Assembly: GCA_964521095.1 (NCBI GenBank)
Contig: CAZFPJ010000002.1
Coordinates: 85,108-149,107 of the forward strand
Source of the DNA: an uncultured Candidatus Saccharibacteria bacterium
GTDB lineage: Bacteria; Patescibacteriota; Saccharimonadia; Saccharimonadales; 2-12-FULL-41-12
Length of the DNA stretch: 64,000 nt
Direction: 5' to 3'
Part shown: in pieces, positions 1-64,000 of the stretch
Position numbering within the stretch: the first letter of the stretch is position 1
Layout: every line of letters starts with the position of its first letter
Program-made: the position numbers and the translations under genes
Notes under the pieces: model-generated
The model's database searches: none
What the model was told of the DNA's origin: nothing
What the model saw: only the letters and a program-made list of their open reading frames with translations

Positions 1-26
1 TTGTAAACCAGAAGATTGAATCATGG

Positions 27-1973
27 ATGGTTTCTAATGGACGCAAACGACTAAAGACAGACTTTCCTACCTTTATTAAGCGTCATCGACGACAGGCTGT
101 AACTTCTATGTTGGTTGTCGCTTGGTTTGGCATCATGGCTTCATTGGTTACCTTATTAAAGCCATGGCCTACCAAGATTATGGTTGACTCGGCATTTGGC
201 AAAGTGCCGGCGCCAGGGCCTTTGGCAGAATTTTCTCAGACCCCAAAGCTTATCCTGATAACTTCTATCATGACCTTATTCATTTTTGCTGTCAGTACAG
301 CACTTAACATCCTCAGAGACTACCTGTTGATGAAGTTTAGCTACAGAATTAATACAAATTTCAAGCGAGAATCCTTTCGACACATCTTGCATATCCCGGT
401 TGGCAAAGGGCTGTTAAGTAAGGGTGATTACATCTATCGCCAAAACAATCTAACAAATAGCCTTGCAGACTATGTTTTGGGCTCTATATCTACCATAGTT
501 CAGTCAGTTGTTATGATAATCGCCATTGTAGCACTAATGATTTTTTTGAATTTCCAGCTGGCGTTGGTCTGTATTGTACTGATTCCAGTCTTGTATCTTT
601 TAACGAAATTTTTTGTGCCAAGGGTTGGGGGCTATGCCAAACAGCTTACAAAAAACAACAGCAATGCATCTTCTGTTATTACCGAATCCGTAGACAACGC
701 CGAGACAGTCCAGGCATATGAGATGGCCGACACTCAGGTCCGCAAGGTGCAAGATCTTTGGTCCGAAAATTATCGATTAATGTCCAGAGGGATGTTATTT
801 GGCCGATCTTACAAGATGAGCAATAGCTTTTTTGTCATTATTGCTACGGCTGTAGTTATGTATTTTGGTGGAGTTCAGGCATTAAATAACAAATTAACTT
901 TGGGTGAAGTTTTGATATTCATGACCTATTTGAGCTACTTGATGGCGCCTATTCAGAATCTGGCTAATCAGCTTAGTATTAGGAGCCAGAAAAAGATTGA
1001 TGTTATGCGAGCGCATGAAGTTTTGTCAGAGCAAGAAGGGGTCGAGAACACCTGGACAGAGAGGCATTTTCCAATCAGCCAGGGTCGGATTGCCTTTCAG
1101 GGCGTCAGTTATTCGTACAAAAATTTCCCAGTTTTGAAGAATCTAAATTTTGTTATAGAACCCAGACAAAAGATAGGCATTATTGGGGCTAGCGGTTCCG
1201 GCAAAAGTACATTCCTTAAGTTGCTGGCATTGTTTGCCGAGCCAACTCACGGCAAGATTACTATAGACGACATAGACATTCAGACTACATCTTTGTTAGA
1301 GCTTAGAAGGCAAGTTGCCTATGTAGGGCAAACTCCTCAATTATTTAATATTTCGATACTCGAAAATATTGCAGATGGTAGCTTGAGTCGCCAAATATCA
1401 CCGCAGGCGTTAGATAAGATTACCAAGGATACGGGAGTCTATGAGTTTACCCGCAAAATGCCAGAAGGGCTCAATACTCGTGCTGGTGAAAACGGCAGTC
1501 GCTTGAGTGGTGGTCAAAGACAGCGAATCGCTTTGGCTCGCGGTCTTGCCAAACAAGCTCCAATTTTGTGCCTAGACGAACCAACCTCAGCCCTAGACAG
1601 TGATAGCGAGAATTATGTAAAAGATCATCTGATCGACCACATAGCTAATAGGACAGTAGTGTTAGTGTCTCACCGTAAAGCTCTGCTGACCTTGATGGAC
1701 AAAGTCTATGTGCTAAAAGACGGTGGCTTACGGGATGTTAATGAATTTGGTGGGCTAGACAAATATTTGGCTAGCGTTAATGATGTCGATGCTCAGATAA
1801 CCGTAGAACAAGCTCGTGCCGAGGAAGCAAAGGTAGAAGAAAAAATTCAACAAGAAGAACAGCAAATTCGTCAACAAGAAAAAGATATTGACAGAAAGTA
1901 TGAACAGACGCCATTGAGTTCTGTAACTACAAACGACATGGCAGATGATGTGACTATTAGTATTAGTCACTAA
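27..1973 (+). CDS. ABC exporter, fused permease/ATPase (ABCB/MsbA type) with charged C-terminal tail
   Basis: 648-aa ORF. N-terminal multi-helix membrane domain, then an ATPase domain with Walker [10 protein letters not shown], signature LSGGQRQR and Walker B ILCLDEPTSALD. The last ~70 aa are E/K/Q-rich. Confidence 0.9.
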   Translation: MVSNGRKRLKTDFPTFIKRHRRQAVTSMLVVAWFGIMASLVTLLKPWPTKIMVDSAFGKVPAPGPLAEFSQTPKLILITSIMTLFIFAVSTALNILRDYLLMKFSYRINTNFKRESFRHILHIPVGKGLLSKGDYIYRQNNLTNSLADYVLGSISTIVQSVVMIIAIVALMIFLNFQLALVCIVLIPVLYLLTKFFVPRVGGYAKQLTKNNSNASSVITESVDNAETVQAYEMADTQVRKVQDLWSENYRLMSRGMLFGRSYKMSNSFFVIIATAVVMYFGGVQALNNKLTLGEVLIFMTYLSYLMAPIQNLANQLSIRSQKKIDVMRAHEVLSEQEGVENTWTERHFPISQGRIAFQGVSYSYKNFPVLKNLNFVIEPRQKIGIIGASGSGKSTFLKLLALFAEPTHGKITIDDIDIQTTSLLELRRQVAYVGQTPQLFNISILENIADGSLSRQISPQALDKITKDTGVYEFTRKMPEGLNTRAGENGSRLSGGQRQRIALARGLAKQAPILCLDEPTSALDSDSENYVKDHLIDHIANRTVVLVSHRKALLTLMDKVYVLKDGGLRDVNEFGGLDKYLASVNDVDAQITVEQARAEEAKVEEKIQQEEQQIRQQEKDIDRKYEQTPLSSVTTNDMADDVTISISH

Positions 1974-1996
1974 GTGCCTTGAGTTGTTTTTGGATA

Positions 1997-2437
1997 CTAC
2001 AGGTCGGGGCCCATCATGCCAAACGAACCATCTGCAGACATCTGCTCGCCGTCACTATCTCCACCCGTTAGGCTATCTATGTCGGTTGAGTCTGGCGCGT
2101 CATCTCCGCTTGCGTCTACGATTGCATCTGTGGCTGGCGTATCATCAGCTGGTTGAGAAGCTGGATCACTCGTATCGTTAGATAAATCCCCAGATACTAT
2201 ATTGTCAGAGCTTGAGCTACCCGAGGAACTGCTATCTGTTGTCATCGGTGCCCCTGTTTCGTCTACTTGTGTCAGAGGTTGCTGTTCGACAACTTCAACT
2301 TCAGCCATGGTGTCTGCCATCTGAATATTTTCGGCCATTGGTGTAGCTTGCACTTGATCTGCCTGAGTGTAGTCGGCGGCAAAATTGTTGTTACTTTGGT
2401 TGTTCTGCGATATGTCTTGGCTGTTTTGATTGTCCAT
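1997..2437 (-). CDS. hypothetical hyper-acidic Asp/Ser-rich protein (paralog A)
   Basis: 146-aa ORF with no TM segment or signal peptide. It shares an N-terminal ~47-aa block (NFxADYTQADQVQATPMAENIQMADTMAEVEVVEQQ..QVDETGAP) and a C-terminal DGE..SGSFG motif with the adjacent ORF. Confidence 0.6.
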   Translation of the reverse strand: MDNQNSQDISQNNQSNNNFAADYTQADQVQATPMAENIQMADTMAEVEVVEQQPLTQVDETGAPMTTDSSSSGSSSSDNIVSGDLSNDTSDPASQPADDTPATDAIVDASGDDAPDSTDIDSLTGGDSDGEQMSADGSFGMMGPDL

Positions 2438-2448
2438 AATGTTTTCTC

Positions 2449-2874
2449 TTAGTTAAGGCCAAATGAGCCACTTGGGTCAGTCGGCTCGCCATCATTATCT
2501 GAGCCTATTAGGCCATCTATGTCGCTATTGTCCGCCATGCCGTCATCGCTAGTCGAGCTAGTCTCGGCTTGTACAGTAGACGCTGTATCTTCTGGCGCTA
2601 CTGAGGGACTTTCTGCTGTCTCGGTGCTTGTAGGCTCATTACTACTTTCGACCTCCGTGCTAACGGGCGCTTCTTGTGTTGTTGGTTCTGGTGCCCCTGT
2701 TTCGTCTACTTGTGCCAGAGTTTGCTGTTCAACAACTTCAACCTCAGCCATAGTGTCTGCCATCTGAATATTCTCGGCCATCGGTGTAGCTTGCACTTGA
2801 TCTGCCTGAGTGTAGTCGGCAGAGAAGTTATCGTTTGAGTTTTGTGTTTGTTGCGGAGTCGAGTTGTCGTCCAT
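2449..2874 (-). CDS. hypothetical hyper-acidic protein (paralog B)
   Basis: 141-aa ORF in tandem with paralog A. A sigma70-like promoter and an AAAGGA ribosome-binding site lie upstream. The core at 2690-2830 is ~95% identical in DNA to 2248-2388. Confidence 0.6.
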   Translation of the reverse strand: MDDNSTPQQTQNSNDNFSADYTQADQVQATPMAENIQMADTMAEVEVVEQQTLAQVDETGAPEPTTQEAPVSTEVESSNEPTSTETAESPSVAPEDTASTVQAETSSTSDDGMADNSDIDGLIGSDNDGEPTDPSGSFGLN

Positions 2875-2909
2875 ATAAATCCTTTTTGTATTGATTGATG
2901 GCTAACTAT

Positions 2910-2938
2910 AATTATGTATCAATATCAATATTTGTCAA
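2910..2938 (-). promoter_or_regulatory. candidate sigma70-type promoter for the acidic-protein gene pair
   Basis: Minus strand: TTGACA (2938-2933), 17-nt spacer, ATAATT (2915-2910), ~35 nt upstream of the ATG at 2874. Confidence 0.35.
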
Positions 2939-2973
2939 AATAAATACCTCTTTTTAAGGACAGATATTTATTT

Positions 2974-2994
2974 TGGTAGCGGGGGCAGGACTCG
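2974..2994 (-). repeat. 21-nt exact copy of the tRNA-Met 3' end (third copy)
   Basis: TGGTAGCGGGGGCAGGACTCG is identical to 3343-3363. In tRNA sense it is CGAGTCCTGCCCCCGCTACCA. Confidence 0.9.
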
Positions 2995-3161
2995 GTCACC
3001 TCCGGCGACCCCGTCGCAACATCTTTCAAAACAAGTTTTGAAGAGTTGACTCACTTGCGAACTGCCACCGGCAGTTCGCACCTCCGACCTTCTTAGCGTC
3101 GCAGGATGAATTAAACTCAGCACCAAGTAAAAGACCCCATCTTTCGATGAGGTCCGTTACT
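2995..3161 (-). mobile_element. candidate non-coding module, family 2, bounded by tRNA-Met 3'-end copies (miniature integrative element and/or structured RNA)
   Basis: Homologous to 56057-56215 next to tRNA-Arg. Shared hairpins: GCGAACTGCC/GGCAGTTCGC at 3057-3079, TTCAAAA-CAAG-TTTTGAA at 3025-3042, and GCGAC-CCC-GTCGC at 3005-3017. No credible ORF. Confidence 0.5.
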
Positions 3162-3179
3162 TGGTAGCGGGGGCAGGAC
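3162..3179 (-). repeat. 18-nt exact copy of the tRNA-Met 3' end (second copy)
   Basis: TGGTAGCGGGGGCAGGAC is identical to 3343-3360. In tRNA sense it is followed by a hairpin plus T-run (3154->3129) homologous to the tRNA's own terminator. Confidence 0.9.
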
Positions 3180-3342
3180 AGCGGGCTTCGCCCTTTTTCG
3201 CTTGTTCGCCAGAAAAATACCTCGTGCTTTCCTGGCTTCTCTGCGCTACACCGAACCTGTGGTTCGCTTGCGCTCACGCATCAGGTTCTCGTTCTAGCTC
3301 CGACAAAGAAAAAAGACCCATCCAAAGATGAGTCATTTTTCT
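3180..3342 (-). mobile_element. candidate non-coding module, family 1 (includes the tRNA-Met terminator hairpin at 3309-3334)
   Basis: Roughly 65-70% identical by eye over ~110 nt to the module downstream of tRNA-Lys(UUU), 31670-31797. Shared blocks: CGAGAACC, GGTTCGG, GCAGAGAA, GAAAGCAC, GGTATTTT. A 9-bp stem (3228-3236 / 3208-3216) covaries with its counterpart. Confidence 0.5.
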
Positions 3343-3417
3343 TGGTAGCGGGGGCAGGACTCGAACCTGCGACCTTGTGGTTATGAGCCACACGAGCTGC
3401 CGCTGCTCTACCCCGCA
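3343..3417 (-). tRNA. tRNA-Met (anticodon CAU), initiator-like
   Basis: 75-nt cloverleaf folded by hand: anticodon loop CTCATAA, T-arm GCAGG-TTCGAGT-CCTGC, encoded CCA. It has a 1:72 U-U mismatch and two G-C pairs next to the anticodon loop, resembling fMet tRNA. Confidence 0.85.
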
Positions 3418-3469
3418 ATAACTTAAGTGAGATTAAATTGTAACAAACAGAGGTGAGATTGTCAATTAC

Positions 3470-3865
3470 CTAAGAGTCTTTATAGTGTTCTTGGTATCCA
3501 CCCGGTGGTTCGTCTGCCAGTAGTTTGCCTCTGCCACTAAGGCGTCGTCTATCGGGCTTTTTTCTTGGTTTACGATTTTCTGAGTAGTTAGGTTGGGGAG
3601 GGAATACTTCGTAAACCAAGTGCTCGCCATCGGGGCCAATTAAGTCGCTTTCTTCTGTCCAGGAGATTGGTTCATCAGATATCTCTAGGGCAGAGGCTCC
3701 TATCTGCTTGCGTATTTGGCTAGGACTAAGCCTTCCTTGTGCGTCAAGTCTATCGTATTCGGCAGATTGTTCTGGCGTCAGGTCATCTATATTTGCAGGA
3801 TGCACTACTCCATCGGGATTAAATAGTGGCTCTTGTTCTGGATGTAGATTTGAGGACTTGCTCAT
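3470..3865 (-). CDS. hypothetical protein
   Basis: 131-aa ORF with no recognisable motifs. The promoter TTTACT-17-TATACT ends 6 nt before the ATG, so the mRNA may be leaderless. Confidence 0.55.
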   Translation of the reverse strand: MSKSSNLHPEQEPLFNPDGVVHPANIDDLTPEQSAEYDRLDAQGRLSPSQIRKQIGASALEISDEPISWTEESDLIGPDGEHLVYEVFPPQPNYSENRKPRKKPDRRRLSGRGKLLADEPPGGYQEHYKDS

Positions 3866-4141
3866 ACTTGTAGTATACCACGAATAAGCATAAAAGTAAA
3901 GAGATGGCTTGACATTATTGTAATGGTTATGTATAATTGATAAGCGTTAATTACAAAAAAATAAAAAAATAACAAAACTAAAAAGGAGCGCGTTAAAAGT
4001 GCTAAGTTACGAGCTATTGCCAACAGTCGACGAGAGTATATTGAAGGTCGACGAACTACTTGCTGGACTATAAGTTTATTTAGGTCCAAGACAGTCCTGC
4101 CGGAGCGCTCATAATAATGGGCGCTGAGTTAATTCTATAAC

Positions 4142-4169
4142 TAAAAAAGACTGCCATTTTATGCAGTCT
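4142..4169 (-). terminator. intrinsic terminator after the tRNA (CAU) gene
   Basis: Minus strand: stem AGACTGC/GCAGTCT with an 8-nt loop, followed by TTTTTT. Confidence 0.7.
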
Positions 4170-4181
4170 GATTATTCATAT

Positions 4182-4258
4182 TGGTAGCGGCGAGTGGGCT
4201 TGAACCACTGACCTCAGGCTTATGAGTCCTGCGCTCTAACCAGCTGAGCTACGCCGCC
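4182..4258 (-). tRNA. tRNA with CAU anticodon, Ile2 (lysidine)-like or elongator Met
   Basis: 77-nt cloverleaf with encoded CCA. The body (GAGCGCAGGACTCATAAGCCTGAGGTCAGTGGTTCAAGCCCACTC) resembles E. coli tRNA-Ile2 more than elongator Met. tilS is present at 15049. Confidence 0.8.
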
Positions 4259-4387
4259 TTGTTTTTTGTTGATTGTCCGCTTTGTCTACAGAATTTGGAA
4301 TTATGTAGTGTGCTAGCAAAATATGATAACACATAGGACGCTTAACAGAGATAAATATAGCACAAACCGGCGTTAGTTACCAGGCTA

Positions 4388-5680
4388 TTAGCCTCGTTGC
4401 AGGGCATCGATAGGGTCTATGCGTGAGGCGCGTCGAGCAGGGAAGAAAGATACTGCTATGCCAACGGCAATCATGAATAAGATCATGCTACCGATGAGCC
4501 AAGCTGGGGTCGAGAATAAGTCGAAAGATTGAGTAACCCCCCTACTCCGGGCAGATTGATTCATCAGTAGGTTTAGTATGTTGCCATTAATGATGGCCAA
4601 GATTATCCCAACTACTGCGCCGGCTATAGACAGCAAGATTGCCTCTAAGATGAAGAGCTTCCTTATGTCGCGGTTTCTGCCCCCGAGAGCCATCATCAGG
4701 CCGATTTCTTTTGTGCGCTCTAACAGAGATATGGTTAGCGTGTTAAACATGCCCAAAACTGAGACTACCATGCCAATGCTACCAAATCCGACTAATATGA
4801 TGGTAAAGATTTTGAAAATCTGGTTAATCTGGGCCAGCGTGTCTATGGGGGAGTCTGTCTGGTAGCCTAGGCTCTCTACTTGTTTACGAATACTCTGTAC
4901 ATTGGTTGTGTCATCGGCAACCACTTTGATTTGAGAGTAGTATTTGACGCCAGCTACTTGCAATAGTCCGGCGGGCATAAAAATCTCGCCACCACTTCCG
5001 GAGTCTATTACCCCAACGATAGTAAGTTCTTTTTTGAGACTATCTTGCCCGCTAGGTAGGCCTTTGAGTGGTATTTTTACCGTAATTTTTTTGTCGATTG
5101 CTTTATTAGCGTCGTTGATACCTATAGAACTCAATAAGGATTTGTTAACCACAATTACATCGGAGTCTTGGTTGGTCAGTAATCGCCCAGATGACAGCAG
5201 AAGGTTGCTAAGGTCTTGATAGTTTTTGTCTACAGCGTAGACGACAGTGTCGGACTCGCTATTTTGGTAGCTGATACTACCCGGATAAGAATAGGATTTG
5301 CCCACTCGTTCTACATGGGCTAGGCCATTTAGCTTATTGGCTAGGCTTTCGTCCAGGTTTAGGATACGGGAATTAGGAGTTCTGATATCGATTGATTTTA
5401 TAGAGCGGTCTCCGATAACTTGCCTGGTAACTAAGTCGCGCAGGCCAAGCCCAAACGAAAATAAGAAAAAGATGGCTCCGATGCCAATAATGATGCCAAA
5501 GAGCGTTAAGAATGTCCGGAGTTTTTTGTTTACAAGATTACGCCAGGCAATGTCTAGGAGTATAAAAAACGAAATTGATTTGTGGTTTTTGTTAAGTCCA
5601 AAAATTTTAACAAAAAAAGGCAACAGAACTTCCTTCGTTTTGTGAGTATATTTTTTGATAGGATTAATAATATTATTCAT
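4388..5680 (-). CDS. ABC transporter permease, MacB/FtsX family
   Basis: 430 aa: N-terminal TM, ~230-aa extracytoplasmic domain, C-terminal 3-TM FtsX-type domain. It overlaps the upstream ATPase gene by 4 nt. Confidence 0.85.
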   Translation of the reverse strand: MNNIINPIKKYTHKTKEVLLPFFVKIFGLNKNHKSISFFILLDIAWRNLVNKKLRTFLTLFGIIIGIGAIFFLFSFGLGLRDLVTRQVIGDRSIKSIDIRTPNSRILNLDESLANKLNGLAHVERVGKSYSYPGSISYQNSESDTVVYAVDKNYQDLSNLLLSSGRLLTNQDSDVIVVNKSLLSSIGINDANKAIDKKITVKIPLKGLPSGQDSLKKELTIVGVIDSGSGGEIFMPAGLLQVAGVKYYSQIKVVADDTTNVQSIRKQVESLGYQTDSPIDTLAQINQIFKIFTIILVGFGSIGMVVSVLGMFNTLTISLLERTKEIGLMMALGGRNRDIRKLFILEAILLSIAGAVVGIILAIINGNILNLLMNQSARSRGVTQSFDLFSTPAWLIGSMILFMIAVGIAVSFFPARRASRIDPIDALQRG

Positions 5681-6468
5681 GGCTTGGCTTTCCTGGGGTG
5701 TTTTGAGGTAGAGAATTCGTTTAACCTGGTCTTCATGCTGTCCATCAGTGAGTTTGTGATTTGGGTTATGCTCTCATCTTTGGATGATTCTACGGTGCCA
5801 TCTTGCACGTGCAGTAGATTATCTGCCAGGGGCAAGTACTCCATGTTGTGAGTGACCAGGATGATTGTGCGCAGGGAGTCGCTGTGAGCCTTGCGCAAGA
5901 GATCCATGACTTTATCGCCATTGGTTGTATCCAGACTTCCGGTGGGTTCGTCGGCAATTATAAACAAGGGGTCATTGACTAGTGCTCTAGCAACGGCAAC
6001 TCTTTGTTGCTCGCCTCCAGACATTAGTGTTGGGTATTTTTTGGCGTAACTCTGCATGTCGATTCTTTCTAGCGATATCATGGCCATGTCTTTGGCAAGC
6101 GATTTGTTATAGCCCAAAAAGTATAGGGGCAGAGCAACATTTTCTAAGACATTAAGGCTAGAAACCCAAAAGTTTTGCTGGTAGATTATGCCGATTCGAC
6201 TGGCTCTAAACCGAGCGAGGTCATCTGCTTTTAGTTTGTAGATATCTTGGTCTTTGAAGGTTATGTTGCCTTGCGTAGGCTTTTGAAGTCCGGTGATAAT
6301 GTTTAGAATTGTTGACTTACCAGAACCGCTGGCACCGTAAATAACATTAAACGAGTTATGAGCCATCTCGAAACTAACATTTTTTAGAACATCTATAGTT
6401 TCTTCACCAACCTTAAAACTTTGGCTAATATTGCTGGCTTGTATTAGTGCCTCACCCTGCTTTTGCAT
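5677..6468 (-). CDS. ABC transporter ATP-binding protein (MacB/LolD-like)
   Basis: Walker [10 protein letters not shown], signature [15 protein letters not shown], Walker [12 protein letters not shown]. It starts 2 nt after the stop of the giant gene. Confidence 0.9.
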
Positions 6469-6470
6469 GC

Positions 6471-9400
6471 CTAGAACCCAAACACTTTCTGGAGAGAGTT
6501 AAGGATGATTGTTAGCACACTGTCTGAAGCCCGCCCAATTATGGCAGATTGAGGTTCGCCCTGTCCGACATTGCCAGATTTATCTTTTGATAGTGGCTGA
6601 ATGCTGTAGACCCGTGATGTTGGCAGGTCGGAGACAATAACTATGTGTTCTGTGCCAAGGGCTACATCTTCGCTGGTTTTGTTGTTAAATACAGTTGTGT
6701 TAGATCCTTCGCCATAGGCTACTTGGCTAGAGGATGGTTCGTCGGTCTTCCAGGAGACTACTACTTGTCCACGAGCTTCTGCACCGGTGCCACGGATAGA
6801 TGTTTCGATTTGTACTTCACTAATTTTTGGTGGCCGGGTGTCGAGGGCCGTTTTGAATTGTTGGCGGTCTGATTCGGCTAGGTTGCCACTGCCATCACGA
6901 CTTTGGGCAATCAAGAAATATTCGCTATTATCTTCTAGGCCTCGCAAGATGAGTTTGTGATCGGTGGTTAGTTGAGAATCTTGAACATCGATACCAGCCT
7001 GGCCAACCTTGCCATAAGTTACCGTTGAAGTAGCAGGTACATTTGTAGTCCAGCTGACTTCTTGGGTGCTGGTTGGCTCTCCTGCTATTGGTTGGAATCG
7101 TAGGTCTAGTATCTTTGGTCGAGCAGGGGTGGTGAAGGAGGAAACACTGCCATCGTAAGAGTTGTCTTCTTTATCGTAGGCGACTAGTTTGTAGAAGTAT
7201 TTTGAGCCGTCCTCTAGGCCATCTATGCTAACTTCATAGGTTGACTCATAAGGCGAGGTGTTGATAGATTTTATGCCTCCAAAGCTTTCGCCTTTGCCGT
7301 ATAACACATCAATGCGACTAGCGTTTTTGCTGGTAAATCTAATAGAAGCATTTGCGAGCCCAACCTTTGAGGTGGTGATTTCTTTGAGCGATGGGGCAGG
7401 GGCAGTTTGGAAAGTAAATTCTTGGCTAGTACCTGTGTTGCCATCTTCGTCTGTCCACTTGGCAACATAGTAGTAGGTAGTGCCTGCGCTTAGGTTGTTT
7501 AGGTCTATTTGGTGCGAACTTACTTGGTCAGACGAGGCGATCTCTGAAGAACTATATTTTCCGCTGGCTGTCCCAATAGCTATCTTTGAGTCACTTGATC
7601 GGTCGGTACTCCAGCTGATGGTCGCTTTGCGGGTAGTTATGTTGGATACTTTTGGATCTGCAACCAGGGTTGCTGGAGAGGTGAATTTACCAGTTGGTAT
7701 CTGGTTGACTGTGGTGCTGTTAGACCCACAGTTGTTAGTGCTGTCACAAGCCGTTACTCGATAGTAGTATCTTTGCTGACTTAGGCCGGCGTCTATGTAG
7801 GTAGTGCTAGAGCTACTACCTACAAACGAGAAGCTGACATTGTTTGTAGAGCGGTATACCTTATAGCTAGATATGCCAGCACCGGTATAAGTTGGTGCAT
7901 CCCAAGTTAGAGCTAGGCGCCAGTTGTTGGTGGCCTTAATAGACACATCGACGATATCGGTATTTAGGGGTATACCTGGAGACGGAGTGTTGGCCGTAAA
8001 GTTGACGGACGAATAGCTACTGTAGTTGATGTTGTTGGACTCGTCTTTTGCAACAACATAGAGCGTATTAAGTCCAGGCTGGGTTGCATATGGCCCCGCC
8101 CCTAAACTAGTCGTGCCTCCGCTAGTAAAGGTACAGTTATTGGCGGACGGAAGGATGTTAACGGTGTAGCAATAGGTTATATTGTTGGCGTTACCAACAA
8201 AAGTAGCCGGCTGGTTCCAACTGAAAGAGAACGAGTTGGTGGTGTTAGTAGTTGGATTTGCTGTAACATTTTGCGGTTCGCTTGGGGCTCCAGAAGTATT
8301 GATTTTTATAGCTGCAGTTACATAAGAAGCCGTCACATTACCTGCTTGGTCCCATGTTCTGAAGTAGACGGTATTTACTCCCTCAGTCAGATTAGCGTGA
8401 TCCGGTGTCGTAATAGTTTGGTATGACCCGTCATTAGACAGCAGGTCATTCATGTCACCCGTACCGCTATGACTATCTCCGTACCAAACAGTGTTGCCGA
8501 TTTTATATTGGAGGCCGGCAAGCCCAGAGTTGGGGTCATCAGGTGCTCCACCGCCAGATGTTGGCCAAGTTAGCGTGACATCTTTGGTGTTAATAAACCC
8601 AGATGGCGCAGTAATGTAACTAGGGTTAGTTGGCGGGGTGTTGTCGAAGCGGAAGTGGAACTGAGTTGTGCCAGTAGTTACATTGCCAGCATTATCCATA
8701 GCTTTGATAGTGAGGTAATACGGTGAGTTGCCGGTTGCTAGAGCTGTTTGTATAGTGCCAGCAGTTGCTGTGTCTATGCTGTTAGTCTCTATTAGGAATT
8801 GACATCGTCCGCCATTATCGGCTGGACTGTTCCCCAGAATACCTTTTGTAGTAACCGGGTCGGCGGAGCCATCGGTTCCAAGGTAGAGGCAGTAGCCCTT
8901 TATGCCAGAGTCTGTATCGGTGCCTGCTGTCCAGGAGAAATATGGTGAGCTACCATTGGTCCAAGCATTTTGCGCCAAGCTAGAACCGCCAGACGCCTTG
9001 AGTGCTGTTATGTTGCTAGCGTTTGTGGCTGGCTCTACTAAATCAGAAGTTGAGGCTAGGGTTACGCTGTTTAGGGTTACGCGTTGGTCGCCATTGCTCT
9101 TTAATACAGCCTGCCACTTTATGCCACTAAGGGTGACAGGGAAGGTACTCATATTTGCGTCGGCTACCGATATGGGGTTGGCCTCGGTCGTGTTATTGGA
9201 ATCTGCCCAACTGCTACCATTCCAGAATTTCCAGGTGACCCCGTTATCGGCAGACAGTCGGTAAGTGATGTCGCCACCGTTAGCGGTTTCGTTGGCTGTA
9301 AGGTTATCCCAGTGCCAGACGCCGTTGATACGAACTGGGTTGTTGAGGGTTATGGTTTGGGCAGTTGTGCTGTATGGCTTGCTGTTGAAGCTCGGCCTTG

Positions 9401-12400
9401 CGATGTCACTAATCCGTACCTCGTCTAACTGCCCCTGGAAATATCCGCGTGATTTTCCTTGTTCTCGTCCACCCCAGCTAGCACCGACAAACATGTCTCG
9501 TGAGCTGTCTGGTATAGTTAAAGATTTAGCTTGCGACCCAACTTCGTTGCCATCGATGTACAGTTTCATAGTTGAGCCATTGTAGGTGGCTGCTACATGG
9601 TGCCAGCTAGTGTCAAAACTAGAGGTAGAGGACTGCACGAATCCATTGTCGCCCCAAGACCAGATAGAGTTATCTTCTGAGTTGCCACTAAGCCCGGTAC
9701 CGGCGTATAGTTTGCCTTTATAAGGACTCATTGACCTAACGGCTTCGACATTGCCATCCCAACCGTTATTCATGCTGTCACCACCAATTTGTGTCCAGGT
9801 GGAGCCATCAAACTGCCAAAGCTCTCCATCGCCAGCCGTTGTCCCTAGTCCGGCGTATAGTTTGCCATTGTATACAGCGAGCGAGTGGATATACTCGTAG
9901 GTGCCTGCACCCCAACTATTGTTAACCGATCCTGTACCGCCCCCAATTAGTTCCCAGCTAGAGCCGTCATAAGTCCATATTTCGGCATCCCCTGTACTGT
10001 CGCCAAGTCCTACTGCTAGTTTGTCACCAAAGTTAGTCATAGATCGTACGGTTTCATAGCTTGTATTCCAGCTAGAGCTAACTCCATCGCCACCAACTTT
10101 ATTCCAGGCACTTCCATTCCACCGCCAGACTTCGGCTTCTGTGGCCGAAGTGCCGATGCCGGCATAAAGCTCGCCATTATAAATACCTAGCGACGAAACC
10201 ATCTCGAAGTTGGCTGCCCAGCCATTATTTATGTTGTCACCGCCAATTTTATCCCACTGACTGCCGTCCCAAACCCATACTTCGGCGTCATTGGCCGAAG
10301 TGCCGATGCCGGCATATAATTTACCAGCATAAGACGCCATAGAGTAGACTCCTTCATAGTTGGCTGCCCAGCCATCGTTCATGCTGTCACCACCAATTTG
10401 CGTCCAGGTACTGCCATCCCACTTCCATACTTCGGCGTCATTGGCCGAAATTCCTAGCCCAACATACAGCTCGCCCCCTAGGCTAGCCATAGAGGTTACG
10501 GCTTCGTAAGAAAAAGCCCCCCAGCTATTGTTGACTCCTTGTCCGCCTATCATTTCCCAGTTGCTACCGTTGAATCGCCATACCAGGGCATTGCCTGCCG
10601 TAGCATAGCCGGATCCCGCATATAAATAATCTCCGACCCATTGCATGACCTCTACGCTTTGGAGATTGTAATATCCCCAACTTTTATTTATCCCATTACC
10701 ACCTATCTGTGTCCAGGCGGAGCCATTCCATGTCCACATTCGTCCAGTGCCAGCAGAGTCATAAGTTCCTGCATATACCGTGGAGCCACTACTACTTAAT
10801 GTAAATATTGCATCGCCTTCTGCTGTGTTCCAGCTAGAGTTCGCTCCATCACCTCCAACTTTATGCCAGATACTACCGTCCCATCGCCAGACCTCACCAT
10901 CCCCATCGCTACTGCCGAGACCTACAAATATATCTGTTCCATTGCTGGTGATGGAACTGACATACTCGTAGGTTGTGTTGGCCCAGCTAGAGTTAAGCGT
11001 ATCACCACCAATTTGTGTCCAGGTGGGCGAGCCACCATTGCAACCCGAACAGCGATATACATCGCCATCGCCGGCGCTGTCACCAGTACCTGCATATATA
11101 TAAGTGCCGTCATAGAACAGGCTTCGAACCATTTCGTAGTTAGCAGAAAAACCACTGCCGTTATCGGCAACCTTTGTCCACTGAGTGCCGTTCCATCGCC
11201 AGACCTCGGCTTCGTTAGCGGTAACCCCCAAGCCAACATATAGATTAGTGCCATCATTGGTCATAGAGTAGGCATATTCGTAGTTTGTTCCCCATCCAAG
11301 ATTAATGCTGTCACCACCAATTTTGCTCCAGCTGGAGCCATCCCATTTCCACACCTCGGCGTCGTTAGCACTTGCTCCTAGTCCGGCGTATAGATTTCCC
11401 CCAAAATAATCTAGCGAGTAGACACCCTCGTGTGTGCCAATACCCCAACTCCCTGGCGTATTGGCGTCACCACCAATTTTGCTCCAGCTACTACCATTCC
11501 ATCGCCAGACCTCTGCATCTCCGGCACCAGTACCGAGCCCCACAAAAACATTTGTGCCATCAGTTGCCATGCTTAACACATATTCATGTTCGCCAGACCA
11601 GCTAGAATTTACGCCGTCGCCCCCAATTTTACTCCAGGTGGAGCCACTATATTTGTATACTTCCGCATCTTTTGTGGCTACGCCGGTTCCAGCGTATACA
11701 TCACTACCGACCGTCACAGATGAGGATACGGCGTTTTTGCCATTTAAGCCCCAGCTACCGTTAACATCGTCGCCAGCGGATTTAGTCCAGCCGGTAGCTG
11801 AATTATTGGCAAGCTCGTAAGTTAGCTTGCCTGTTTCATTGTCAAAATACATCTGGTAGTCGCCTTTATCTACTATTGCCTGGCGTTGTTCGTGCGAGCC
11901 AGCTGAGAAGTTGGAGCTAAATTTAGTCCAACCTTCAATTGTATTGTTTTGCGAAAGTGAAAGAGAGGGCGAATCGGGCACAGATATCTTTGAGGTAGTG
12001 CCATTTAGGCCTAGAGCATTATTTAAGTTACCTGTTTGCCAACTCTCGTCTTTAACCGTTCCATCATTGTTGTTGGTGGAGCTGTCATGAACAGTAGTTC
12101 CGCTCGATTCATCTAGGTGAAAGAGGGCTTTGGTGTTAGCATCGTCAGAATAGTTCTGGGCCTTCATGCGCACGCTGTTACCACTGATCTCTAAGCCATC
12201 ATCTAGGCTATATTGGCTAGGGGTAGAAAAGTCCCAGTTGTCAAAAAGGTCAGATGCAGCCAAGACTCTAGATAGAGAGGCAAATAACATTGATCCGATG
12301 ACAATCATGTATACGCCAAATACTGCATAATGCACTCGCTTGTGTTTGTCCCACTCGTGCCAGGTTTTGTATTTAGAGTATTTATTGGACAAATGCAGAT

Positions 12401-12608
12401 GTGGTTTGTGGGCCAAGTAGTGATGCCAGTATTTGTACCATCGCTTAAGCATTATAGAGGTCCTACGCAAGGAGTAACGAGAAATTTTACTACCGTATAT
12501 CGTTACCCAAACGGTAAATTGAATAGCCAAACGAATAAATATCGCAGAATATTTTAGCAATAATCCCCACGATTTTTGAGCTACTAGTAAAAATTTTTGT
12601 CTCGACAT
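6471..12608 (-). CDS. giant membrane-anchored surface protein (LamG/ConA-like domain with nested beta-propeller repeats, then FN3/Ig-like domains)
   Basis: 2045-aa ORF. It has a basic W/H/K/Y-rich N-tail and a TM segment at about aa 93-117. LamG_3-like sequence is split into aa ~160-270 and ~1000-1072. About 14 repeats of ~50 aa follow the pattern AEVWxWxGSxWxxIGGDxxNxxW. The C-terminal half contains multiple FN3-like modules. The true start may be an internal Met (aa 53). Confidence 0.85.
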   Translation of the reverse strand: MSRQKFLLVAQKSWGLLLKYSAIFIRLAIQFTVWVTIYGSKISRYSLRRTSIMLKRWYKYWHHYLAHKPHLHLSNKYSKYKTWHEWDKHKRVHYAVFGVYMIVIGSMLFASLSRVLAASDLFDNWDFSTPSQYSLDDGLEISGNSVRMKAQNYSDDANTKALFHLDESSGTTVHDSSTNNNDGTVKDESWQTGNLNNALGLNGTTSKISVPDSPSLSLSQNNTIEGWTKFSSNFSAGSHEQRQAIVDKGDYQMYFDNETGKLTYELANNSATGWTKSAGDDVNGSWGLNGKNAVSSSVTVGSDVYAGTGVATKDAEVYKYSGSTWSKIGGDGVNSSWSGEHEYVLSMATDGTNVFVGLGTGAGDAEVWRWNGSSWSKIGGDANTPGSWGIGTHEGVYSLDYFGGNLYAGLGASANDAEVWKWDGSSWSKIGGDSINLGWGTNYEYAYSMTNDGTNLYVGLGVTANEAEVWRWNGTQWTKVADNGSGFSANYEMVRSLFYDGTYIYAGTGDSAGDGDVYRCSGCNGGSPTWTQIGGDTLNSSWANTTYEYVSSITSNGTDIFVGLGSSDGDGEVWRWDGSIWHKVGGDGANSSWNTAEGDAIFTLSSSGSTVYAGTYDSAGTGRMWTWNGSAWTQIGGNGINKSWGYYNLQSVEVMQWVGDYLYAGSGYATAGNALVWRFNGSNWEMIGGQGVNNSWGAFSYEAVTSMASLGGELYVGLGISANDAEVWKWDGSTWTQIGGDSMNDGWAANYEGVYSMASYAGKLYAGIGTSANDAEVWVWDGSQWDKIGGDNINNGWAANFEMVSSLGIYNGELYAGIGTSATEAEVWRWNGSAWNKVGGDGVSSSWNTSYETVRSMTNFGDKLAVGLGDSTGDAEIWTYDGSSWELIGGGTGSVNNSWGAGTYEYIHSLAVYNGKLYAGLGTTAGDGELWQFDGSTWTQIGGDSMNNGWDGNVEAVRSMSPYKGKLYAGTGLSGNSEDNSIWSWGDNGFVQSSTSSFDTSWHHVAATYNGSTMKLYIDGNEVGSQAKSLTIPDSSRDMFVGASWGGREQGKSRGYFQGQLDEVRISDIARPSFNSKPYSTTAQTITLNNPVRINGVWHWDNLTANETANGGDITYRLSADNGVTWKFWNGSSWADSNNTTEANPISVADANMSTFPVTLSGIKWQAVLKSNGDQRVTLNSVTLASTSDLVEPATNASNITALKASGGSSLAQNAWTNGSSPYFSWTAGTDTDSGIKGYCLYLGTDGSADPVTTKGILGNSPADNGGRCQFLIETNSIDTATAGTIQTALATGNSPYYLTIKAMDNAGNVTTGTTQFHFRFDNTPPTNPSYITAPSGFINTKDVTLTWPTSGGGAPDDPNSGLAGLQYKIGNTVWYGDSHSGTGDMNDLLSNDGSYQTITTPDHANLTEGVNTVYFRTWDQAGNVTASYVTAAIKINTSGAPSEPQNVTANPTTNTTNSFSFSWNQPATFVGNANNITYCYTVNILPSANNCTFTSGGTTSLGAGPYATQPGLNTLYVVAKDESNNINYSSYSSVNFTANTPSPGIPLNTDIVDVSIKATNNWRLALTWDAPTYTGAGISSYKVYRSTNNVSFSFVGSSSSTTYIDAGLSQQRYYYRVTACDSTNNCGSNSTTVNQIPTGKFTSPATLVADPKVSNITTRKATISWSTDRSSDSKIAIGTASGKYSSSEIASSDQVSSHQIDLNNLSAGTTYYYVAKWTDEDGNTGTSQEFTFQTAPAPSLKEITTSKVGLANASIRFTSKNASRIDVLYGKGESFGGIKSINTSPYESTYEVSIDGLEDGSKYFYKLVAYDKEDNSYDGSVSSFTTPARPKILDLRFQPIAGEPTSTQEVSWTTNVPATSTVTYGKVGQAGIDVQDSQLTTDHKLILRGLEDNSEYFLIAQSRDGSGNLAESDRQQFKTALDTRPPKISEVQIETSIRGTGAEARGQVVVSWKTDEPSSSQVAYGEGSNTTVFNNKTSEDVALGTEHIVIVSDLPTSRVYSIQPLSKDKSGNVGQGEPQSAIIGRASDSVLTIILNSLQKVFGF
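9639..11795 (-). repeat. coding tandem repeats (~150-nt period, ~14 units) inside the giant gene
   Basis: Recurrent W-x-W-x-G-S-x-W..IGGD blades at aa 318, 368, 420, 470, 518, 574, 625, 677, 728, 778, 828, 878, 931 and 983. Some blades share DNA strings, e.g. GGCCGAAGTGCCGATGCCGGCATA at ~10143 and ~10293. Confidence 0.8.
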
Positions 12609-12725
12609 GAAGTCTCTATCGGATACCCCTAATGTAAACTTGCCTCATATTATATTATAAAACACCTAGCATAATCAATTTAGGTTACTCAGTTTTTGCC
12701 GATAATCTAACAGATTGGTTGTTGG

Positions 12726-13280
12726 CTAGGTTCGTCGAAGGATGTACTTACTGGTAGCGACAACCGCAATCTCGTTTATAGCAAAGATTTCTCGTCTTAT
12801 TTTTTCAGAGACAGGGTCAACTGTTAGCATAGTTGTATCATGCTTTTGATAGACTTTCCCGCCAGCTTGACTGATCTCTACCAGATCTAAGCCCAGTGGT
12901 CTGGCATATGGATAAAAATCTCCCTGGTTGCTCATAATACTTATTCCTCGTAGCTCTTCATCTCTGTTTTCTTGTAACCTAGAGTTGGTTTCTAGGGATA
13001 GTTTGATCAGGCTAACGATTAGTGCCGAGCCCTGTACGGCTATTCTTGGCTCGGGTCCCTTGCGAGGGTCATAGTAAAAGAGATCTTGATTTTCGCTAGT
13101 AATTTTTAGCTTTAACGGATCTGCGCCCGACGAAGGGTCAAGCCTATTTCGGTTATCAAGTAGGCCATATTCTTCAGTTGGCTCTGGCTCGAGTTGTCCA
13201 ACTAGCTCCAAAGCGAAGTTTTTTGAGGTAATCTTGTCTAGGTTGGCGGATGGTGGCCGATGAACCTCTCTGTGCTCCAT
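12726..13280 (-). CDS. hypothetical protein
   Basis: 184-aa ORF with no recognisable motif. Confidence 0.5.
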   Translation of the reverse strand: MEHREVHRPPSANLDKITSKNFALELVGQLEPEPTEEYGLLDNRNRLDPSSGADPLKLKITSENQDLFYYDPRKGPEPRIAVQGSALIVSLIKLSLETNSRLQENRDEELRGISIMSNQGDFYPYARPLGLDLVEISQAGGKVYQKHDTTMLTVDPVSEKIRREIFAINEIAVVATSKYILRRT

Positions 13281-13324
13281 ATGTATTAATAATCTAATAA
13301 AGTGGGCGTATGAGTCAAATTAAT

Positions 13325-14086
13325 TTAATAAACTCGGAAAATAAGGTAGCCCACGGATGTAAGTCCTATGCAGATTATTGTTAATCGGATAACTCTGGAC
13401 GAAAATCTTTGAGCAACCCTAGCTCCAACATAACCACCGACACCAGTGCCAATTGCCAGCATTAAAGCCACCCTCCAATTTATGAGTCCTGACGGGATGA
13501 GTACGGTGGCTGTCGTAATAGCTATAGTGCAAGTTCCTATATTTTTAACAGCCGTTAACCTGTGTATGTTGTTCATGTTGCCCAATCCCAATAGGGTCAG
13601 TAGCATGAATCCAAAGCCAATCCCAAAGTAGCCTCCATAAATAGCTAAGGGTAGGAGTGTGATTCCTATCAAAGTCAGGGATGATATTTTTTGTCGTTTA
13701 GATTTTAAGTGTAGGTGGACTCGAAAATGCAGAAAAGGCTCGATAATAAAAAGACCAACCACAAAAAGGAGCAACAAGGGTAGTAGACTTTTAAATTTTT
13801 CTGGTGAAGTTTCGGTTAAAAAGTAAGCTCCTATACTTGCCCCAATACTCAACGGAATTAGTAGTATCAAGAAAGAATTTGGGATTGTTCTAATATATTT
13901 TTGATAACCAATTAACGCGCCTATTTGCCCAGGAATTACAGCCACACTGCTCGTAGCGTTGGCTACAATGGGAGGTATCCCCAGCGCCAACATAACAGGA
14001 AAGCCAAACAGCATACCACCACCAGCAATCGAGTTCATGCCACCAACAGCAACGCCCACCAGTAATAACAAGATGTCTGTGCTCAT
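13325..14086 (-). CDS. TauE/SafE (TSUP, DUF81) family anion exporter
   Basis: Polytopic Gly-rich membrane protein (VGGMNSIAGGGMLFGFPVMLALG). I moved the start to ATG 14086 (MSTDILLL), which forms an ATGA overlap with the upstream NUDIX stop. The track ORF extends to 14185. Confidence 0.75.
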   Translation of the reverse strand: MSTDILLLLVGVAVGGMNSIAGGGMLFGFPVMLALGIPPIVANATSSVAVIPGQIGALIGYQKYIRTIPNSFLILLIPLSIGASIGAYFLTETSPEKFKSLLPLLLLFVVGLFIIEPFLHFRVHLHLKSKRQKISSLTLIGITLLPLAIYGGYFGIGFGFMLLTLLGLGNMNNIHRLTAVKNIGTCTIAITTATVLIPSGLINWRVALMLAIGTGVGGYVGARVAQRFSSRVIRLTIICIGLTSVGYLIFRVY

Positions 14087-14490
14087 GCAAATAGTTCCGG
14101 TTTCGCCTCTTTCAAGTTTTGCCAGCAAGGTTCGAAGAGTGGAGAGGGCAGTGTTTGGAATGTTTGCCACCTTTGGTCTACCCACTTGTCTGGTTCGGTA
14201 ATTTTAGGCTCTCCACTTACCCAATTGCACTCAACCCAAATTGTCACATAGTGCTTATTGTCATCAGTGAATAGATCGTTTGTGGCAGCCAAAAACTTCA
14301 CATCGTCGACGCTTAAACCTGTTTCTTCTAAAACCTCTCGTTTTGCACAGTCCTCCCACGACTCACCAAATTCTAGATGTCCACCTGGTATACTCCAGGT
14401 GTCATGACCATGCGAACCCCGTCGTTTGCCCATTAGGAACTTGTCGCCTTTCCAGACAAATACGCCGATACCAACTCGAGGGTAGCTCAT
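14083..14490 (-). CDS. NUDIX hydrolase (MutT-like)
   Basis: Nudix box GGHLEFGESWEDCAKREVLEETGL. Confidence 0.85.
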   Translation of the reverse strand: MSYPRVGIGVFVWKGDKFLMGKRRGSHGHDTWSIPGGHLEFGESWEDCAKREVLEETGLSVDDVKFLAATNDLFTDDNKHYVTIWVECNWVSGEPKITEPDKWVDQRWQTFQTLPSPLFEPCWQNLKEAKPELFA

Positions 14491-15029
14491 ATAAATCTCA
14501 CAATCTCGGCGTTCTTGAAAGATTTCCCTCTTAGTCCTAGAGGGGCGTTGTTGACTTGTCTCCTTATGGCTCTGCCGATCGCCCCATGTGCCACAATTAC
14601 AACTGTCTCTTGGGGTAGAGTATAAATGTATTCTAGAATTTCTGTTGCCCGTTCTTGTAAGTTTTGCAGACTTTCTACTCCTTCGTAGGAATCAATAGAA
14701 GATTCGTCGACAACATATCTGGTTGTTGCTACTAGATCTTTTCTGCCTTCCAGGATTCCAAAGTCACGCTCTATGAGTTTGTCGTGCAGTAATATCGAAG
14801 ATATATCGTAGTCTAGCTCGTTTGCAATATGCTTGGCTGTATCGTGGGCCCTCGTTAACGGCGATGCGACAATCATGCCTATGGATAGTCCTTGCTTCTT
14901 TAGTTTTCTTCCAGCTTGCTTGGCCTGGCTTTTGCCAAGCTCGGTTAGTGGAGCATCAGATGATCCCGACCATTTTTTTGCTTTATTAAATTCACTTTCG
15001 CCGTGACGAATAAAATATAAAGTTTTCAT
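14487..15029 (-). CDS. histidine phosphatase family protein (phosphoglycerate-mutase-like)
   Basis: N-terminal LYFIRHGESEFN (RHGE motif) and SPLTRAHDTA. 4-nt overlap with the downstream gene. Confidence 0.85.
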   Translation of the reverse strand: MKTLYFIRHGESEFNKAKKWSGSSDAPLTELGKSQAKQAGRKLKKQGLSIGMIVASPLTRAHDTAKHIANELDYDISSILLHDKLIERDFGILEGRKDLVATTRYVVDESSIDSYEGVESLQNLQERATEILEYIYTLPQETVVIVAHGAIGRAIRRQVNNAPLGLRGKSFKNAEIVRFI

Positions 15030-15048
15030 ATACTGATACCATTATAGT

Positions 15049-15924
15049 GTGGAAATAAATCTTGAGCCAGGCAGATATGTTGTTGCCGTTTCGGGCGGAG
15101 TTGATTCCGTGGTTTTGCTAGATATGCTGTCGAAAAAAGCCAAGCTTGATTTGGTGGTTGCTCATTTTGACCATGGTATCCGAGAGGATTCGTTCGAAGA
15201 TAAGATTTTTGTTGAAGAGCTAGCGCATAGATACGGACTGGAATTTATTGGCCAGACAGTTTCGTTGGGTCCAAGCGCAAGCGAGGATGAGGCCAGAAAC
15301 GCACGGTATAAGTTTTTGTTTCATACAATGAAAGAGTACGGTGCGGATGCTATAGTTACCGCTCATCATCAAGACGATTTAGTCGAGACTATCTTTTTAA
15401 ATGTTCTACGAGGTACAGGCAGGAGAGGATTGAGCCCAATGACCCGAACGGGGATACTTCGTCCGTTACTCGAGTATCCTAAGGCTAAAATTTTAGAGTA
15501 CGCCAAGCAAAATAACTTGGCTTGGCGCGAAGACAGCACAAATCAGGATACCAAATATCTGCGGAACTACTTACGCCTAGAAGTGCTCCCCAAGCTAGAC
15601 GAAAACGCCAAGAGCAGTTTGATCAACCTGTCTAAAAGAAATAATCAAAGCAATCAAGAGCTAGACTTGATTATAGAAAATCTACTTCAGTCAGATGGCG
15701 ATGTGCCTCGGCAGTGGTTTGTTGGTCTGCCTCATGCCGTAGCTAAGGAGATTGTCGGCTCAGTACTAAGGGCCCAGGATATTTCTCTGAGCAAGAAACA
15801 GATAGAGAGCTTGGCTACAAAACTCAAAGTAGCCCGCTTAAATAGCAGGATCGACATTGCCAAGAATAAACAATTTGTAATTGGCAAAAAGACTATTCGC
15901 ATCATAGACACTTCATCTGTATAA
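15049..15924 (+). CDS. tilS: tRNA(Ile)-lysidine synthase
   Basis: PP-loop VAVSGGVDSVVLLDML. GTG start. Sits directly upstream of ftsH, a common arrangement. Confidence 0.85.
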   Translation: MEINLEPGRYVVAVSGGVDSVVLLDMLSKKAKLDLVVAHFDHGIREDSFEDKIFVEELAHRYGLEFIGQTVSLGPSASEDEARNARYKFLFHTMKEYGADAIVTAHHQDDLVETIFLNVLRGTGRRGLSPMTRTGILRPLLEYPKAKILEYAKQNNLAWREDSTNQDTKYLRNYLRLEVLPKLDENAKSSLINLSKRNNQSNQELDLIIENLLQSDGDVPRQWFVGLPHAVAKEIVGSVLRAQDISLSKKQIESLATKLKVARLNSRIDIAKNKQFVIGKKTIRIIDTSSV

Positions 15925-15935
15925 TAAGACGATAC

Positions 15936-17810
15936 ATGGATAAAAAACCTTTTAAAGGCAAAAGTAGCAGAGGGCCCAAGAAGCTAAAACAAGGCTGGAG
16001 AAATGCCGGCTTTATAATATTAGTGGCGTTGTTTGGTCTGATAATCTTTGCCTCAACCAACCAGCCTTCCAAGCTACAGGAAGTAGCGTTTTCTGATGTT
16101 GTCGCTAGAGCCAACCGGGGCGAAGTGAAGAAAATTGAGATAGCCGGCGACAATTTAACAGTTACCAAAAAAGGCGAGGATAAGCCTAGTCAAAAATCTC
16201 GCAAAGAAGCCGGCGCTAGTATATACGAGCAAGGCTTAAACAAAGATGCACCTGTTGAAATAACTAATAAACCTGCATCAAACACTAGTGCAATTTGGAC
16301 CAATGTTGCCTTGAGTCTGTTGCCAATTATTGTTATTGGGATCATCCTGTTTTACATGCTAAAGAGTGCTCAGGGGCAAGGTAATCAGGCTATGAGTTTT
16401 GGCAAGAGTCGTGCAAAACTTTATGGTAACGAAAAAGAAAAAGTAACCTTCAAGGAAATTGCAGGTAGCGAAGAGGCCAAAGAAGACCTAGAAGAGGTTG
16501 TAGAATTCTTAAAAGAGCCTAAAAAGTTTGAAGGTCTAGGTGCTCGGATTCCAAAAGGAGTACTTTTGGTCGGCCCTCCGGGAACTGGTAAAACCATGCT
16601 GGCTCGCGCGGTAGCCGGTGAGGCTAATGCGCCTTTCTTTAGTATTAGTGGCTCGGAGTTTGTGGAAATGTTTGTTGGAGTTGGTGCGTCCCGTGTTCGT
16701 GACTTATTTGCCAAGGCCAAAAAGAATGCCCCATGTATCATCTTTGTTGACGAGATCGACGCAGTCGGCCGTAGGCGAGGTAGTGGTATGGGTGGCGGGC
16801 ACGATGAACGAGAGCAAACCCTAAACCAAATATTGGTAGAGATGGACGGATTCGAGCAAGGTCAAAATGTGATTGTCTTGGCTGCTACTAACCGAGCAGA
16901 TGTGCTTGATCCGGCTTTGCTTCGACCGGGTCGTTTTGATCGCAGAGTCAATATAGGCTTGCCTGACCGGAAAGACCGCGAAGCGATTTTAGAGACACAC
17001 TTCAAGAAAAAACCAGTTGCTAAAAATGTTGATCTAAAAGCGTTAGCTGGTAAGACTGCAGGTAGTTCTGGAGCCGATTTAGCTAACATTGCCAATGAGT
17101 CGGCTATTTTGGCTGCTCGTAAAAACCAAAAGGAAATTACCAATAATATTGTTACAGAAGCTTTTGAAAAAGTGGCGATAGGTCCAGAGCGCAAAAGCAA
17201 AGTAATGAACGATGCCGAAAAAGAGATGACCGCTTATCACGAGGCTGGCCATGCTATTGTTGGCCATGTTTTGCCAGACAGTGACCTGGTCCACAAGGTG
17301 ACAATTATCCCACGAGGTGGAACCGGCGGCGTTACTTGGTTTATCCCTCCAGAAGATAAGAGCTATCACAGTATTTTGGAATATAAAGATATCCTTGCCC
17401 GTATGCTCGGCGGACGAATTGCCGAAGAAGTTATTTATGGTCGGGACAGGGTAACCACTGGGGCTGGTAATGATCTGCAGAAGGCTTCAGAGCTAGCGCG
17501 AGACATGGTGATTAATCAAGGCATGGGCAAGGCACTTCGTGATCAGGTGTTCCAGATAGAATCAGGCATGATGTTTGATCGGATGACGCATGAACGACAG
17601 TATTCTGAAGAAACCGCTAAAATAATCGACGACGAAGTAGAGGCATTAATTACAGAGTCAGCCCAAAGAGCACGAGATGTCATCAAGGCAAACCGCACAA
17701 AACTAGAAGCATTGAAAGAGCTTTTGCTAGAAAAAGAGACAGTAGAAGCCGACGAAGTAATAGAAGTTTTAAAAGGTTCGGCATTGCCAAAATCTGCTGC
17801 ACTTTATTAG
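15936..17810 (+). CDS. ftsH: ATP-dependent zinc metalloprotease FtsH
   Basis: Two N-terminal TM segments, AAA module GPPGTGKT / IIFVDEIDA, zinc site HEAGHA. Confidence 0.97.
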
Positions 17811-17885
17811 CCAATCAGGCAAAAATAGAAACACTCAATTTTAACCTGTAAAAAACAGGGCTTAGACTTTATAATAAACAGTATA

Positions 17886-19478
17886 GTGTATCGAAATCGT
17901 TTTTTATCTCGTGCAAACAAGCGGATTAGCTTGGGCAGCGCCGCATCCTTGTTGGCGTTTGCTGCTTTTTTGGGTCAGTTACTTGGGCTACTAAGAGTGA
18001 AGCTGGTTAATGCTAACTTTCCAGCACTCGGCCCAGACAGTACTGATGCATATTTTGCTGCGTTCAAAATTCCGGATTTCTTTTATTTTACAGTTGCGGC
18101 AGGTGCATTAGGCGTTGCCTTCATACCATTTTTAACAGATAGACTTAATCGGGGCGACAAAAAGGGTGCTTGGGAGCTAAGCAATAGTCTGCTTAACTTG
18201 CTCGCCTTAATTATGTTGGCGGTGGGTGTGATTATTTTGGTTTTTGCAGAACCTTTAATTCACTATATCGTAGCGCCAAACCTTGCTCCGGAACAATTGC
18301 ATAATGCCACGACCATTATGAGGCTAGTAGCCTTTAATCCATTCCTGTTTACTGTAGCTGGCATATTGATGGCGGTTCAGCAGACTTTTGGGCGGTTTTT
18401 CTTTTACGCTATTGGGCCACTTGTATATAACTTGTCAGTGATAATTAGTATCTATGTATTCAAAGACAATGTTGGGCTAATTGGGCTAGGTATCGGCGCC
18501 TTGATTGGTGCTTTACTTCAGCTATTTATTGCCCTTTTTGGATTCTCCGGACTCAGTTTTAGGTGGCGTTGGGGCATCAAATGGGCAGACACGGACTTTA
18601 GGCATATGTTGCGACAGCTTCCTCCAAGGTCTATCGACCAGGGAGTGGACTCTATAAACAGTATTGTCGAGACGAACTTTGCTAGGCGTCTGGGGGAGGG
18701 CAACATTACATACTACGAGAATGCGTTTGTGCTACATACCGCCCCGACCATGTTGGTGGGTACGGCTATCGCTACAGCTGCATTCCCTAGGCTGTCAGAG
18801 CGGTTGAGTCAGGGGCGTCCAGATTTATTTAGGCGTGATTTCTTACGGATTATGCGTGTAATGATATGGATAATTTTACCCATAAGTGTGGTTATGTACT
18901 TCTCCAGAGGTTACTTAGCCCGTCTAATCTTTACGCGGGATGCTCCAGAGATTGCAGTAATATTAGGATTTTTCATTGGAGCGATTGTCTTTAGAACCAT
19001 ATATATGATCATGTCTAGGTGGTTTTATGCTCAGAAGGACACCAAAACACCACTTTTTGTCTCGTTATTCGCGATAGCACTTAATATTATGTTGGCTTAC
19101 ACGCTATCAAGGCCAACTGCTTATGGGGTTGCCGGTTTGGCGATGGCGCAGTCTATAGTGGCTGCGTCAGAAGTAGTTTTGCTTTTCTTTATTATGATAA
19201 TCCGTGATCGCAAGCTTTTGGATCCAGCCTTTTTTGGTGGACTTCTCCGCATAGTATCGGTTACTGGCTTCACAGTCATAGCTACTTTCGCTATGATATC
19301 TGTCCTGCCCCTAGAAACAAGTGACCGTGGTTTTGTGACTCTCGCTACAAAACTAAGTTCAATAACTTTCGTAACTTTGTTTGTGCATGTTGGCATGTCG
19401 TATTTGTTTGGGCTTGAAGAGGCAAGGCCGGTGGTAAGGAAGGTGAAGAGTATAATATTGTCACCAATTAAGATTTAG
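17886..19478 (+). CDS. murJ: lipid II flippase MurJ/MviN
   Basis: 530-aa polytopic protein. N-terminus LGQLLGLLRVKLVNANFPA..DAYFAAFKIPDFFY is typical of MurJ. GTG start. Confidence 0.85.
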   Translation: MYRNRFLSRANKRISLGSAASLLAFAAFLGQLLGLLRVKLVNANFPALGPDSTDAYFAAFKIPDFFYFTVAAGALGVAFIPFLTDRLNRGDKKGAWELSNSLLNLLALIMLAVGVIILVFAEPLIHYIVAPNLAPEQLHNATTIMRLVAFNPFLFTVAGILMAVQQTFGRFFFYAIGPLVYNLSVIISIYVFKDNVGLIGLGIGALIGALLQLFIALFGFSGLSFRWRWGIKWADTDFRHMLRQLPPRSIDQGVDSINSIVETNFARRLGEGNITYYENAFVLHTAPTMLVGTAIATAAFPRLSERLSQGRPDLFRRDFLRIMRVMIWIILPISVVMYFSRGYLARLIFTRDAPEIAVILGFFIGAIVFRTIYMIMSRWFYAQKDTKTPLFVSLFAIALNIMLAYTLSRPTAYGVAGLAMAQSIVAASEVVLLFFIMIIRDRKLLDPAFFGGLLRIVSVTGFTVIATFAMISVLPLETSDRGFVTLATKLSSITFVTLFVHVGMSYLFGLEEARPVVRKVKSIILSPIKI

Positions 19479-19480
19479 CC

Positions 19481-21262
19481 ATGGAACAAAAAAATACAAG
19501 AAATTTTTGCATCATTGCCCATATTGATCATGGCAAGTCTACTCTTGCTGATCGCTTGTTGGAGCTGACAGGCACAGTCCAGAAGCGAGACATGAAGGCA
19601 CAGTTACTAGATAAAATGGACCTAGAGCGAGAGAAAGGAATTACAATCAAGCTAGCTCCTGTCCGGATGGACTACAAGGGTTTTCAACTTAATCTAATTG
19701 ATACGCCGGGGCATGTAGATTTTTCTTACGAAGTTTCTCGTAGTTTGCAGGCCTGCGAAGGAGCGATTCTAGTAGTAGATGCTTCGCAGGGCATCCAGGC
19801 ACAGACCTTGGCTAATTTATATCTTGCCATGGAGGCGGACCTGGCGATTATACCCGTTTTAAACAAAATCGATCTACCGGCATCAGATGTCGAAAAAGTT
19901 AGCAAAGAAGTCATGAGTTTAATTGGATGTAAAAAAGAAGACATCATTTTGATCTCCGCCAAAACTGGCAAAGGGGTCGACAGTGTGCTAGAGGCAGTCG
20001 TTAATCAGATACCCCAACCAAAGGGCATCGTTGATAAGCCTTCCAGGGCTTTAATTTTTGATAGTTATTATGATGATTATCGTGGCGTGATTTTATATGT
20101 TCGTGTGGTCGATGGGTCTATAGGCAAAAATGCTGAAATCAAGATGATGGCAACAGATGCCAACGGACTTGCCTTGGAGGTTGGTAGCTTGCAACCGAGC
20201 ATGCTTCCCAGCAAAGAGCTGGCCACCGGTGAGATTGGATATATAGTAACGAACCTCAAGAGCACCAGAGAGGCTAAAGTTGGTGATACTGTCTCGTTAT
20301 CTTCTGCTCCAGCGCAGACCGCCTTGTCCGGCTACAAAGAGATTCACCCATTTGTTTATGCAGGGTTCTTCCCAGAAAGCAATGAATATTATCAGGAGCT
20401 AAAAGATGCTATAGAAAAGCTGTCTCTTAGCGATTCGGCTTTGCAATTTAGTTTAGAAAACTCGCCCGTGCTTGGCTTTGGGGTACGGATTGGCTTTTTG
20501 GGATTGCTTCATATGGACATTGTAAGGGAGAGGCTAGAGCGAGAATACAGCCTAAGTTTGGTGGTAACTAATCCGTCGTCAGACTACCAAGTCAGTCTAC
20601 TAAATGGAGATTCTGTAGATATTCGTTCGGCTAGCGAATTGCCAGACCCAGCCCAAATAGCAGAAATTCGCGAACCCTGGATAAAGGGTGAGATTGTGGT
20701 GCCAAAGGACTATGTTGGCGGAGTGCTACAGCTCATCACAGGCAAGCGAGGTTTACAAAAAAATATTAGCTTTGTAGATGAAGTTTTGGCCGTTATAGAC
20801 TTCGAAGCCCCCTTGGCCAATTTATTGACCGATTTTTATGACGAGCTAAAAAGCATCACCAGCGGTTACGGTTCATTCAATTACGAGCTAGATAACTACA
20901 GAGCAGAAGATCTGGTCCGAGTAGACTTTTATGTTGCGGGCGATAAAGTCGACGCATTAAGCGTCATGGTGCATCGAAGCGAAGCACAAAGTCTTGGTCG
21001 AGAGACGGTTAAGAAATTGAAAGACATAATTCCAAGACAAAACTTTAAGGTCGCTCTGCAGGCAGGAATTGGTGGCAAATTTATCGCCCGCGAAGACATT
21101 AGCGGATACAGAAAGGATGTTACTGCGAAATTGTACGGTGGTGATGTGTCTAGGCGCAAAAAGCTGTTAGAAAAACAAAAAAAGGGCAAGGCTCGTATGA
21201 AGCGATTTGGCAAAGTAGACATCCCTAGCGAAGCCTTTACGGTAATGCTCAAAAGAGACTAG
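19481..21262 (+). CDS. lepA: translation elongation factor 4 (LepA)
   Basis: G-domain AHIDHGKSTLADRLL and DTPGHVDF, with a LepA-specific C-terminal region. Confidence 0.97.
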   Translation: MEQKNTRNFCIIAHIDHGKSTLADRLLELTGTVQKRDMKAQLLDKMDLEREKGITIKLAPVRMDYKGFQLNLIDTPGHVDFSYEVSRSLQACEGAILVVDASQGIQAQTLANLYLAMEADLAIIPVLNKIDLPASDVEKVSKEVMSLIGCKKEDIILISAKTGKGVDSVLEAVVNQIPQPKGIVDKPSRALIFDSYYDDYRGVILYVRVVDGSIGKNAEIKMMATDANGLALEVGSLQPSMLPSKELATGEIGYIVTNLKSTREAKVGDTVSLSSAPAQTALSGYKEIHPFVYAGFFPESNEYYQELKDAIEKLSLSDSALQFSLENSPVLGFGVRIGFLGLLHMDIVRERLEREYSLSLVVTNPSSDYQVSLLNGDSVDIRSASELPDPAQIAEIREPWIKGEIVVPKDYVGGVLQLITGKRGLQKNISFVDEVLAVIDFEAPLANLLTDFYDELKSITSGYGSFNYELDNYRAEDLVRVDFYVAGDKVDALSVMVHRSEAQSLGRETVKKLKDIIPRQNFKVALQAGIGGKFIAREDISGYRKDVTAKLYGGDVSRRKKLLEKQKKGKARMKRFGKVDIPSEAFTVMLKRD

Positions 21263-21313
21263 CTCGCCCCCTAATCAAGTGGTCAATAAGTTAAATTATG
21301 GTATAGTCTTTGC

Positions 21314-22015
21314 ATGGAAGAGAGGCTAAAACAAAAGTTATCTGCCTACAAAACTCCCCCCGAGGCGGTAAAGGTGGTTAGTAATACGGCTATAGTTTTT
21401 TTGGTTGGGATATCTGGTGCTGGCAAAGATACTGTGCGCAAAGAGCTACTTGCTACTGGCGATTTTCATCACATTGTTTCGCATACTACCAGGCCTCCAC
21501 GCCATAATCATGGTGTTTTAGAACAAGATGGGGTGGATTATCATTTTGTAGATGTTAAAAAAGTCGAAAACATGCTCGATAATAAGGAATTTATCGAGGC
21601 GAAAATATTTAGCAATAATGTTTATGGAACTAGTATTGCAGAAATTCAGGCTGTTCACGACGCCGAGTTAATTGCCATCAGCGATCTTGAGATACAAGGA
21701 GTTGCAGAATATATGGCTATTAGTCCGGCGGTTAAACCAATTTTTTTACTACCTCCAAGTTATGAAATTTGGCAGGAGAGGCTCAAAAGGCGATACCACG
21801 ACAACGACATAGACCCAATAGATATTAGTAGGCGACTCCAAACTGCAAAGGTAGAACTGCAAGAAGCATTGGAAAAGGATTATTTTTATTTTGTGATCAA
21901 TAACGATTTAGAAACATCAATTCAGCAGGTAGAAGCAATAGCCAACGGAACTCTCGCTAAAGAGTCTACCAAAGAAGCCAGAACTCTCGCCAAAGACCTG
22001 CTTGCAAAACTCTAG
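21314..22015 (+). CDS. gmk: guanylate kinase-like protein
   Basis: P-loop GISGAGKDT and SHTTRPPR..DGVDYHFV motifs. Has an N-terminal extension relative to typical Gmk. Confidence 0.7.
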   Translation: MEERLKQKLSAYKTPPEAVKVVSNTAIVFLVGISGAGKDTVRKELLATGDFHHIVSHTTRPPRHNHGVLEQDGVDYHFVDVKKVENMLDNKEFIEAKIFSNNVYGTSIAEIQAVHDAELIAISDLEIQGVAEYMAISPAVKPIFLLPPSYEIWQERLKRRYHDNDIDPIDISRRLQTAKVELQEALEKDYFYFVINNDLETSIQQVEAIANGTLAKESTKEARTLAKDLLAKL

Positions 22016-22038
22016 CACTCTTGAATACAGAGTGCTAA
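22012..22038. promoter_or_regulatory. CIRCE operator (HrcA binding site) upstream of hrcA
   Basis: CTAGCACTC-N9-GAGTGCTAA versus the consensus TTAGCACTC-N9-GAGTGCTAA. The spacer contains TTGAAT, which with TATCAT (22044-22049) gives a 17-nt-spaced promoter. Confidence 0.85.
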
Positions 22039-22050
22039 TTTGATATCATT

Positions 22051-22761
22051 GTGACTATTATGACCAGTAGACAACAGGAGATATTGAAAGCAGTTGTAGA
22101 GCAATATGCCGAGGTGGCTAGTCCCGTAGGCAGTAGTTTGCTAGCCAAGCTTTTTGATGTATCGAGTGCCACTATTCGCTCCGAGATGGCCGAGTTAGAG
22201 AGGCTGGGCTTTATCACGCAGCCGCATACTAGTGCGGGGAGAATTCCAACAGACAAGGGTTATAGGTTCTATGTGAATGGCCTACAAGAACAGGATCCAA
22301 ACAGCATCTCTAGGCAAGCACATGCCATAGAGAGGCAAATCCGAGGCTCAGGAGAAGCCGAGCAAGCTATAAAGAACGCTGTCCAGGCGCTTGCGTTGGC
22401 CACTAACAATTTAAGCATTGGTCTGCATGATGGGCGAACTTATCAATATGGTTTGGCTAGCTTGTTTCAGCACCCCGAGTTTTACGGAGGGCAAGAAGCC
22501 TTTGGTATTGCTCAGCTTGTCGAGCGCTTGCCAGAGTTGATTAGCCAAATTTACGAAGAGGACAACAGGGTCACTGTGTACATAGGCCAAGAAAACCCAA
22601 TCGGTCGTTCGGCTGGAGCTAGCTCAATTATTGGTCGAGTCCATACGCCAGACGGCCAAAGCTTTGTTGGCGTAGTTGGCCCAACACGACAAAATTATAA
22701 TCAAGTAGTTGGTTTGGTAGATTATGTAAGTAGCACACTGGAGAAAGCCCTTAATGCCTAA
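22051..22761 (+). CDS. hrcA: heat-inducible transcription repressor HrcA (short form)
   Basis: N-terminal winged HTH ([49 protein letters not shown]) and C-terminal GPTRQNY. Only 236 aa. The start could be ATG 22060 rather than GTG 22051. Confidence 0.85.
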
Positions 22762-23212
22762 AAAGCCAAAAGTTGAAGATCTAGAGATGCAAATCTCGGA
22801 ACTCAAAGAAGCCTTGCAGAGAGAGCGAGCAGATGTCATCAATGTTCGCCGTAGGCACGACGCACAGATGGCGGGCTTGCAGACAACCATAAGAGCCAGC
22901 GTTATTACGGAGCTGTTACCAACAATAGACAACCTAGAAAGGGCCCTAGCTCATACGCCAAAAGACATCCAAGAGCACGATTATGTAAGAGGTGTTAACG
23001 GCGTAGTAAGACAGTTTGCAAAAACCCTAGCAGATCTTGGCGTAGAGCGCATAAAAACGGTTGGAGAGGTTTTCGATCCACAGTTGCACGAAGCGGTAAG
23101 CATGGAAGACGCAGGCGGTAATCAAGAAATAGTTAGCGAAGAATTGCAGTCCGGCTATAAACTAGGCGACCAAGTCGTCCGACATGCCATGGTGAAGGTG
23201 AAGAAGCAATAG
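22754..23212 (+). CDS. grpE: nucleotide exchange factor GrpE
   Basis: 152 aa. Coiled N-terminus, then the conserved [22 protein letters not shown] region. Lies between hrcA and dnaK. Confidence 0.9.
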
Positions 23213-23455
23213 ATGGCAGAGATAGCTAGAAGTCTCACAGCCCCACAGGCCTTTGTTATGTATCCTGTCAGGGAGCTATGTCAAGAAAGCGCTAGCCAGG
23301 TATACGAAGCTGTAGGCAAGCACTTGATAGATTTATATGAAAAAGATGTGTCCGTAGACGCAGAGGCATTTTTGGTAACTTTAGATAACGGGCAAGAGGT
23401 GGCTTTTCAGTTCGCCCAAAGTGTCAAATACAAACAGCGCCAAGAAGCTGTCTAA
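23213..23455 (+). CDS. hypothetical protein, start abuts the grpE stop
   Basis: 80-aa ORF. Its ATG immediately follows the grpE TAG (caaTAGATGgca). No motif recognised. Confidence 0.5.
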   Translation: MAEIARSLTAPQAFVMYPVRELCQESASQVYEAVGKHLIDLYEKDVSVDAEAFLVTLDNGQEVAFQFAQSVKYKQRQEAV

Positions 23456-23471
23456 TCTATAGTGTCGATTG

Positions 23472-23500
23472 TTGACCTGTATTAAGCTCGTAAGATTATA
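23472..23500 (+). promoter_or_regulatory. candidate promoter for the 293-aa gene
   Basis: TTGACC (23472-23477), 17-nt spacer, ATTATA (23495-23500). Confidence 0.35.
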
Positions 23501-23554
23501 TGTTAGCTGGTTATGCTTGCACCAATAATATATGACGCATATATTTAATACTAG

Positions 23555-24436
23555 ATGATTGAATCACATAAAAATACTCCCGATGACATACTATTGAGAG
23601 CTCCCGAACTACAGCCTGCAATCATTGATGAGCTGATCCCGAAGCGACAGAAGCCTGGCGCTAAACTGATTATCTTAAATCAGATAGAGCAGGCAGATCA
23701 TATGTCCAAGTTAGAGCTTTCGGAAGCTACAGGATATTCAAACCATCATATCGGCATAAATGTTAGGTGGCTGGAGGCAGTGAGTTTGTCGGAATCTACT
23801 GAGCATGAAAAACCTGCACTATACTCCATTACGAAATTAGGAAGAACGGCCATGGATCAAGTCAGGGTCAACAAGGCTGAACTTTTTACAGCAGAGGGAA
23901 CTCTACTTGAACCTAGCTATAGTCTACGGAGTGCTGCTAGCTTTAACATTATTGACATGGTTTTACATGAGGCATCTTCTGTGAGTAGTGATGGCACGGT
24001 TTGGCTTCGGCAGAATGGGGACTCCGGAGGAGCCGTAGACGAGGTTGCCGAATTCGTTGGGTCCACAAGGGATACAGTAACTCGTAGACTTTATGACCTT
24101 AACACAAGAAACCTTGTTGATATAACGAAGAGAGAATCAAGAAAGAGGGGTTCAGTTGCCACAAATATCGGGGTTACCGTTTCCGGTCAGAAGTGGCATA
24201 GTGAGAGACTTAGCGACTTAGGCGCGTCAGATTGGACAGATAAATCCTATCAAATCGATGAAATTCTTGAGTTACAAGAAGGGCTTAGCCACCTAGGTAG
24301 CTCTGGCATAAATTTGCTTACTGATATAACCGGCCTTACGGCTATGACCTTGTCCGAATTGTCTGCGCACCAACAGTTTCTTAAGGAAAAATTTGAAGCT
24401 ATACGAGCAGGCGTGTTACCTCAAAAACGACGATAA
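23555..24436 (+). CDS. hypothetical protein with two winged-helix (MarR-like) segments
   Basis: 293-aa ORF. The segments ILNQIEQADHMSKLELSEATGYSNHHIGINVRWLE and VDEVAEFVGSTRDTVTRRLYDLNTRNLV look like wHTH. It sits between grpE and dnaK. Confidence 0.55.
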   Translation: MIESHKNTPDDILLRAPELQPAIIDELIPKRQKPGAKLIILNQIEQADHMSKLELSEATGYSNHHIGINVRWLEAVSLSESTEHEKPALYSITKLGRTAMDQVRVNKAELFTAEGTLLEPSYSLRSAASFNIIDMVLHEASSVSSDGTVWLRQNGDSGGAVDEVAEFVGSTRDTVTRRLYDLNTRNLVDITKRESRKRGSVATNIGVTVSGQKWHSERLSDLGASDWTDKSYQIDEILELQEGLSHLGSSGINLLTDITGLTAMTLSELSAHQQFLKEKFEAIRAGVLPQKRR

Positions 24437-24525
24437 TCTGCGAATAGTAGTAATATGCTAATCATTCAGGACTTTAAAATATATAATCAGATATTCTTGC
24501 TCAAAACCCTAGACAACGATTATTA

Positions 24526-24552
24526 TTGGCACTCTTGACACGAGACTGCCAA
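24526..24552. promoter_or_regulatory. CIRCE-like inverted repeat overlapping the dnaK promoter
   Basis: TTGGCACTC-N9-GACTGCCAA. The spacer contains TTGACA (24535-24540), followed 17 nt later by TAAACT (24558-24563). Confidence 0.6.
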
Positions 24553-24561
24553 CTCGGTAAA

Positions 24562-24588
24562 CTAGCAGTATTAGCATGCGAGTGCTAG
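24562..24588. promoter_or_regulatory. second, degenerate CIRCE-like repeat upstream of dnaK
   Basis: CTAGCAGTA-N9-GAGTGCTAG. The right arm matches the consensus well and the left arm matches partly. Confidence 0.45.
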
Positions 24589-24682
24589 AATTAAACCACA
24601 AGAATTAACAATCTAATAATAATCTTTGTACCCCAGTAGACTTATTCTTTTCTCGGTGGTGCAAAAGCGAGAGGAGATATAA

Positions 24683-26593
24683 GTGGGAAAAATTATAGGA
24701 ATAGACCTAGGAACAACTAACAGCGCTATGGCTGTGATGCAATCTGGCAACCCAGAGATTATTGCTAATAGCGAAGGCAACCGAACCACGCCAAGTGTAG
24801 TAGCTATCAACAAAAACAACGAACGACTTGTAGGTCAAGTAGCTAACCGCCAGAGAGTTACTAATGCCACCAATACTATCTTTGGTGTTAAAAGACTGAT
24901 TGGCCGTAAATTTAGTGACAAGGAAGTCCAAAAAGACATCAAGCTAATGCCATTTACCATTGCCAAAAAAGGCACAGGCGTTCAGGTAGAAATGTCTGGC
25001 AAAGGTTACAGCCCAGAAGAAGTTAGCGCTATGATACTTAGCAAGCTAAAGGCTGACGCCGAGGCTTTCCTTGGCGAGCCAGTAACAGAAGCAGTTATTA
25101 CTGTTCCTGCATACTTTGATGACTCCCAGAGGCAAGCTACCAAAGATGCTGGCAAGATTGCAGGCCTAGAAGTCAAAAGAATTATTAACGAGCCTACTGC
25201 AGCAGCGCTGGCCTATGGATTAGACAAAGGCAAGGAAGAAAAGATTGCCGTGTTTGACCTTGGTGGTGGTACTTTTGATGTGTCAATACTTCAACTTGGT
25301 GACGGCGTATTTGAAGTGCTTAGCACCAACGGCGACACGCATCTAGGTGGTGAAGATTTTGACCTTCGTATCGTTAATCACTTTGTTGACGAGTTCAAAA
25401 AAGAGTCTGGCATAGACATCAAAGACGACAAAGCAGCCATGCAAAGGCTCAAAGAAGAAGCAGAAAAGGCTAAAAAAGAGCTGTCTACCACAGAAGTTGC
25501 AGACATCAATTTACCCTTCCTAACGGCTGATGCAGACGGGCCAAAGCATTTCGAATACAAACTGACTCGTGCCAAATTGGTCGAGCTAGTTGGCGACCTT
25601 ATCGACGGAACAGCCAGCCCGGTAGAAAAAGCCCTAAAAGACGCCAAGCTAAAAGCCAGCGATATTAATGAGGTGATCTTGGTTGGTGGTATGACCCGTA
25701 TGCCAGCTGTTATCGAGAAAGTAAAGAAAATTTTTGGTAAAGATCCGAAGCAAGGCGTTAACCCAGACGAAGTTGTAGCCGTGGGCGCAGCTATCCAAGG
25801 TGGAGTTCTGCAGGGAGATGTTAAGGATGTATTGCTTCTTGATGTAACTCCACTCTCGCTCGGCATTGAAACTCTTGGTGGCGTAGCAACCAAGTTGATC
25901 GAGCGAAACACAACAATCCCAACCAGCAAGAGCGAGGTATTCTCGACTGCTGCGGATAATCAACCACAGGTAGAGATCCATGTTGTGCAGGGAGAGAGAG
26001 GCATGGTGGCCGACAACAAATCTCTAGGGCGATTTGTGCTAGACGGTATTCCGCCAGCACCTAGGGGTGTTCCGCAGATCGAGGTTACATTTAACCTAGA
26101 TGCCAACGGAATACTTAATGTAACTGCAAAAGACAAAGGTTCTGGCAAAGAACAAAGCATTACCATCCAAAACAGCGGTAACTTGGACAAAGAAGAAGTC
26201 GAAAAAGCTGCCAAAGAGGCCGAAGCTCACGCCGAAGAAGACAAGAAAAAACGCGAAGCCATCGAGTCTCGCAATATGCTAGAAAACGCTGTCTACCAGG
26301 CAGAAAAGCTAAAGACCGACAGCAAAGACAAGCTAAGCGAAGACGATGTAAAGGCGATTGACGAAGCGGTCGAAGAAGCCAAAAAAGTCCAGGGCGACGA
26401 CAAGGCCGAAAAAGATGCTATCGACGAAGCATTGAAAGCTTTAAACGACAAGATTATGCCAATCGGCGCCAAGATGTACGAACAAGCATCAGCCGAGGAA
26501 GCTCCTGCAGAGGGCGAAGAGGCAAAGTCTGACGAACCAGTAGAAGGCGAAGTAGTCGAAGACGACGACAAGACCGACAAAAAGAAGAAATAA
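24683..26593 (+). CDS. dnaK: molecular chaperone DnaK (Hsp70)
   Basis: [17 protein letters not shown] and the full Hsp70 architecture. GTG start with a GAGGAG ribosome-binding site. Confidence 0.98.
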
Positions 26594-26781
26594 TGACCGA
26601 ACAGCAACCTTGGAAGGACGAGTTAACTTCAGAAGAGGTTGCTAAGCTTGAGAAAATTGGCGAAAGAGTTACAGAATATTACAGCCAACCAGCAGATCGG
26701 TTACCTCCAGCCGATGGTGATGAACACGAAGAGGGTTTGATATTGAAAGATATAATAGAGAAAAGACTAAAAAAAGATTAA
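26593..26781 (+). CDS. hypothetical small acidic protein, start overlaps the dnaK stop
   Basis: 62-aa ORF with a TAATG overlap onto the dnaK stop codon. Confidence 0.45.
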   Translation: MTEQQPWKDELTSEEVAKLEKIGERVTEYYSQPADRLPPADGDEHEEGLILKDIIEKRLKKD

Positions 26782-26796
26782 ACTATACGGACAACT

Positions 26797-27246
26797 ATGC
26801 GCAAACAATACCATCATGAAAAAATGGAAAAACTTACTAACGGCTTAACCGCTGTCGAGCAGCAGGTGTCTGCGCAGATTCTTAATGCTCTAAACGATCG
26901 TACTTCGGGCCATGATAGCGAGCTGCTACTTGGGAGTGCTAGAACAGAAGAAGGACATATGGTTAGTGTAAGTATTTTAGAGGGTCCACAGAACCAACAG
27001 CCGTATTTTTGTGCAACAAGAGAATTGCCAGAGGACAAGCAAGGTAGAGTAGAGCGATACGAGTATTATTGGGGAGAAGGCTATTGGGGTAAAAAGCCAG
27101 AAGCTGTGCACTCGATTGTCGATAAGGGCCACCTGCACTTAAGTTATCCACACGAAGACGATCTGTACGGATCATTCGAGATGGTTGAGGTAGACTTTCG
27201 TGATGCCGAAAAAATAGTGTTGGACTACAATCAAGCATTAAGTTAG
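26797..27246 (+). CDS. hypothetical protein
   Basis: 149-aa ORF between dnaK and dnaJ. No motif recognised. Confidence 0.5.
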
Positions 27247-27260
27247 GTAAAGAACGGAAT

Positions 27261-28376
27261 ATGAGTAAACGAGATTATTATGAAGTATTGGGAGTTGGCA
27301 AAGACGCAAGTGCCGACGAGATTAAAAAGGCTTACAGGCGCTTGGCGGTCAAGCACCATCCAGACCAAGGTGGTGACGAGGAAAAGTTCAAAGAACTCAA
27401 CGAAGCTCACGAAGTCCTAAAAGACCAACAAAAACGCCAACGCTACGACCAATTTGGTCATGCAGGCGTCGGTGGAGCTAGCGGAAACGGTGCGGGCGGT
27501 AACCCATTTGCTGGGTTCGGTGGTTTTGGTGGCCAGGGTCAAGAAATGCATTTTGACTTTGGAGACGGTGGCCTGGGTGACTTGTTTGGTAGTTTTTTTG
27601 GTGGTCAGGCTGGTGGTGGCCAAAGGGGGCGCCAGGCTCGTGGCAATGATGTCGAAACTAGTATAGACTTGAGTTTTGAAGAAGCAGTTTTTGGTATCGA
27701 AAAAGAGTTAAAGCTGAACCTAAACGATACATGTAGTCATTGCAAAGGGTCCACTGCAGAGCCGGGGCACGAACTCAAAACCTGTGATACCTGCAAAGGC
27801 GCTGGCCAAGTTGTCCAAGAAATGCGAACAGTTTTTGGCAACATACAACAAGCTACGACATGCCCAACCTGCAAAGGCGCTGGTAAAGTACCAGAAAAGG
27901 TTTGCACGGTTTGTCATGGCAAAGGCGTAGAAAAGAAGAGTCAGAGCATAAAACTCAAGATCCCTGCTGGAATTGACGATGGTGCAACCGTGCGACTCCG
28001 CGAGAGAGGCGAGGCAATTGCCAACGGCCCCAAGGGTGATCTGTATGTCAATATTCGCGTTAAAGCTCACAAGCATTTTACTCGCGAGGGTGAGCTAATA
28101 CTGAGCGACGAACATGTGTCTATGGTAGATGCCGCACTGGGCACAGAAATAGAGGTTGATACAGTCGATGGCTCGGTAAAAATGAAGGTGCCTGCTGGCA
28201 CTCAGAGTGGCACGGACTTTAAGCTAAGCGGTCACGGCGTGCCAAAGCTTCGAGGTTCGGGGCGGGGCGCACATATAGTAACTATTGTCGTAGACACGCC
28301 AACTAAACTTTCCAAAGAGCAGATTAGCGTTTTAGAGCAGTTCAAATCTGCTCGCAAAAAACGCTTCGGCATCTAG
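27261..28376 (+). CDS. dnaJ: co-chaperone DnaJ (Hsp40)
   Basis: J domain with HPD, a G/F-rich linker, and four CxxCxGxG zinc-finger repeats. Confidence 0.97.
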
Positions 28377-28458
28377 AGACATTGTTCTGCTTTGCCTATT
28401 GAGTAATTAGCTATAATAATACTTTCTTTTCAAGTTAGAGCTTCGTATAATATTGCTA

Positions 28459-28575
28459 ATGATTAAGAACAAAAATGAACGCGGGTTTTTTACTATGATC
28501 GTTACTCTCATAGCTATTTTAGTAGCAGTTGTTGTATTCGCTTACTTGCGGGTTAAAACTCATCAACAGGGGTGA
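28459..28575 (+). CDS. candidate small single-pass membrane protein (38 aa), not in the ORF track
   Basis: ATG at 28459, TGA at 28573-28575. Translation MIKNKNERGFFTMIVTLIAILVAVVVFAYLRVKTHQQG has one clear hydrophobic helix. Confidence 0.3.
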   Translation: MIKNKNERGFFTMIVTLIAILVAVVVFAYLRVKTHQQG

Positions 28576-28615
28576 ACTATTGACTAAAGCTGTCTATTTT
28601 GCTATAATATAAAGA

Positions 28616-29035
28616 GTGTCGTCTCAAGTCAAAAAGCCAAAAACTATAGGAGCCGTTATTTCAGCGGTTTTTTCTGACTTTAGTGACCAAGCAGTATTGG
28701 TCAAAATAGATACTGGCGCTTATACGGGTGCTTTGCACTACTCTAAGCTTAAAGAAAAACCAGGCAAAGACGGTAGTAGAGTTTTAGAATTTGCTCCGCT
28801 AGGCGGAACAAAAACCTACATAGTTGAAGAGTTCGCTGTTCGCTATGTTAAGAGCAGTAATGGTACCAGAGAAAAAAGATACTTTATCGACACGCAAGTC
28901 ACAGTAGAGGGCAAATCGTACCCGATTGTTTTAAGTCTTGCGAACCGAGGAGACATGAAGTTCCCTGTACTAATTGGTCGGAGATTTTTAAAACAAAACA
29001 ATTTTGTTGTTGATGTAAACAAAAAGCAACCGTAA
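28616..29035 (+). CDS. RimK-associated retropepsin-like protease domain protein (COG4067 / 'ATP-dependent zinc protease' family)
   Basis: 139 aa with KIDTGAYTGALH (a DTG-type motif) and C-terminal VLIGRRFL. Directly upstream of rimK. GTG start. Confidence 0.6.
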   Translation: MSSQVKKPKTIGAVISAVFSDFSDQAVLVKIDTGAYTGALHYSKLKEKPGKDGSRVLEFAPLGGTKTYIVEEFAVRYVKSSNGTREKRYFIDTQVTVEGKSYPIVLSLANRGDMKFPVLIGRRFLKQNNFVVDVNKKQP

Positions 29036-29052
29036 CATTAGAAAGTAAAATT

Positions 29053-29955
29053 ATGAAGATAGCTATTTTATCTAAAGGTGCAGACAACTATTCTACCAAA
29101 CGACTGGTTGAAGAGGCCGAGGCTCGTGGACACGAGGTTACGGTAGTTAATTATGCAAAATGTTATGTAACCATAGAGCAAAACAACCCTGTTGTGCGAT
29201 ACCAAGGTGAGTCGCTGGGGTCTTTTGATGCTATCATCCCTCGTATATCGATGTCTCTTACTAAGTATGGTACATCTATTGTTCGTCAGTTTGAGTCGCA
29301 GGGGGTGTTTACTACTGCTAGTTCAATTGCTGTTGTGCGGTCTCGCGATAAATTGCGGAGCATTCAGCTTTTAGCGCGTACGGGTGTAGGTATACCAAAG
29401 ACTGTTTTTGCCCATGAGAGTGCAGATGTTGATGATGTCATCAGCGAGGCAGGAGGGACGCCACTAATAATCAAGGTAGCCAGAGGTACTCATGGCAAAG
29501 GGGTGGTCCTGGCAGAGACCAAGAAAGCGGCACAGGCCGTAATGCAAGCTTTTTATGTAGAGGGCGTAAACTTTTTGGTGCAAGAATTCATTAAAGAATC
29601 GGCAGGGGAAGATATCCGAGCAGTTGTTGTTGGTGGTAAAGTTGTCGCTAGCATGAAGCGACAGAGCTTAGATGATGATTTTAGGTCCAACTTACATCAA
29701 GGTGGCAAGGGTGAGACTGTAAAATTAACCCTAGAAGAGCGCAAAACTGTCCAGAAAGCAGCCAAAGCTATCGGCTTATCTATCTGTGGTGTGGATATAA
29801 TCCGCTCCGCTCGTGGTCCATTAGTTTTAGAAGTAAATGCCAGTCCCGGGTTTAGGATAGAGCAGGTTACAGGACGCAATGTTGCTGTTAAAATCATAGA
29901 GTATGTCGAGCAAAATTCTAAAGGCAAGCGTAAAAAAGATAAGGTTGGTGCCTAG
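29053..29955 (+). CDS. rimK: ATP-grasp ribosomal protein S6 glutamate ligase RimK
   Basis: 300 aa. MKIAILS..STKRL..EA..RGHEV N-terminus and ATP-grasp core (IIKVARGTHGKGV, EVNASPG). Confidence 0.85.
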   Translation: MKIAILSKGADNYSTKRLVEEAEARGHEVTVVNYAKCYVTIEQNNPVVRYQGESLGSFDAIIPRISMSLTKYGTSIVRQFESQGVFTTASSIAVVRSRDKLRSIQLLARTGVGIPKTVFAHESADVDDVISEAGGTPLIIKVARGTHGKGVVLAETKKAAQAVMQAFYVEGVNFLVQEFIKESAGEDIRAVVVGGKVVASMKRQSLDDDFRSNLHQGGKGETVKLTLEERKTVQKAAKAIGLSICGVDIIRSARGPLVLEVNASPGFRIEQVTGRNVAVKIIEYVEQNSKGKRKKDKVGA

Positions 29956-30391
29956 GTTCCGCTATTCGCGCAGTCTGTATGTTGCGCTGATCGGGGTTGT
30001 GTTATTAATTTTTGTTTTGGTGGTTTTCTTTTTTGAGTACCCTAGCAAGGAAATTGTAAATTTTGGGTCTAAAAAAATAATTATCGAGAGGGCTAGCACA
30101 AAGGCCGAGAGGCAATTAGGCTTGTCTGGTAGGGAGAGACTAGGCGAGGACGCAGGGTTGCTATTTGTTTTTGACTACTCTGGCCAATATTGTTTTTGGA
30201 TGAAGGACATGAATTTTTCGATAGATATTTTGTGGCTAGACGACAAAAAGAAGGTTGTAGATATGGTTAGCTCTGTTTCGCCAGAATCGTACCCAGACAC
30301 TTTTTGTCCAAAAGTGCCAGCTAGCTATGTGCTAGAAGTAAATGCTGGTCAGGCTAAACAACATGGTGTAGCTATTGGGACGCAACTTTAG
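29903..30391 (+). CDS. DUF192 domain protein with N-terminal TM
   Basis: RQLGLSGRERLGEDAGLLFVF...FWMKDMNFSIDILWLD is typical of DUF192. The start is uncertain: the track ATG overlaps rimK by 53 nt, and GTG 29947 is an alternative. Confidence 0.65.
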   Translation: MSSKILKASVKKIRLVPRFRYSRSLYVALIGVVLLIFVLVVFFFEYPSKEIVNFGSKKIIIERASTKAERQLGLSGRERLGEDAGLLFVFDYSGQYCFWMKDMNFSIDILWLDDKKKVVDMVSSVSPESYPDTFCPKVPASYVLEVNAGQAKQHGVAIGTQL

Positions 30392-30415
30392 TAGTTCTTA
30401 TGGTAAAATTACCTA

Positions 30416-30892
30416 ATGAATGAAGTATTGCTATTGGCCGGCATTTTAGTAGCTGTTTGGGCTGTGCTTTTGTTCTTTCGAGCTCCCTCAATTGTTATAT
30501 TTTTGAGCCTTCTTGTTGGTCAAATACTTGCGAGCCAAGTTAGCGAACCTCTGCAGGAGTTAATGGGCTCGTATGTTCAGATTCCTGACATTAAATATTT
30601 ACAGCTTGCTTTATTGCTGGTTCCTGTAGTTTTGAGCTTGGTCTTTTTGCGGTTTAAGGTTGTTAAGTCCAAGGTGTTTGTAGAAGCTATATCGTACTTG
30701 TTTGTTGTGGCGACGGGGCTATTGTTTGCTTCTGATTATTTGTTTGCACTGCAACAAAATATACAGACCGCAGAGGCACAATATGGTGAGTATAGGGCGG
30801 TAATATTGGCTGTTACGAGTGTACTGACGCTTATAAATGCTTGGCTAACTTACCCCAGAACAAAGGGTAAAAAGAAGCATTCTAAGCACTAA
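30416..30892 (+). CDS. hypothetical membrane protein (about 4 TM)
   Basis: 158-aa hydrophobic ORF. Confidence 0.55.
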   Translation: MNEVLLLAGILVAVWAVLLFFRAPSIVIFLSLLVGQILASQVSEPLQELMGSYVQIPDIKYLQLALLLVPVVLSLVFLRFKVVKSKVFVEAISYLFVVATGLLFASDYLFALQQNIQTAEAQYGEYRAVILAVTSVLTLINAWLTYPRTKGKKKHSKH

Positions 30893-31356
30893 ACAACAGG
30901 TGGTTTTGGCCCTTCAATAGGTGTAGGGGTCTCTGCTGTGGGTTCGGGTGATACTTCAACGATAGGAGATGGTGTTGTAGCTTGAGGTGCTTCGGCAGGT
31001 ATTGCAGGTGTGGCAGGGGCTACTGCAGGTTGTTGCATGGTTGGGCTAGCAGACTCTGCATCGATAGCATCGTTTAGGCCAATTTGTGCAACAATCATTC
31101 CACCAATTCCAGTAAGAATCCAAAGCAAGAAAACCAATATTCCTGACATTTTTCCTTTAGAAACGGTCTCTACGCCCATGGAGTAGCGATATAGCCAATA
31201 GTAATTGGCAAACGGTATAAAGTACAGGATGAAGTGAGGGATATTAGCGCCTTTTGTGCGCATTTCTTTTGCCGTTAAGTAAGCCCAGAATATAGAGTAT
31301 ATACCTAGAGTAAATATTGTTAACAAGATTACTGCTGCTAGATTTCGTTTTTTCAT
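30889..31356 (-). CDS. membrane protein (DUF4234-like) with Pro/Ala/Thr-rich C-terminal tail
   Basis: 155 aa. LGIYSIFWAYL motif, 3-4 TM, tail PAVAPATPAIPAEAPQATTPSP. Confidence 0.5.
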   Translation of the reverse strand: MKKRNLAAVILLTIFTLGIYSIFWAYLTAKEMRTKGANIPHFILYFIPFANYYWLYRYSMGVETVSKGKMSGILVFLLWILTGIGGMIVAQIGLNDAIDAESASPTMQQPAVAPATPAIPAEAPQATTPSPIVEVSPEPTAETPTPIEGPKPPVV

Positions 31357-31430
31357 AATTCTCCTTAGTGTTATCTGGCATAAGCATAATATGAATTTTG
31401 CTATAATGCTAGTTAATTAATCCTTGCGGA

Positions 31431-31458
31431 TTGACTTTTTGCCAAAAATGTCGATAAT
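31431..31458 (+). promoter_or_regulatory. candidate promoter for tRNA-Lys(UUU)
   Basis: TTGACT (31431-31436), 16-nt spacer, GATAAT (31453-31458), ~95 nt upstream of the tRNA. Confidence 0.4.
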
Positions 31459-31551
31459 CTAAGAAGTTAATTTGCTAATCTGGCCAAGAAAGACGATTAG
31501 CCTCTAGGCGATAGAGGACAAGGCTAGATGATGGAAATAACTAAAAGATGG

Positions 31552-31627
31552 GGGCCTGTAGCTCAGTTGGTAGAGCAGCGGCCTTTTAAGCCGCGTGTCC
31601 CGGGTTCGAGCCCCGGCGGGCCCTCCA
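31552..31627 (+). tRNA. tRNA-Lys (anticodon UUU)
   Basis: 76-nt cloverleaf: anticodon loop CTTTTAA, T-arm CCGGG-TTCGAGC-CCCGG, encoded CCA. Confidence 0.9.
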
Positions 31628-31629
31628 AT

Positions 31630-31797
31630 TTTAGTACCCCTCGCCCAAGAGGGGTTTTAAAATTGGAGAATTTATCCGAGAACCCGAGCCTGCGCTAGCA
31701 GGGGTTCGGCGTAGGCGAGCAGAGAAAAGAAAGCACCTTGGGTATTTTCTTTTCGAGTGAGCCGAAGGAGCGACCGAATGTAATGAGGGAAAGCGAT
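31630..31797 (+). mobile_element. candidate non-coding module, family 1 (includes terminator hairpin 31636-31658)
   Basis: Lies between two exact 20-nt copies of the tRNA-Lys 3' end. Homologous to 3180-3342. Contains a 9-bp stem GAAAAGAAA (31724-31732) / TTTCTTTTC (31746-31754) with loop GCACCTTGGGTAT. Confidence 0.5.
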
Positions 31798-31817
31798 GCC
31801 CCGGCGGGCCCTCCAAT
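31798..31817 (+). repeat. 20-nt exact copy of the tRNA-Lys(UUU) 3' end
   Basis: GCCCCGGCGGGCCCTCCAAT is identical to 31610-31629. Confidence 0.9.
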
Positions 31818-31822
31818 CTAAG

Positions 31823-31844
31823 AACCCACGATTGTGGGTTTTTT
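31823..31844 (+). terminator. intrinsic terminator after the repeat copy
   Basis: AACCCAC-GATT-GTGGGTT followed by TTTT. The outer bases CTCCAATC and GATTGGGAG can extend the stem. Confidence 0.65.
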
Positions 31845-31966
31845 GATTGGGAGATCTTGTAGAGATTCGAAGCTGGGACACGCAGTGTCTCGGGTGGAAT
31901 TGGATTATCTCAGTATCTCAACTCAGCCAATTCATAGACAAACCTAAGTTCTGATAAAATAGACAG

Positions 31967-33439
31967 ATGAAGCTACCGTCTGTTAATTTTAGGCGAACTA
32001 CGCTACTGCTTGCCGGATGTATTAGTTTGCTTGTTGGGCTGGCTGTGTCTCGCCTAGATCTGGTAGGTATACATATAGTCTGGATTTTGCTGTCTATGGT
32101 TTTTGTCATTGCAAGCTGGCGCAATAAAAATATCATTACGCTAATGTTTTTGGTGATATTTTGTTTTTTAGTTGGCTTGTGGAGAGGCCAGCAGTTTTTG
32201 GTTTATACCGAACAGTACAACACGCTTTTTGATCAGAAGGTAACACTAGTTGGAGTAGCAAAGAGCGACGCTATCTATGGAAAAAACGGACAGCTTTCTT
32301 TTGACATGGGGGATCTTGAACTAACCAAGCCACAGGCAGATAGCCTGGTTGGAACAATCAGTGTTAGTGGGTATGGAGAAAATACAATTTACCGAGGAGA
32401 CAAATTGCAGGTAGAGGGCAAGCTTCGCAGGACATTAGGGTCAAAGCAGGGTCGGATAAGTTTTGCTAATTTATCGATAATCAATAAGACCGCATCACCC
32501 GTGCAGAAAATTCGTAGTAAGTTTGCCTCGGGCATGTACAATGCTGTTCCAGAACCTGAAGCGTCTTTTGCGTTGGGGTTGTTGATTGGCCAGCGAGATA
32601 CTTTGCCAAAAAATACTAGTGACATATTAAAGATTGTGGGGCTAACACACATTATTGCTGTGTCTGGTTACAATTTAACTATTCTGGTCAGGGCTGCCCA
32701 ACGAGGGTTTGGAGGTCGTTCGAAGTACCAAGCAATACTGGTTGCAACAACTCTAATTTTGGCATTCCTAGCGGTTACGGGGTTAAGTGCCTCTATAGTC
32801 AGGGCCTCCATAGTTTGCTCTCTTGGGCTAACAGCCTGGTATTTTGGCAGATCTATTCGGCCAACGCTCTTAGTAGCCCTGTCGGCAGTAATTACGGCAC
32901 TATGGTATCCGATATATCTGTGGTCAGATATTGGTTGGTACTTATCGTTTTTAGCTTTTTTTGGGGTGCTGGTATTGGCTCCTTTAATTGCCCAGAGAAT
33001 ATGGAAGCCAGACAAACAAGTTTCTACAATCAATCTCTTGATAGTGGAAAGTTTTTGTGCGCAGATAATGACTATCCCAATAGTTCTATTTATATTCCAC
33101 CAAACTTCGTTAGTTGGTTTGATGGCTAATATTTTGGTTATTCCCCTAATACCGCTAGCAATGCTACTGGGTTTAATAGCCGGGATAGCTGGAGTGTTTG
33201 TGCCTGCTGTTGCCGGGTTTATAGCTTGGCCAGCAACTATCCTTCTGACTTACATATTGGATGTAGCTAGAGTTTTATCAAGAGCCCCACATGCCCAGCT
33301 GGGAGCAAGCTTGACAGTATTTGGAGTAGTATTTTTATATGGAGTTTTGCTATTTATATCGTGGGTCTTATACCATAAACTCAAGAGAGAACATGGTATA
33401 ATTAGGCAGAATAATTTTGAAGAAACGATAGGCTGGTAA
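31967..33439 (+). CDS. comEC: DNA internalization channel ComEC/Rec2 (no metallo-beta-lactamase domain)
   Basis: 490-aa polytopic protein. DUF4131-like N-terminus and competence domain (GLTHIIAVSGYNLTIL). It ends before any MBL domain. Confidence 0.8.
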   Translation: MKLPSVNFRRTTLLLAGCISLLVGLAVSRLDLVGIHIVWILLSMVFVIASWRNKNIITLMFLVIFCFLVGLWRGQQFLVYTEQYNTLFDQKVTLVGVAKSDAIYGKNGQLSFDMGDLELTKPQADSLVGTISVSGYGENTIYRGDKLQVEGKLRRTLGSKQGRISFANLSIINKTASPVQKIRSKFASGMYNAVPEPEASFALGLLIGQRDTLPKNTSDILKIVGLTHIIAVSGYNLTILVRAAQRGFGGRSKYQAILVATTLILAFLAVTGLSASIVRASIVCSLGLTAWYFGRSIRPTLLVALSAVITALWYPIYLWSDIGWYLSFLAFFGVLVLAPLIAQRIWKPDKQVSTINLLIVESFCAQIMTIPIVLFIFHQTSLVGLMANILVIPLIPLAMLLGLIAGIAGVFVPAVAGFIAWPATILLTYILDVARVLSRAPHAQLGASLTVFGVVFLYGVLLFISWVLYHKLKREHGIIRQNNFEETIGW

Positions 33440-33444
33440 TAGCG

Positions 33445-34170
33445 ATGGCTGGACACAGTAAGTGGGCGAAAATTCATAGAGGTAAAGCAATAGAAGATGC
33501 CAAACGGGGTGCTGTTTTTACGCGTCTTGGTAATGCTATAGCGATTGCGGCTAAGGGTGGCGCTGACCCAGACATGAACTTTACCTTACGCCTAGCTATC
33601 GATAAAGCCAAGGCCGCCAACATGCCAGCCAGCAATATACAAAAAGCAATTGACCGCGGAAGCGGCAAGCTGGGCGGTGAGCAGATTCAAGAAATAATGT
33701 ACGAAGGTTATGGCCCGGGCGGAGTCGCTATATTGGTAGAATGTGCTACGGATAACATTAATCGCACTTATCCAGATGTTAGATTAGCTTTCTCGAAGCA
33801 TGGTGGCAATATTGCCGAAAAAGGTAGTGTTGCTTTTCAGTTTGACCGAAAGGGTGTAATCCAGATTAAAGGTACTAGCGAAGACTTGCTCTTGCAGGCT
33901 TTAGACGCTGGCGCAGAAGATGTTGAAGAAGATGGAGAAGAAACAACAATCTATACCGATGCCAAAAAGCTGGCTGAAGTAAGGGATGCTTTGAAAGATC
34001 AGAACATCGAAATTATTGAAGCTGAGCTGAGCCATATTCCGCAAAATACAGTTGAAATTACCGATGCGTCTACGGCTGGCAAAATCGAACGGCTCATGGA
34101 CGCGCTAGAAGAGCTAGATGATGTCTCTGATACACATGTAAATTTTGATATATCCGACAACCTTTCATGA
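33445..34170 (+). CDS. yebC: YebC/PmpR family DNA-binding regulator
   Basis: MAGHSKWAKIHRGKA..DAKRG N-terminus, conserved throughout. Upstream of ruvC. Confidence 0.95.
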   Translation: MAGHSKWAKIHRGKAIEDAKRGAVFTRLGNAIAIAAKGGADPDMNFTLRLAIDKAKAANMPASNIQKAIDRGSGKLGGEQIQEIMYEGYGPGGVAILVECATDNINRTYPDVRLAFSKHGGNIAEKGSVAFQFDRKGVIQIKGTSEDLLLQALDAGAEDVEEDGEETTIYTDAKKLAEVRDALKDQNIEIIEAELSHIPQNTVEITDASTAGKIERLMDALEELDDVSDTHVNFDISDNLS

Positions 34171-34646
34171 GGATTATAGGGATCGACCCGGGCACAGGAA
34201 TCTTGGGGTTTGGTGTGATTGATATTAATCAAAAAGGTAAGTGCGTCTTGGTTGACGGAGGAGTGATTCGGACTCCAGTTAAGCAGGCGGACAGTAAACG
34301 ACTACTAACAATTTATGAAGAATTAAGCGAGATAATATCTACGCATAAACCTGACATTATGTCGGTGGAAAAACTATTTTTTGCCCAAAATGTTACGACC
34401 GCTATGAGTGTGGCCCAGGCTCGTGGGGTGGTGCTTTTGTGCGGAGAGCAAAATAATTTAGAATTATTTGAGTATACACCATTGCAAATAAAGCAAGCCA
34501 TAACTGGCTATGGTAAGGCAGATAAAAAGCAGATACAAGAGATGGTCAAAGTTATCCTTGGTTTGCAGGAGATACCCAAGCCAGATGATTGCGCCGATGC
34601 GCTAGCTACGGCTATTTGTCATGCTAATTCTGCAAGGTTTGCTTGA
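34167..34646 (+). CDS. ruvC: Holliday junction resolvase RuvC
   Basis: MRIIGIDPGT.., EKLFFAQN, DAADALA motifs. 4-nt overlap with yebC. Confidence 0.93.
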   Translation: MRIIGIDPGTGILGFGVIDINQKGKCVLVDGGVIRTPVKQADSKRLLTIYEELSEIISTHKPDIMSVEKLFFAQNVTTAMSVAQARGVVLLCGEQNNLELFEYTPLQIKQAITGYGKADKKQIQEMVKVILGLQEIPKPDDCADALATAICHANSARFA

Positions 34647-34702
34647 GATCTAAAAGACCTACTCAAACAATAATCGCAAGATTCCTATATAATAGAGTTT
34701 AG

Positions 34703-35278
34703 ATGATTGCATATTTAGAGGGGATAGTAAAAAACAATAGCTCCAATCCGGTAGTTTTGGATGTAAATGGTGTTGGTTATGGGATATTTATATCGATTGA
34801 AGATAGATCAAAAATCAAAAGCGACACGAACCAGAAGTTTTTTATATACGAACACATTAGGGAACAAAGTCATGATTTGTTTGGCTTTATTTCAGAGGCG
34901 GACAAGCATTTCTTTGAAAAACTATTGGGCGTTAATGGCGTAGGGCCAAAGATGGCGTTAAACATGCTGAGTGTTGGATCTGTCTCGGAATTACGATCTG
35001 CAATTGCGGGAGGAGATGTTAAGTTTATCCAACAAACCTCTGGTGTCGGAAAACGCTTGGCGGAGAGAGTCATAATAGACCTTAAAGATAAAGTTGGTTT
35101 AGCTAGTGATGTATCTGCAGGTGACATGTTAGATTCTGGTTATAGTGGAAGTGACGAGGCTGTATCTGCGCTGGTGGCCCTTGGTTTTTCTGATCAAAAC
35201 GCTAAAAAGGCTTTGTCCCAGGTGAGTAAAGACCTATCCGTAGAAGACAGAGTAAAACAAGCATTGAGGGCTTTATAG
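34703..35278 (+). CDS. ruvA: Holliday junction branch migration protein RuvA
   Basis: MIAYLEG N-terminus, HhH motifs (GVNGVGPKMAL, GVGKRLAERV). Upstream of ruvB. Confidence 0.93.
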   Translation: MIAYLEGIVKNNSSNPVVLDVNGVGYGIFISIEDRSKIKSDTNQKFFIYEHIREQSHDLFGFISEADKHFFEKLLGVNGVGPKMALNMLSVGSVSELRSAIAGGDVKFIQQTSGVGKRLAERVIIDLKDKVGLASDVSAGDMLDSGYSGSDEAVSALVALGFSDQNAKKALSQVSKDLSVEDRVKQALRAL

Positions 35279-35281
35279 AAT

Positions 35282-36280
35282 ATGGCAATCGAACGAATTA
35301 CTCAACCAGAGCCAGACGAAGTAGAGATAAAAGAAGAAGTAACTTTGAGGCCAAAAGATTTTAAATCTTATGTTGGCCAAGAGAGACTTAAAAAAAATGT
35401 ACAGCTAGCCATAGATGCTGCCAAGAAACGGGGTGAGCCTATTGATCATGTGTTGCTGTACGGACCTCCAGGGCTTGGTAAGACGACCATGGCTCATGTT
35501 ATCGCTAATGAGATGGGATCGAGCTTGCGAGTAACTTCTGGCCCAGCTATAGAAAAATCGGGTGATTTAGCTAGCATGCTGACAAACCTTCAGGACGGCG
35601 ACATCCTATTTATAGATGAAATACACAGACTGAACAGGTCAATCGAGGAAATTTTGTATTCCGCCATGGAAGATTTTAAGCTAGATATTATGATTGGCAA
35701 GGGGCCTAGCGCAAAGAGTCTTCGGCTTGATTTGCCGAAGTTTACAATTATTGGGGCAACAACGCGTACTGGTTCGTTGGCGGCACCTCTGCGAGATAGG
35801 TTTGGTTTACAGCATCGCTTAGAATTTTATAATGAAGACGAGGTAACGCAGATTATCAAGAGAGCCTCACAGATACTAGGTGTAGATATTGACGACCCTG
35901 CGGCCCAGCACCTAGCTAAGCGATCACGATTGACACCTCGAATTGCTAATAGGCTCCTCAAGAGAGTTCGAGATTATGCAGATGTGAATGGAGACGGAAT
36001 AATTGATGCTCCTACTAGTCAAAAAGCCATGGAACTGCTTGAGATTGATGAGCTTGGCTTGGATCCTGCCGATAGGAAAATTATTGAGACTATTATAAAC
36101 AACTATCAACGACGACCAGTCGGACTAGACACGATTGCAGCACTGACTGGTGATGAGAAGATAACCATAGAAGATTTCTTTGAGCCTTATCTAATGCAGA
36201 TAGGGCTTCTGGAGCGAACACCAAGAGGCAGAAAAGTCACCACTAAGGCTTATAAGCATCTAGGCAGAACTATAGAGTAG
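35282..36280 (+). CDS. ruvB: Holliday junction helicase RuvB
   Basis: [39 protein letters not shown]. Confidence 0.97.
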
Positions 36281-36287
36281 GTAATAT

Positions 36288-36599
36288 TTATTCCTGAAAA
36301 GGGTTGTCTCGGGCAGTTTTGAATAAAGACTGAACCTGAATGTTTTGGTCCTGGAGTTGAGTTATCTTGTTTACAGAGCCCTGATCTATTTTTAATCGAC
36401 CATTTTTATTAAGGCTTTCTTCTACGGCAGTTTGGTCTGGTCCTACATTGTTCAGGGCACCAACTTGCCAGACCAAATAACTGAACAAAGATAAATTAAG
36501 TATGATGAATATTATTACCTTATATCGGTTTAGAAATGTTTTAAGTTTGTCGACTAGGCCGGTAATGCTTCCCATTGAAAGGTTGATGTCTGGTCCCAT
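36288..36599 (-). CDS. hypothetical single-TM protein, last gene of the pilMNO operon
   Basis: 103-aa ORF starting 3 nt after the pilO stop, with one TM segment (IIFIILNLSLFSYLVW). Confidence 0.5.
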   Translation of the reverse strand: MGPDINLSMGSITGLVDKLKTFLNRYKVIIFIILNLSLFSYLVWQVGALNNVGPDQTAVEESLNKNGRLKIDQGSVNKITQLQDQNIQVQSLFKTARDNPFQE

Positions 36600-36601
36600 A
36601 A

Positions 36602-37243
36602 TTACGGTTTTACATAGGCGTTTAAAGTTATATTAAACACCAATCGTCCGCCTTTCTTCGGTGTTACAGATATTTTCTCAACATGAGCAGTACGACGATT
36701 TCCTTCAAGTTTGCTCAAAAAATCGATGAGTTGTGCATAGGTGATAGAGGTGGAGTCGGAGTTGGCAATAGTTATTTCCATGGCATAAACACCATTAACT
36801 CCAGTCACTGGTTTTACTTGGGTGATGTTTGGTGCTGTTGCAGTAGGCGTGTTCGCGCTATTGGCGCTGTCTGTCGCAGAGTTCTGAGCAGTAGCTTTCG
36901 CCGACTGCCCTAAGGTAGAAGATGAGAAGTTAATAGTCTGCAGACTGACCCCAGCATTCTTAGCAATAGAGTTTATCTCTCGAACTGTTTTTGCTTGATC
37001 TTTGTCTTGGGGCACAATTGCCTTGGTTAGCTTATTTAGATCAGCATATTTTTCGATATCTTTCTTGGCTTGTGATTGTGACATTTTTTGCTGTTCGGCA
37101 ATTTCTTGTTGAGAGCGGATATTTTTAAGATCAGTAGACTTTTTGGTTAGTTGTTTGAGTCCTAGAAATCCACATGCTCCTATGAGCAATAGAGTACAGA
37201 CAAACACGCCAGACATGATCATGAAAAAGCGTTTGTTTTTCAT
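36602..37243 (-). CDS. pilO: type IV pilus assembly protein PilO-like
   Basis: 213 aa: N-terminal TM, coiled region and C-terminal domain. Follows pilN with a 4-nt overlap. Confidence 0.6.
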   Translation of the reverse strand: MKNKRFFMIMSGVFVCTLLLIGACGFLGLKQLTKKSTDLKNIRSQQEIAEQQKMSQSQAKKDIEKYADLNKLTKAIVPQDKDQAKTVREINSIAKNAGVSLQTINFSSSTLGQSAKATAQNSATDSANSANTPTATAPNITQVKPVTGVNGVYAMEITIANSDSTSITYAQLIDFLSKLEGNRRTAHVEKISVTPKKGGRLVFNITLNAYVKP

Positions 37244-37857
37244 CTTTTTGGCTCCTCGCTAGAGGTTTTTGATATGTATGTGAACGGATTATTTTTTGAG
37301 AACAAAGCTTTGATTTGAATTGTACAAGGGTAAGCGCTATTAGTATCTTCTTCTGATCCAGCCGTACTGCAAGATATAGATTCTATGTCGGCTTTGTCGA
37401 ATATTTTATTTTGGGGATCTTGAAGGTTGAGCTGTAGTTGGGTAGCAGAGTCAACATCTTTGGCAGACCCCTTCAAGGAGAGGGCTCCTTGAAGCTTGTC
37501 TACCTGGAATCCTGTGAGAGTTGCGTTAACGGGTATAGATGACCCAAGCTGAGTCAGTAGTTTTGAAAACAATATTTCTTTTGATAGGACCTGAACAACT
37601 AGCTTGGTATTGTTGGACAGTTCTTCAACTTGCTTTTGGGTGTCTTCTATCTTGCGAGACTGAAGCTCGGCTTGTGTAGTTTCCGCGTTTTTGGTTTCTG
37701 CTTTCACACTTTGCCTTAATACAAAGTAACCCCCACCTATGATGCCCAGTGTTATGAGTAGAGAGATGCAAGAAGCGATAGTCCAGCGCACCATAGTGGT
37801 GTTGCGTCGTCCATATATAATCTCTTGTTTGCAGTCAGCAGGAAGGAGGTTGATCAT
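37240..37857 (-). CDS. pilN: type IV pilus assembly protein PilN
   Basis: MINLLP N-terminus, a single TM and a coiled region. 4-nt overlap with pilM. Confidence 0.7.
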   Translation of the reverse strand: MINLLPADCKQEIIYGRRNTTMVRWTIASCISLLITLGIIGGGYFVLRQSVKAETKNAETTQAELQSRKIEDTQKQVEELSNNTKLVVQVLSKEILFSKLLTQLGSSIPVNATLTGFQVDKLQGALSLKGSAKDVDSATQLQLNLQDPQNKIFDKADIESISCSTAGSEEDTNSAYPCTIQIKALFSKNNPFTYISKTSSEEPKR

Positions 37858-38936
37858 TTAAATATCTCCTTAGCGTTGACGAGTGATAGCCCAGAGGATG
37901 TTACATACATAGATTTTTCGGCGCCTTTTGGAGCTTTGAGTCGTCCCAGGTTAAAGGCTTGCCACGGATCGCTCATACGGACGGGTAGACGCAGGGAGTT
38001 GGTCAGGTAGTCGCTAAGCCCAGGCATATGTGCTCCGCCCCCCATGATTACTATTTGGCCAATTTCTTTATTTTTATTCGAGCGGTCTTCATAATATCTA
38101 ACCATTCTACGAATTTCTTTTATAAGTTTCTCAAGCTCTGGACTCAATGCTTCAGTGATTTCTTTCTGCTTTTTGCTTTTTCCGAGGCCGTATTTGGTTT
38201 TTATTACATAACCCTCTCCTGTAGTTACCCCAAGCTTCTTGGCAATTAGGCTCGTAAATATATCGCCTCCACAAGATGCAGTACTGGTTACTATAACGGT
38301 TTTATCGTGAATTGTTATGTCAGCCGACAGGGAACCAAAATCTATTAATACTGCCGGAATATCGGTGCTTAAATCTTGATAGTCAAACAGTCTGCCGGCT
38401 GCCCCAGTGCTGGTATCAAATGCGACTGCTTCAAGACCCAAGACATTTAGTAGGTCCATGTGGCTATCTATAATTTTTTTTGGGGCACCAACGGCTAGTA
38501 TTTCTACGCTACCTTTATTTTTGCCGATAACAGAGTAGTCTACATATAGCTCTTCTAGTGACATAGGTATGTATTGCTGTAGTTCCGAGAGAACGGCCTC
38601 GTCCAGTTCTTTACTCGATAGAGACGGCAAGGTCATTGTTTTTGCAAAAGTGTGGGCAGCGGGCACAGAGGCAACTACTCTACGAGTAGTAATATGACCC
38701 TCTAGCCCGTCTTTAAATAATTGCTTAATCGATTTTGCAATGCTTTCGACATCGATGATTACGCCATCTTTGATAGCCTTGCTGTCAAAGCGAACAACTC
38801 CATATCCAATGATTGAGCGCTTTTTTTTGCCGGGGGAGTTCTCGACCTGCATAACTTTGACCGTATTGAACCCAACATCCAGTCCGAAGACGGGCTTGTC
38901 TTTAAACAGTAGTGATGAGTTTTGTGTTCCACCCAT
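37854..38936 (-). CDS. pilM: type IV pilus assembly ATPase-fold protein PilM
   Basis: 360 aa with an actin-like fold (FGLDVGFNTVKV, LIDFGSLSADITI, IVIMGGGA). Confidence 0.85.
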   Translation of the reverse strand: MGGTQNSSLLFKDKPVFGLDVGFNTVKVMQVENSPGKKKRSIIGYGVVRFDSKAIKDGVIIDVESIAKSIKQLFKDGLEGHITTRRVVASVPAAHTFAKTMTLPSLSSKELDEAVLSELQQYIPMSLEELYVDYSVIGKNKGSVEILAVGAPKKIIDSHMDLLNVLGLEAVAFDTSTGAAGRLFDYQDLSTDIPAVLIDFGSLSADITIHDKTVIVTSTASCGGDIFTSLIAKKLGVTTGEGYVIKTKYGLGKSKKQKEITEALSPELEKLIKEIRRMVRYYEDRSNKNKEIGQIVIMGGGAHMPGLSDYLTNSLRLPVRMSDPWQAFNLGRLKAPKGAEKSMYVTSSGLSLVNAKEIFK

Positions 38937-39007
38937 AGTTATCAGTATAAATTATAGCAGATACGCTAGTGGTTAGTTTGGTTTATATAGTATTTTCTCA
39001 GGTAATT

Positions 39008-39031
39008 ATAAAACCCCGGTTTTACGCGGGG
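39008..39031 (-). terminator. intrinsic terminator after pilA
   Basis: Minus strand: CCCCG-8 nt-CGGGG followed by TTTTAT, 35 nt after the pilin stop. Confidence 0.5.
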
Positions 39032-39065
39032 CTTTATCTGCAAGTCTAGCCTAGGTGTTAAGAGA

Positions 39066-39515
39066 CTAGTTAAGTGCGTTTTTGGCGAAGGTGCCACCAC
39101 CTTCAAGAGTAGCGGTTAGTGCGTAACCGGTACACTCATTACCAGAGGTGTTGTCGCAGTTAGCAGGTGTAACAGCGTAAGCATACTGATTATTACCAGC
39201 TGCCGCTGTTATGTTGTTGCCGGCTCCGCCTTTAGGGTCATGTGCCGACTCCGTGTCGAGCCCCTTTAGGTTGCCAGAAACCCAGGCGTTGTCTTGCATG
39301 TTTGCAAGTGTTGGGTAGTTACCTTTTTGTGCGTAGTAGGCTTCAACTTGGCCATGTAACGCTTTAATGTCTGTTTGTCGTTCAGTGTCTCGCGCTTTCT
39401 TTTGCACGCCACTAAATGTAGTAATCACCAAAGCGGCCAAAATACCGATTACGACGATTACAATTAAGAGTTCCACAATGGTGAAACCGCTTTCTTTACG
39501 CTGTAGTGAGATCAT
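39066..39515 (-). CDS. pilA: type IV pilin (prepilin with N-terminal cleavage/methylation motif)
   Basis: Leader MISLQRKESG followed by FTIVELLIVIVVIGILAA (G/F cleavage site, Glu5). Confidence 0.9.
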   Translation of the reverse strand: MISLQRKESGFTIVELLIVIVVIGILAALVITTFSGVQKKARDTERQTDIKALHGQVEAYYAQKGNYPTLANMQDNAWVSGNLKGLDTESAHDPKGGAGNNITAAAGNNQYAYAVTPANCDNTSGNECTGYALTATLEGGGTFAKNALN

Positions 39516-39650
39516 AAGGACCCACCCTCCTTGTTATAACTTATTTTATTTTGATGATCTTATACGCTAAAAAAAGCAGATAAGTATCTAGGAGAGATTA
39601 TTAAGCATTAGAGTCATAAAAGCAAGTACTTTTCTTTACTATTTATCAGA

Positions 39651-40877
39651 CTAGTTGGTGCCCACATTCTGGCTAAGAGATGCGATAGGGCCCATAACGC
39701 TAGCTGCTATCATGCCAACCATGCTTCCAAGCACCAAGATCATAATGGGTTCTATGAGCGAGCTAATACCGTCTATGACAGTATCTACCTCTTCTTCGTA
39801 AAAATCCGCCACCTTTAGCAAGATTGTATCTATCTGTCCTGTTTCTTCGCCAATTGCTAACATCTGGCTGACTATAGCGGGAAAATGGGCGCTTTTAGAA
39901 AGAGGTTCGGATAATTGCTTACCCGCCTTAACATCACGGGCGGCGTTGGTCAGCTCTTCTTCTATAACTTTGTTACCTATGGCACCTCCAGTGACTTCCA
40001 GGGCGTCTAAAACCCCAACTCCAGAGGACATTAGCGAAGCGAATGTCCTCGAAAAGCGAGCGATGGCTATTTTTACGAGAATCCCATTAAGTACCGGTAT
40101 GCGTAGGAGTAATTTGTGCAGGGCGTATTTGCCCTTTGGAGTGCGAACATAGCGTCGGAGTAGGGTGACAATTATAAAGCCTACAATAAAGATGAATATA
40201 AAATACTTTCGCGTAAAGTCGCTGAGGCTAAGCATGGCTTGCGTATAAACAGGTAGCTGTGCATCTGGCCCCCCTAGATCTTTTAGTATGTTGCCTAGTT
40301 TAGGCATTATGAATAGCATGATTCCAAAAAAAGCCACTACTGTTATGCTGAGTATAACCACGGGGTAGGCCATAGCGCTTTTGATTTTTTTGCGAATGGT
40401 GGCATCTTTTTCTACCTGGGCAGCGACTCTTTTTAGTATTTCGTCCAAGATACCGCCAGCTTCACCGGCTCTAACCATATTGACATAAACTTCACTAAAG
40501 ATATTTGGGTATTTTGCCAAAGAATCGGCTAAAGTCATGCCTCCTTCTATATCTTTTGTAATATTGCCTACCACAGAATTAAAGTATTTGTTCTCTGTTT
40601 GCGTCTGCAGGGTGGCTAGCGAACGAGTCAGGGGCACCCCGGCACTTATCATGGTCGATAACTGTCGAGTAAAAACTACAAGGTCTTTCAGTTTGACCTT
40701 CTTGCCACCTAGTTTCAGGAGGCTTTTAAGTCCACTAGCGCCAGACGCTTCTTTAACTAACAGCGGATGGATGCCTTGGTGAGATAGGGTGGACAGCGCG
40801 CCCTCTTTTGATGAGGCCTCGATTGTGCCTGTTATGGTTTTGCCTTGTTTGGTAGCTGTGTATGTGAATTTTGTCAT
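39651..40877 (-). CDS. pilC: type IV pilus platform protein PilC (GspF family)
   Basis: 408 aa with two T2SS-F repeats and 3 TM segments. Confidence 0.9.
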   Translation of the reverse strand: MTKFTYTATKQGKTITGTIEASSKEGALSTLSHQGIHPLLVKEASGASGLKSLLKLGGKKVKLKDLVVFTRQLSTMISAGVPLTRSLATLQTQTENKYFNSVVGNITKDIEGGMTLADSLAKYPNIFSEVYVNMVRAGEAGGILDEILKRVAAQVEKDATIRKKIKSAMAYPVVILSITVVAFFGIMLFIMPKLGNILKDLGGPDAQLPVYTQAMLSLSDFTRKYFIFIFIVGFIIVTLLRRYVRTPKGKYALHKLLLRIPVLNGILVKIAIARFSRTFASLMSSGVGVLDALEVTGGAIGNKVIEEELTNAARDVKAGKQLSEPLSKSAHFPAIVSQMLAIGEETGQIDTILLKVADFYEEEVDTVIDGISSLIEPIMILVLGSMVGMIAASVMGPIASLSQNVGTN

Positions 40878-40881
40878 ATAT

Positions 40882-42696
40882 TTAATCCTCGGAAGTTACC
40901 CGAAGTATTTCTTCTATGCTTGTTTGTCCGCGGAGAGCTTTAATGAATCCGTCTAGTTGCATAGTAACCATGCCCTCTTTTATAGCTTGATCCTGGATTG
41001 ATTCGCTGGTGCCATTAGATACAATAAGTTTTTGGATTTCTGTAGTGTTATCTAGGACTTCATATATGCCAACGCGCCCTTTATAGCCGGTATGGTTGCA
41101 AGAACTACACCCTTGGTCGTGCGCTTTGAACAGGCGTTCGATTTTGGAGCTAGTAGTCGACAGGCTGTCGGTTTTTGCGCTTGATTTCCCGGAATTTGCT
41201 TTTCCTATACCTCCTTCTAGGGCTGATTTTTCTAGACTATGTATATATTTCATAGTCTCTGATTTGCTGACTTCAAAGATAGAGTCTAGCTGTTTTAGAG
41301 TGGCTTGGTCTGGAATGAATTCTTCGCGACAATCGACACATAGTTTGCGGACCAGTCGTTGCCCAACAATTGCTCTAACAGTACTGGCTATCAGGAATGG
41401 TTCGATGTTCATGTCTAGTAAGCGGGGCAAGCAAGTCGCTGCATTGTTTGTGTGCAGGGTTGCAAACACTAAGTGCCCAGTTAGGGCCGCTTGTACGCCG
41501 AGTCCTGCCGTTTCGGTGTCGCGAATCTCACCCACCATAATGATGTTTGGGTCTTGTCGCAGGAGGGCCCGAAGCCCTGCCACAAAGGTCATGCCAGCTT
41601 GCGGGTTTACCTGGGTCTGGTTGGCTCCGGGTATTTTATATTCCACAGGGTCTTCTATAGTAGAGATATTTACAGATGGTTGGTTTAGCAGGCTCAAGAT
41701 GCTAAATAGGCTAGTAGATTTACCCGATCCAGTTGGTCCAGTAACTAGTATCATGCCGTGAGGCTGAACAATGGCATTATTAACAGTCTTTAATGCGGAG
41801 CCCCAATAACCCAGATCTTCCAGAGATAATGCTTTGCTAGACTCGTTCAAAATACGCATCACGACTTTTTCGCCATCCGTTATGGGTAGTGTTGATACAC
41901 GAAGAGCATAGACCCCGCTACCAACTTGTATTTTGAATCTGCCGTCCTGGGGAGCTCTTCTTTCGTCAATCTTTAGATTGCTTAAAATTTTTATACGACT
42001 TACTAGTGCTCCATGAACTTTTTTCGGCAACTTATTGGCCTCTTTCAGGATGCCGTCAATTCTATAACGAATGCTTACATAGCTCTCTCTTGGCTCAATA
42101 TGTACATCGCTAGCTCCAGACTTTATAGCATATTCAATCACTAGATTGACTGTTTGAGCGATAGGCGAATCTTCGGCCAAGTCTTCTTCTGCAACCTGAC
42201 TATCTTCCTCAAAGCCATCAGTCTCTTCTGGGGTTAGTACTTTTGTGAGCTCGGTAGAAACATTACCACGATATTGGTCTAGTGCTCCTGCGATAGCCGA
42301 TTCACAGGCGACATAGACTTTCAGGTCGGTGCCGAGCTCTTTCTGCAAGAAGTTTATAGCCTGTATATCGTCAGGATCCTCCATGGCGAGTAGCTTGGAT
42401 TCGTCATCTTCAACACCAAAAATAACTACTTTGTATTGCTTGGCAATCCTCTCTGGTATAAGGAGTAGGTTCTCTCGCTTGATCTCTTTTGGATTCAGGT
42501 CAACAAAAGGTATGTCAATCTCTTCTGCGTAGAGTTTTGTGAGATCCTTTTCGCTCAAGATATTATTTTTGACCACTAACTCCTGCATGGATTCCTTAGA
42601 GGTCTTGGCCTGCTCTCGCAAGGTCTCTAGTTGTTCGTTATTGGTTTTTTTGTTGGCACGGAGAAGCTTCTCCACCAAACTGTCCGATATGCGCAT
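40882..42696 (-). CDS. pilB: type IV pilus assembly ATPase PilB (GspE family)
   Basis: N-terminal T2SSE_N-like domain, Walker A GPTGSGKST, Asp/His boxes, tetracysteine motif (CVDC...CSSC). Confidence 0.92.
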   Translation of the reverse strand: MRISDSLVEKLLRANKKTNNEQLETLREQAKTSKESMQELVVKNNILSEKDLTKLYAEEIDIPFVDLNPKEIKRENLLLIPERIAKQYKVVIFGVEDDESKLLAMEDPDDIQAINFLQKELGTDLKVYVACESAIAGALDQYRGNVSTELTKVLTPEETDGFEEDSQVAEEDLAEDSPIAQTVNLVIEYAIKSGASDVHIEPRESYVSIRYRIDGILKEANKLPKKVHGALVSRIKILSNLKIDERRAPQDGRFKIQVGSGVYALRVSTLPITDGEKVVMRILNESSKALSLEDLGYWGSALKTVNNAIVQPHGMILVTGPTGSGKSTSLFSILSLLNQPSVNISTIEDPVEYKIPGANQTQVNPQAGMTFVAGLRALLRQDPNIIMVGEIRDTETAGLGVQAALTGHLVFATLHTNNAATCLPRLLDMNIEPFLIASTVRAIVGQRLVRKLCVDCREEFIPDQATLKQLDSIFEVSKSETMKYIHSLEKSALEGGIGKANSGKSSAKTDSLSTTSSKIERLFKAHDQGCSSCNHTGYKGRVGIYEVLDNTTEIQKLIVSNGTSESIQDQAIKEGMVTMQLDGFIKALRGQTSIEEILRVTSED

Positions 42697-42757
42697 AATC
42701 TATAGATGTTAGTATACTAACAATTAAGCATAAGAACTAGGATTATAGTTTTGGCCC

Positions 42758-42772
42758 ATAGCACAGTGCTAT
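42758..42772. promoter_or_regulatory. perfect palindrome overlapping the recA -10 region (candidate operator)
   Basis: ATAGCAC-A-GTGCTAT. It overlaps TATAAT at 42770-42775, ~45 nt upstream of the recA ATG. Confidence 0.4.
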
Positions 42773-42818
42773 AATAGGTACTAGTGGTAGGGAAAACTAA
42801 AAGCAGTCTGGAGGGGTA

Positions 42819-43826
42819 ATGGCTGACAAAAAAACAAGTGAAGATAGTGGCAAAAAACAAGCATTAGGTTTGGCGCTAGATACTATAGAAAAACAATTTG
42901 GCAAGGGATCTATCATGAAGCTAGGCGATGCTCACAAAACTACGGTCGAGACTATTCCGACCGGCAGTATTAGCCTCGACATAGCGCTAGGTGGGGGTAT
43001 TCCAAAGGGGAGAATCGTCGAAATATACGGTCCGGAAAGTTCTGGTAAAACTACGCTAACTCTTCATGCTATCGCCGAGATTCAAAAGTCTGGTGGTACG
43101 GCTGCATTTATTGACGCAGAGCATGCTCTAGACCCAGCATATGCCAAACGACTTGGCGTAGATGTCGAAAACCTTTTGATATCGCAACCAGATAACGGTG
43201 AACAGGCCCTAGAAATCACAGAGACATTAGTGCGGAGCAGTGCCGTTGATTTAATTGTGGTTGATTCGGTTGCAGCGCTCGTCCCTCGTGCGGAGATTGA
43301 GGGCGATATGGGCGACAGCCATATGGGTTTGCAGGCCAGGTTAATGAGTCAGGCTCTTCGTAAGCTTACTGGCATAATTAATCGCTCTAATACAACAGTA
43401 ATATTTATTAACCAAATTCGTATGAAGATTGGTGTAATGTTTGGTAACCCAGAAACCACAACTGGTGGTAATGCGCTCAAATTTTATTCGTCAGTGCGTA
43501 TGGATATTCGCCGAATTTCCCAGATCAAACAAGGCGATGAGATTATTGGCAATCGAACTCGAGTAAAGGTAGTTAAGAACAAAATTGCTCCGCCGTTTAG
43601 GCAAGCAGAGTTTGACATCATGTACAACCAAGGCATCTCTGCTAGTGGCGATGTGCTTGATCTTGCTGTAGAGCGAGGAATCATAGACAAGAGCGGTGCT
43701 TGGTTCGCGTACAATGACGCCAAGATTGCTCAGGGCCGAGAATCTGCCAAAAAATACCTACAAGATAATCCAAAAATTTTGACTGAAGTCGCCAAAAAAG
43801 TAAAAGAAGCCTCTGCCAAAGAGTAA
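42819..43826 (+). CDS. recA: recombinase RecA
   Basis: [18 protein letters not shown] and the L1/L2 loop regions are conserved. Confidence 0.98.
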
Positions 43827-43838
43827 GTAAGGGTTTAA

Positions 43839-44294
43839 ATGACGGCGACGAATCATGCACTTTCGGGCGCTCTCATTGGGCTGGCAGTGATGCAACCGAT
43901 CCTAGCGTTACCACTGGCTTTTGTCTCACATTTTATGCTCGATGCCGTCCCTCATTTTGGTTTTGATGAGCATGGAGGGCATCTTAAAAATAAAAAGACC
44001 TTTCATAAGGTTTTGTATGTTGATGCGTTGTTTTTAGTAGTAATTTTTGTAGGATTATTTGCTTTGAATGCTCCGCTTTTAGCTTTTGTATGTGCGGTAG
44101 TTGCTGGATCGCCAGATTTAATTTGGGCGTATCGCTATGTGTTCAAAGAAAAATTTGGCACGGTGACAGCACCTCCAAAGAATATATTTAATCGTTTCCA
44201 TTCTCGCATTCAGACTTCACAGACCTTTAGAGGGCTGTATATCGAAGTGCCTTTGGCTTTGATATTTCTTTCGTTAATTATTCAAAAAATATGA
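43839..44294 (+). CDS. membrane protein, YdjM-like (LexA-regulon inner-membrane putative hydrolase family)
   Basis: 151 aa, about 4 TM, with H..LDAVPH and SPDL motifs. Sits between recA and recX, with an ATGA overlap onto recX. Confidence 0.4.
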   Translation: MTATNHALSGALIGLAVMQPILALPLAFVSHFMLDAVPHFGFDEHGGHLKNKKTFHKVLYVDALFLVVIFVGLFALNAPLLAFVCAVVAGSPDLIWAYRYVFKEKFGTVTAPPKNIFNRFHSRIQTSQTFRGLYIEVPLALIFLSLIIQKI

Positions 44295-44887
44295 AGATTA
44301 CAGATATAAAACAACAAGTTAAGCGAAGCGATCGTTATTCGATTTACGGCGACGATAAATATATTTTTTCACTGAGCGAAAGCGAATTATTAAATTTGGG
44401 GCTTAAAATAGGACAAGATTTCTCTGCAAAAGAACTGGAAAAATTAAAAGACACAGCCGTTTTAGACAAGGCGTTTGATCGTTGTCTAAACTTGATCTCT
44501 AGGCGTCGTCGTAGCCAATGGGAAATCGAGCAATATTTAAAACAAAAGAGCTACGAATTAGAAATCATAGAAAAAACCATAGAACATCTAGGTACAAGAG
44601 GATACATTAATGACGCTTTGTTTGCGGAAGCTTGGATAAATAATCGCCGACTCCTTAAAAATACTAGCAAGCGTCGCTTGCAACAGGAGCTTCGAGCCAA
44701 GCGAGTACCCGATGAAATTATTCAGCAAGCTCTAGAAAATGACGAAGCCGACGAGCAAGAAGTGCTAAGAGAGTTAATAGCTAAAAAACGCACCCAAACC
44801 AGATATCGGGACGACCAAAAACTTATAGCATACCTAGTTCGTCAGGGGTACAACTATTCGGATATAAAACAACTTTTACGAGGCTAG
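44291..44887 (+). CDS. recX: RecA regulator RecX
   Basis: 198 aa with the three-repeat helical pattern (..CLNLISRRRRSQWEIEQYL.., ..INDALFAEAWI..). Downstream of recA. Confidence 0.85.
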   Translation: MKITDIKQQVKRSDRYSIYGDDKYIFSLSESELLNLGLKIGQDFSAKELEKLKDTAVLDKAFDRCLNLISRRRRSQWEIEQYLKQKSYELEIIEKTIEHLGTRGYINDALFAEAWINNRRLLKNTSKRRLQQELRAKRVPDEIIQQALENDEADEQEVLRELIAKKRTQTRYRDDQKLIAYLVRQGYNYSDIKQLLRG

Positions 44888-45400
44888 ACTAGGAGCAGGA
44901 ACGCCACCTTTAATAGGTTGTGCCGAATCATCTACAATTATCTTTTTATTGGTAATCTCGACGATCTGAGTTCGGTCGATACTAAGCGTGCCACCTGCAA
45001 AATTCTTAACTATAGATTGTGATGCATAGATTTTTTTTACAAAAAGACTCTGTGTCTCTACAGCAAAGTCAGTGATCTTACCAAGTTTCTTGCCACTTTC
45101 TGTTACCACAATTTTACCTAGTAGCTCAAACTGAAGTTCTATAATTGGCTGGAGCCTCACAAGGTCAGATTCGGGGCTCAGCACCTCATGGTCGTTAACA
45201 ACGATACCTTTATCTATAACCTCTCGGACATCACCAGACACTAGCATTAGCTGGGAATTGTCATGGCTGTCTGTAACCTTCCACCCTTCGATTTTTAGAT
45301 TGTTTGGATTAAAAATAATCTTATTAGCCGTAGCTATAGGTCTGCCGGTTCGCAGAGATAGTACGGGCACATTAGTAAAAGTCGGACTGAGTTTTAGCAT
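44876..45400 (-). CDS. PRC-barrel-like domain protein
   Basis: 174 aa with two repeats of a G..IG.V.D...D pattern. The assignment is weak. Confidence 0.4.
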   Translation of the reverse strand: MLKLSPTFTNVPVLSLRTGRPIATANKIIFNPNNLKIEGWKVTDSHDNSQLMLVSGDVREVIDKGIVVNDHEVLSPESDLVRLQPIIELQFELLGKIVVTESGKKLGKITDFAVETQSLFVKKIYASQSIVKNFAGGTLSIDRTQIVEITNKKIIVDDSAQPIKGGVPAPSLAS

Positions 45401-45483
45401 TATGCTAGTTATTATAGCAACATTAATAAAACGCTTGTGTTTTCAGATATTTCTCAGCTACAATCAGATACCAAAGGCTGTTC

Positions 45484-46863
45484 ATGAAAAGAAGCTATAA
45501 ATTATTCGCTCTAACCTGTATTTTTAGTTTATTTAGTTTATCTTTGGGCTCCATTTCTGCAGAGCCTATTCAGGCAGCTCCATTATTAATAAGCGAAATA
45601 CAAACTGGCTCATCGTTGAGCGCTAGTGAGGAGTTTATAGAGCTCTATAACAATAGTGACCAAACAATTGACTTGGCACAGTACGCGATAGAGTATTATT
45701 CTGCTTCGGCTATGGCGCTTTCTCCGAGTGGTTCGCCTACTCAGACAATACGCCTAAGCGGGACACTTTATCCTAAGGGATATTTTTTGGCGACAAGCAC
45801 TAATTATCTTACAGAAAAAAGCAACCTACTTTTCTCGCCAACATTGGCAGATGCAGGAGGAGCTCTTCGTTTGTTGAGGGGGTCAAGCAGTACCGAAGAT
45901 TTGGTAGGCTGGGGAACAGCAAAATTATATGAGAAAGCTCCGCATCCAAAAGCCGGTAACGGAAAATCATTGTCTCGAAATATCTCGTTAGATGAGGCGC
46001 AGGACACCAACGACAATAGCGTGGATTTTGATATCTTAGCTTTGCCTACCCCAGACAACACGAATGTAGCTTCAGCTCAAGAACCAGAACCAGAACCAGA
46101 ACTTCCACCTATAACTAGCCCTATTCCAGATGTCTCTATGGCTCTTTCGCCATTATTTATAACTGAGGTTTTACCTAACCCCGCTAGTCCGGCTACCGAT
46201 GAGGATGACGAATATATTGAACTTTACAACCCAAATGATCAGATAATATCGTTGGCTGGGTATCAATTAGAGTCTGGCAATAGTTTTTCGTATCAGTATT
46301 TATTTACTGACGGCTTCGTTCCTGCACTAGGCTACTACACTATATTTTCTAAAGACTCTAGCTTAACACTGTCAAATACCAGTGGAGTTGTCCGGCTTAA
46401 AGATCCATCAGCAGATGTTATTAGTCAGACCGCTCCATATGAAAATGCTGACGACGGAAGCGCCTGGGCTCTTTTGGATGGCATATGGCAATGGACTCTT
46501 TCTCCAACGCCATCTGCTATTAATACATTAAGGTTGCCAATAGCACCACTTCCAAAGACTGTCAGTAGCAGTAAATCTGCCAAGCCGAAGGCTGTGGCTA
46601 GCAGTAAAATTAAGACTGCGAGCACTAAAGCTAAGGCTAGTCCCAAAGCTAAGTCTTCGGCAAAGCCTAAAGTTGCATCCGCTACTAAATCTATTAGTAA
46701 CGAGGAGGTGATTCCTCCTGTCATACATACCAGAATTCTTGTAGGTGTAGGTGTATTAGCGGTACTATATGCACTGTATGAGTACAGAAGAGACATATAT
46801 TCAGGTTTGCTCAGATTCCGGCGCTACCGAGAAATTCGCCGAGAAGTTCGCACAAAACCTTAA
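45484..46863 (+). CDS. secreted/anchored lamin-tail-domain (LTD) protein
   Basis: Signal peptide, two LTD-like modules (LLISEIQTG..EFIELYN, LFITEVLPNP..EYIELYN), a K/A/S-rich linker and a C-terminal TM anchor. Confidence 0.7.
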   Translation: MKRSYKLFALTCIFSLFSLSLGSISAEPIQAAPLLISEIQTGSSLSASEEFIELYNNSDQTIDLAQYAIEYYSASAMALSPSGSPTQTIRLSGTLYPKGYFLATSTNYLTEKSNLLFSPTLADAGGALRLLRGSSSTEDLVGWGTAKLYEKAPHPKAGNGKSLSRNISLDEAQDTNDNSVDFDILALPTPDNTNVASAQEPEPEPELPPITSPIPDVSMALSPLFITEVLPNPASPATDEDDEYIELYNPNDQIISLAGYQLESGNSFSYQYLFTDGFVPALGYYTIFSKDSSLTLSNTSGVVRLKDPSADVISQTAPYENADDGSAWALLDGIWQWTLSPTPSAINTLRLPIAPLPKTVSSSKSAKPKAVASSKIKTASTKAKASPKAKSSAKPKVASATKSISNEEVIPPVIHTRILVGVGVLAVLYALYEYRRDIYSGLLRFRRYREIRREVRTKP

Positions 46864-47215
46864 CGGTGGCGAGATCATTGAGTTGATTGGTGATGTTGGT
46901 GCCGGCAAGACAACCTTTGTCAGTGGTTTGGCTCGTGGATTAGAGGCGAAAGACAAGGTATCTAGTCCAACCTTTACAGTAGAGCAGATTTATCGCGGTC
47001 GATTAAACATTCATCATTTTGACTTTTATAGGCTATCTCAGCCAGGCTTGATTGCTCATGAATTGCAGGAAGCGCTTGAATCTCCGAATAGTGTAGTGGT
47101 TGTAGAGTGGGCAGAAACGGTTAGAGACGTTTTGCCACAAGATCGCATAGTTATTTTGTTTGAAGTTGTTAGTGAGGCCAGCAGAAAATTAACGATATCT
47201 GGGGTTTTGCGGTGA
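46769..47215 (+). CDS. tsaE: tRNA t6A37 biosynthesis ATPase TsaE
   Basis: P-loop GDVGAGKTTF, SPTF and HFDFYRL motifs. It overlaps the upstream gene by ~90 nt. Alternative ATG at 46778. Confidence 0.85.
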   Translation: MHCMSTEETYIQVCSDSGATEKFAEKFAQNLNGGEIIELIGDVGAGKTTFVSGLARGLEAKDKVSSPTFTVEQIYRGRLNIHHFDFYRLSQPGLIAHELQEALESPNSVVVVEWAETVRDVLPQDRIVILFEVVSEASRKLTISGVLR

Positions 47216-47604
47216 TAGTTTTGACAATGCGAACTGACAAGCCAAAGGCAGAGATAGGCCTATTCAGCGATCAGGAGGAACTAGCATATGAAACCTGGCA
47301 AGCCCATCGTGAACTCTCTGCGACCATACATCAAAAAACAAAATCACTGCTAGATTCGTGCCAAAAAGATTGGTCAGATATCGAGGGGATTGTAATTTAC
47401 AAAGGCCCAGGTAGTTTTACCGGGCTTCGTATTGGGTTCTCGGCAGGAAATGCGATTGCTTATGCGCAAAATGTTCCGATAGTCTCGGTTGCTTCAGACG
47501 ACTGGGTCCCAGAGGGTATCGCACGACTACTTGCAGGCGAAAATGAAAAAATTTCTCTGCCAGAATACGGTGGCGAGGCCAACACCACCAAACCTCGTAA
47601 ATAG
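47212..47604 (+). CDS. tsaB: TsaB (YeaZ)-like protein, N-terminal domain only
   Basis: GPGSFTGLRIGFSAGNAIAYA motif. Only 130 aa, versus about 230 aa for typical TsaB. Confidence 0.7.
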   Translation: MIVLTMRTDKPKAEIGLFSDQEELAYETWQAHRELSATIHQKTKSLLDSCQKDWSDIEGIVIYKGPGSFTGLRIGFSAGNAIAYAQNVPIVSVASDDWVPEGIARLLAGENEKISLPEYGGEANTTKPRK

Positions 47605-47835
47605 CTAAAAATTAATTAAAGATAAAGACAAGACTTGTGTATACTAAGTAGCAAGGCCGTTTTTTGGTCTTAATGTTTTAACGAAACAATTTATACACGA
47701 TAAAATTATCGATTTGTTGCTTTAGCAGATTTATCCGACTTTTTGCAAAAAGAGAACTAAAGAAGTGATAGTGAGCGTTCTATTTTCTCAAGGTCGACAC
47801 ATTGCTGTGTCAATGATTCGGTAGGGAGGAAAATT

Positions 47836-49350
47836 ATGGATCCAATTACTATTGTATTGGCGGTTGTTGGCGTTGGCGCAGGTTTTGGCGCAAGTACGGT
47901 AATAACAAAAAAGAAAATCGGCACTGCCGAAGAGCGCGCAAACAAAGAAATTAAAAAAGCCAAAAGTGAAGCAGACAAGTTACTCTCTAAGGCTAGAGAT
48001 GAAGCTGCAGAGCTCGCAGAAACAGCTCGAAAAGACGAGAAGATTCGTCGCAACGAGACAAAAGACATCGAAAAAAGGCTACTCGCCCGAGAAGAAACTC
48101 TAGATAAAAAACTTGATAGCCTAGACAAGCGAGCAGAATCTTTGCGCAAAGGCGAGGCAGAAGTTGAAGAGCTAAAAAACGCTATCAAGGACATTCGAGT
48201 AAAGCAACAAGACAAGCTAGAAAAGATAGCCAAACTTACCAAAAAAGATGCCGCCGATAAACTAATGGCGATGACCGAAAAGGACATCAAGGCAGACCTA
48301 ATGGGGCTGATCACAAAGCTGCAGGCAGATGCGAAAGATCTAGCAGAAGAAAAGTCTGCGTCAATCTTGGCAGCCACTATGGAGCGGATGGCCAGCGAGG
48401 TAACCGCAGAACGAACAGTTACTAGCGTCAAGCTAGAAGACGAAGAAATGAAAGGTCGAATTATCGGCAAAGAAGGTCGTAATATTCAGGCCCTACAGCG
48501 AGCCACTGGCGTAGATATTATGGTAGACGACACTCCAGGTATGATTATTTTGAGTTCGTTTGATCCTGTTCGTCGCGAGATAGCCAGAGTCGCGTTAGAG
48601 ATGTTGCTAAAAGACGGACGAGTTCATCCGGGGCGTATTGAAGAGGTTGTTGAAAAGGCTCAAAAGCAAGTCCAAAAAGATGTTACCAGGGCCGGAGAAG
48701 ACGCAGCTCGTGAAGTTGGCATTGTTGGTGTGCCAAAAGAGATCTTGCAGTATCTTGGAGAGCTTAAATTTAGGACAAGCTATGGCCAAAATGTTCTGAA
48801 GCACGGAACAGAAATGGCGCATATGGCTGGAGTGTTAGCAGAACAACTTGGCGCCAATGTTAAGACTACCAAATACGCTGCACTTATTCATGATATGGGC
48901 AAGGCCCTAACGCATAAAATAGAAGGCAAACACCACCACATTACTGGCGAGATTGCTCGTAAATACGGTGTTGCTGAAGATGTTGCTCATGCAGCAGAAG
49001 CTCATCACGACGACATGGAAGCAACGACCTTAGAAGCAGTAATAGTCCGAGTAGTTGACGCTATAAGTGCTGCCCGTCCAGGAGCTCGCAATATTAGTCA
49101 GGAAAACTTTGTGGAGCGCATGAAAGACCTTGAAAATGTTGCTACTGGGTTTCAGGGTGTAGAAAAGGCCTACGCTATTAGCGCTGGCCGTGAGGTGCGA
49201 ATTTTTGTTAAGCCAACTCAACTAGACGACCTTGGCGCGATCAAGCTAGCTCGTGATGTTTCTACTAAAATCGAGTCTACAATGCAGTATCCGGGCACTA
49301 TTAAAGTCAATGTCATCCGAGAGACGCGAGCTATCGAATTTGCTAAATAA
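47836..49350 (+). CDS. rny: ribonuclease Y
   Basis: N-terminal TM, long K/E coiled coil, KH domain (GRIIGKEGRNIQ), HD domain (HDMGK). Confidence 0.95.
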   Translation: MDPITIVLAVVGVGAGFGASTVITKKKIGTAEERANKEIKKAKSEADKLLSKARDEAAELAETARKDEKIRRNETKDIEKRLLAREETLDKKLDSLDKRAESLRKGEAEVEELKNAIKDIRVKQQDKLEKIAKLTKKDAADKLMAMTEKDIKADLMGLITKLQADAKDLAEEKSASILAATMERMASEVTAERTVTSVKLEDEEMKGRIIGKEGRNIQALQRATGVDIMVDDTPGMIILSSFDPVRREIARVALEMLLKDGRVHPGRIEEVVEKAQKQVQKDVTRAGEDAAREVGIVGVPKEILQYLGELKFRTSYGQNVLKHGTEMAHMAGVLAEQLGANVKTTKYAALIHDMGKALTHKIEGKHHHITGEIARKYGVAEDVAHAAEAHHDDMEATTLEAVIVRVVDAISAARPGARNISQENFVERMKDLENVATGFQGVEKAYAISAGREVRIFVKPTQLDDLGAIKLARDVSTKIESTMQYPGTIKVNVIRETRAIEFAK

Positions 49351-49372
49351 GCAGTGTGGTATTATCTAGATT

Positions 49373-50098
49373 ATGTATAACCTAGTTTTCAAAAAAATCC
49401 GTCTAAGCTGGTATTTTATAATCTTTTTAGTCTTTTATACTGTTTTAGCAATCATCTTACCCAAGCAAACTTTTAACAGTGGAGCGCTGACTTTGTTCTC
49501 TGTTAACTCTTTCTTGTATGGATTTTATATAGCTCCAATATTGAGCAGTCAAAAGGGCAGAGTAGAAGAGATGCACAAGGTTGTCCGTTCGGAGGCAAAT
49601 GAGATTTTTGCAATGGCTTTAAATCTCAAGAAACTTCCAAAAAAGATGCGCAATAGTCTGCAAAAAGAACTAGCAGAGTATGTAAAAGTTAGCGCTTCCG
49701 AGCGTAAAGTAGCCCAAGGTGAAAAAGAATACGAAGACCTAATAACATATTGCCTGGAACACGAAGGCGAGCACAGCGAAGAGGTAGATAGCTTTTTGAA
49801 AGCCTTGATTGCAAATCAAAAAAACAGAACACAATTTTCTATGCTTGTAGCCAATAAAGTATATAGCCACGAGTGGATAGTTGTGCTTGTGTTGTTTTCT
49901 ATAACGCTTGGTTTTATCTTGCTTCTTGACATAGGCAACAGCCCGTTACTGCTAGTTATTAAGGCGTTTCTGTGTACAGGTCTTAGTATGCTTCTCATAA
50001 TTTTGGCAAAATTGAGCACCTTGACTCACAAAAAAGCCAAGCAAATCTGGGATCCGTACAAAAAGCTAATTTCTACACGGTTTTATAGAATAGACTAA
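49373..50098 (+). CDS. hypothetical membrane protein
   Basis: 241-aa ORF with 4 hydrophobic segments. Confidence 0.55.
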   Translation: MYNLVFKKIRLSWYFIIFLVFYTVLAIILPKQTFNSGALTLFSVNSFLYGFYIAPILSSQKGRVEEMHKVVRSEANEIFAMALNLKKLPKKMRNSLQKELAEYVKVSASERKVAQGEKEYEDLITYCLEHEGEHSEEVDSFLKALIANQKNRTQFSMLVANKVYSHEWIVVLVLFSITLGFILLLDIGNSPLLLVIKAFLCTGLSMLLIILAKLSTLTHKKAKQIWDPYKKLISTRFYRID

Positions 50099-50145
50099 CT
50101 AGCCCTAGATAAAACAACGGTTATCTGTTAAACTCTATCTGTTGT

Positions 50146-50222
50146 CGGGGTGTGGCGCAGTTGGCTAGCGCGCGCGGTTTGGGACCGCGAGGTCGCCGGT
50201 TCGAGTCCGGCCTCCCCGACCA
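50146..50222 (+). tRNA. tRNA-Pro (anticodon UGG)
   Basis: 77-nt cloverleaf: anticodon loop TTTGGGA, T-arm GCCGG-TTCGAGT-CCGGC, encoded CCA. Confidence 0.9.
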
Positions 50223-50228
50223 TTTTAT

Positions 50229-51185
50229 TTGCAGATGAACATAAATCCAGAGTTTGATAACAGGGAAGAACAGCCAGAACGCCGTCACGGGCTAAGAGAT
50301 AAGATTGCTGTGGGACTATTATTGGGCGGAATAGCCATTGCTAGTTGGCATATTTTTGATAAGTCTGGGGATGTAGAAAAGATCTCTCCCATAAAGCCAC
50401 AAATAACAGCCGTAGATGACGAGTACCGCCAGATTAGCTGGAACATGCACAACGAGACTTCAAAACGCTGGAGACAGATCAATAATCTTATAGATGAAAA
50501 TAATCTTGATGCAGTAGCACTCCAGGAAGTTAGTAGCGAGGATTTTAAAGAGCTTGCATCTAAGTTGCCAGACATGTACGCCACTTTTGTGATGGCAGAT
50601 GCTAAGTCTAATGCCACAAAAGGCGGGTACGGCAATGTCATATTATCAAAACATAAACCAGAGCAAATAAAGAGCATATCTTTGTCTGGCTCAAAGTTTA
50701 TCGGGGGGATTTTGCATACCGCAACCGGGTTTGTTGAAGATGTAGCTTTTGCTGACACCACCCTTGAAAATACAGGCAAGGGTTTTCAGGCCGATAGGTC
50801 GGCTCTTGCCGTAACTCTGCCGATAGCACAGGGCGGTAAAGAACAAGGTATAAGAGTCATAACTTCCCATATTGCTGGCGATGAGCGAGTTCATGATGAG
50901 CAATTAGGAAAATTGATAAAATTTGTAGATAGTCAGTCTTCTGATGGACGACCAACAGTATTCTGCGGAGACTTAAACGATATTCCAGAAAACATAATCC
51001 CCGAGTTTGCCAAGATAGGTTTTATTACATCAGAGACCAAGGGGACCTGGACTGGCCCTAGTAATCGCACAATAGACTATTGCTCTTATAGCCCAGAAGA
51101 CAAACTGGGCTTAGGTAGAGTGTCTGTCCTTGATGCTCCTCATACCGACCACTACCCGCTATTGGCATCCTGGGAGGCTAGGTAA
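50229..51185 (+). CDS. membrane-anchored endonuclease/exonuclease/phosphatase (EEP) family protein
   Basis: N-terminal TM, then ISWNMHNE, LDAVALQEV and HTDHYPLL motifs. The start is more likely ATG 50235 than TTG 50229. Confidence 0.75.
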   Translation: MQMNINPEFDNREEQPERRHGLRDKIAVGLLLGGIAIASWHIFDKSGDVEKISPIKPQITAVDDEYRQISWNMHNETSKRWRQINNLIDENNLDAVALQEVSSEDFKELASKLPDMYATFVMADAKSNATKGGYGNVILSKHKPEQIKSISLSGSKFIGGILHTATGFVEDVAFADTTLENTGKGFQADRSALAVTLPIAQGGKEQGIRVITSHIAGDERVHDEQLGKLIKFVDSQSSDGRPTVFCGDLNDIPENIIPEFAKIGFITSETKGTWTGPSNRTIDYCSYSPEDKLGLGRVSVLDAPHTDHYPLLASWEAR

Positions 51186-51244
51186 TACGACTCATCTTGA
51201 CTATACTAGGCGTATATTAAAAGCTAAGTTGATAATAAGATATA

Positions 51245-51850
51245 ATGAATCGCTACAGTTTTAGACCACTAGTAAAAACTCTAAAAGAAATTGCTATACC
51301 CAGTGTTGAGCAAGCAGTCTTATCTATCGTTTTGTCTTTGGCCATTATAGCCGTATCGTTCTTTAGCTATTTTATAAAGCTAGTTACAGGAGGTGACCCA
51401 GCCACCAACCAGTTGCTCAACGAAACGGTTAGTAGTTATGTATCGAAGCTCAATGATACCCCCATATCAGAACACATTGGTAGTATCTTGATTTGGGGCG
51501 TCGTGGGGGCAATTGCTTATATTGGGCTTATTACCGTTGTTAACTTAGTAATAACCGCCAGGAATATCCGCATAGAGGCCAGAGGTGGCGTAACGAGTGT
51601 CAAGCAAGACTCTTTCTCGCTACTAGACGAGTATCGTCGCGCAGTTTGGATAGTGATTGCGGTAGTTTTGTGCTTGATTAGCCTCTTTGTACTTTTGGGA
51701 GTATGGATGGATGTGTTTAAGCAGGGAATAATTGATCATAATATATTACAGCTTGCCTTTGGCCCGTTGGGTTTAGCTATCAATATTTATTTTGTCTATA
51801 TGTTTGTTTGGGTCGCATGGCGTAATCCAAGCGCGCTTTCTCGTATCTAA
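51245..51850 (+). CDS. hypothetical membrane protein
   Basis: 201-aa ORF with about 4 TM. Confidence 0.5.
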   Translation: MNRYSFRPLVKTLKEIAIPSVEQAVLSIVLSLAIIAVSFFSYFIKLVTGGDPATNQLLNETVSSYVSKLNDTPISEHIGSILIWGVVGAIAYIGLITVVNLVITARNIRIEARGGVTSVKQDSFSLLDEYRRAVWIVIAVVLCLISLFVLLGVWMDVFKQGIIDHNILQLAFGPLGLAINIYFVYMFVWVAWRNPSALSRI

Positions 51851-51932
51851 TCTACCCCTATCATTAACTCTTAGCGGTTGGTACAATATCTATTATGCTA
51901 ATGTCTGTCTGTTTATTCTATGAGGACTGGTT

Positions 51933-52295
51933 GTGATTATTTTTAACTTGTTGAGCTGGTGGTATGTGCAGGGTTGGGGCTGGGTATTGTTGTCTTCCCA
52001 AAAACACTTACAAAATGTATCCGAGTCGTTCTCTGTGAGTATACTGCTCAGAACTCTCTTTTCCCCGTGGAAACAAATCCAGTCAGAAGTTTCGTTCCGT
52101 AATTTTTTACAGTCGCAAATAGACAATTTTATATCCAGGTTTATTGGGTTTGTTGTCAGGCTAGCTATGTTGGTTGGCGCTTGTTTCTTAACCATTTTTA
52201 TTATTCTTAGTACTATTGTCGTTTTGATTTTGTGGGCATTTGTCCCGCTATCGGTAATTATTTTTCCCGCGTTAGGAATTCGAGGGTATTTGTAG
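51933..52295 (+). CDS. hypothetical membrane protein
   Basis: 120-aa ORF ending 1 nt before the Clp-like gene. Confidence 0.5.
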   Translation: MIIFNLLSWWYVQGWGWVLLSSQKHLQNVSESFSVSILLRTLFSPWKQIQSEVSFRNFLQSQIDNFISRFIGFVVRLAMLVGACFLTIFIILSTIVVLILWAFVPLSVIIFPALGIRGYL

Positions 52296-52296
52296 A

Positions 52297-54690
52297 ATGG
52301 ATCAGATACTCGCCTTAAATCTAAAAAGCCAGCGAGCCTACAGGGCCCGTTATAGCAGGCACTTCAACAAGAAGGGGCTAGTGAGCCTTATTGTATTCGC
52401 GGGTTGGATAGCTCTGGTGGGGGGCGTGCTTGCTGTCATATTTGGCTATCCTGCAGGCTACTTTTTGCTGATCATCCCGGCGATATGCTATATGTTGTGG
52501 GCTTGGCACAAAGGGTCTCTTAAGAATGTTCCAGTAAGTCCAGGCACTTTAGACGGACTGCTCAGCAAGGAGGTTCTAGCCAGACTTAGTAGCGACCAAC
52601 CGTCGTCATTAGAGGTGTGGCTGGCTTTACACGATTCTCCGGCTAGGTTCTTTTTTCAGAATCGATATCTCTTGGGTAATGATATATTCGAGAATTTGTT
52701 AAATAAAAATCCTGGCACAGGCTCTGAAGTGTGGCAACATGCTTTGCAGTTGCAAAAAAAATATAACACGGCTGGCATAACCGATTCTGTATTGCTTGTA
52801 TCTCTTCTGCAAAGTATCGGCAATATAGAGCAAATACTTCGTCGCGCAGAGCTGGAGATGAAAGACATAGAGTCTGGCATAGTATGGTTTGAGCACCTGC
52901 AAGAAAAGGTTGAACTAGCTTCACAAAGAAAATATTTTGGGGGGCTGGCGCGTGACTGGGCTTTTGGGTACGCTCCTCTTTTGCAATATCTTGGGCACAA
53001 TATTAGTAAAGAGATCCAGTCCTACGGATTTTTTGCGGACACACACAGACATCAATTGTTGGTCGAGCAGATGGCCCAAGGCATGGCTACAGGCAACAGT
53101 ACAATAACTTTGGTGGGAGACATTGGTGTTGGCAAGACAACTTGCGTGTACGCCTTTGCGGAGCGATTATTAAATGATAAGTCTTTAGCTTCCAAGATCC
53201 GCTATAGCCAAGTTGTATCCTTGGATGCGCCATCGCTTTTGGCCCAAGCAAAAAACCCGGGAGAGCTAGAGAGCTTAATAATGCGCTTATTGGCCGAGGC
53301 TCATAAGGCAAAAAATATGATTTTATTTTTTGACAATGCTCAGGTCTTTTTTGGTACTGGACCAGGGAGTGTTGACATAAGTAATGTATTAGCGCCGGTT
53401 TTGGAGTCTGGGAGCGTGAGACTTATTTTTGCTATTACTCCAAAAGAGTGGCAAATTCTTAGTGCTAACAATTCCGCCATCGCAAGTCACCTGCAGTCTA
53501 TACAAATGCAACCTGCTAATGAGGCAGATACGCTGACAGTATTGCAAGACCAGGTGATATCGGTAGAGTATCAACGAAAAGTAGTCTTTACCTATAGTGC
53601 ACTTCGCGAAGCCTACAGACTTGGCAGTCGCTATATTGATACTCAAGTCATGCCAGGTGCAGCCTTGGAGGTCTTAAAGTCTGCAACACCATTAGCAAAA
53701 GACGGCCTTGTGACACCACAAATTATTCAGCAGAGCATAGAGCTGTCGGTTGGGGTCAAATTGCAACATGCGAAGGGCGATGAGTCGCAGAAATTGTTAC
53801 ATCTAGAGGATGAGCTTCGCAAGTATGTTATTAGTCAAAAACGGGCGGTCAGTGTTGTGTCTGACGCGTTAAGGCGGTCTCGCAGTGGTGTAGGTAATCC
53901 TAATCGTCCTGTGGGTACATTTTTGTTTTTGGGTCCCACGGGTGTAGGCAAGACGGAACTCTCAAAAGCTTTGGCTAGGGTATATTTTGGGAACGAGCAG
54001 TCCATAATCCGAGTAGACATGAATCAGTACTTGCAACCCAGCGATGCTCAACGCCTGATTACGCCAATGTTAGGCGACCAACTTGGTTTTTTGGGTCAAG
54101 TCAGAAAAGCTCCGTTTAGTGTTGTTTTGCTGGATGAGATCGAAAAAGCACATCCAAGTGTTGTGAATTTACTACTTCAAATGCTTGATGAAGGTATGAT
54201 GAGCGATTCGGAGAATAAACAGGTCTCTTTTAAAGATGCCATAGTCATTGCTACTTCAAATGCTGGTGCCGAGAGGATTCGTCAGATCATAGACTCCGGA
54301 GAAGACTTACTCAAAAAAGAGGCAGATTTTGTGAGTAGCCTAATTAATGATGGTAGCTTTGCGCCAGAGTTTGTTAATCGTTTCGACGAGGTCGTGCTAT
54401 TTAGCCCTCTTACACAGGACGAGTTAGTACAGGTTATAGACCTAATAATTACCGATATGAATAAAACCCTAGATAGTAAAAAAGTCAGGGTGTTGCTTAG
54501 CGATAATGCCAAGCGGTGGCTGGTCGAAAAGGGGTATGACTCTAAGCTAGGGGCTCGACCGATGCGTCGCATGGTGCAACGGTATGTCGAAAATATTATT
54601 GCCAAAAAACTTCTAGGCCAGAGCACAGTATCTGGGGGAGAGGTGCATCTAGACATCGTAGATTTTGAGCAACTGGATTCCGCGCAGTGA
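52297..54690 (+). CDS. membrane-anchored Hsp100/Clp-family double-AAA+ ATPase
   Basis: Two N-terminal TM helices (aa ~28-72). First AAA+ module (D1): Walker A GDIGVGKTT, Walker B ILFFDNAQ (DN instead of DE). Second module (D2): GPTGVGKTE and VVLLDEIEKAHP. I saw no long M-domain. Confidence 0.8.
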   Translation: MDQILALNLKSQRAYRARYSRHFNKKGLVSLIVFAGWIALVGGVLAVIFGYPAGYFLLIIPAICYMLWAWHKGSLKNVPVSPGTLDGLLSKEVLARLSSDQPSSLEVWLALHDSPARFFFQNRYLLGNDIFENLLNKNPGTGSEVWQHALQLQKKYNTAGITDSVLLVSLLQSIGNIEQILRRAELEMKDIESGIVWFEHLQEKVELASQRKYFGGLARDWAFGYAPLLQYLGHNISKEIQSYGFFADTHRHQLLVEQMAQGMATGNSTITLVGDIGVGKTTCVYAFAERLLNDKSLASKIRYSQVVSLDAPSLLAQAKNPGELESLIMRLLAEAHKAKNMILFFDNAQVFFGTGPGSVDISNVLAPVLESGSVRLIFAITPKEWQILSANNSAIASHLQSIQMQPANEADTLTVLQDQVISVEYQRKVVFTYSALREAYRLGSRYIDTQVMPGAALEVLKSATPLAKDGLVTPQIIQQSIELSVGVKLQHAKGDESQKLLHLEDELRKYVISQKRAVSVVSDALRRSRSGVGNPNRPVGTFLFLGPTGVGKTELSKALARVYFGNEQSIIRVDMNQYLQPSDAQRLITPMLGDQLGFLGQVRKAPFSVVLLDEIEKAHPSVVNLLLQMLDEGMMSDSENKQVSFKDAIVIATSNAGAERIRQIIDSGEDLLKKEADFVSSLINDGSFAPEFVNRFDEVVLFSPLTQDELVQVIDLIITDMNKTLDSKKVRVLLSDNAKRWLVEKGYDSKLGARPMRRMVQRYVENIIAKKLLGQSTVSGGEVHLDIVDFEQLDSAQ

Positions 54691-55328
54691 CAACAATTAT
54701 ATTAACCCTAGTCGGATTATGTGGACTGCTACTAGTAACCGAGACTCTATGGCGCAAAAAACTCCTTAGCGCAGAGGTATCTCGCAAGATAACTCATATT
54801 TCGGTCGGTAGTGTTATAGCATTTTGGCCTCATTTTATAAGTTGGGGTGCTATACAAATACTATGCCTCGGTATGCTGGTTGCAATATTTATTTCGTATC
54901 ATTTTAAGCTATTCGGTTCGATACATAGGGTAAAAAGGTCCACCAAAGGGGAGCTTCTGTACCCCATAAGTATCGGAGTTTGTGCTTTGTTGCAACCAGC
55001 TCCTTGGGTTTTTACAGTAGCAATTTTGCATCTATCTATCGCAGATGGTCTGGCAGCGATAGTCGGCTCCAAGATAAATGGTTGGACGCGTTATAAAATC
55101 TTTGGCCATCAAAAATCTTTAGTTGGTACAGGTGTTTTTTTTGTTGCTTCGCTAACGATAATCTCATTTAGCTATATATTTCTAGCTCAAGACGATATTG
55201 TGGGGGTTGCTCCGGCGATGGTATTGCTGATCGCGTCAATGGCGACTGTAGTAGAAAACTTATCTTGGTATGGGCTGGACAACTTAACCGTTCCTGTAGC
55301 TATTGTGTTAGCGTTAAGCGTAGTTTAG
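54687..55328 (+). CDS. polyprenol/dolichol/phytol kinase family membrane protein (COG0170-like)
   Basis: 213 aa, about 6 TM, with SRKITHISVG, ADGLAAIVG and KSLVGT motifs. 4-nt overlap with the upstream gene. Confidence 0.55.
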   Translation: MTTIILTLVGLCGLLLVTETLWRKKLLSAEVSRKITHISVGSVIAFWPHFISWGAIQILCLGMLVAIFISYHFKLFGSIHRVKRSTKGELLYPISIGVCALLQPAPWVFTVAILHLSIADGLAAIVGSKINGWTRYKIFGHQKSLVGTGVFFVASLTIISFSYIFLAQDDIVGVAPAMVLLIASMATVVENLSWYGLDNLTVPVAIVLALSVV

Positions 55329-55361
55329 CCAAGACTTTACTAGTTTTATAATCAATGAATT

Positions 55362-55439
55362 TGGGGCGAGTGATGGGAATTGAACCCACGGCCTTCGGAA
55401 CCACAACCCGACGCTCTAACCAACTGAGCTACACCCGCC
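55362..55439 (-). tRNA. tRNA-His (anticodon GUG) with encoded G-1
   Basis: 78 nt: anticodon loop TTGTGGT, an extra 5' G opposite C73, encoded CCA. Confidence 0.9.
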
Positions 55440-55512
55440 ATATCTTTGGGGACACTTTTTGTATCAAGAACAGGGGTGATTATAGCTTATTTTGCTATAC
55501 CTTACAATCTAT

Positions 55513-55938
55513 TTATAGGTAAGGTTTGATGTCTGGTATTACGCTTTCAAAAAACTCTCTATCTTTTGGGTGGGTCAAATAGCCTATAACTTTATCTATC
55601 TCAACCCAGATTGCCTCGGGGTTGTCGGGGTCTTCTGGTATAAGTTCTGTTTGCTTGGTTTTATATAAAAATAAGGTTATCTCTTTTATCTCGCTGTCGT
55701 CTAAAGGCCCTTCGTCCAAGGGTATTCTGTGTCTTTGATATGTTCCTAGCTCGCATAGCAAGGCTAGCTCTGTAAGGCCAGTCTCTTCTTGTATTTCACG
55801 CCTTGAAGCTTGTTGCAAATCTTCACCTGGGTCAACACCACCTTTGGGTAGTGACCATGAGCGACCATGCTGACTAACTACCACAATTTTATTGTCTGAC
55901 CCAATGATGACCCCGCCAGCTGTTTTTCTAATTTTCAT
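55513..55938 (-). CDS. NUDIX hydrolase
   Basis: Nudix box GGVDPGEDLQQASRREIQEETGL. Confidence 0.85.
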   Translation of the reverse strand: MKIRKTAGGVIIGSDNKIVVVSQHGRSWSLPKGGVDPGEDLQQASRREIQEETGLTELALLCELGTYQRHRIPLDEGPLDDSEIKEITLFLYKTKQTELIPEDPDNPEAIWVEIDKVIGYLTHPKDREFFESVIPDIKPYL

Positions 55939-56029
55939 TTAGCAATATATCCAAGCCAACAAGCGCAACCATACCGAGCAGTGCGTATGTCCAAAATTTC
56001 TTTTCTTTACTTGCAATCTTTTCACTCAT
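55928..56029 (-). CDS. candidate 33-aa single-TM protein, not in the ORF track
   Basis: ATG at 56029. Translation MSEKIASKEKKFWTYALLGMVALVGLDILLNEN. The stop overlaps the NUDIX start region. Confidence 0.25.
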   Translation of the reverse strand: MSEKIASKEKKFWTYALLGMVALVGLDILLNEN

Positions 56030-56034
56030 AACAT

Positions 56035-56056
56035 TGGTACCCCGGGAGGGACTCGA
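56035..56056 (-). repeat. 22-nt exact copy of the tRNA-Arg(UCU) 3' end
   Basis: TGGTACCCCGGGAGGGACTCGA is identical to 56216-56237. Confidence 0.9.
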
Positions 56057-56215
56057 CCCACCTTCGGCAGGCCCGAAACTTCGCTATTGAAAACAAGTTT
56101 TCATCGGAAGATTTCCTTGCAAACTGCCACTGGCAGTTCTCACCCCGACTTTACGGTCGGAGGTTCATCTTGCAATCAATATAAATTTACTGGCCAAAAG
56201 GCCACAGAATTTACA
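56057..56215 (-). mobile_element. candidate non-coding module, family 2
   Basis: Homologous to 2995-3161. Shares AACTGCC-ACT-GGCAGTT (56122-56138), TGAAAA-CAAG-TTTTCA (56088-56103), and a hairpin TTCGG-CAGGC-CCGAA (56063-56077) at the position of GCGAC-CCC-GTCGC. Confidence 0.5.
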
Positions 56216-56292
56216 TGGTACCCCGGGAGGGACTCGAACCCCCGACCTTGACGTTAGAACCGTCTTGCTCTAATCCACTGAGCTACCGGGGC
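56216..56292 (-). tRNA. tRNA-Arg (anticodon UCU)
   Basis: 77 nt: anticodon loop GTTCTAA, T-arm GGGGG-TTCGAGT-CCCTC, encoded CCA. Confidence 0.85.
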
Positions 56293-56311
56293 AAGATACT
56301 AAATATAAGGT

Positions 56312-56386
56312 TGGTGCGGGCGGAGAGAATCGAACTCTCATCACTTGCTTGGAAGGCAGGTATATTAGCCATTATACGACGCCCGC
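56312..56386 (-). tRNA. tRNA-Gly (anticodon UCC)
   Basis: 75 nt: GCGGGCG acceptor, anticodon loop CTTCCAA, T-arm GAGAG-TTCGATT-CTCTC, encoded CCA. Confidence 0.85.
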
Positions 56387-56436
56387 AGGTTTCTTTAACA
56401 GAGGTAATTATAGCACGAATATTAAAAAGAGCTAAT

Positions 56437-57957
56437 CTAGATATCGTGGATTATTTCTATCTTGGCGCCAAGCGAGTTAAAGCGATCGGCCAAGTCCTCG
56501 TAGCCACGGTTGATAGAATAGACATTACGAAGCATCGAAGTGCCTTTAGCAGAGAGCATGCCTATCAGTAGTAGGACTGCTGGCCGGAGGGCAGGGGGCG
56601 AAACTATATCGGCAACACTCCATTTTGTAGGGCCGTCTACATAGGCTCGGTGTGGGTCTGCCAGGGTTACACTAGCACCAAGTTTTCGTAACTCGGTGTA
56701 GTATATAGCTCGCTCTTCATAAGTCCAGTCGTGTATGAGCGTCCTGCCTTTGGCTGTAGCCGCAATCGGCACAAAGTAGGGTAGGTTGTCTATATTGAGG
56801 CCAGGGAAGGGGCGAGCATATATTTTCTCGTCCAGAGCCTTTAGTTTGCCATTGTGTTTGTGGATCGTTATGTCTACGAGATCGGTATAATTGTTATTTG
56901 CCTTGTACGGTTTGCTTGTGTCTATCTGAAGACCCATTTTCTCGAGCTTTAACAGTTCTAGTTCTAAAAATTCTATGGGAGCACGACTTATCTTGATGCT
57001 AGAGTTCGTCGCAACAGCTGCAGCTATAAAAGTCATCGACTCGATGGGGTCTTCGCTAGGATAGTAGGTAATATTTTTCTTGATGTTTTTTACACCCCTT
57101 ACTGTAAGTGTGCTTGTACCTATTCCGTCAATTTTTACCCCTAGTTTTCTTAAAAAATAACAAAGATCCTGCACCATGTAGTTGGCGCTTGCCATTTTTA
57201 TAGTAACTTCGTTGTCTTGTCGAGCGGCCGCCATTAGTATGTTTTCTGTTGTAGTATCTCCCGACTCATACAAAACCACATGTTTTGGTTGTTTTTGTTT
57301 AACAGTAACTTGGTAAAACCCGGTTTTTGCCACAATATCGACTCCAAATTCTTCCAGCGCAAACAAATGTGGTTGCACCGTTCGTTTGCCTAGTTTGCAG
57401 CCTCCTGCATACGGAATCTTAAATTCAGGGAATATGTGCATAAGAGGGCCAAGCATCATGATGACACTACGGGTTTTTCGGGCTGCCACTTTGTCCATTT
57501 TTGACAGATCCAGTTCTTCGGGTGGTTTGATCTCTAGGTCATTATTGGCCATCCATCGCACCTTCACCCCAATGCTAACGAGCACCTCGATTAGGCGGTT
57601 AACCTCTTCGATTCGAGGCATTTTTTTGAGGCGCGTAGTTCCTTTGTTGAGTAGCGCGGCAAAAAGCAAACAAACTGCGGCATTTTTGGAAACTTTGGTT
57701 TCTATAGTTCCAGATAGCTCATGTCCACCTTCTATCCGCAAGCTAACCGCGTCGCTACCGAGGCTAATTATCGGCTTATTGAGAGCATCACTTATGCGTC
57801 CTAAAGTTTCTAGGCTCAGATTTTGCCCACCTTTTTCGATGCGGTTGATAGCGCTTTGGCTGGTACCAATGCGTTTAGCAAGCTCCGCTTGGGTCAGCCC
57901 TCGTTCTTGCCTGATCTGATAAATTAGATTGCCGATCTTTTGGTTTGCTACATTCAT
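56437..57957 (-). CDS. murA: XRE-family HTH domain fused to UDP-N-acetylglucosamine 1-carboxyvinyltransferase (MurA)
   Basis: aa 1-65 carry an XRE HTH (RGLTQAELAKRIGTSQSAINRIEKG). The rest has the MurA/EPSP-synthase fold (GGHELSGTIETKVSKNAA..LLFAALL) and a catalytic-loop Cys (YAGGCKLGKRTV). Confidence 0.85.
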   Translation of the reverse strand: MNVANQKIGNLIYQIRQERGLTQAELAKRIGTSQSAINRIEKGGQNLSLETLGRISDALNKPIISLGSDAVSLRIEGGHELSGTIETKVSKNAAVCLLFAALLNKGTTRLKKMPRIEEVNRLIEVLVSIGVKVRWMANNDLEIKPPEELDLSKMDKVAARKTRSVIMMLGPLMHIFPEFKIPYAGGCKLGKRTVQPHLFALEEFGVDIVAKTGFYQVTVKQKQPKHVVLYESGDTTTENILMAAARQDNEVTIKMASANYMVQDLCYFLRKLGVKIDGIGTSTLTVRGVKNIKKNITYYPSEDPIESMTFIAAAVATNSSIKISRAPIEFLELELLKLEKMGLQIDTSKPYKANNNYTDLVDITIHKHNGKLKALDEKIYARPFPGLNIDNLPYFVPIAATAKGRTLIHDWTYEERAIYYTELRKLGASVTLADPHRAYVDGPTKWSVADIVSPPALRPAVLLLIGMLSAKGTSMLRNVYSINRGYEDLADRFNSLGAKIEIIHDI

Positions 57958-57969
57958 AACCGCAATATT

Positions 57970-57985
57970 ATATCACTCATGATAT
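57970..57985. promoter_or_regulatory. palindrome overlapping the -10 box of HTH-murA (candidate auto-operator)
   Basis: ATATCA-CTCA-TGATAT. On the minus strand, TATAAT ends 9 nt before the ATG. Confidence 0.35.
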
Positions 57986-58033
57986 GTTGATGCACTATTT
58001 CATAAAACGGTTTTTAGCAGTTACAATAAATAG

Positions 58034-59314
58034 ATGAGAGATAGCCAGATAGAGCAGTTAATTATTGCAGAAGAAAAACGACAGCGAGAAGGACTAGAGC
58101 TTATACCAAGCGAAAACTATGTAAGCCGAGATGTTCTTGACGCTATGGGGAGCGTGCTCACCAACAAATACTCCGAGGGTTATCCGGGTAAACGGTATTA
58201 TGGTGGTCAGGAAAATACTGACAAGATAGAACAGCTGGCAATTGACAGAGCGAAAGAGTTGTTTGGGGCAGATCATGCTAATGTCCAGCCACATTCTGGA
58301 GCTCCAGCCAACGAGGCCGTCTATAGTGCCTGGCTAGAGCCCGGCGATGTGGTGTTGGCCATGGACTTAAGTCATGGTGGTCATCTAACGCACGGTGCAC
58401 CAGTTACTCGTTCGGCCAAGCTATATAACTTTATTCGTTATAAGATGAAAAATCCCGAGACGGGCCAGATTGACTACGACGAGCTTAGAGAGCTTGCCTT
58501 GCAATATAAACCAAAGATTATCTTGGCTGGATTTAGCGCTTATCCTAGAGAGCTAGATTACGGCAAGTTCGCCGAAATTGGCGACGAAGTAGGGGCTCTA
58601 CTGATGGCAGATATGGCACATATTGCCGGCTTAATTGTCGGAGGTGTTGCAAAGAATCCGTTTGATTATGGCTTTCATGTAATCACCACTACTACACACA
58701 AAACTTTGCGTGGTCCCCGCGGTGGATTAATTTTAAGCAAAGGGACGGTCGGTAACCCTCTCAAAGCCCCCGACAAAACTCTAGAAAATATTCCAACTCT
58801 TATTGACCGAGCAGTCTTCCCCGGCATGCAGGGTGGTCCACACGAGCATGTTATCGGCGCTAAGGCTGTAGCTTTTGGAGAGGCCTTAAAGCCAGAGTTT
58901 AAAGCTTATGCTAGCCAAATAATAAAAAATGCCCAATCTCTGGCTGAGGCGCTACAGGCGCGAGGGTTCAAGCTAGTTACGGGCGGAACTAGTAATCACC
59001 TGATTTTGGCAGATGTACACACTAGCTTTGGTATCGATGGTAACGAAGCAGAAACAGCTTTGGATAAGATTGGTTTAACACTCAATAAAAACGCTATTGC
59101 CGACGATCCTTTGCCTCCTTTTCGGCCAAGCGGAATTCGTCTGGGAACTCCCGCCATCACAACCAGAGGCCTTAAAGAATCTGATATGGAAAAGATAGCC
59201 GACTGGATGAAGCAGGCAATAGAAAATAGATCCAACCCCGAAGAGCTAGAAAAATTAAGAAAAGAAGTCAAAGATTTCGCTTTAAAATTTCCCCTTCCAA
59301 GCGACAAGGTCTAG
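58034..59314 (+). CDS. glyA: serine hydroxymethyltransferase
   Basis: Full-length SHMT with the PLP site TTTTHKTLRGPRGG. Confidence 0.97.
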   Translation: MRDSQIEQLIIAEEKRQREGLELIPSENYVSRDVLDAMGSVLTNKYSEGYPGKRYYGGQENTDKIEQLAIDRAKELFGADHANVQPHSGAPANEAVYSAWLEPGDVVLAMDLSHGGHLTHGAPVTRSAKLYNFIRYKMKNPETGQIDYDELRELALQYKPKIILAGFSAYPRELDYGKFAEIGDEVGALLMADMAHIAGLIVGGVAKNPFDYGFHVITTTTHKTLRGPRGGLILSKGTVGNPLKAPDKTLENIPTLIDRAVFPGMQGGPHEHVIGAKAVAFGEALKPEFKAYASQIIKNAQSLAEALQARGFKLVTGGTSNHLILADVHTSFGIDGNEAETALDKIGLTLNKNAIADDPLPPFRPSGIRLGTPAITTRGLKESDMEKIADWMKQAIENRSNPEELEKLRKEVKDFALKFPLPSDKV

Positions 59315-60336
59315 ATTAGCTCCGGTTCTTGTTCTAATGTAATATCGAATTTCTTTTGTGCCGAGGCAACTATGGCGTCTTTAAAGGCCACCAACGAAGC
59401 CGTGTTTTTGGCTTTTTCGTTGACCAGCACCAGTGGTTGCTTATCCCAAACAGCCATACCGGTATTCGGTTCACGGTAACCTTTTAGTCCAAGATATTCC
59501 ATGATCCAGGCCCCCGAAATTTTTACGGTATCGTCATTTACATCCCAATATACAATGCCTGGATATTGCTCTTTGAGTTCTTCTAGTTGTACGCGAGGTA
59601 TAAACGGATTAGCAAAAAATGATCCACAATTGGCAATAACTTTAGGGTCTGGCAACTTGGCGGACCGAATAGAGATAACTGCTTCTCGGATGTCTTTAGA
59701 GGAAGGGCTGGTGATTTTGTGCTCATTAAAATAATTCTGTACCGAAGCATAAAATGGAGGGGTAGGTGATGTGTTGCTAAGAGTTAGTGTTATTGAAGTA
59801 ATTAAGAATCTGCCACGATCGGTAGTTTTAAATCGGCTAGTCCTGTACCCGAACTCACATTCGACCTTTGGTATGGTTGTCATTTTTTTTGTTTGACGGT
59901 CGTAAGCTTGTACACAAACTAGTATATCGGCAATTTCTCGCCCATAAGCCCCGACATTTTGTACTGGTGTAGCTCCAGCTAGCCCAGGTATTAACGATAA
60001 TTGCTCTATTCCAGACAGCCCTTGCTCTACTGTTTTGGCCACAACTTCATCCCAAACCTCTCCAGCGCCGATAGTTATAAAGGTCGCCCCATCTTGGGGC
60101 TGTAGCTCGACTCCTTTTAGGTTGTTGACTAGTACCAGTCCCGGATAGTCTTTGTCTTGCCAAATAATATTACTGCCTTGCCCAATCATGATAATGTCTG
60201 CGATATTATTGGACTCTGCCCAGTCTATAGCCTTCTGGATTTCATCAAGATTATTAATGGTACACAGATACCGAGCTTTTCCTCCAAGTCGCATGGTGGA
60301 ATGGTCTTTTAGAGATATGTTTTCTTTTAACTCCAT
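59311..60336 (-). CDS. murB: UDP-N-acetylenolpyruvoylglucosamine reductase
   Basis: FAD-binding PCMH domain (MRLGGKA.., GQGSNI) and a MurB C-terminal domain. Confidence 0.9.
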   Translation of the reverse strand: MELKENISLKDHSTMRLGGKARYLCTINNLDEIQKAIDWAESNNIADIIMIGQGSNIIWQDKDYPGLVLVNNLKGVELQPQDGATFITIGAGEVWDEVVAKTVEQGLSGIEQLSLIPGLAGATPVQNVGAYGREIADILVCVQAYDRQTKKMTTIPKVECEFGYRTSRFKTTDRGRFLITSITLTLSNTSPTPPFYASVQNYFNEHKITSPSSKDIREAVISIRSAKLPDPKVIANCGSFFANPFIPRVQLEELKEQYPGIVYWDVNDDTVKISGAWIMEYLGLKGYREPNTGMAVWDKQPLVLVNEKAKNTASLVAFKDAIVASAQKKFDITLEQEPELI

Positions 60337-60433
60337 ACCCTTTTAGTATAACCGAAATGTTTACTTAAAAAACATTGTAGTGCTTATTAAAACGAGTCTT
60401 GCAAAAAGTTCATGAGGGCGTAACATATAAGGT

Positions 60434-60967
60434 ATGAGTCAGAAGAATGAAGAGCCTTACCAGGCACTAGGGGCACGGATCAAGAAGCTACGCGAACAGT
60501 GGCAACAGTCGGTTGTAGAGGTATCTAATACTCTCGAGATTGATGAGTCTACCCTAAGAGCAATTGAACAAGGAAAGACTATGCCTGCAGAGGAGCTACT
60601 CGACTTATTAAGTAGCCACTTCTTGTTAACAGATGAGCAGACCGACGAGCTTAGAGACCTGGCCGATCAATACAACTCTCAAACAGGTGATGCGCTAATG
60701 AGTGGTATCGAAGATATGTTAATGAAACAGATCGTCATGTATCTGCCGGTAGATAGCAAGACTCTTTTTACGGATAGCATGAACGCTACAGTCAACGACC
60801 ATGGCGTAGTCTTGCAGTTTATGCAGAATAGTCCAGATGGTCAGGCATTGCCAGTTAGTAAGGTTGGCATGAGTCGCGAACACGCCGAACGCATGATAAA
60901 AGTTATTCGTTCCACACTAGATCAACATGATCGCTCTAACGACCAAAAAGCTTTACCGCCTCAGTAG
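60434..60967 (+). CDS. XRE-family HTH protein with uncharacterised C-terminal domain
   Basis: N-terminal HTH (LGARIKKLREQWQQSVVEVSNTLEIDESTLRAIEQG). No S24 peptidase motif. Confidence 0.6.
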   Translation: MSQKNEEPYQALGARIKKLREQWQQSVVEVSNTLEIDESTLRAIEQGKTMPAEELLDLLSSHFLLTDEQTDELRDLADQYNSQTGDALMSGIEDMLMKQIVMYLPVDSKTLFTDSMNATVNDHGVVLQFMQNSPDGQALPVSKVGMSREHAERMIKVIRSTLDQHDRSNDQKALPPQ

Positions 60968-61254
60968 TATCCTTCCGCCTCGGCTTGGTTTTCTAGTTGT
61001 TGCAGTTTTTGTTCGCTAGATACTTCCTCGGCAAGCGGGTCTAGTCGAACCAGACCAGCAAATATAATTTTCGAGGTAGGATCAATCGATCCAGGTTTTC
61101 CCCAACTGGGGTAAGACTTATCAATAAAATGCTTCGGACCAGTATTTGCCATAGCTCGTGCAATTTTTTTATTGCGAGGAATTTTTTCAATAGAGGCTGT
61201 TTCGAAGCCTTCGTAGTCGTCAAATAACAATTCTGGGTCCACATCGAAACGCAT
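60961..61254 (-). CDS. hypothetical protein
   Basis: 97-aa ORF, convergent with the previous gene and overlapping it by 7 nt. Confidence 0.45.
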   Translation of the reverse strand: MRFDVDPELLFDDYEGFETASIEKIPRNKKIARAMANTGPKHFIDKSYPSWGKPGSIDPTSKIIFAGLVRLDPLAEEVSSEQKLQQLENQAEAEGYY

Positions 61255-61348
61255 AGTAATACAACTATAAAATTATAGATGGATAATGTCAATTCTAGGC
61301 TAGGAATAGTTTTATTTTTATGCTAGAATTACCTCTGTTGTTTTGTGC

Positions 61349-61425
61349 GCACCGGTAGCTCAGCGGATTAGAGCATCTGTCTTCGGAACAGAGGGTCGGG
61401 GGTTCGAATCCCTCCCGGTGTACCA
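61349..61425 (+). tRNA. tRNA-Arg (anticodon UCG)
   Basis: 77 nt: anticodon stem-loop TCTGT-CTTCGGA-ACAGA, encoded CCA. Confidence 0.85.
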
Positions 61426-61426
61426 T

Positions 61427-61503
61427 GGGCCAGTAGCTCAGCTGGTTAGAGCACCTGCCTCTTAAGCAGGGTGTCGAGGGTTCGAGTCCCTCCTGGCCCT
61501 CCA
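61427..61503 (+). tRNA. tRNA-Lys (anticodon CUU)
   Basis: 77 nt: anticodon stem-loop CCTGC-CTCTTAA-GCAGG, encoded CCA. It starts 1 nt after the end of tRNA-Arg. Confidence 0.9.
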
Positions 61504-61506
61504 AAA

Positions 61507-61671
61507 ATAGAACCGCCTTCCTGGCGGTTTTGTTTTTGGAACGCTTAAGGAAGAAAGCCAACTGCTTGGCTTTTGTGGGACTCGAACAGGCGGAGCGATG
61601 TCGAGCAATTCAGCGAGACCGCGAGCCGGGGTCGACAGCGAAAAGCAAAGCTTTTCGACTGGTGACTCGAA
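61507..61671 (+). mobile_element. candidate non-coding module (divergent; includes terminator 61511-61537)
   Basis: Lies between two exact 22-nt copies of the tRNA-Lys(CUU) 3' end. It contains an inverted copy of the T-loop region (GGGACTCGAAC, ~61578-61588) and the hairpin CGAAAAGC-AAA-GCTTTTCG. It shares the motif CAGnGAAAAGnAAAGC with family 1. Confidence 0.45.
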
Positions 61672-61693
61672 AGTCCCTCCTGGCCCTCCAAAA
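61672..61693 (+). repeat. 22-nt exact copy of the tRNA-Lys(CUU) 3' end
   Basis: AGTCCCTCCTGGCCCTCCAAAA is identical to 61485-61506. Confidence 0.9.
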
Positions 61694-61697
61694 TATG

Positions 61698-61724
61698 AAC
61701 TCCCCAAGAGGGAGTTTTTATTTT
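61698..61724 (+). terminator. intrinsic terminator after the repeat copy
   Basis: AACTCCC-CAAGA-GGGAGTT followed by TTTATTTT. An outer clamp pairs CTCCAAAATA with TATTTTGGAG. Confidence 0.65.
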
Positions 61725-61821
61725 GGAGCAGTGTGCTTTAGAACGCCCGACACGCCAAAAGGGCGTCGAGTCCCTCCCCTGATCGAATATGCCAGGATAG
61801 ACTCAAATCTAACTTGATATA

Positions 61822-62268
61822 ATGAAATGTATGAAAAGCAAAGAACGGGTGTTTAGTTCGAATCAACTGTTGTTTAAGGAAATATTTGTAGGGACGCTCA
61901 TATATGCTGTAGTCCTGGCATTTTTTAATGATTATACGCCTATTGTTGAGGCCAAAAGCTTCTCGACTATTTTTTATGCATCTATGTTGCTAGAGATATT
62001 GACTCTTGTAGCTTTTTCGATCAAGAGGCGGATAGTTGGCTGGTTAAAGGGGCGTAAAAATACAACTTATGCAGTAGCGATATTTTTTTGTGTGTGGCTT
62101 GTAATGTTTTTGTCAAAATTTGTATTTATTTGGGCTGTAGATTTTGTTTTTGGTAAAAATATTAGTATAAATGGCTTCTTTGGCATACTGGCGGTAGCGC
62201 TGTGTGTTACCGTGGTACATAAGCTAGCAGACTACATATTTGTAAAGCTTGACGGCCAGCAGGGATAA
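61822..62268 (+). CDS. hypothetical membrane protein
   Basis: 148-aa ORF with about 4 TM. Confidence 0.5.
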   Translation: MKCMKSKERVFSSNQLLFKEIFVGTLIYAVVLAFFNDYTPIVEAKSFSTIFYASMLLEILTLVAFSIKRRIVGWLKGRKNTTYAVAIFFCVWLVMFLSKFVFIWAVDFVFGKNISINGFFGILAVALCVTVVHKLADYIFVKLDGQQG

Positions 62269-62299
62269 TTATTGTCTATAGCTCTTTTGTTAGGCCATC

Positions 62300-63079
62300 T
62301 TGCCAGGCATTGTTTGGTATTATATTAAGGTGAAAGATCGGACTACAAAAAAAGGGGCATCCACAAAAGAGGTGTTACGACAGTCATTTGCCTCAAGGAT
62401 TTTGATAAGATTAGCTATTGCTATATTCGCAATTGCTGGCATGCATTTGCTAGTTCAGTATTTAAATATGGATGTTTACCATCAGCAGAACGGTCAGGTT
62501 TTTGAGCTGTCGAATCGTTTCGATATGGACGATGAGTCTAGCTTGCCTACCTGGTTTTCTGAGATATTGTTTCTGACTATCGCCGTTAGTGCATTCTTTG
62601 CGTCTTGGCTTAGCAGAAATGCCGTTCGTAAAGTTTGGATAGTTGTTGGAGCAGTTAGTTTGTTGGCAGCGATTGACGAAATAGCTACTCTGCACGAATT
62701 TGTCCTGCAAAGCGTACATGTAATATTTTTTAAAAACGCCCCACCAGCGGGGCTCAATAATGCATGGGCGATTATGGCACCTTTTATACTGTTAGCCTTT
62801 GCATTTTTAGCTTGGCGAGCGTGGCAGGCTCTTCCAAGGCGTACGACAATTATTCTAATAACTGCTGGCGTAATATTCTTGCTTGGGGCGTTAGGGATAG
62901 ATATGTTAACCGACATGGTAAACGAACAAACTTTCTTGTACCAAGGAGCGCTGGTTGCTCTAGAAGAATCTATGGAACTGTTCGGCGGTGCGGTGGTGCT
63001 GTACGGGATTATTGACTATCTCGAGCAACAGCATAAAACAAAAATCAAAAAAGCTATATCAAGCTTGCGGACTGGCTAG
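62300..63079 (+). CDS. hypothetical membrane protein
   Basis: 259-aa ORF with about 7 TM. The TTG start in the track is uncertain; GTG 62330 is an alternative. Confidence 0.5.
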   Translation: MPGIVWYYIKVKDRTTKKGASTKEVLRQSFASRILIRLAIAIFAIAGMHLLVQYLNMDVYHQQNGQVFELSNRFDMDDESSLPTWFSEILFLTIAVSAFFASWLSRNAVRKVWIVVGAVSLLAAIDEIATLHEFVLQSVHVIFFKNAPPAGLNNAWAIMAPFILLAFAFLAWRAWQALPRRTTIILITAGVIFLLGALGIDMLTDMVNEQTFLYQGALVALEESMELFGGAVVLYGIIDYLEQQHKTKIKKAISSLRTG

Positions 63080-63081
63080 TC

Positions 63082-63738
63082 ATGGTTAGAAACAATAGGA
63101 ACAAAAATAGTCGAGGCAGGGCCAAGAGCAAGAACAAGGTTTTTGCAAGTCCGGTTGGTCAGATTGTCATATCAATCATTATTTTTGTTACTGCAACTTT
63201 AGCGTCCAGAGGTGAACAGCTTGCTTCGTGGGAGCAAAATTTATTTTTACATATTTATAATTGGCCAGATATTTTACATAATTTTTTCTACCTAGCTACC
63301 CAGCTAGGTAGTTTATATATGGTTTTGGCATTACCTTTGATAGTCTTATTTCTTAAGCGCACAGATATAGCAATCCGCTTACTAGCAACAGGGGCGTCAG
63401 TGTATGTGTTAGTTGGGGTCGCAAAGGGCTTGTTTGGCAGAGGTCGTCCGCAAGAATTTTTGGCAGATGTTGTCAGTCGTGACATCACTCATGGCCCTGG
63501 TTTTCCGTCCGGACATACTGCGCTGGCGGTAGCCTTAGCGCTAACTGTGGCTTACTATCTTCGTTTTAATTATCTTTGGATACCGGCAATCTGGATCGCT
63601 CTGGTTGGGTTATCAAGGATATACTTGGGTGCTCATTTGCCATTAGATATTATTGGCGGGTTTGCAGTTGGCTGGTTAGTTTATGCGGTGTTCGCCCGTA
63701 TTTATCAGGTATTTTCTGCCAAAACAACAGCCGGGTAG
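63082..63738 (+). CDS. PAP2-family lipid phosphatase (undecaprenyl-diphosphatase-like)
   Basis: PAP2 motifs KGLFGRGRP, PSGH and SRIYLGAHLPLD. Confidence 0.8.
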   Translation: MVRNNRNKNSRGRAKSKNKVFASPVGQIVISIIIFVTATLASRGEQLASWEQNLFLHIYNWPDILHNFFYLATQLGSLYMVLALPLIVLFLKRTDIAIRLLATGASVYVLVGVAKGLFGRGRPQEFLADVVSRDITHGPGFPSGHTALAVALALTVAYYLRFNYLWIPAIWIALVGLSRIYLGAHLPLDIIGGFAVGWLVYAVFARIYQVFSAKTTAG

Positions 63739-63750
63739 TCAGAGGTCTGA

Positions 63751-64000
63751 TTAGAATAAATAAAATGGCGGTACCGCTAAAGCTCCTAGGATGTATGCGC
63801 CTATCGCTACACCAATAGTGTCAAATACAATATCCGAAAGAGAGTTGCGTAGGGATTCGTGACCAAACGATATCCCAAACCTAGCCAGAATAGGAGACAG
63901 TACAAAGATCTCTATAGGCTCCCAAAGCACCATTATAGTCAGAGCCACAAAGGGGTTCATAACCCATCCAAGTAGAATGCCCCACGATAGATGCGTTAAG
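63751..64000 (-). CDS. hypothetical membrane protein, possibly 5'-truncated by the window edge
   Basis: The frame stays open upstream of Met 63960 to the end of the window. The sequence is hydrophobic. Confidence 0.4.
   Translation of the reverse strand, partial: LTHLSWGILLGWVMNPFVALTIMVLWEPIEIFVLSPILARFGISFGHESLRNSLSDIVFDTIGVAIGAYILGALAVPPFYLF

Follow-up and report, generated by a model that had tools for sequence, protein, structure and literature searches.

The 20-nt duplication at the 3' end of the tRNA-Lys(UUU) gene is, as we propose with moderate confidence, the mark of a miniature, non-coding and probably mobile unit specialised on the tRNA genes of Saccharibacteria. In total, five such units were found at four of the nine tRNA genes of the window, the whole 64-kb stretch of Candidatus Saccharibacteria DNA analysed here, and comparison with 80 related Saccharibacteria loci (L numbers below) suggests that the units probably form a previously undescribed family that is about 180 bases long, protein-free and probably mobile. 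The genomes of Saccharibacteria and of other members of the candidate phyla radiation are tiny, and their mobile DNA is very little known; the non-coding element described here is found at about one fifth of the sampled tRNA sites and in nearly half of the related genomes.

The tRNA-Lys(UUU) gene (31552..31627, + strand) is intact and encodes its CCA, as judged by ARAGORN, Rfam (RF00005, 69.4 bits) and an MFE cloverleaf. A consensus scan revealed a promoter-like site, TTGACT-16-GATAAT, at 31431..31458 (+ strand), which is the sole such site 5' of the unit under study, and this motif is conserved 5' of the tRNA in L002 and L107. The duplication claimed in the first-pass annotation was borne out by an exact repeat search of the window, in which GCCCCGGCGGGCCCTCCAAT occurs exactly twice on the + strand, while chance predicts no match even when three mismatches are allowed. 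The proximal copy (31610..31629) comprises tRNA positions 59-76 plus AT, and the distal copy (31798..31817), hereafter the block, consists of the 18-nt identity block plus AT and is the 3' remainder of a partial tRNA copy. An identical duplicated structure is present in the independent Logan assembly of SRR14271335 (L001), a run that is possibly the window's own read set, and the structure is therefore not an artefact of one assembly. Chance and assembly artefact were both ruled out on these grounds.

Each copy of the 20-mer is followed by its own hairpin, as had been described, and in both cases pairing with the NCCA end is predicted. Hairpin T1 (31623..31668, + strand; sequence and folds) has an inner GC stem of 7 bp, ACCCCTC/GAGGGGT, which is followed by UUUUAAAA, and its outer A/T stem reaches (C72)U73-A76, paired with TTGGAG. 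The perfect 10-bp outer pairing proposed earlier holds, since CTCCAATTTT (31623-31632) is fully complementary to AAAATTGGAG (31659-31668). Hairpin T2 (31811..31853, + strand; sequence and fold) has a 6-bp stem, ACCCAC/GTGGGT, followed by T6, and its outer pairing is formed by CTCCAATC with GATTGGGAG. A simple terminator consensus scan called neither hairpin, T1 being missed because its U tract is only 4 nt long; the folds of both are stable. When the tRNA was folded together with its trailer, a normal cloverleaf was obtained, followed by a hairpin pairing U73-A76 (z = -6.2), and in the folded terminated transcript this hairpin merely adds 4 bp to the acceptor helix. A CCA-pairing hairpin is present at 37 of 44 occupied sites versus 47 of 167 others (Fisher p = 2e-11), and it is also found alone, without a unit. 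Thus the idea that the hairpins clamp the CCA end stands as a predicted pairing with strong enrichment at occupied sites, but clamping itself is a folding prediction and the hairpin is not confined to units. The left part of the unit is an inverted, though imperfect, copy of the 3' end of the tRNA, and the CCA pairing appears to follow from this. A lineage-wide terminator style independent of the units was also considered and then revised, as an HMM search put decayed units at many of the apparently empty clamp sites.

The unit under study is 188 bp long and contains no credible ORF. The module between the two 20-mers proved to be discrete and to belong to a repeat family, in agreement with the first-pass annotation. 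Its B-type ("family-1") body occupies 31709..31797 (+ strand) in the alignments and falls between G57 and G59 of the partial tRNA copy's T loop; its central hairpin, which covaries in 13 B-type units, has the arms GAAAAGAAA (31724-31732) and TTTCTTTTC (31746-31754), flanked by a GAGCAGA/GAGTGA internal loop. The closest relative is the window unit at 3162-3342 (85% over 94 nt), and the unit is a weak, divergent member of the B-type (nhmmer E = 0.31). In front of the body lies an antisense/sense T-arm hairpin, evident from the sequence at 31676..31708 (+ strand), in which GAACCC (31680-31685), the antisense of the tRNA's T stem and loop, is base-paired to GGGTTC (31702-31707) of the sense arm GGGGTTCG, and a small CCTGC/GCAGG hairpin sits between the two arms. 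The distal 20-mer is a real copy, but it does not stand alone: it belongs to a partial copy of the tRNA (positions ~50-57 and 59-76), of which it forms the 3' part. The T loop of this partial copy is interrupted by the module, and the antisense T arm precedes the copy. The fold of the unit alone was no better than those of shuffles (z = -0.7), and since single-sequence folding gave no signal, only comparative evidence was used for its structure.

Downstream of T2, a truncated and decayed A-type unit was recognised at 31854..31925 (+ strand) by alignment with the units of L107 and L032, and it is homologous to the unit downstream of tRNA-Lys(UUU) in L107. It contains a linker, an antisense arm ATTCGAAGCTGGGACACGC (31865-31883) that matches the tRNA reverse complement at 15 of 19 positions, a sense arm GTGTCTCGGGT (31885-31895) and a degenerate first hairpin. 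A decayed third fragment of the tRNA had been suspected here. The similarity is real, GTGTCTCGGGT matching the tRNA's GTGTCCCGGGT at 10 of 11 positions, but there is no third 3'-end copy; GTGTCTCGGGT is the sense arm of the antisense/sense T-arm hairpin in this second, truncated A-type unit.

The other units of the window lie at three further tRNA genes. At tRNA-Met (3343-3417), sequence comparison revealed an adjoining B-type unit at 3162..3342 (- strand), and an A-type unit follows in tandem at 2974..3161 (- strand; covariance model R1, 110 bits at 2988-3085), after which there is a third hairpin (2934-2973). The A-type unit at tRNA-Arg(UCU) occupies 56035..56215 (- strand; R1, 100 bits at 56049-56147) and has a 22-nt block with no hairpin behind it. 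At tRNA-Lys(CUU), a third-family (f3) unit at 61504..61690 (+ strand) is 87% identical to the unit of L011.

The same architecture was found in more than 50 copies, with unit lengths of about 150-195 bp. In the downstream form, the order is a putative terminator hairpin by the CCA, an antisense T arm, a sense piece from position 44 to 53/57, the body and the tRNA 3' end (block), and an intact copy of the same tRNA always adjoins the unit. The block is the last 18-22 nt of the tRNA (29 units), measuring 18-19 nt in B-type and f3 units and 21-22 nt in A-type units, and it always starts within the T loop. The bodies, which sort into two superfamilies, are structured, non-coding and 85-110 nt long, and they sit at a fixed T-loop position, between T54 and T55/C56 in the A-type and between G57 and position 59 in the B-type. 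The junctions restore the T loop without duplication (in L037, for example, ...GGGGT / body / TCGAATCC). A rarer upstream, or mirror, form consists of tRNA positions 1-53, body, positions 55-60, antisense T arm, a promoter-like spacer and the intact tRNA; it was seen in L014, L011, L009 and L027, where the whole tRNA 5' part stands ahead of the body. Every copy examined has the orientation of its tRNA, and the T-arm pieces inside the units are closer to the host tRNA than to other tRNAs (Wilcoxon p = 4e-5 and 6e-5).

Among 273 tRNAs in the related loci, 30 have an intact downstream copy of their 3' end, mostly 146-193 nt away. When body models were added, 44 of 211 non-Gly tRNA sites were occupied, in 32 of 72 loci. 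All 18 strong A-type covariance-model matches in 1.4 Mb lie in a T-loop context, a count to be read with a slight bias toward tRNA contexts in mind, as the covariance and HMM models took in a few flanking T-arm bases. A-type bodies are preceded by RGG(T) in 18 of 18 copies, and these sites are all tRNA-like too, so that motif and homology are inseparable.

These data bear on an alternative in which an ordinary tandem tRNA duplication decayed and the second 20-mer is the best-preserved piece of a pseudogene. The similarity to the tRNA does run past the 20-mer into the sense arm, reaching positions ~44-57 at this locus, and the upstream form of relatives keeps the whole 5' part. Residual similarity across the tRNA body, named beforehand as the sign of a decaying pseudogene, is thus partly present, but within a conserved and recurrent architecture rather than one of simple decay. 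Similarity of the distal sequence is confined to ~50-57 and 59-76 plus the antisense piece, and neither ARAGORN nor Rfam found a second tRNA at this locus at any threshold. Moreover, the same foreign bodies split copies of seven different tRNAs at one T-loop position, no partial tRNA copies without a body were found at ~240 other sites, and the antisense arm and hairpin would be left unaccounted for. We consider this explanation highly improbable, and it is largely refuted already by the shared bodies. The sites without body-less copies also led us to reject a late insertion of the body into pre-existing decoy tRNA fragments.

The structure of the bodies is conserved. In the A-type hairpins, 96.9% of cells are paired, compared with 32-47% when slid, and 17 of 32 pairs show compensatory changes, a number reached in 0 of 500 shuffles. 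The B-type hairpin is paired in 83.9% of cells compared with 27-42%, with compensatory changes in 10 of 11 pairs. On the tRNA-sense strand, G.U exceeds A.C by 33 to 4. The first and third hairpins, which covary, abut both ends of the A-type body, and the fold may form in DNA or in RNA. No terminal inverted repeats were found at the ends of units or bodies, the inverted repeats being internal hairpins.

Such conservation raises the question of whether the unit serves its host, as a structured RNA or as a cis-regulatory device that is transcribed along with the tRNA. Upon read-through of T1, the antisense arm and hairpin would sequester the T arm and CCA end of the tRNA, and the sense arm, body and block would then complete an alternative giant tRNA-like fold; such a device could sense or dispose of read-through transcripts, or give a small RNA with a tRNA-type 3' end. 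There is no promoter-like site inside the unit, which would therefore be made only by read-through from the tRNA promoter, and in the MFE fold of the 309-nt read-through transcript the 5' acceptor strand is paired to the distal block, and the 5' strand of the T stem to the antisense arm (z = -5.7). The covariation and the excess of G.U over A.C suit an RNA of tRNA sense, and in L037 the antisense-sense arm pairing is maintained by a compensatory 2-bp deletion and a G.U pair. However, the alternative fold is predicted from one sequence, 21 of the 30 last copies have no hairpin behind them, and the patchy spread (44 of 211 sites, with varied families per tRNA and many decayed copies) is unlike an essential host function. 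A nested insertion and a unit at a heterologous tRNA, both described below, point to mobility, and selection for structure is also possible in a mobile element. We therefore regard a host device as unlikely.

Comparison of occupied and empty sites, as had been suggested for this locus, identified empty relatives: the tRNA-Lys(UUU)/ComEC locus is empty in L002, L003 and L106, and L107 has a different unit there, which is decayed. A single stretch of ~190 nt, one unit, separates L014 from L016. At tRNA-Lys(CUU), four different families or none are present depending on the genome, with six empty sites, and one family spans Lys, Arg (two isoacceptors), His, Pro and Met tRNAs. In L027, an A-type body is nested within another at GGGT^CG, the motif of the T-loop site GGGT^TCG, and in arrays the units near the tRNA are intact and the distal ones decayed. 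In L056, tRNA-Arg(UCG) carries a unit whose arm, block and hairpin are of the Arg(UCU) type, with only GGGTACCA common to tRNA and unit. Since this unit retained the block, arm and hairpin of another tRNA, we rejected the reading in which every insertion generates the block as a target-site duplication. L056 also carries an extra GGGGTACCA, which falls outside the proposed model.

As for recent movement, no near-identical copies were seen at different sites of one genome, and recent transposition is therefore not demonstrated; the three A-type units of L037 are ~65-82% alike (by eye, 82% being the one pair computed). Bodies of L032 and L037 are 90-95% identical while their host arms differ, which could reflect gene conversion or transformation instead of transposition. 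L013 and L032 share a near-identical hairpin and have different body families, indicating that parts are shuffled, which the simple model does not predict.

The unit of L056 also weighs on a retro-type origin, in which a reverse transcriptase would copy or prime on the tRNA 3' end, stop in the T loop and integrate by target priming at a T-loop nick. The 18-nt block (59-76) equals a retroviral primer-binding site in length, block lengths cluster at 18-19 and 21-22 nt with every start inside the T loop, the element would be transcribed only along with the tRNA, and the folded strand has RNA polarity. Against this, no reverse transcriptase was found in the window, the promoter-like spacer and tRNA 5' part of the upstream form are hard to derive from a tRNA-primed cDNA, and the old host's block retained in L056 contradicts copying from the target at each insertion. 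These points make a retro-type element very unlikely.

A further possibility is that the units are scars of larger integrative elements, that is, the attL and attR arms of tyrosine-integrase prophages or islands after interior deletion. When the final 17-24 nt of a tRNA gene recur as a direct repeat beside an intact tRNA, this is the hallmark of insertion by P4-type and related integrases, and such a repeat is what we observed; in addition, small gene cargos adjoin some units, consisting of a NADAR gene in L026 and of two genes each in L059 and L107. Several observations argue against scars. First, the tight length (146-193 nt) and the same architecture in more than 50 copies are unlike random deletions. 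Second, the interior contains covarying hairpins. Third, no integrase-bearing, repeat-flanked island was found up to 12 kb from each of the 273 tRNAs. Finally, the units have no similarity to phage and plasmid records in blastn searches. An attP site of a phage or plasmid was likewise rejected, as motif scans of viral contigs gave chance matches only, in coding DNA of unrelated phages. We judge an origin as scars to be quite improbable.

Based on these observations, we favour the miniature mobile unit, which may integrate through the tRNA-identical segment beside its body. The intermediate would be small, circular and possibly single-stranded, and its recombination would be either Campbell-type or site-specific. 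Insertion would leave a working tRNA with its own terminator (or promoter) and a displaced partial copy, which would be the second 20-mer. New units would enter beside the tRNA while older ones are shifted outward and decay, which would account for the truncated A-type remnant at 31854-31925. A recombinase or transposase would have to work in trans, and the conserved hairpins of the body most likely serve as its recognition structure, on the tRNA-sense strand. No integrase, transposase or reverse transcriptase was found among the 28 window ORFs scanned or the cargo genes adjacent to units; our searches gave no autonomous relative, nor any larger island flanked by tRNA 3' repeats within 12 kb of the 273 tRNAs. 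To our knowledge, a double-stranded circle of 185 bp is very small for known tyrosine recombinases, which counts against the proposal, and the proposal does not account for how the antisense and sense T-arm pieces arose. A bolder reading, which we put forward only tentatively, is that the units represent a new class of protein-free tRNA-gene parasite, with a folded DNA or RNA body of ~90 nt that is inserted exactly in the T loop and moves by a small, highly structured single-stranded intermediate, possibly with a host enzyme recognising the T-arm structure. The parasite would carry a repair kit (the tRNA 3' end plus terminator, or the 5' part plus promoter, together with the inverted T-arm copy), and since this kit travels with the body, the essential gene would survive each insertion.

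Among known systems, the units resemble tRNA-targeting tyrosine-integrase islands and phages, such as the P4 type, and their integrase-less derivatives, the cis-mobilizable elements or CIMEs (ICEberg 2.0, PMC6323972; review PMC5704250). Both show an intact tRNA, then the element, then a direct repeat of the last 18-22 nt; both supply the displaced gene part, accrete in tandem at one tRNA and vary in presence among related genomes, and in both the point of crossover may be the T loop or the 3' end. Unlike those elements, the units are gene-free and only ~150-195 bp long, with no cognate integrase element seen at 273 tRNA sites, and their interior consists of covarying hairpins rather than protein-binding arms. 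They also include a partial copy of the tRNA, which is split, and a T arm in antisense, have a mirror form that replaces the 5' part and brings a promoter-like spacer, and show one body family at many different tRNAs. Restoration of a 5' end is known from dusA-specific integrases (PMC4482086), to which the upstream form in the four loci named above is comparable in providing a new 5' part and promoter-like sequence; however, dusA islands are kilobase-sized and encode integrases, whereas the insert here is non-coding and ~190 nt.

With REP/RAYT and the non-autonomous derivatives of IS200/IS605 (palindrome-associated transposable elements), the units share a short, non-coding nature without terminal inverted repeats or target-site duplication at the body ends, hairpins by both ends, and strand-specific structure with G.T pairs. 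Insertion directly 3' of a short motif (GGGT^, A-type), with a nested copy at the same motif, may be a further point in common, although these sites are all tRNA-like as well. Nevertheless, no Y1 (HUH) transposase or TnpB was found within the 64-kb window, the units target the inside of an essential RNA gene, their two hairpins, left and right, are dissimilar, and each unit comes with a putative terminator, a T-arm copy in inverted orientation and part of a tRNA as a spare, a set for which we know of no example in an IS200/IS605-type family. A TnpB-type guide RNA (scaffold plus 3' guide, the latter being the block) was set aside, because the intact adjacent tRNA would be a permanent self-target. 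MITEs are likewise small, lack coding capacity, have many diverged copies and cause assembly breaks; in contrast to them, the units have neither terminal inverted repeats nor a short fixed target duplication, and they are strictly tied to the tRNA T-loop sequence and, in the copies examined, to the tRNA orientation. tRNA 3' external transcribed spacers that function as small RNAs, such as the E. coli leuZ 3'ETS, are also structured RNA segments in a trailer transcribed with the tRNA; unlike the units, they are unrepeated and have no copy of the tRNA 3' end and no tRNA-like T-loop insertion.

In the Rfam search, tRNA alone passed, the sub-threshold matches were hairpin noise and no small ribozyme was detected. 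A hammerhead was suspected by eye from CUGAUGAG...CGAAC in some B-type loops and was rejected: it has no Rfam match, C replaces the conserved A15.1, and the motif is absent from the unit under study. A metagenome scan with a pattern specific to the B subfamily of the window gave seven chance matches, in genes, and our literature searches returned no description of such elements.

If the proposal is right, fixed T-loop insertion made harmless by a carried spare part would be a new route into an essential gene, and the enzyme, if found, would be a T-loop-specific recombinase or transposase, possibly of use as a tool. Saccharibacteria have become genetically tractable only recently, via natural transformation. 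The covarying hairpins define two structured families missing from Rfam that can be converted to models at once, and the units would explain the breaks of short-read assemblies at these tRNA loci. For annotation, partial tRNA copies and hairpins beside tRNAs in these genomes would be read as parts of such units. An example is found behind the f3 unit at tRNA-Lys(CUU), where the family plan identifies a second hairpin and a remnant, GAACGCCCGACACGCC-AAAA-GGGCGTCGAGTCCCTCC, at 61691..61780 (+ strand), which we interpret as an older unit whose body may have been lost.

The 20-mer GCCCCGGCGGGCCCTCCAAT, which the first-pass annotation had reported as a duplicated 3'-end of tRNA-Lys(UUU), occurs exactly twice in the window, at 31610-31629 and 31798-31817, and no copy is expected by chance in a search tolerating 3 mismatches. 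The tRNA gene (31552-31627) is intact, its end forms the first copy, and an independent Logan assembly contains the identical sequence. Each copy is followed by a GC-rich hairpin whose outer A/T stem reaches back into the tRNA end, as also proposed there, and CTCCAATTTT is a perfect complement of AAAATTGGAG. Folding of the tRNA together with its trailer, a check suggested with these claims, predicted a normal cloverleaf and, after it, the hairpin paired with U73-A76 (z = -6.2). In the predicted minimum-energy fold of the read-through RNA, the 5' acceptor strand pairs with the distal 3'-end copy and the 5' strand of the T-stem with an antisense arm, and this alternative fold is interesting, though only as a prediction. 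The distal 20-mer forms the last part of an incomplete tRNA copy in which a structured body occupies the T loop.

A repeat search revealed the same pattern at tRNA-Met (as a tandem pair), tRNA-Arg(UCU) and tRNA-Lys(CUU), so that four of the window's nine tRNAs together bear five units, each 181-188 nt long. ComEC homologues placed the organism in Saccharibacteria. We took 80 related loci (numbered with the prefix L), anchored on an HTH-MurA gene adjoining a tRNA cluster, and scanned downstream of each tRNA for its own last 16 nt without regard to family. A copy of the 3'-end was found downstream of 30 of 273 tRNAs, mostly at a distance of 146-193 nt. A covariance model for one body type and an HMM for the other were added to the census and exposed many units with decayed 3' copies, which brought the final count to 44 occupied sites among 211 non-Gly tRNA sites, spread over 32 of the 72 loci and eight tRNA species. 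No unit directly follows tRNA-Gly(UCC) in the window or in any related locus inspected, and this tRNA, which lies about 20 nt before tRNA-Arg(UCU), was not counted apart from the Arg(UCU) units that follow. A single base separates tRNA-Arg(UCG) from tRNA-Lys(CUU) at 61349-61503 of the window. These observations suggest that units are tolerated only behind the last tRNA of a cluster. Further tandem arrays were observed in the related loci, namely two A-type units after tRNA-His (L037, 13500-13800, minus strand) and a pair of B-type units after tRNA-Arg(UCG) (L049, 2087-2500). Short-read contigs bearing ComEC often begin within or just past the tRNA-Lys/unit region (ends of L001, L004-L008 and L106; window 31552-31966), suggesting that the unit repeats break Saccharibacteria genome assemblies at tRNA loci.

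All units share a common plan. Behind the CCA comes a hairpin, the distal arm of which is antisense to the NCCA end, and then, after a short linker, the host tRNA is copied in antisense from about position 62 back to 44. A small loop leads to a second copy, in sense, which starts at 44 and runs to 53 in A-type and to 57 in B-type units. The body itself measures 85-110 nt, and after it the tRNA resumes at 55/56 (A-type) or 59 (B-type and family f3) and continues through CCA. Each body family has a fixed T-loop position, no target duplication is seen at the ends of the body, and an intact tRNA adjoins every unit. The internal T-arm pieces are closer to their own host tRNA than to other tRNAs (Wilcoxon p = 4e-5 for the antisense and 6e-5 for the sense piece). 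Clustering of the bodies gave two superfamilies, A and B, and the unit downstream of tRNA-Lys(UUU) is a divergent B-type member, to which the first unit at tRNA-Met, also within the window, is most closely related.

No Rfam family matches the units, and because the tRNA-Lys(UUU) unit by itself folds no better than shuffled sequence, the case for structure rests on comparison. A-type bodies form three hairpins, with 96.9% of the cells paired compared with 32-47% for slid partners, and compensatory changes in 17 of 32 pairs, a value matched by none of 500 shuffles (10 units in both analyses). The hairpin common to B-type bodies has an outer and an inner stem, both covarying, together with a conserved internal loop (CGCGCA / GAGCA) and a loop of sequence YTTR; it is 83.9% paired, against 27-42%, with compensatory changes in 10 of 11 pairs. 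Because G.U pairs exceed A.C pairs by 33 to 4 on the tRNA-sense strand of 18 A-type bodies, the folded strand is the tRNA-sense RNA or the top-strand DNA.

Downstream of the B-type unit, 31854-31925 can be aligned to the A-type units in L107 and L032 over their 5' part. The segment contains an antisense arm, ATTCGAAGCTGGGACACGC (31865-31883), which agrees with the reverse-complemented tRNA at 15 of 19 positions, and a sense arm, GTGTCTCGGGT (31885-31895), followed by a degenerate first hairpin. The similarity of 31885-31895 to the tRNA had been read, tentatively and on evidence called weak, as a possible third decayed fragment of the duplication; the alignment retains the similarity and identifies the segment instead as the sense arm of a truncated A-type unit. 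Therefore, the order of the locus is tRNA, B-type unit, older truncated A-type unit and ComEC promoter region.

The CCA-pairing hairpin might have been merely a local style of tRNA terminator, as many sites that seemed empty carried it, but the HMM found decayed units at many of these. It is strongly associated with units, being present at 37 of 44 occupied sites and at 47 of 167 others (p = 2e-11), and some hairpins occur by themselves, followed by nothing that resembles a unit. Pairing with CCA arises because the left part of the unit is an imperfect inverted copy of the tRNA 3'-end. L013 and L032 have almost the same hairpin, while their flanks are unalignable and their body families different, and therefore the hairpin appears to travel with units and parts appear to be shuffled between them. 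At L032 (1830-1934), the 3' third of the tRNA, the hairpin and the antisense arm form an imperfect hairpin of about 105 nt, which draws sub-threshold plant microRNA-precursor models in Rfam. Immediately after the tRNA end or the last 3'-end copy there is often a short motif, AGCATAAGC(AT) or the complementary GCTTATGCT (L045, L057, L032, L037, L067 and L024).

Several lines of evidence indicate that the units are gained and lost among related genomes. First, in a comparison of occupied with empty sites, as the first-pass annotation had advised, the ComEC-linked tRNA-Lys(UUU) site was empty in L002/L003 and L106; in L002/L003 a plain terminator, 50 nt from ComEC, comes after the identical tRNA. 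In L107 this tRNA has a hairpin, an A-type unit that is truncated, and two additional genes, and the occupant of tRNA-Lys(CUU) varies by genome among A, f3, f4, B and none. Second, decay is polar, the tRNA-proximal unit of an array being intact and the outer units decayed. Third, a unit stands at a heterologous tRNA in L056, where the unit behind tRNA-Arg(UCG) has the sense arm, 3'-end copy and hairpin of tRNA-Arg(UCU), as in L062, and holds an extra GGGGTACCA. The two tRNA ends have only GGGTACCA in common, and therefore the 3'-end copy moves along with the unit rather than being made from the target. Fourth, L027 has one A-type body nested inside the third hairpin of a second such body; the insertion point, GGGT^CG, repeats the motif of the T-loop site GGGT^TCG. 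Finally, L014 and L016, whose local identity is about 90%, are distinguished by a single segment of about 190 nt before tRNA-Lys. It begins with tRNA positions 1-53, which match the real gene exactly, and continues with an A-type body, GAGTCC, TTGG, an antisense T arm and a spacer of 20 nt; the last three of these spell TTGGTC-N17-TACAAT. The same upstream form was found in L011, L009 and L027. Thus, the spare part that the element leaves can be a 3' part accompanied by a terminator or a 5' part accompanied by promoter-like sequence. Near-identical copies of a unit within one genome were not found. A NADAR-domain gene lies between tRNA-Lys and the unit in L026 (1935-2441, minus strand), and two genes without Pfam match lie beside units in L059 (2984-4295) and likewise in L107 (593-1458); the L059 cargo is absent from its 92%-identical relative L057.

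As for the mechanism, we suggest that a small intermediate may integrate in a Campbell-type manner via its tRNA-identical segment beside the body. Any point of that segment could host the crossover, which in L056 would lie within the last 8 nt. No integrase, transposase or reverse transcriptase was found among the 28 ORFs of the window or the neighbouring cargo genes, no integrase-bearing island at any of the 273 tRNAs, and no phage or plasmid relative of the units. The body layout is similar to that of non-autonomous IS200/IS605-type elements, with a hairpin at each end, structure on a single strand and a short 5' motif, and with neither inverted termini nor duplication, and the outer repeat of the unit is similar to integrase att sites. 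The kinds of element already known include tRNA-targeting integrative elements, CIMEs and MITE-like elements. No precedent for the units emerged from Rfam, from phage and plasmid collections, from viral contigs or from literature searches, and these sources yielded no description of a unit of about 185 nt that encodes no protein, has covarying hairpins, occupies a fixed T-loop position and carries both an inverted copy of the T arm and, in either orientation, a spare piece of the tRNA. There is a substantial chance that the units represent a new class.

Elsewhere in the window, a 2045-aa ORF (6471-12608, minus strand) is built of diverged repeats whose periods are about 150 and 306 nt (families D1-D3, D5 and D9); its product is probably a large protein of the cell surface, the repeats being beta-propeller-like or similar. 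Immediately downstream of the tRNA-Met array, a 146-nt segment recurs with 91% identity in two neighbouring small acidic ORFs (2247-2392 and 2690-2835, minus strand), which points to a recent local gene duplication. The gene at 56437-57957 (minus strand) encodes MurA (EPSP-synthase fold) fused to an N-terminal Cro/C1-type HTH domain, and this fusion is kept in 80 Saccharibacteria genomes with 69-89% identity.

Follow-up and report, generated by a model that had tools for sequence, protein, structure and literature searches.

The DNA analysed here (the window) is a 64,000-nt stretch from a Candidatus Saccharibacteria bacterium. The module that we describe lies on its minus strand, directly behind the second gene of a short tRNA string. 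From upstream to downstream, the genes and signals around it are:

56407..56415, minus strand: extended -10-like promoter element TGCTATAAT, read from the sequence upstream of tRNA-Gly
56312..56386, minus strand: tRNA-Gly(UCC), first in the string (ARAGORN; Rfam tRNA, 60.2 bits)
56216..56292, minus strand: tRNA-Arg(UCU), the intact host tRNA (ARAGORN, tct; Rfam tRNA, 59.8 bits)
55928..56029, minus strand: 33-aa ORF with a hydrophobic stretch (ORF list), downstream context outside the element
55513..55938, minus strand: NUDIX hydrolase gene (Pfam PF00293, E=1.8e-19), downstream context

The tRNA-Arg operon and its 22-nt duplication

The element TGCTATAAT is the presumed start of a tRNA-Gly/tRNA-Arg/module transcript; a consensus scan found no full -35/-10 pair near 56407..56415. 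The last 22 nt of tRNA-Arg(UCU), at 56216-56237, are the original of an exact duplication, with TGGTACCCCGGGAGGGACTCGA present both there and at 56035-56056. The chance expectation for a 22-nt match is 0 (100 dinucleotide-preserving shuffles), and the only other sequence that comes near, at 2 mismatches, belongs to the 3´ end of the paralogous tRNA-Arg(TCG). ARAGORN and Rfam agree on 56216-56292 (minus strand) for tRNA-Arg(tct), which makes the second copy a repeat of the last 22 nt of this tRNA, as the first-pass annotation of this DNA had proposed. The two copies are 159 nt apart, and the distance from the tRNA end to the end of the copy is 181 nt.

The intervening sequence had also been called homologous to a module behind a different tRNA, tRNA-Met, which has its own duplicated end. 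Both points hold: blastn aligns the sequence with the tRNA-Met module (3343-3417) at 77.6% identity over 67 nt (E=1.6e-8), and the two modules fit one covariance model full-length, both being in its training set.

The 33-aa ORF begins 6 nt past the second copy and overlaps the NUDIX start by 11 nt. The presence of both genes on the same strand, stated previously, is borne out by the ORF list and by Pfam, as is the lack of a hairpin with T-run terminator after the copy, since none was found on the minus strand between tRNA-Arg and NUDIX. Transcription could plausibly read through into the small ORF and NUDIX. This would not depend on the module: in the relative L003, tRNA-Arg, an ORF, NUDIX and tRNA-His form one same-strand string that lacks the module. 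The module site is also empty in the relatives L005 and L006. Contigs with identical MurA or NUDIX proteins stop at the tRNA or module, apparently an assembly breakpoint.

Anatomy and structure of the module

The module begins at the base after the tRNA-Arg CCA. Along the minus strand, the order is tRNA-Arg, a hairpin, the 3´ half of the tRNA as a decayed copy in antisense, a loop, a sense copy of tRNA positions ~47-54, the 85-nt insert, and a sense copy of positions 55-76:

56180..56215, minus strand: hairpin UGUAAAUUCUGUGGCC-UUUU-GGCCAGUAAAUUUAUA, directly after the CCA (minimum-free-energy fold)
56155..56169, minus strand: antisense remnant (aS) GAUGAACCUCCGACC, a decayed reverse complement of tRNA-Arg positions ~46-60
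56150..56154, minus strand: loop GUAAA of hairpin P1 (aS remnant:X), the second fold-back turn (fold)
56142..56149, minus strand: X, sense copy GUCGGGGU of the variable loop, T-stem 5´ strand and T54 of tRNA-Arg
56120..56141, minus strand: insert part 1, junction GAGAAC and hairpin P2 (GAACUGCC-AGU-GGCAGUUU) (consensus structure)
56074..56119, minus strand: insert part 2, long hairpin P3 (CAAGGAAAUCUUCCGAUGAAAAC-UU-GUUUUCAAUAGCGAAGUUUCG) (covariation)
56057..56073, minus strand: insert part 3, hairpin P4 (GGCCUGC-CGAAG-GUGGG) (conserved G.U pair)
56035..56056, minus strand: D, exact copy of tRNA-Arg positions 55-76 (UCGAGUCCCUCCCGGGGUACCA) (exact match)

The hairpin after the CCA is weak and terminator-like, failed the terminator scan, and is the first turn of a fold-back. 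At other loci, the 3´ arm of the corresponding hairpin runs on into an antisense tRNA copy, and what follows the hairpin is the 3´ half of the tRNA in reverse complement, in collinear order. A perfect reverse complement in place of the window's aS remnant would read GACUCGAACCCCCGACC; the remnant matches at 11/12 positions in local alignment, and the more 5´ part of the antisense copy, 56170-56179, is decayed beyond recognition. Simple duplication, as first described, therefore stands for the 22-nt repeat itself and fails as a simple direct repeat, since the whole is a fold-back with an antisense remnant at 56155-56169.

X follows the local tRNA at every locus of alignment A1; tRNA-Arg itself carries GUCGGGGGU where X has GUCGGGGU. 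In this alignment, the sequence 5´ of the conserved core is the variable loop and T-stem 5´ strand of the local tRNA, and the sequence 3´ of the core is its positions 55/56-76. With sense positions ~47-54 before the insert and 55-76 after it, the comparison shows the 85-nt insert nested in the T-loop, at T54 | T55/C56, of a partial second copy of tRNA-Arg(UCU). The bases GGTGGG before TCGAGTCCC had earlier been taken for a retained T-stem strand. They are instead the 3´ strand of P4 (CCUGC/GUGGG), which covaries in 58 homologues; identity to the tRNA starts only at T55/C56, and the T-stem 5´ strand is in fact copied 85 nt upstream, at 56142-56149. A T-arm or minihelix formed by the copy and the bases upstream of it is rejected, as those bases are P4 and do not covary with the tRNA T-stem.

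The tRNA-derived flanks differ in how well they are kept. Mean identity to the local tRNA is 93% for D, which is perfect in 22/33 type-A loci, and 86% for X, and aS is 64.5% identical to its cognate tRNA versus 46% for non-cognate tRNAs (33 loci). The strong conservation of D, the predicted 3´ end of the module RNA, need not mean that D has a function: the copies could be young, with aS eroded by selection against a perfect palindrome. Either of two helices may close the insert, P1 (aS:X) or a pseudo T-stem (X:D), both being complementary by construction. A conserved acceptor-like stem of the antisense segment and the copy, as an RNase P substrate, was also considered. The part required is decayed beyond pairing in the window's Arg module, so such a stem is not a general feature.

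The structure of the insert is strongly backed by covariation. The consensus (RNAalifold, 58 sequences) has 37 pairs, 25 of them changed on both sides. Overall, 96.5% of cells are paired versus 79.1% in shuffles, a value that 0/500 shuffles reach and that falls to 28-46% when the partners are slid. P3 has both-side changes in 18/18 pairs, with 96.4% of cells paired. In P4, 4/7 pairs are changed on both sides (variants among the 58 homologues include GUCGC/GUGAC, CUCGC/GUGAG and CCCGC/GUGGG), and the G.U pair is kept in 52/58 sequences. P2 covaries in diverged copies, such as GUGCC/GGCAC and ACAUGCC/GGCAUGU, which came from the model search without the seed pattern. With the conserved P4 G.U pair and the T-stem left out, the counts are 19 G.U versus 19 A.C, which favours neither strand as the one that folds. 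A search of the whole window against Rfam at gathering score returned only tRNAs and chance matches, with no RtT, ribozyme, intron or Y-RNA, and relaxing the cutoff to E<=10 for the Arg, Lys and Met module regions changed nothing.

Distribution of the insert and models for its spread

A pattern scan found 79 loci, about 65 of them in Saccharibacteria/Patescibacteria genome records. The insert family adjoins at least 12 tRNA types (Lys, Leu, Met, Gln, Ser, Val, Pro, Arg, Ala, Glu, Thr and His), flanked at each locus by pieces of the local tRNA, and the same design is found at tRNA-Leu in Akkermansia. The 72 strong matches comprise 35 type A, 7 tandem, 8 type B (the mirror-image arrangement, with copies upstream of tRNAs), 8 contig-edge, and 14 other or orphan copies. 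The window insert is 94% identical to its nearest relative, a type-B insert at tRNA-Gln. That the closest sequence lies at another tRNA, in mirror image, argues that the insert moves and that the flanks are made locally. We thus infer that the mobile part is the insert, which hops between different tRNA genes; nearest-neighbour inserts are at the same tRNA species in 10/39 cases.

An end copy lies downstream of 50/117 tRNAs, with a spacing that is always at least 124 nt, nearly always 124-221 nt, and mostly 160-177 nt. No tRNA-end duplication without an insert was seen among these 117 tRNAs. RtT-like elements occupy 4/9 tRNA genes in the window, and in a sample of other loci, chosen because they carry the element, occupancy is about 40%. 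The length of the end copy goes with the family: 18 nt for family 1, 21-22 nt for family 2 and about 19 for E. coli RtT. tRNA-Met, which has two tandem units behind it, bears both an 18-nt and a 21-nt end copy. The insert had no blastn match in phage and plasmid collections, the core hairpin pattern gave one chance match in viral contigs, in high-GC coding DNA, and the 60 window ORFs scanned include no integrase, transposase, TnpB, reverse transcriptase or Cas gene. An element-encoded enzyme does not appear to be involved.

Work on E. coli has known the RtT repeats since tyrT was sequenced in the late 1970s, and Rfam has long listed them, to our knowledge with neither a function nor an origin assigned. 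We think it probable that the module is an RtT-like "passenger" RNA element of the tRNA operon. Given the weak hairpin after the tRNA, the module would be co-transcribed with tRNA-Gly and tRNA-Arg. Its 5´ end would arise from 3´-end maturation of tRNA-Arg, and its 3´ end would be trimmed to the tRNA-like ...ACCA of the copy, which would be protected and repairable as tRNA ends are. These processing steps are modeled on the annotation of E. coli, not of this organism, and would give an RNA of ~181 nt, similar to E. coli rtT RNA (171 nt). The insert may be closed into a multi-helix junction by the T-stem strand copies or by the antisense remnant.

As for origin, the insert would be the mobile unit, and its tRNA-derived flanks would be built locally at each insertion, through template switching or fold-back copying. 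Two features point to such copying, the zig-zag of forward, backward and forward segments and the existence of mirror-image type-B loci, template switching being our reading of the junction order. The terminator hairpin and the TTCGAA palindrome of the T-loop would be the turning points. More tentatively, RtT-like elements, including the E. coli tyrT repeats, could be a single widespread class of enzyme-less, self-propagating RNAs that nest in T-loops and spread via template switching. Such elements would inhabit the T-loops of spare tRNA fragments. Hijacked template switching at TTCGAA and at terminator hairpins would carry them from tRNA to tRNA and between types A and B, and each jump would make a new tRNA-derived cradle, which in type A would end in a tRNA-like CCA.

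Mobility could instead be RNA-mediated, with a reverse transcriptase that copies the module RNA or the tRNA from the CCA, switches at the T-loop and snaps back at the hairpins. In that case, the end identical to the tRNA would correspond to a retroviral primer-binding-site copy, or to tRNA capture by the Neurospora Mauriceville retroplasmid. As in the retroviral/LTR primer-binding sites and the retroplasmid, a tRNA 3´-end copy of fixed length is carried on a mobile sequence, and its identity follows the tRNA used. In retroviruses, reverse transcriptase copies 18 nt from the tRNA 3´ end before m1A58. The constancy of end-copy length within each family, the match between 18 nt and this stop, the zig-zag order, which is typical of snap-back synthesis, and a conserved insert structure, as expected of an RNA transposition intermediate, would all suit this route. 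We nevertheless consider it unlikely. Unlike the retroviral and Mauriceville copies, the copy here is sense and at the 3´ end of the element, and the window ORFs scanned contain no reverse transcriptase gene. Copy length is set by the insert family and not by the tRNA, as the two lengths at tRNA-Met illustrate, which argues against a stop set by tRNA modification. Moreover, E. coli K-12 has RtT repeats, and we know of no reverse transcriptase there.

A cis-regulatory role, in which the module tunes termination or read-through into the ORF, NUDIX and tRNA-His, or tRNA 3´ maturation via antisense pairing, is a somewhat weaker candidate that we find doubtful. The absence of a terminator before NUDIX, an antisense segment with two possible pairing partners (the tRNA 3´ half, or X and D), and the Rfam assignment of RtT to the cis-regulatory class are in its favor. 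Yet homologous inserts are found in unrelated downstream contexts, many precede their own terminator or another module, type-B copies lie upstream of tRNAs, and a relative that lacks the module has NUDIX in this tRNA string too.

Finally, the modules might be neutral debris, scars of tRNA-gene rearrangement left by replication errors, with neither function nor dedicated mobility. The decay of the antisense part (64.5% identity), the orphan and truncated copies, and the variable presence at a given tRNA among relatives would be expected of debris. This reading is already disfavoured, and we hold it to be improbable: the insert helices are kept through many compensatory changes in about 60 species, the same insert is found at 12 tRNA types, and duplication without insert was never seen among the 117 tRNAs.

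Our data add a large family, with strong covariation across about 60 species of an ultra-small-genome phylum and no Rfam model, and they indicate that its moving part is the insert, not the flanks. They make two questions testable: what the partner of the folded RNA is, and how an enzyme-less 85-nt element targets tRNA genes and leaves them undamaged. For annotation, the modules break short-read assemblies at tRNA loci, and their tRNA-end repeats can pass for integration sites.

Comparison with known systems

We found no account of the module architecture in the literature on tRNA 3´-end or T-loop duplications, Saccharibacteria tRNA repeats, or RtT. The module shares with TnpB/IscB omega-RNAs and IS200/IS605 miniatures a structured scaffold next to a ~20-nt genomic match, along with subterminal hairpins. 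It could thus be imagined as a miniature IS200/IS605 element or a stand-alone guide RNA, with the insert as a transposon-end or omega-RNA-like scaffold of ~85-150 nt, the next 21-22 nt as a guide to the tRNA gene, and T-loop bases as the target-adjacent motif; inverted terminal repeats are not evident by eye. We judge this very improbable. TnpA, TnpB and IscB genes, or any nuclease or transposase gene, are absent among the window ORFs scanned. Insertion of that kind duplicates nothing and would split the tRNA, whereas the flanks here are duplicated, partly inverted tRNA copies. The "guide" is missing in type-B copies, the equivalent segment is base-paired in the closing stem of the Rfam RtT consensus, and the insert is unmatched in the phage and plasmid collections.

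Least credible is an attL/attR scar, left by a tRNA-integrating element with a T-loop-class tyrosine integrase and since deleted to ~160 nt. Integrases of this class leave a duplicated block from T-loop through CCA, and genomic-island and prophage att sites likewise have an intact tRNA followed by a distant direct repeat. This origin is already contradicted by 159 nt between the repeats rather than kilobases, a constant unit size (spacing mostly 160-177 nt), no integrase among the 60 window ORFs, the same cargo at 12 tRNA types, each with its own end sequence, rather than an element-owned repeat (attP) that directs one family to one tRNA target, and the antisense piece, X copy and mirror-image type B.

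Two other element classes were rejected. The insert is not a MITE: by inspection its ends (GAGAACUGCC... and ...CGAAGGUGGG) are not inverted repeats, and it is flanked by a T-loop split in two rather than by a 2-10 bp target-site duplication. Nor is it a self-splicing or archaeal-type tRNA intron, as the partial copy that it interrupts has an intact tRNA beside it, complete 5´ and 3´ parts flank the insert together at none of the loci, and no Rfam intron matched. Inverted triplications (DUP-TRP/INV-DUP, quasi-palindrome template switching) have the same forward, inverted, forward order with turns at hairpins or palindromes. The modules differ from them in being recurrent and site-specific (tRNA T-loop, terminator) and in always carrying the same conserved structured insert.

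In design, the closest known system is the E. coli tyrT 178-bp repeat, or rtT (RttR) RNA (Rfam RF00391, of the cis-regulatory class). RtT-family RNAs are expressed beside other tRNAs, also upstream of them (PMC4986893), and their function is unknown (10.1101/2024.07.17.603846). The two systems differ in host (Gammaproteobacteria versus Saccharibacteria), in insert sequence and fold (three hairpins here), and in the point of entry, which is 3-4 nt earlier in the T-loop here, so that the end copy is 21-22 nt and not 18-19. RF00391 scores 133-137 bits on E. coli and has no match in the window at its gathering score (45 bits), nor in the Arg, Lys and Met module regions even at E<=10. Conversely, E. 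coli RtT is a weak match to our family-2 model (11 bits, rough E 0.0065), and with these two results common descent is not shown. The window's family-1 modules (n=2) share with RtT the short motifs AGCG.AGAGA and AAGGGCGAAGC, as judged by eye.

The likenesses lie in the layout. The E. coli unit is directly behind a tRNA, on the same strand and in the same tRNA operon, as 35/72 homologues here adjoin a tRNA, and shares its transcript, as predicted for our module. Unit length is about 178 nt versus 181 nt here, and the unit ends in a copy of the tRNA's last ~19 nt including CCA (22 nt exact here). Tandem arrays occur in E. coli, as do two units behind tRNA-Met here, and the junction motif (A/G)UGAGAA is common to both. 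At tyrT, by our reading of the E. coli sequence, an antisense T-arm (19/22) is followed by a sense T-stem/T-loop piece AAGGUUCG, an insert and the end copy, which contains a 17-mer that comes back at intervals of 178 nt. The CCA of this copy is where the rttR RNA ends in the annotation. On these grounds of organization, we regard the module as related in design to the E. coli RtT repeats, as a divergent member from Saccharibacteria, and the two together suggest a general anatomy, in which a structured insert is nested in a T-loop and surrounded by host tRNA pieces copied in fold-back order.

The duplicated tRNA-Arg 3' end and the anatomy of the module

The 22-mer TGGTACCCCGGGAGGGACTCGA is duplicated, with exact matches at 56035-56056 and 56216-56237 and zero expected from shuffled sequence. 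Both ARAGORN and Rfam call tRNA-Arg(UCU) on the minus strand (56216-56292), where it closely follows tRNA-Gly(UCC) (56312-386). The upstream copy thus belongs to this gene and represents its 3' end; the other is 159 nt farther along the same strand. The first-pass annotation had described the interval between the copies as homologous to a module behind tRNA-Met, and the second tRNA-Met module indeed matches it (77.6% over 67 nt, E=1.6e-8). That annotation's observation is confirmed, and its interpretation was right in part. The tRNA-Arg module is a divergent, un-modelled Saccharibacteria member of a kind like RtT (Rfam RF00391, the RNA of the E. coli tyrT-operon repeats), with an informative architecture.

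End copies of this kind occur at four of the nine window tRNAs, with two at tRNA-Met. Behind tRNA-Met (3343-3417) lie two tandem modules of different insert families (2974-3342, minus), each with its own CCA-pairing hairpin and antisense remnant: a family 1 module with an 18-nt end copy (3162-3179) and a module of family 2, the tRNA-Arg family, with a 21-nt end copy (2974-2994). A family 1 module is also found at tRNA-Lys(UUU) (31628-31815, plus; 18-nt end copy 31798-31815), and a third insert family at tRNA-Lys(CUU) (61504-61790, plus; end copy 61673-61690), where another fragment containing GTCGAGTCCCTCC follows the end copy (about 61766-61778). T-run terminators lie 3' of both tRNA-Lys modules.

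In an alignment of 64 modules, the bases directly 5' of the conserved core track the variable loop and T-stem 5' strand of the local tRNA, for example GGTCGCAGG (tRNA-Met), ATTCGTAGG (tRNA-Gln) and GGTCGTGGG (tRNA-His). Since the 5' flank also copies the local tRNA, the conserved piece is an insert that splits a partial tRNA copy in its T-loop, between T54 and T55/C56. Farther 5', after the hairpin that follows the tRNA, is a decayed, collinear reverse complement of the tRNA 3' half, from position 76 back to about 44. This antisense remnant (aS) and the sense copy (X) may pair as a hairpin, P1.

Elements of the tRNA-Arg(UCU) module, in 5' to 3' order
56180-56215, minus strand: hairpin after the CCA
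56155-56169, minus strand: antisense remnant (aS)
56150-56154, minus strand: P1 loop
56142-56149, minus strand: sense copy X
56057-56141, minus strand: insert, 85 nt
56035-56056, minus strand: end copy D

Over 33 loci, D matches the local tRNA at 93% identity (perfectly at 22 loci), X at 86% and the antisense part at 64.5%, against 46% in a non-cognate control. The antisense arm has decayed faster, perhaps because a long perfect palindrome is selected against; given this explanation, the near-perfect conservation of D is suggestive of function, not proof of it. Module-free tRNAs of the window have terminator hairpins without the '...TTGG' continuation.

A terminator scan found no terminator-like site between D and the 33-aa ORF and NUDIX gene on the same strand, in agreement with the first-pass annotation, so the read-through it suggests from the tRNAs into both is plausible. 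In L003, a relative's locus without the module, tRNA-Arg, an ORF, NUDIX and tRNA-His already form one same-strand string, and the module is thus not needed for the tRNA-Arg/NUDIX linkage. The 33-aa ORF (55928-56029, minus) has a hydrophobic stretch, begins 6 nt past the end copy and has an 11-nt overlap with the NUDIX start; an unrelated 105-aa ORF occupies its position in L003. Two other minus-strand genes of the window may be recorded here. MurA (EPSP_synthase fold, 56437-57957) carries an N-terminal XRE-type helix-turn-helix domain, a fusion shared by the top-scoring 120 homologues listed, at 77-100% identity; by its MurA homologues the organism belongs to Saccharimonadales. A 2045-aa protein (6471-12608), presumably a giant surface protein, combines domains of the Laminin_G_3, fibronectin type III and purple-acid-phosphatase N-terminal types.

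Fold and distribution of the insert

RNAalifold, applied to 58 sequences, returned three hairpins (P2, P3 and P4) closed by the copied T-stem, with compensatory changes at 25 of 37 pairs. On this fixed structure 96.5% of cells pair, compared with 79.1% in shuffles (0/500 reach 96.5%) and 28-46% when partners are slid. P3 covaries at all 18 of its 18 pairs. P2 was invariant in the seed set because the seed pattern forced it, and it covaries in additional copies recovered by a covariance model. These comparisons show that selection acts on the insert as a structured nucleic acid. Once the conserved P4 G.U pair and the T-stem pairs are set aside, G.U and A.C counts are equal, so the sense-RNA reading relies on that single P4 pair and on the module always lying in the orientation of the tRNA.

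Rfam, at the gathering score and at E<=10, recognised no family between the two tRNA-Arg end copies. A search of the reference-genome collection with the module's conserved hairpin as pattern gave 79 loci: about 65 in Saccharibacteria or other Patescibacteria, 2 in Akkermansia and a few chance matches in high-GC genomes. A same-strand tRNA (Lys, Leu, Met, Gln, Ser, Val, Pro, Arg, Ala, Glu, Thr or His) lies shortly upstream of 54 of 83 core matches. At 33 loci an exact copy of the local tRNA 3' end, nearly always its last 21-22 nt, stands a fixed distance past the core; at most others the end copy is truncated or has a few mismatches. The insert had no match in phage, plasmid or viral-contig collections.

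The two Akkermansia MAGs, L026 (6049-6548) and L067, have the same architecture at tRNA-Leu(CAA), outside CPR. Their P2 hairpin is conserved, the remainder of the insert is different and GC-rich, the end copy reaches the tRNA gene end, where no CCA is encoded, and the terminator hairpin has a second, almost exact copy that differs by one 1-nt indel. An Oscillospiraceae MAG (L061) holds a weaker, possibly related case behind tRNA-Arg(UCU).

Mobility of the insert and a proposed mechanism

The tRNA-Arg(UCU) site is empty in three relatives with MurA 83-89% identical; modules occur there in other species, in different gene contexts. In only 10 of 39 cases do an insert and its nearest neighbour share a tRNA species, and tRNA identity does not predict insert similarity. 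The insert of the window's tRNA-Arg module is 94% identical to that of L051, a tRNA-Gln locus from another genome, and a three-way alignment places an apparent compensatory pair among their differences. L051 has the order duplicated upstream DNA plus tRNA-Gln 1-54, insert, 55-62, short inverted piece, intact tRNA. The 72 strong matches comprise 35 with insert and end copy behind an intact tRNA (type A), 7 tandem and 8 in the mirror-image arrangement upstream of the tRNA (type B), the remainder being contig edges or orphans. Types A and B alike show the short flank and then an inverted copy of that flank. Among 117 tRNAs examined, no tRNA-end duplication lacked an insert, and the spacing was always at least 124 nt. 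The insert moves, and its tRNA flanks are local to each site. A scan of 60 window ORFs found housekeeping functions only; none encodes an integrase, a transposase, TnpB, a reverse transcriptase or a Cas protein.

Type B loci include L048, L051, L054, L066, L070, L080 and L086. In these the insert sits in the duplicated upstream region plus tRNA 1-54, followed by a short palindrome (e.g. TCGAATCC-TA-TTCGAACCCC) and the intact tRNA; L070 has an extra insertion in the anticodon region of its pseudo-copy. At another locus (L079, about 1490-1700) the tRNA 5' fragment GGGGCGATAGCTCAGTTGGCTAGAGCACCTGCTTGG is joined straight to an antisense segment, X, insert and D, without an intact tRNA call at the locus; the arrangement could be a deletion derivative that arose via a palindrome, or else a tRNA-Val that has been disrupted. 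Tandem arrays occur at three loci: L008 repeats the end copy, terminator and antisense-arm start exactly (95 nt) before truncation, successive units of L052 hold two different insert families, and L017 (2757-3346) has three units around tRNA-Val. Such arrays appear to grow and shrink through recombination between end copies. Same-species Logan short-read contigs (L088-L092), with identical MurA or NUDIX proteins, stop at the tRNA-Gly/tRNA-Arg/module region, and the module repeats seem to break assemblies at tRNA loci.

The comparisons establish how the module is built, that the insert keeps its fold and is mobile, and that no linked enzyme is encoded by the window ORFs scanned. In the scheme that we propose, the module would be co-transcribed with tRNA-Gly and tRNA-Arg from the TGCTATAAT element; the hairpin after tRNA-Arg is weak and did not pass the terminator scan. 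Maturation of the tRNA 3' end would free the module's 5' end, and its 3' end would be fixed at the tRNA-like CCA, by analogy with E. coli. New copies could arise through fold-back or template-switch copying, with turns at the loop of the terminator and at the T-loop palindrome TTCGAA, the insert being acquired as a templated insertion via T-arm microhomology. Selection would then retain only products that keep one intact tRNA. That the modules represent an enzyme-less mobile RNA class nesting in tRNA T-loops across phyla is a tentative reading, which we consider rather doubtful.

Comparison with E. coli RtT

RF00391 scores 133-137 bits in E. coli and has no match in the window. The family 2 covariance model matches E. 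coli RtT weakly, via a common GGUGAGAAC-hairpin-GUUCG motif. This motif looks like an altered reverse-complement T-loop, to judge from the L052 array, where one unit has GGGATTCGAAC and the next GGGATGAGAAC. RtT and family 2 modules are alike in design, and homology between them is at most a tentative reading. Judged by eye, family 1 and RtT have the short motifs AGCG.AGAGA and AAGGGCGAAGC in common.

The nearest known counterpart is found in the distal tyrT operon of E. coli, where 178-bp repeats each close on roughly the final 19 nt of tRNA-Tyr and where the rtT (RttR) RNA is produced. The repeats and their RNA were reportedly treated by Egan and Landy in 1978 and by Bösl and Kersten in 1991; PMC4986893 and PMC3318445 cite the latter work. 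At that locus the end copies are spaced by 175 and then 178 nt. Each unit holds GGGGAAGGAUGAGAAGCUUCGA, identical at 19 of 22 positions to the reverse-complemented T-arm of tRNA-Tyr, and then, in order, AAGGUUCG, an insert and the end copy; the annotated rttR RNA ends at the CCA of that copy. Actinobacillus expresses RNAs of the RtT family upstream of its tRNA-Asn and tRNA-Lys (PMC4986893), which fits the type B arrangement.

Follow-up and report, generated by a model that had tools for sequence, protein, structure and literature searches.

The 64 kb window analysed here, by which we mean the whole stretch of 64,000 nucleotides, carries on its reverse strand a gene for a protein in which an XRE-type helix-turn-helix (HTH) domain precedes the peptidoglycan enzyme MurA, with glyA divergent from it and with murB and the gene of a second XRE protein of 177 residues (XRE177) nearby (Table 1). 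All three neighbours had been named in an earlier, sequence-only reading of this DNA, and all three were identified. For the N-terminal HTH proposed in the same reading, three lines of evidence agree: Pfam assigns HTH_3 to residues 12-63 (E=1.5e-17, 63.8 bits against a cutoff of 23), the AF2 model, computed for a monomer, has helices at residues 2-18, 23-30, 34-41 and 49-59, and among solved structures HipB, C.BclI, SinR and the 434 repressor are closest in sequence. The recognition helix is TSQSAINRIE (residues 32-41), in which T32, S33, Q34, S35, A36, N38, R39, I40 and E41 are unchanged throughout the aligned Saccharibacteria and Streptomyces fusions. With the offset taken from the sequence match, Q34, S35 and R39 align with the base-contacting Q28, Q29 and Q33 of the 434 repressor. 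The two domains are joined by a flexible linker, with a pLDDT of 55 over the block of residues 61-70 and below 50 at residues 65-68, and identity among orthologues is only about 39% here, compared with 58-70% in the domains on either side. HTH and MurA domain are conserved to the same degree (69.6 vs 66.8% identity in Saccharibacteria, 58.0 vs 59.5% in Actinomycetota), and the linker is variable.

Table 1. Features of the HTH-MurA locus, in positions of the window.
Feature	Position	Strand	Basis or remark
HTH-MurA fusion gene	56437..57957	-	ORF listing; 506 aa + stop
MurA (UDP-GlcNAc 1-carboxyvinyltransferase) domain, aa 72-503	56449..57744	-	NCBIfam, phmmer, Foldseek
Flexible linker, ~aa 61-70 (about 10 aa)	57748..57777	-	AF2 pLDDT
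XRE/Cro-C1-type HTH domain, aa 12-63	57769..57924	-	Pfam HTH_3
Core promoter of fusion gene	57965..57975	-	sequence; -10 register compared with actinobacterial loci
Predicted operator, 6-N4-6 palindrome ATATCA-N4-TGATAT	57970..57985	.	ends 12 nt before ATG
Putative glyA promoter TTCATA-17-TACAAT	57999..58027	+	promoter scan; -10 ends 6 nt before ATG 58034
glyA	58034-59314	+	SHMT, E=4e-160
murB	59311-60336	-	confirmed by profile match
177-aa XRE protein (XRE177)	60434-60967		HTH_31, 30 bits (cutoff 27)

The enzyme half matches EPSP_synthase (PF00275) at residues 76-491 (E=5e-46) and PDB MurA chains in phmmer (E=5e-54), and the AF2 model of the fusion protein (pLDDT 87.6) has the MurA fold, with Foldseek giving target-normalised TM-scores of 0.85-0.92 to MurA structures. 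Among the NCBIfam models, the protein scores 329 bits with the subfamily model NF006873/PRK09369, above its cutoff of 297, and 312 bits with the murA equivalog TIGR01072, under its cutoff of 392.7; it belongs to a divergent MurA clade, and because of the TIGR01072 shortfall we count this outcome against the explanation favoured below. The motif YAGGCKLGKRTV is present, the codon of the catalytic Cys187 lies at nt 57397-57399, and by alignment K91, N92, R163, C187, R192, D390, R416 and R484 are all in place, corresponding in that order to K22, N23, R91, C115, R120, D305, R371 and R397 of E. coli MurA. The MurA domain, earlier called intact from its fold and its catalytic-loop cysteine, is thus complete at seven further catalytic residues as well. 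All eight positions are kept in 82 of 82 close fusions, one of which has C115D, the active, fosfomycin-resistant form known from M. tuberculosis MurA. With predicted catalytic competence and a DNA-binding domain in one polypeptide, the protein has the composition of a trigger enzyme at the level of sequence and modelled structure.

A frameshift or mis-assembly joining two genes, raised at the outset as a possible artefact, is ruled out, with the identical protein being encoded in three independent Logan assemblies and with hundreds of orthologues of the same length. Both HTH_3 and EPSP_synthase are found in each of the best 120 homologues (120/120, 77-100% identity), so that the fusion is conserved in relatives. 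Among the 600 genome loci listed, at least 597 encode relatives of the fusion protein, and the best 80 of these place the fusion in two phyla, Saccharibacteria and, at 57-60% identity, Actinomycetota. It is widespread in Streptomyces, where one 90%-identity cluster has 4337 members.

Immediately upstream of the fusion gene, the predicted operator reads ATATCActcaTGATAT. On the coding strand the sequence across it, ATATCATGAGTGATAT-AAT, gives the extended -10 element TGATATAAT (57975-57967), of which TATAAT takes up 57972-57967 and is followed by 9 nt and the ATG; the coordinates of a palindrome lying over the -10 box are thereby verified. An alternative -10, TAATAT (57970-57965), has the same register as the TAnnnT element of the actinobacterial loci, and no recognisable -35 is found in the window's own fusion-gene promoter. 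The mRNA is predicted to be leaderless or to have a leader of about 2 nt. Here the sequence-only reading, which had pointed to a nearly leaderless message, holds for the fusion gene, though not as a special trait of it: a -10-like hexamer stands 5-9 nt before the start codon in 12 of the 36 long ORFs of the window, glyA and murB included, with a Shine-Dalgarno match flagged in none of these twelve. The palindrome by itself is weakly significant, since about 0.11 copies with at most one mismatch are expected in the 64 kb window, where it is the sole copy, and 11 of 100 shuffles give at least one; its significance rests on conservation. With up to two mismatches the window holds 7 sites compared with 3.6 expected, none of them in a comparable promoter register.

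Operator conservation was compared at 84 loci, with a score out of 10 for the 6-N4-6 palindrome and with random 60-nt windows as the null. As can be seen from the scores, 10/10 at 39 loci, 9/10 at 21 and 8/10 at 19, the site is widely kept, with a near-perfect AT[A/C/G]TCA-N4-TGA[T/G/C]AT between -35 and -10 in 60 of the 84, whereas a random 60-nt window reaches a score of at least 9 with P=0.0015. Its position is fixed, the distance from operator to start codon being 11-13 nt in 67 of the 79 loci that score at least 8/10. Many relatives have a TTGACA-like -35 box 1-3 nt upstream of the palindrome, and where a -35 is visible the spacer counts 16-18 bp. The position matrix of the actinobacterial loci shows T/A...T unvaried in 49 of 49, in a TAnnnT register that begins at the final operator base, 6-7 nt before the ATG. 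Some of the conservation of the right arm is that of the promoter, since this arm overlaps the -10. At the window's closest relatives (L001, L004, L012, L013 and L015) the left half-site is degenerate, with scores of 6-8/10, which points to a relaxed operator in part of the clade or else to scoring that is too strict. Across 739 kb of DNA flanking the related loci, one other genuine perfect site was found, within a coding region (L020); two more perfect matches there are the same operators, at loci with uncertain start codons. Neither the window nor this flanking DNA gave further operators that would make up a regulon.

The palindrome also keeps company with the HTH. It is absent at three loci whose relatives are unfused and without the HTH (L087, L090 and L091) and at L094 (P0128), where the N-terminal region is degenerate and Pfam finds no HTH in it, and the fused HTH is the sole component common to all operator-bearing loci. 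Loss of the palindrome where the fusion is conserved would have spoken against the original proposal; what is found is a palindrome kept at a fixed promoter position with the intact fusion (score at least 9 in 60 of 84) and gone at these four loci. Half-site pairs vary symmetrically (ATATCA/TGATAT, ATCTCA/TGAGAT, ATAGCA/TGCTAT and AACTCA/TGAGTT), with the recognition helices TTQSAIAR and STQSAIAR pairing with the ATAGCA half-site and TSQGAIGR with AACTCA. Few independent events underlie this covariation of helix and half-site; there are perhaps two or three.

The putative glyA promoter lies back-to-back with the predicted operator and does not overlap it. As the glyA-murA spacing ranges in relatives from about 56 to 450 bp, the distance of the operator from the glyA start varies too, whereas that to the murA start is 11-13 nt. 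Of the suggestion that the enzyme represses its own promoter and perhaps glyA, the former part is therefore retained, as a prediction from the conserved operator, and co-regulation of glyA is unsupported. The order XRE177-murB-glyA-murA is kept in L001-L015 and L021; XRE177 is absent at the actinobacterial loci, where the operator is still present. Relatives do not conserve an inverted repeat that lies between murB and XRE177 in the window (60356-60376).

More distant fusions (L085, L088, L089, L092 and L093; 35-42% identity) retain the helix TSQSA(V/I)(A/N)R(I/M)E and an operator at the promoter. In alignment to MurA, L085, L088 and L089 have lost K22, R91, C115 or R120, and on reading the sequences of L092 (P0131) and L093 (P0169) no Cys loop is found. 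With catalytic residues lost and helix and operator kept, the HTH would be the selected function in these proteins. Of the five degenerate fusions, three have a canonical murA as divergent neighbour: for L085 and L088 it belongs to a murA-murB operon, and for L092 to an operon that also holds a Mur ligase. In all three, ddl and/or Mur-ligase genes follow downstream, and the operator sits between the regulator gene and the divergent canonical-murA operon.

Fusion, intact catalytic residues and a position-fixed operator that covaries with the HTH are what we observe, and from these we infer DNA binding, dimerisation and the sign of regulation. We propose, with a probability of roughly 70%, that HTH-MurA has two functions, as an enzyme and as the repressor of its own gene, the HTH binding the 16-bp palindrome in that gene's promoter. 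Given the fusion and the conserved pairing of HTH and operator from Saccharibacteria to Streptomyces, this MurA very probably shuts off its own gene. The linker-tethered HTH would bind AT[A/C]TCA-N4-TGA[T/G]AT, presumably as a dimer, with both half-sites on one face of the DNA, since 10 bp separate their centres. Against dimeric binding we count that canonical MurA is as a rule a monomer. As the palindrome fills the -35/-10 spacer and overlaps the gene's own -10, the bound protein should exclude RNA polymerase, and the outcome would be negative autoregulation, a rise in free MurA leading to a fall in MurA synthesis. More speculatively, the transition between open and closed MurA brought about by UDP-GlcNAc, PEP or UDP-MurNAc might modulate operator binding, and the protein would then sense flux much like BirA or PutA.

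We consider it unlikely that the protein binds the palindrome and activates, whether by MerR-like spacer remodelling or by bringing RNA polymerase to a promoter without a -35. MerR-type activators do bind in the -35/-10 spacer too, and the window promoter has no recognisable -35; however, the visible spacers are shorter than the overlong ones, of 19-20 bp, that MerR targets typically have, the site reaches into the -10 hexamer, and XRE-type dimers so placed (434 or lambda cI/Cro, HipB, SinR) are mainly repressors. Slightly harder to credit is a Saccharibacterial form that is itself mainly a UDP-sugar-sensing transcription factor, the chemistry being done by a separate canonical MurA. The catalytic positions preserved in all 82 close fusions, the sole C115D being a known active form, argue against it, as do a MurA domain conserved as much as the HTH and the finding of no second EPSP_synthase gene beside the fusion in the Saccharimonadales loci compared. 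In its favour are the catalytically degenerate distant members, three of five next to a canonical murA, the missed TIGR01072 equivalog cutoff and the second MurA of Streptomyces (PMC12161575).

It is improbable that the palindrome is the site of another transcription factor such as XRE177, with the fused HTH serving protein-protein contact, nucleoid tethering or distant genes. The gene order kept around XRE177 would suit such a role, but the operator persists in actinobacterial and distantly related metagenome contigs without XRE177 and glyA, its half-site variants follow the fused recognition helix, and it is not found where the HTH is missing or degenerate. XRE177 as the true regulator is unnecessary, being missing at the actinobacterial loci and the distantly related contigs. 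Least credible of all is a palindrome that acts not as a protein site but as a hairpin in RNA or DNA, such as a structure in the 5'-UTR. Compensatory symmetric changes preserve the complementarity of the arms, and in S. coelicolor a SigB-type promoter is located further upstream (PMC8346170), so that some transcripts may include the palindrome. Against this, the stem has just 6 pairs, mostly A-T, the fold of the region does not differ from shuffled sequence (z=-0.08) and its MFE structure is without the palindrome hairpin, and a -35 directly upstream with a -10 inside or after the palindrome puts the latter before the transcription start; the RNA hairpin is rejected on these grounds.

Self-repression by an enzyme with an added DNA-binding domain has partial precedents. 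BirA, which in E. coli ligates biotin to protein and represses the bio operon, likewise holds an N-terminal HTH and an active metabolic enzyme in one polypeptide and is the classic 'trigger enzyme'. It sits as a dimer on a palindromic operator over the promoter of its own pathway genes, as is predicted for HTH-MurA, but its HTH is winged, not of the XRE type, and it regulates the bio operon rather than its own gene, whereas the predicted target found for HTH-MurA is its own promoter, with the divergent murA operon as an additional predicted target in the degenerate relatives. It is the reaction intermediate biotinyl-AMP that makes BirA dimerise; a ligand dependence of HTH-MurA is speculative. 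PutA and NadR are also enzymes with an added DNA-binding domain and repress genes of their own pathways (PutA also itself), the switch being substrate availability; PutA has a ribbon-helix-helix fold and a membrane-association switch in contrast to the XRE-type HTH, and both lie outside cell-wall synthesis, where HTH-MurA belongs. Canonical MurA (E. coli, E. cloacae; MurAA/MurAB of Firmicutes) has the same fold, catalytic residues and Cys115 loop at about 29-35% identity to the fusion but no DNA-binding domain, and its known regulation is post-translational (ClpCP/ReoM proteolysis, UDP-MurNAc feedback), not by the enzyme itself. The small XRE autoregulators (434 repressor/Cro, HipB, restriction-modification C proteins, SinR), which are the best sequence matches to the fused HTH, bind palindromic operators over their own promoters; they dimerise via the HTH or a small C-terminal domain, whereas the partner domain in HTH-MurA is a 435-aa enzyme. 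Finally, PtrEPSP-TF of Populus is an isoform of EPSP synthase for which experiments showed both DNA binding and transcriptional activity (PMC6941116). It shares the enolpyruvyl-transferase fold (PF00275) and the extra N-terminal HTH, but is a eukaryotic AroA-type protein and an independent fusion event, with an unrelated HTH, nuclear phenylpropanoid-pathway targets and no operator at its own promoter.

The Streptomyces member of the actinobacterial branch appears to be 'MurA2' (SCO5998 / sven5810 / vnz_28735), an orthology drawn from synteny, with the fusion of Streptomyces sp. Qhu-G9 adjoining aconitase as SCO5998 adjoins SCO5999 (PMC12161575, which also describes the second MurA of the genus). 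MurA2 has been studied solely as a second MurA, and murA2 is a BldM-WhiI target (PMC4125116, PMC11005364) and is driven by a SigB-type promoter (PMC8346170), so that autoregulation there would be just one layer of control; the extracts of these three papers contain no mention of an HTH domain or palindrome of MurA2. A full-text search of the literature turned up no description of a DNA-binding function of HTH-MurA, but only automatic annotations, a Pfam survey that names HTH_3 an 'EPSPS-associated domain' (PMC9394408) and the EPSP-TF analogue of plants. The architecture is already in databases; a description of its function was not found in the literature.

Tentatively, we entertain a wider proposal: XRE-MurA could be an unrecognised family of metabolite-gated transcription factors, with the dead paralogues being pure sensors and with the active form having been transferred from Saccharibacteria to an ancestor of the Actinobacteria, there to become the developmentally regulated MurA2 of Streptomyces. 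Ligand-driven motion of MurA would then set operator occupancy, the enzyme reading precursor flux and adjusting its own synthesis, and the dead paralogues would control murA-murB, ddl and Mur-ligase operons. The hosts of these paralogues are probably other reduced-genome bacteria of the candidate phyla radiation. Saccharibacteria live as epibionts on Actinobacteria, and phylogeny hints at a gene transfer from the epibiont lineage to the host phylum.

Little is understood of how transcription governs the first committed step of cell-wall synthesis, the known regulation of MurA being mainly proteolytic or by feedback inhibition. If our main reading, a MurA that represses its own gene, is true, a direct and self-contained homeostat would stand at the entry point of peptidoglycan synthesis, MurA carrying its own repressor domain. 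Two settings make this of interest: Saccharibacteria, which are ultra-small and have very few regulators, and Streptomyces, whose MurA2 is a paralogue regulated in sporulation and stress. The catalytically degenerate relatives indicate that a regulator may use the MurA fold as its sensor domain, which suggests a route to UDP-sugar biosensors.

The open reading frame annotated in the sequence-only reading as MurA fused to an XRE-type HTH indeed carries both HTH_3 and EPSP_synthase without interruption, and its neighbours glyA, murB and XRE177, a separate 177-aa XRE protein, were all recovered by Pfam as described there. The C-terminal part scores 329 bits against the MurA subfamily PRK09369 (NCBIfam, cutoff 297) and 312 against the stricter murA equivalog TIGR01072, under its cutoff of 392.7. 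Residues were checked by alignment to solved MurA structures and in an alignment of 85 fusion proteins: equivalents of E. coli K22, N23, R91, C115, R120, D305, R371 and R397 are present in 82 of 82 close fusions, with L012 (the Saccharimonadales MAG DATIJT010000003.1) the single one having Asp for the catalytic Cys (C115D-type). A Cys to Asp MurA is known from M. tuberculosis as a naturally fosfomycin-resistant yet active variant. In the AlphaFold2 model (48 sequences, mean pLDDT 87.6, pTM 0.82), HTH helices at 2-18, 23-30, 34-41 and 49-59 are followed by a linker of low confidence (about aa 60-70) and by a MurA fold that is modelled confidently, with the catalytic loop 186-190 as its sole weak spot; to our knowledge this loop is mobile in all MurAs. 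When the PDB was searched with Foldseek, the model matched MurA structures only, at target-normalised TM-scores of 0.85-0.92, with the HTH absent from every structure matched. Judged by residues and model, the enzyme half of the fusion protein looks active.

Coordinates of features in the window, and operators and gene clusters of the distant fusions
Feature	Position or sequence	Strand	Remarks
HTH-MurA fusion ORF	56437-57957	-	506 codons, uninterrupted
HTH_3 domain of fusion protein	aa 12-63		Pfam E=1.5e-17
EPSP_synthase domain of fusion protein	aa 76-491		Pfam E=5e-46
6-N4-6 palindrome (predicted operator)	57970-57985		right arm forms extended -10
Predicted glyA promoter	57999-58027		no overlap with operator
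glyA	58034-59314	+	
murB	59311-60336	-	
XRE177, 177-aa XRE protein	60434-60967	+	
Degenerate fusion cluster, L085	3624-9321		35-42% identity to window protein (range for the three clusters)
Degenerate fusion cluster, L088	2714-8001		as for L085
Degenerate fusion cluster, L092	95-6201		as for L085
Operator, L085	TTGACAatATATCATATATGATAT		
Operator, L088	ATAACATATATGCTAT		
Operator, L089	TTGCAAtATATCATATAGGATATATAAT		upstream of NUDIX-nucleotidyltransferase-regulator operon
Operator, L092	ATATCATATATGATAT		
Operator, L093	ATATCAGATATGATATAAT		

XRE177 and murB are divergent, and the order XRE177/murB/glyA/HTH-murA is kept in the closer Saccharimonadales (L001-L015, L021). The murB-XRE177 spacer holds an inverted repeat, AATGTTT-N7-AAACATT (60356-60376), which is unconserved in the corresponding spacers of relatives, where promoter-like TTGCA(A/T) and TAACAT boxes alone recur.

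Without exception, the top 120 homologues in the database (identities of 77-100%, nearly all 506 aa long) have both domains, and three independent sequencing runs each gave a contig encoding the identical protein, at odds with the frameshift or mis-assembly of which the sequence-only reading had warned. A survey using one genome per species found relatives at no fewer than 597 loci; the best 80, which were kept, comprise about 30 Saccharibacteria (Saccharimonadales and allies, 57-80% identity) and about 50 Actinomycetota (57-60% identity across residues 7-506), among them Streptomyces, Nonomuraea, Nocardioides, Brachybacterium, Aeromicrobium, Knoellia and others, so that the fusion is conserved in both groups. 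It is very common in Streptomyces, where a single 90%-identity cluster contains 4337 sequences and RefSeq names it 'helix-turn-helix domain-containing protein' or 'UDP-N-acetylglucosamine 1-carboxyvinyltransferase'. The MurA domains of actinobacterial L024, L027-L049 and L053-L080 and of Saccharibacteria L001-L023 were compared in a neighbour-joining tree (100 bootstraps). In it the actinobacterial fusions are monophyletic (100/100) and fall inside Saccharibacteria, with the L018/L020 group as their sister (99/100), and Saccharibacteria monophyly has 0/100; the L018/L020 subgroup keeps the Saccharimonadales glyA synteny. By neighbour-joining, this topology suggests a single transfer, probably from a Saccharibacteria lineage to an ancestor of the fusion-carrying Actinomycetota. 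Such a transfer deserves notice, since Saccharibacteria in cultivation grow as epibionts of their host phylum, the Actinobacteria.

Upstream of the fusion gene the coding strand reads ...caacATATCATGAGTGATATAATattgcggttATG. The palindrome lies over the gene's own -10 as had been proposed, its right arm making the extended -10 TGATATAAT, with 9 nt between the end of its TATAAT and the ATG. It is single-copy within the 64-kb window, with 0.11 copies expected and one present in 11 of 100 shuffles; taken alone it is only weakly improbable by chance, and the case is built on comparing relatives. Of 36 long window ORFs, 12 have a -10-like hexamer 5-9 nt ahead of the start codon, often of the extended TGnTAnnnT type, and a Shine-Dalgarno match was flagged in 0 of those 12; examples, many of them first genes of operons, are at 21314, 31967, 37854-38936 (-), 49373, 58034, 59311-60336 (-) and 60434. 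Leaderless or near-leaderless mRNAs thus seem common in the source genome, and because the layout is so widely shared it is a genome habit and nothing peculiar to the fusion gene.

For the comparison, the 110 nt upstream of each fusion gene were aligned on the start codon and 16-mers were scored against AT..CA-N4-TG..AT, the inner two positions of each arm being required to be complementary (maximum 10). Across 84 loci the operator scores 10/10 in 39, 9 in 21 and 8 in 19, whereas for 60-nt windows drawn at random from these loci a score of 9 is reached with P=0.0015 and 10 was reached by none. The palindrome is thus conserved alongside the fusion (at least 9 in 60/84 loci) and mostly fixed in position, the site ending 11-13 nt from the start codon in 67 of the 79 loci that score at least 8/10. 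Flanking sequence totalling 739 kb contains a single other genuine perfect site, within a coding region; two more perfect matches are the same operators at loci with an uncertain start codon. The consensus is ATAyCA-N4-TGrTAT-AAT in Saccharibacteria and ATCTCA-TATs-TGAGAT-A-nnn-T in Actinomycetota, where the T/A...T of the TAnnnT -10 hexamer is invariant (49/49 loci) and the hexamer ends 6-7 nt before the ATG, the classic geometry of leaderless actinobacterial promoters. Recognisable -35 boxes (TTGACA, TTGACT, TTGCAA, TTGnnn) stand 1-3 nt upstream of the palindrome. The operator occupies the spacer between -35 and -10 and extends into the -10, so RNA polymerase would have to compete with any protein bound there.

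Arm changes are paired (ATATCA/TGATAT, ATCTCA/TGAGAT, ATAGCA/TGCTAT, AACTCA/TGAGTT), and rarer variants coincide with recognition-helix substitutions, ATAGCA arms with TTQSAIAR or STQSAIAR and AACTCA arms with TSQGAIGR. With an offset of 6, the recognition helix aligns to its counterpart in 434 repressor, and the invariant Q34 and R39, together with S35, fall on Q28, Q33 and Q29, all base-contacting residues in 434 repressor. This covariation links the operator to the fused HTH, as supportive and not decisive evidence because independent events are few. HTH and enzyme domain are equally well conserved (69.6% and 66.8% identity to the window protein in Saccharibacteria, 58.0% and 59.5% in Actinomycetota), whereas the linker is not conserved (about 39% in both). 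The operator is absent at the unfused relatives L087, L090 and L091 (best scores 5, 6 and 8, none in register) and upstream of L094 (197-1786, protein P0128), whose retained, degenerate N-terminal region is unrecognised as HTH by Pfam. Protein P0122 (443 aa), grouped by the tree with Saccharibacteria fusions, has a short Lys-rich N-terminus instead of the HTH; within the family, P0122 and P0128 appear to have lost their DNA-binding module secondarily.

An exhaustive profile search recovered full-length fusions down to 33-42% identity, of which five with DNA were examined (L085, L088, L089, L092, L093). Key catalytic residues are gone from the MurA-like domain of L085, L088 and L089 (K22R, R91N/I/P, C115K/P and R120T/P), and P0131 (L092) and P0169 (L093), read by eye, are without the Cys loop; identity in the first three is 53% for the HTH versus 35% for the MurA-like domain. 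The helix TSQSA(V/I)(A/N)R(I/M)E is kept in all five, and so is the operator at their promoters. In L085 and L088 the degenerate fusion diverges from a canonical, unfused murA-murB operon, and in L092 from an operon of a hypothetical gene, a Mur ligase and canonical murA; at these three loci an ATATCA-N4-TGATAT-type operator sits in the short divergent spacer, and ddl and/or Mur-ligase genes follow the fusion downstream. For a catalytically degenerate MurA with HTH and operator retained inside a peptidoglycan-precursor cluster, regulation is the only role that makes sense, and the fusions at these three loci seem to be dedicated to controlling peptidoglycan-precursor genes by means of a MurA-like sensor domain.

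At L089 (4735-7554) NUDIX and nucleotidyltransferase genes share an operon with the degenerate HTH-MurA, a shared operator in front, and in the window a NUDIX hydrolase gene lies just 3' of the fusion gene with tRNA-Gly and tRNA-Arg between (55513-55938 (-), 56216-56386 (-)). This proximity may reflect a functional tie to nucleotide-sugar metabolism or coincidence.

In Streptomyces sp. Qhu-G9 an aconitase gene adjoins the fusion gene, and a passage of PMC12161575 places S. coelicolor SCO5998 ('MurA2') beside SCO5999; from this same arrangement we infer that the Streptomyces fusion is the orthologue of SCO5998. Passages on its control describe S. venezuelae murA2 as a footprinted BldM-WhiI target (PMC4125116) and the SCO5998 promoter as SigB-dependent (PMC8346170), and those passages leave the HTH of MurA2 unmentioned. 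The HTH_3 + PF00275 architecture is already visible in databases, and a Pfam survey lists HTH_3 uninterpreted as an 'EPSPS-associated domain' (PMC9394408); since a full-text literature search found DNA binding, operator and autoregulation undescribed for any HTH-MurA, it is known as annotation and uncharacterised as mechanism. Its closest structural analogue is PtrEPSP-TF, a plant isoform of EPSP synthase that bears an HTH at its N-terminus and has DNA-binding and transcriptional activity (PMC6941116), an independent fusion on the sister enolpyruvyl-transferase. Functionally, HTH-MurA groups with trigger enzymes having their own DNA-binding domain (BirA, PutA, NadR). Besides the murA2 operator, several Streptomyces loci (L048, L049, L054, L056, L066, L067, L076, L079) have in common another inverted repeat, TTGTTCGCATAGTAGTAGAACAA, which is longer than the operator and lies upstream of it near a divergent gene start, ~35-80 nt upstream of the fusion start at a position that differs among loci. 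We take this repeat to be unlike the DmdR1 iron box, the BldM palindrome and the SOS box.

At the sequence level, the architecture, the intact active site and a conserved, position-fixed operator covarying with the HTH are established, and we propose that the fusion protein would be both MurA and repressor of its own promoter. That another factor binds the palindrome is unlikely, the fused HTH being the sole component common to all operator-bearing loci, and an RNA hairpin is likewise unlikely given a fold z-score of -0.08 and promoter boxes that put the palindrome upstream of the transcription start. Activation by the fusion protein is less probable than repression, which spacers of 16-18 bp (counted by hand) and the -10 overlap favour. 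That the protein serves Saccharibacteria as a regulator alone, with no enzymatic function, is unlikely with an active site that is completely conserved. Co-regulation of glyA, tentatively raised in the sequence-only reading, is unsupported: glyA lies next to the fusion gene in divergent orientation in Saccharimonadales L001-L022 and L052, the start-codon spacing ranges from about 56 to 450 bp with the operator register following murA, and the predicted glyA promoter is clear of the operator.

For the autorepressing enzyme, the HTH would bind the operator as a dimer, with half-site centres 10 bp apart on one DNA face, and the bound protein would sterically exclude RNA polymerase, so that negative autoregulation would keep the amount of MurA at a set point. 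On binding UDP-GlcNAc, MurA closes; its Cys takes up PEP as a covalent adduct, and UDP-MurNAc is bound tightly (see 3swd, 3su9 and 3swg among the Foldseek matches). More speculatively, and by analogy with BirA or PutA, substrate or product binding may gate DNA binding; the persistence of the MurA fold as a non-catalytic domain in degenerate paralogues would fit such a sensor role.
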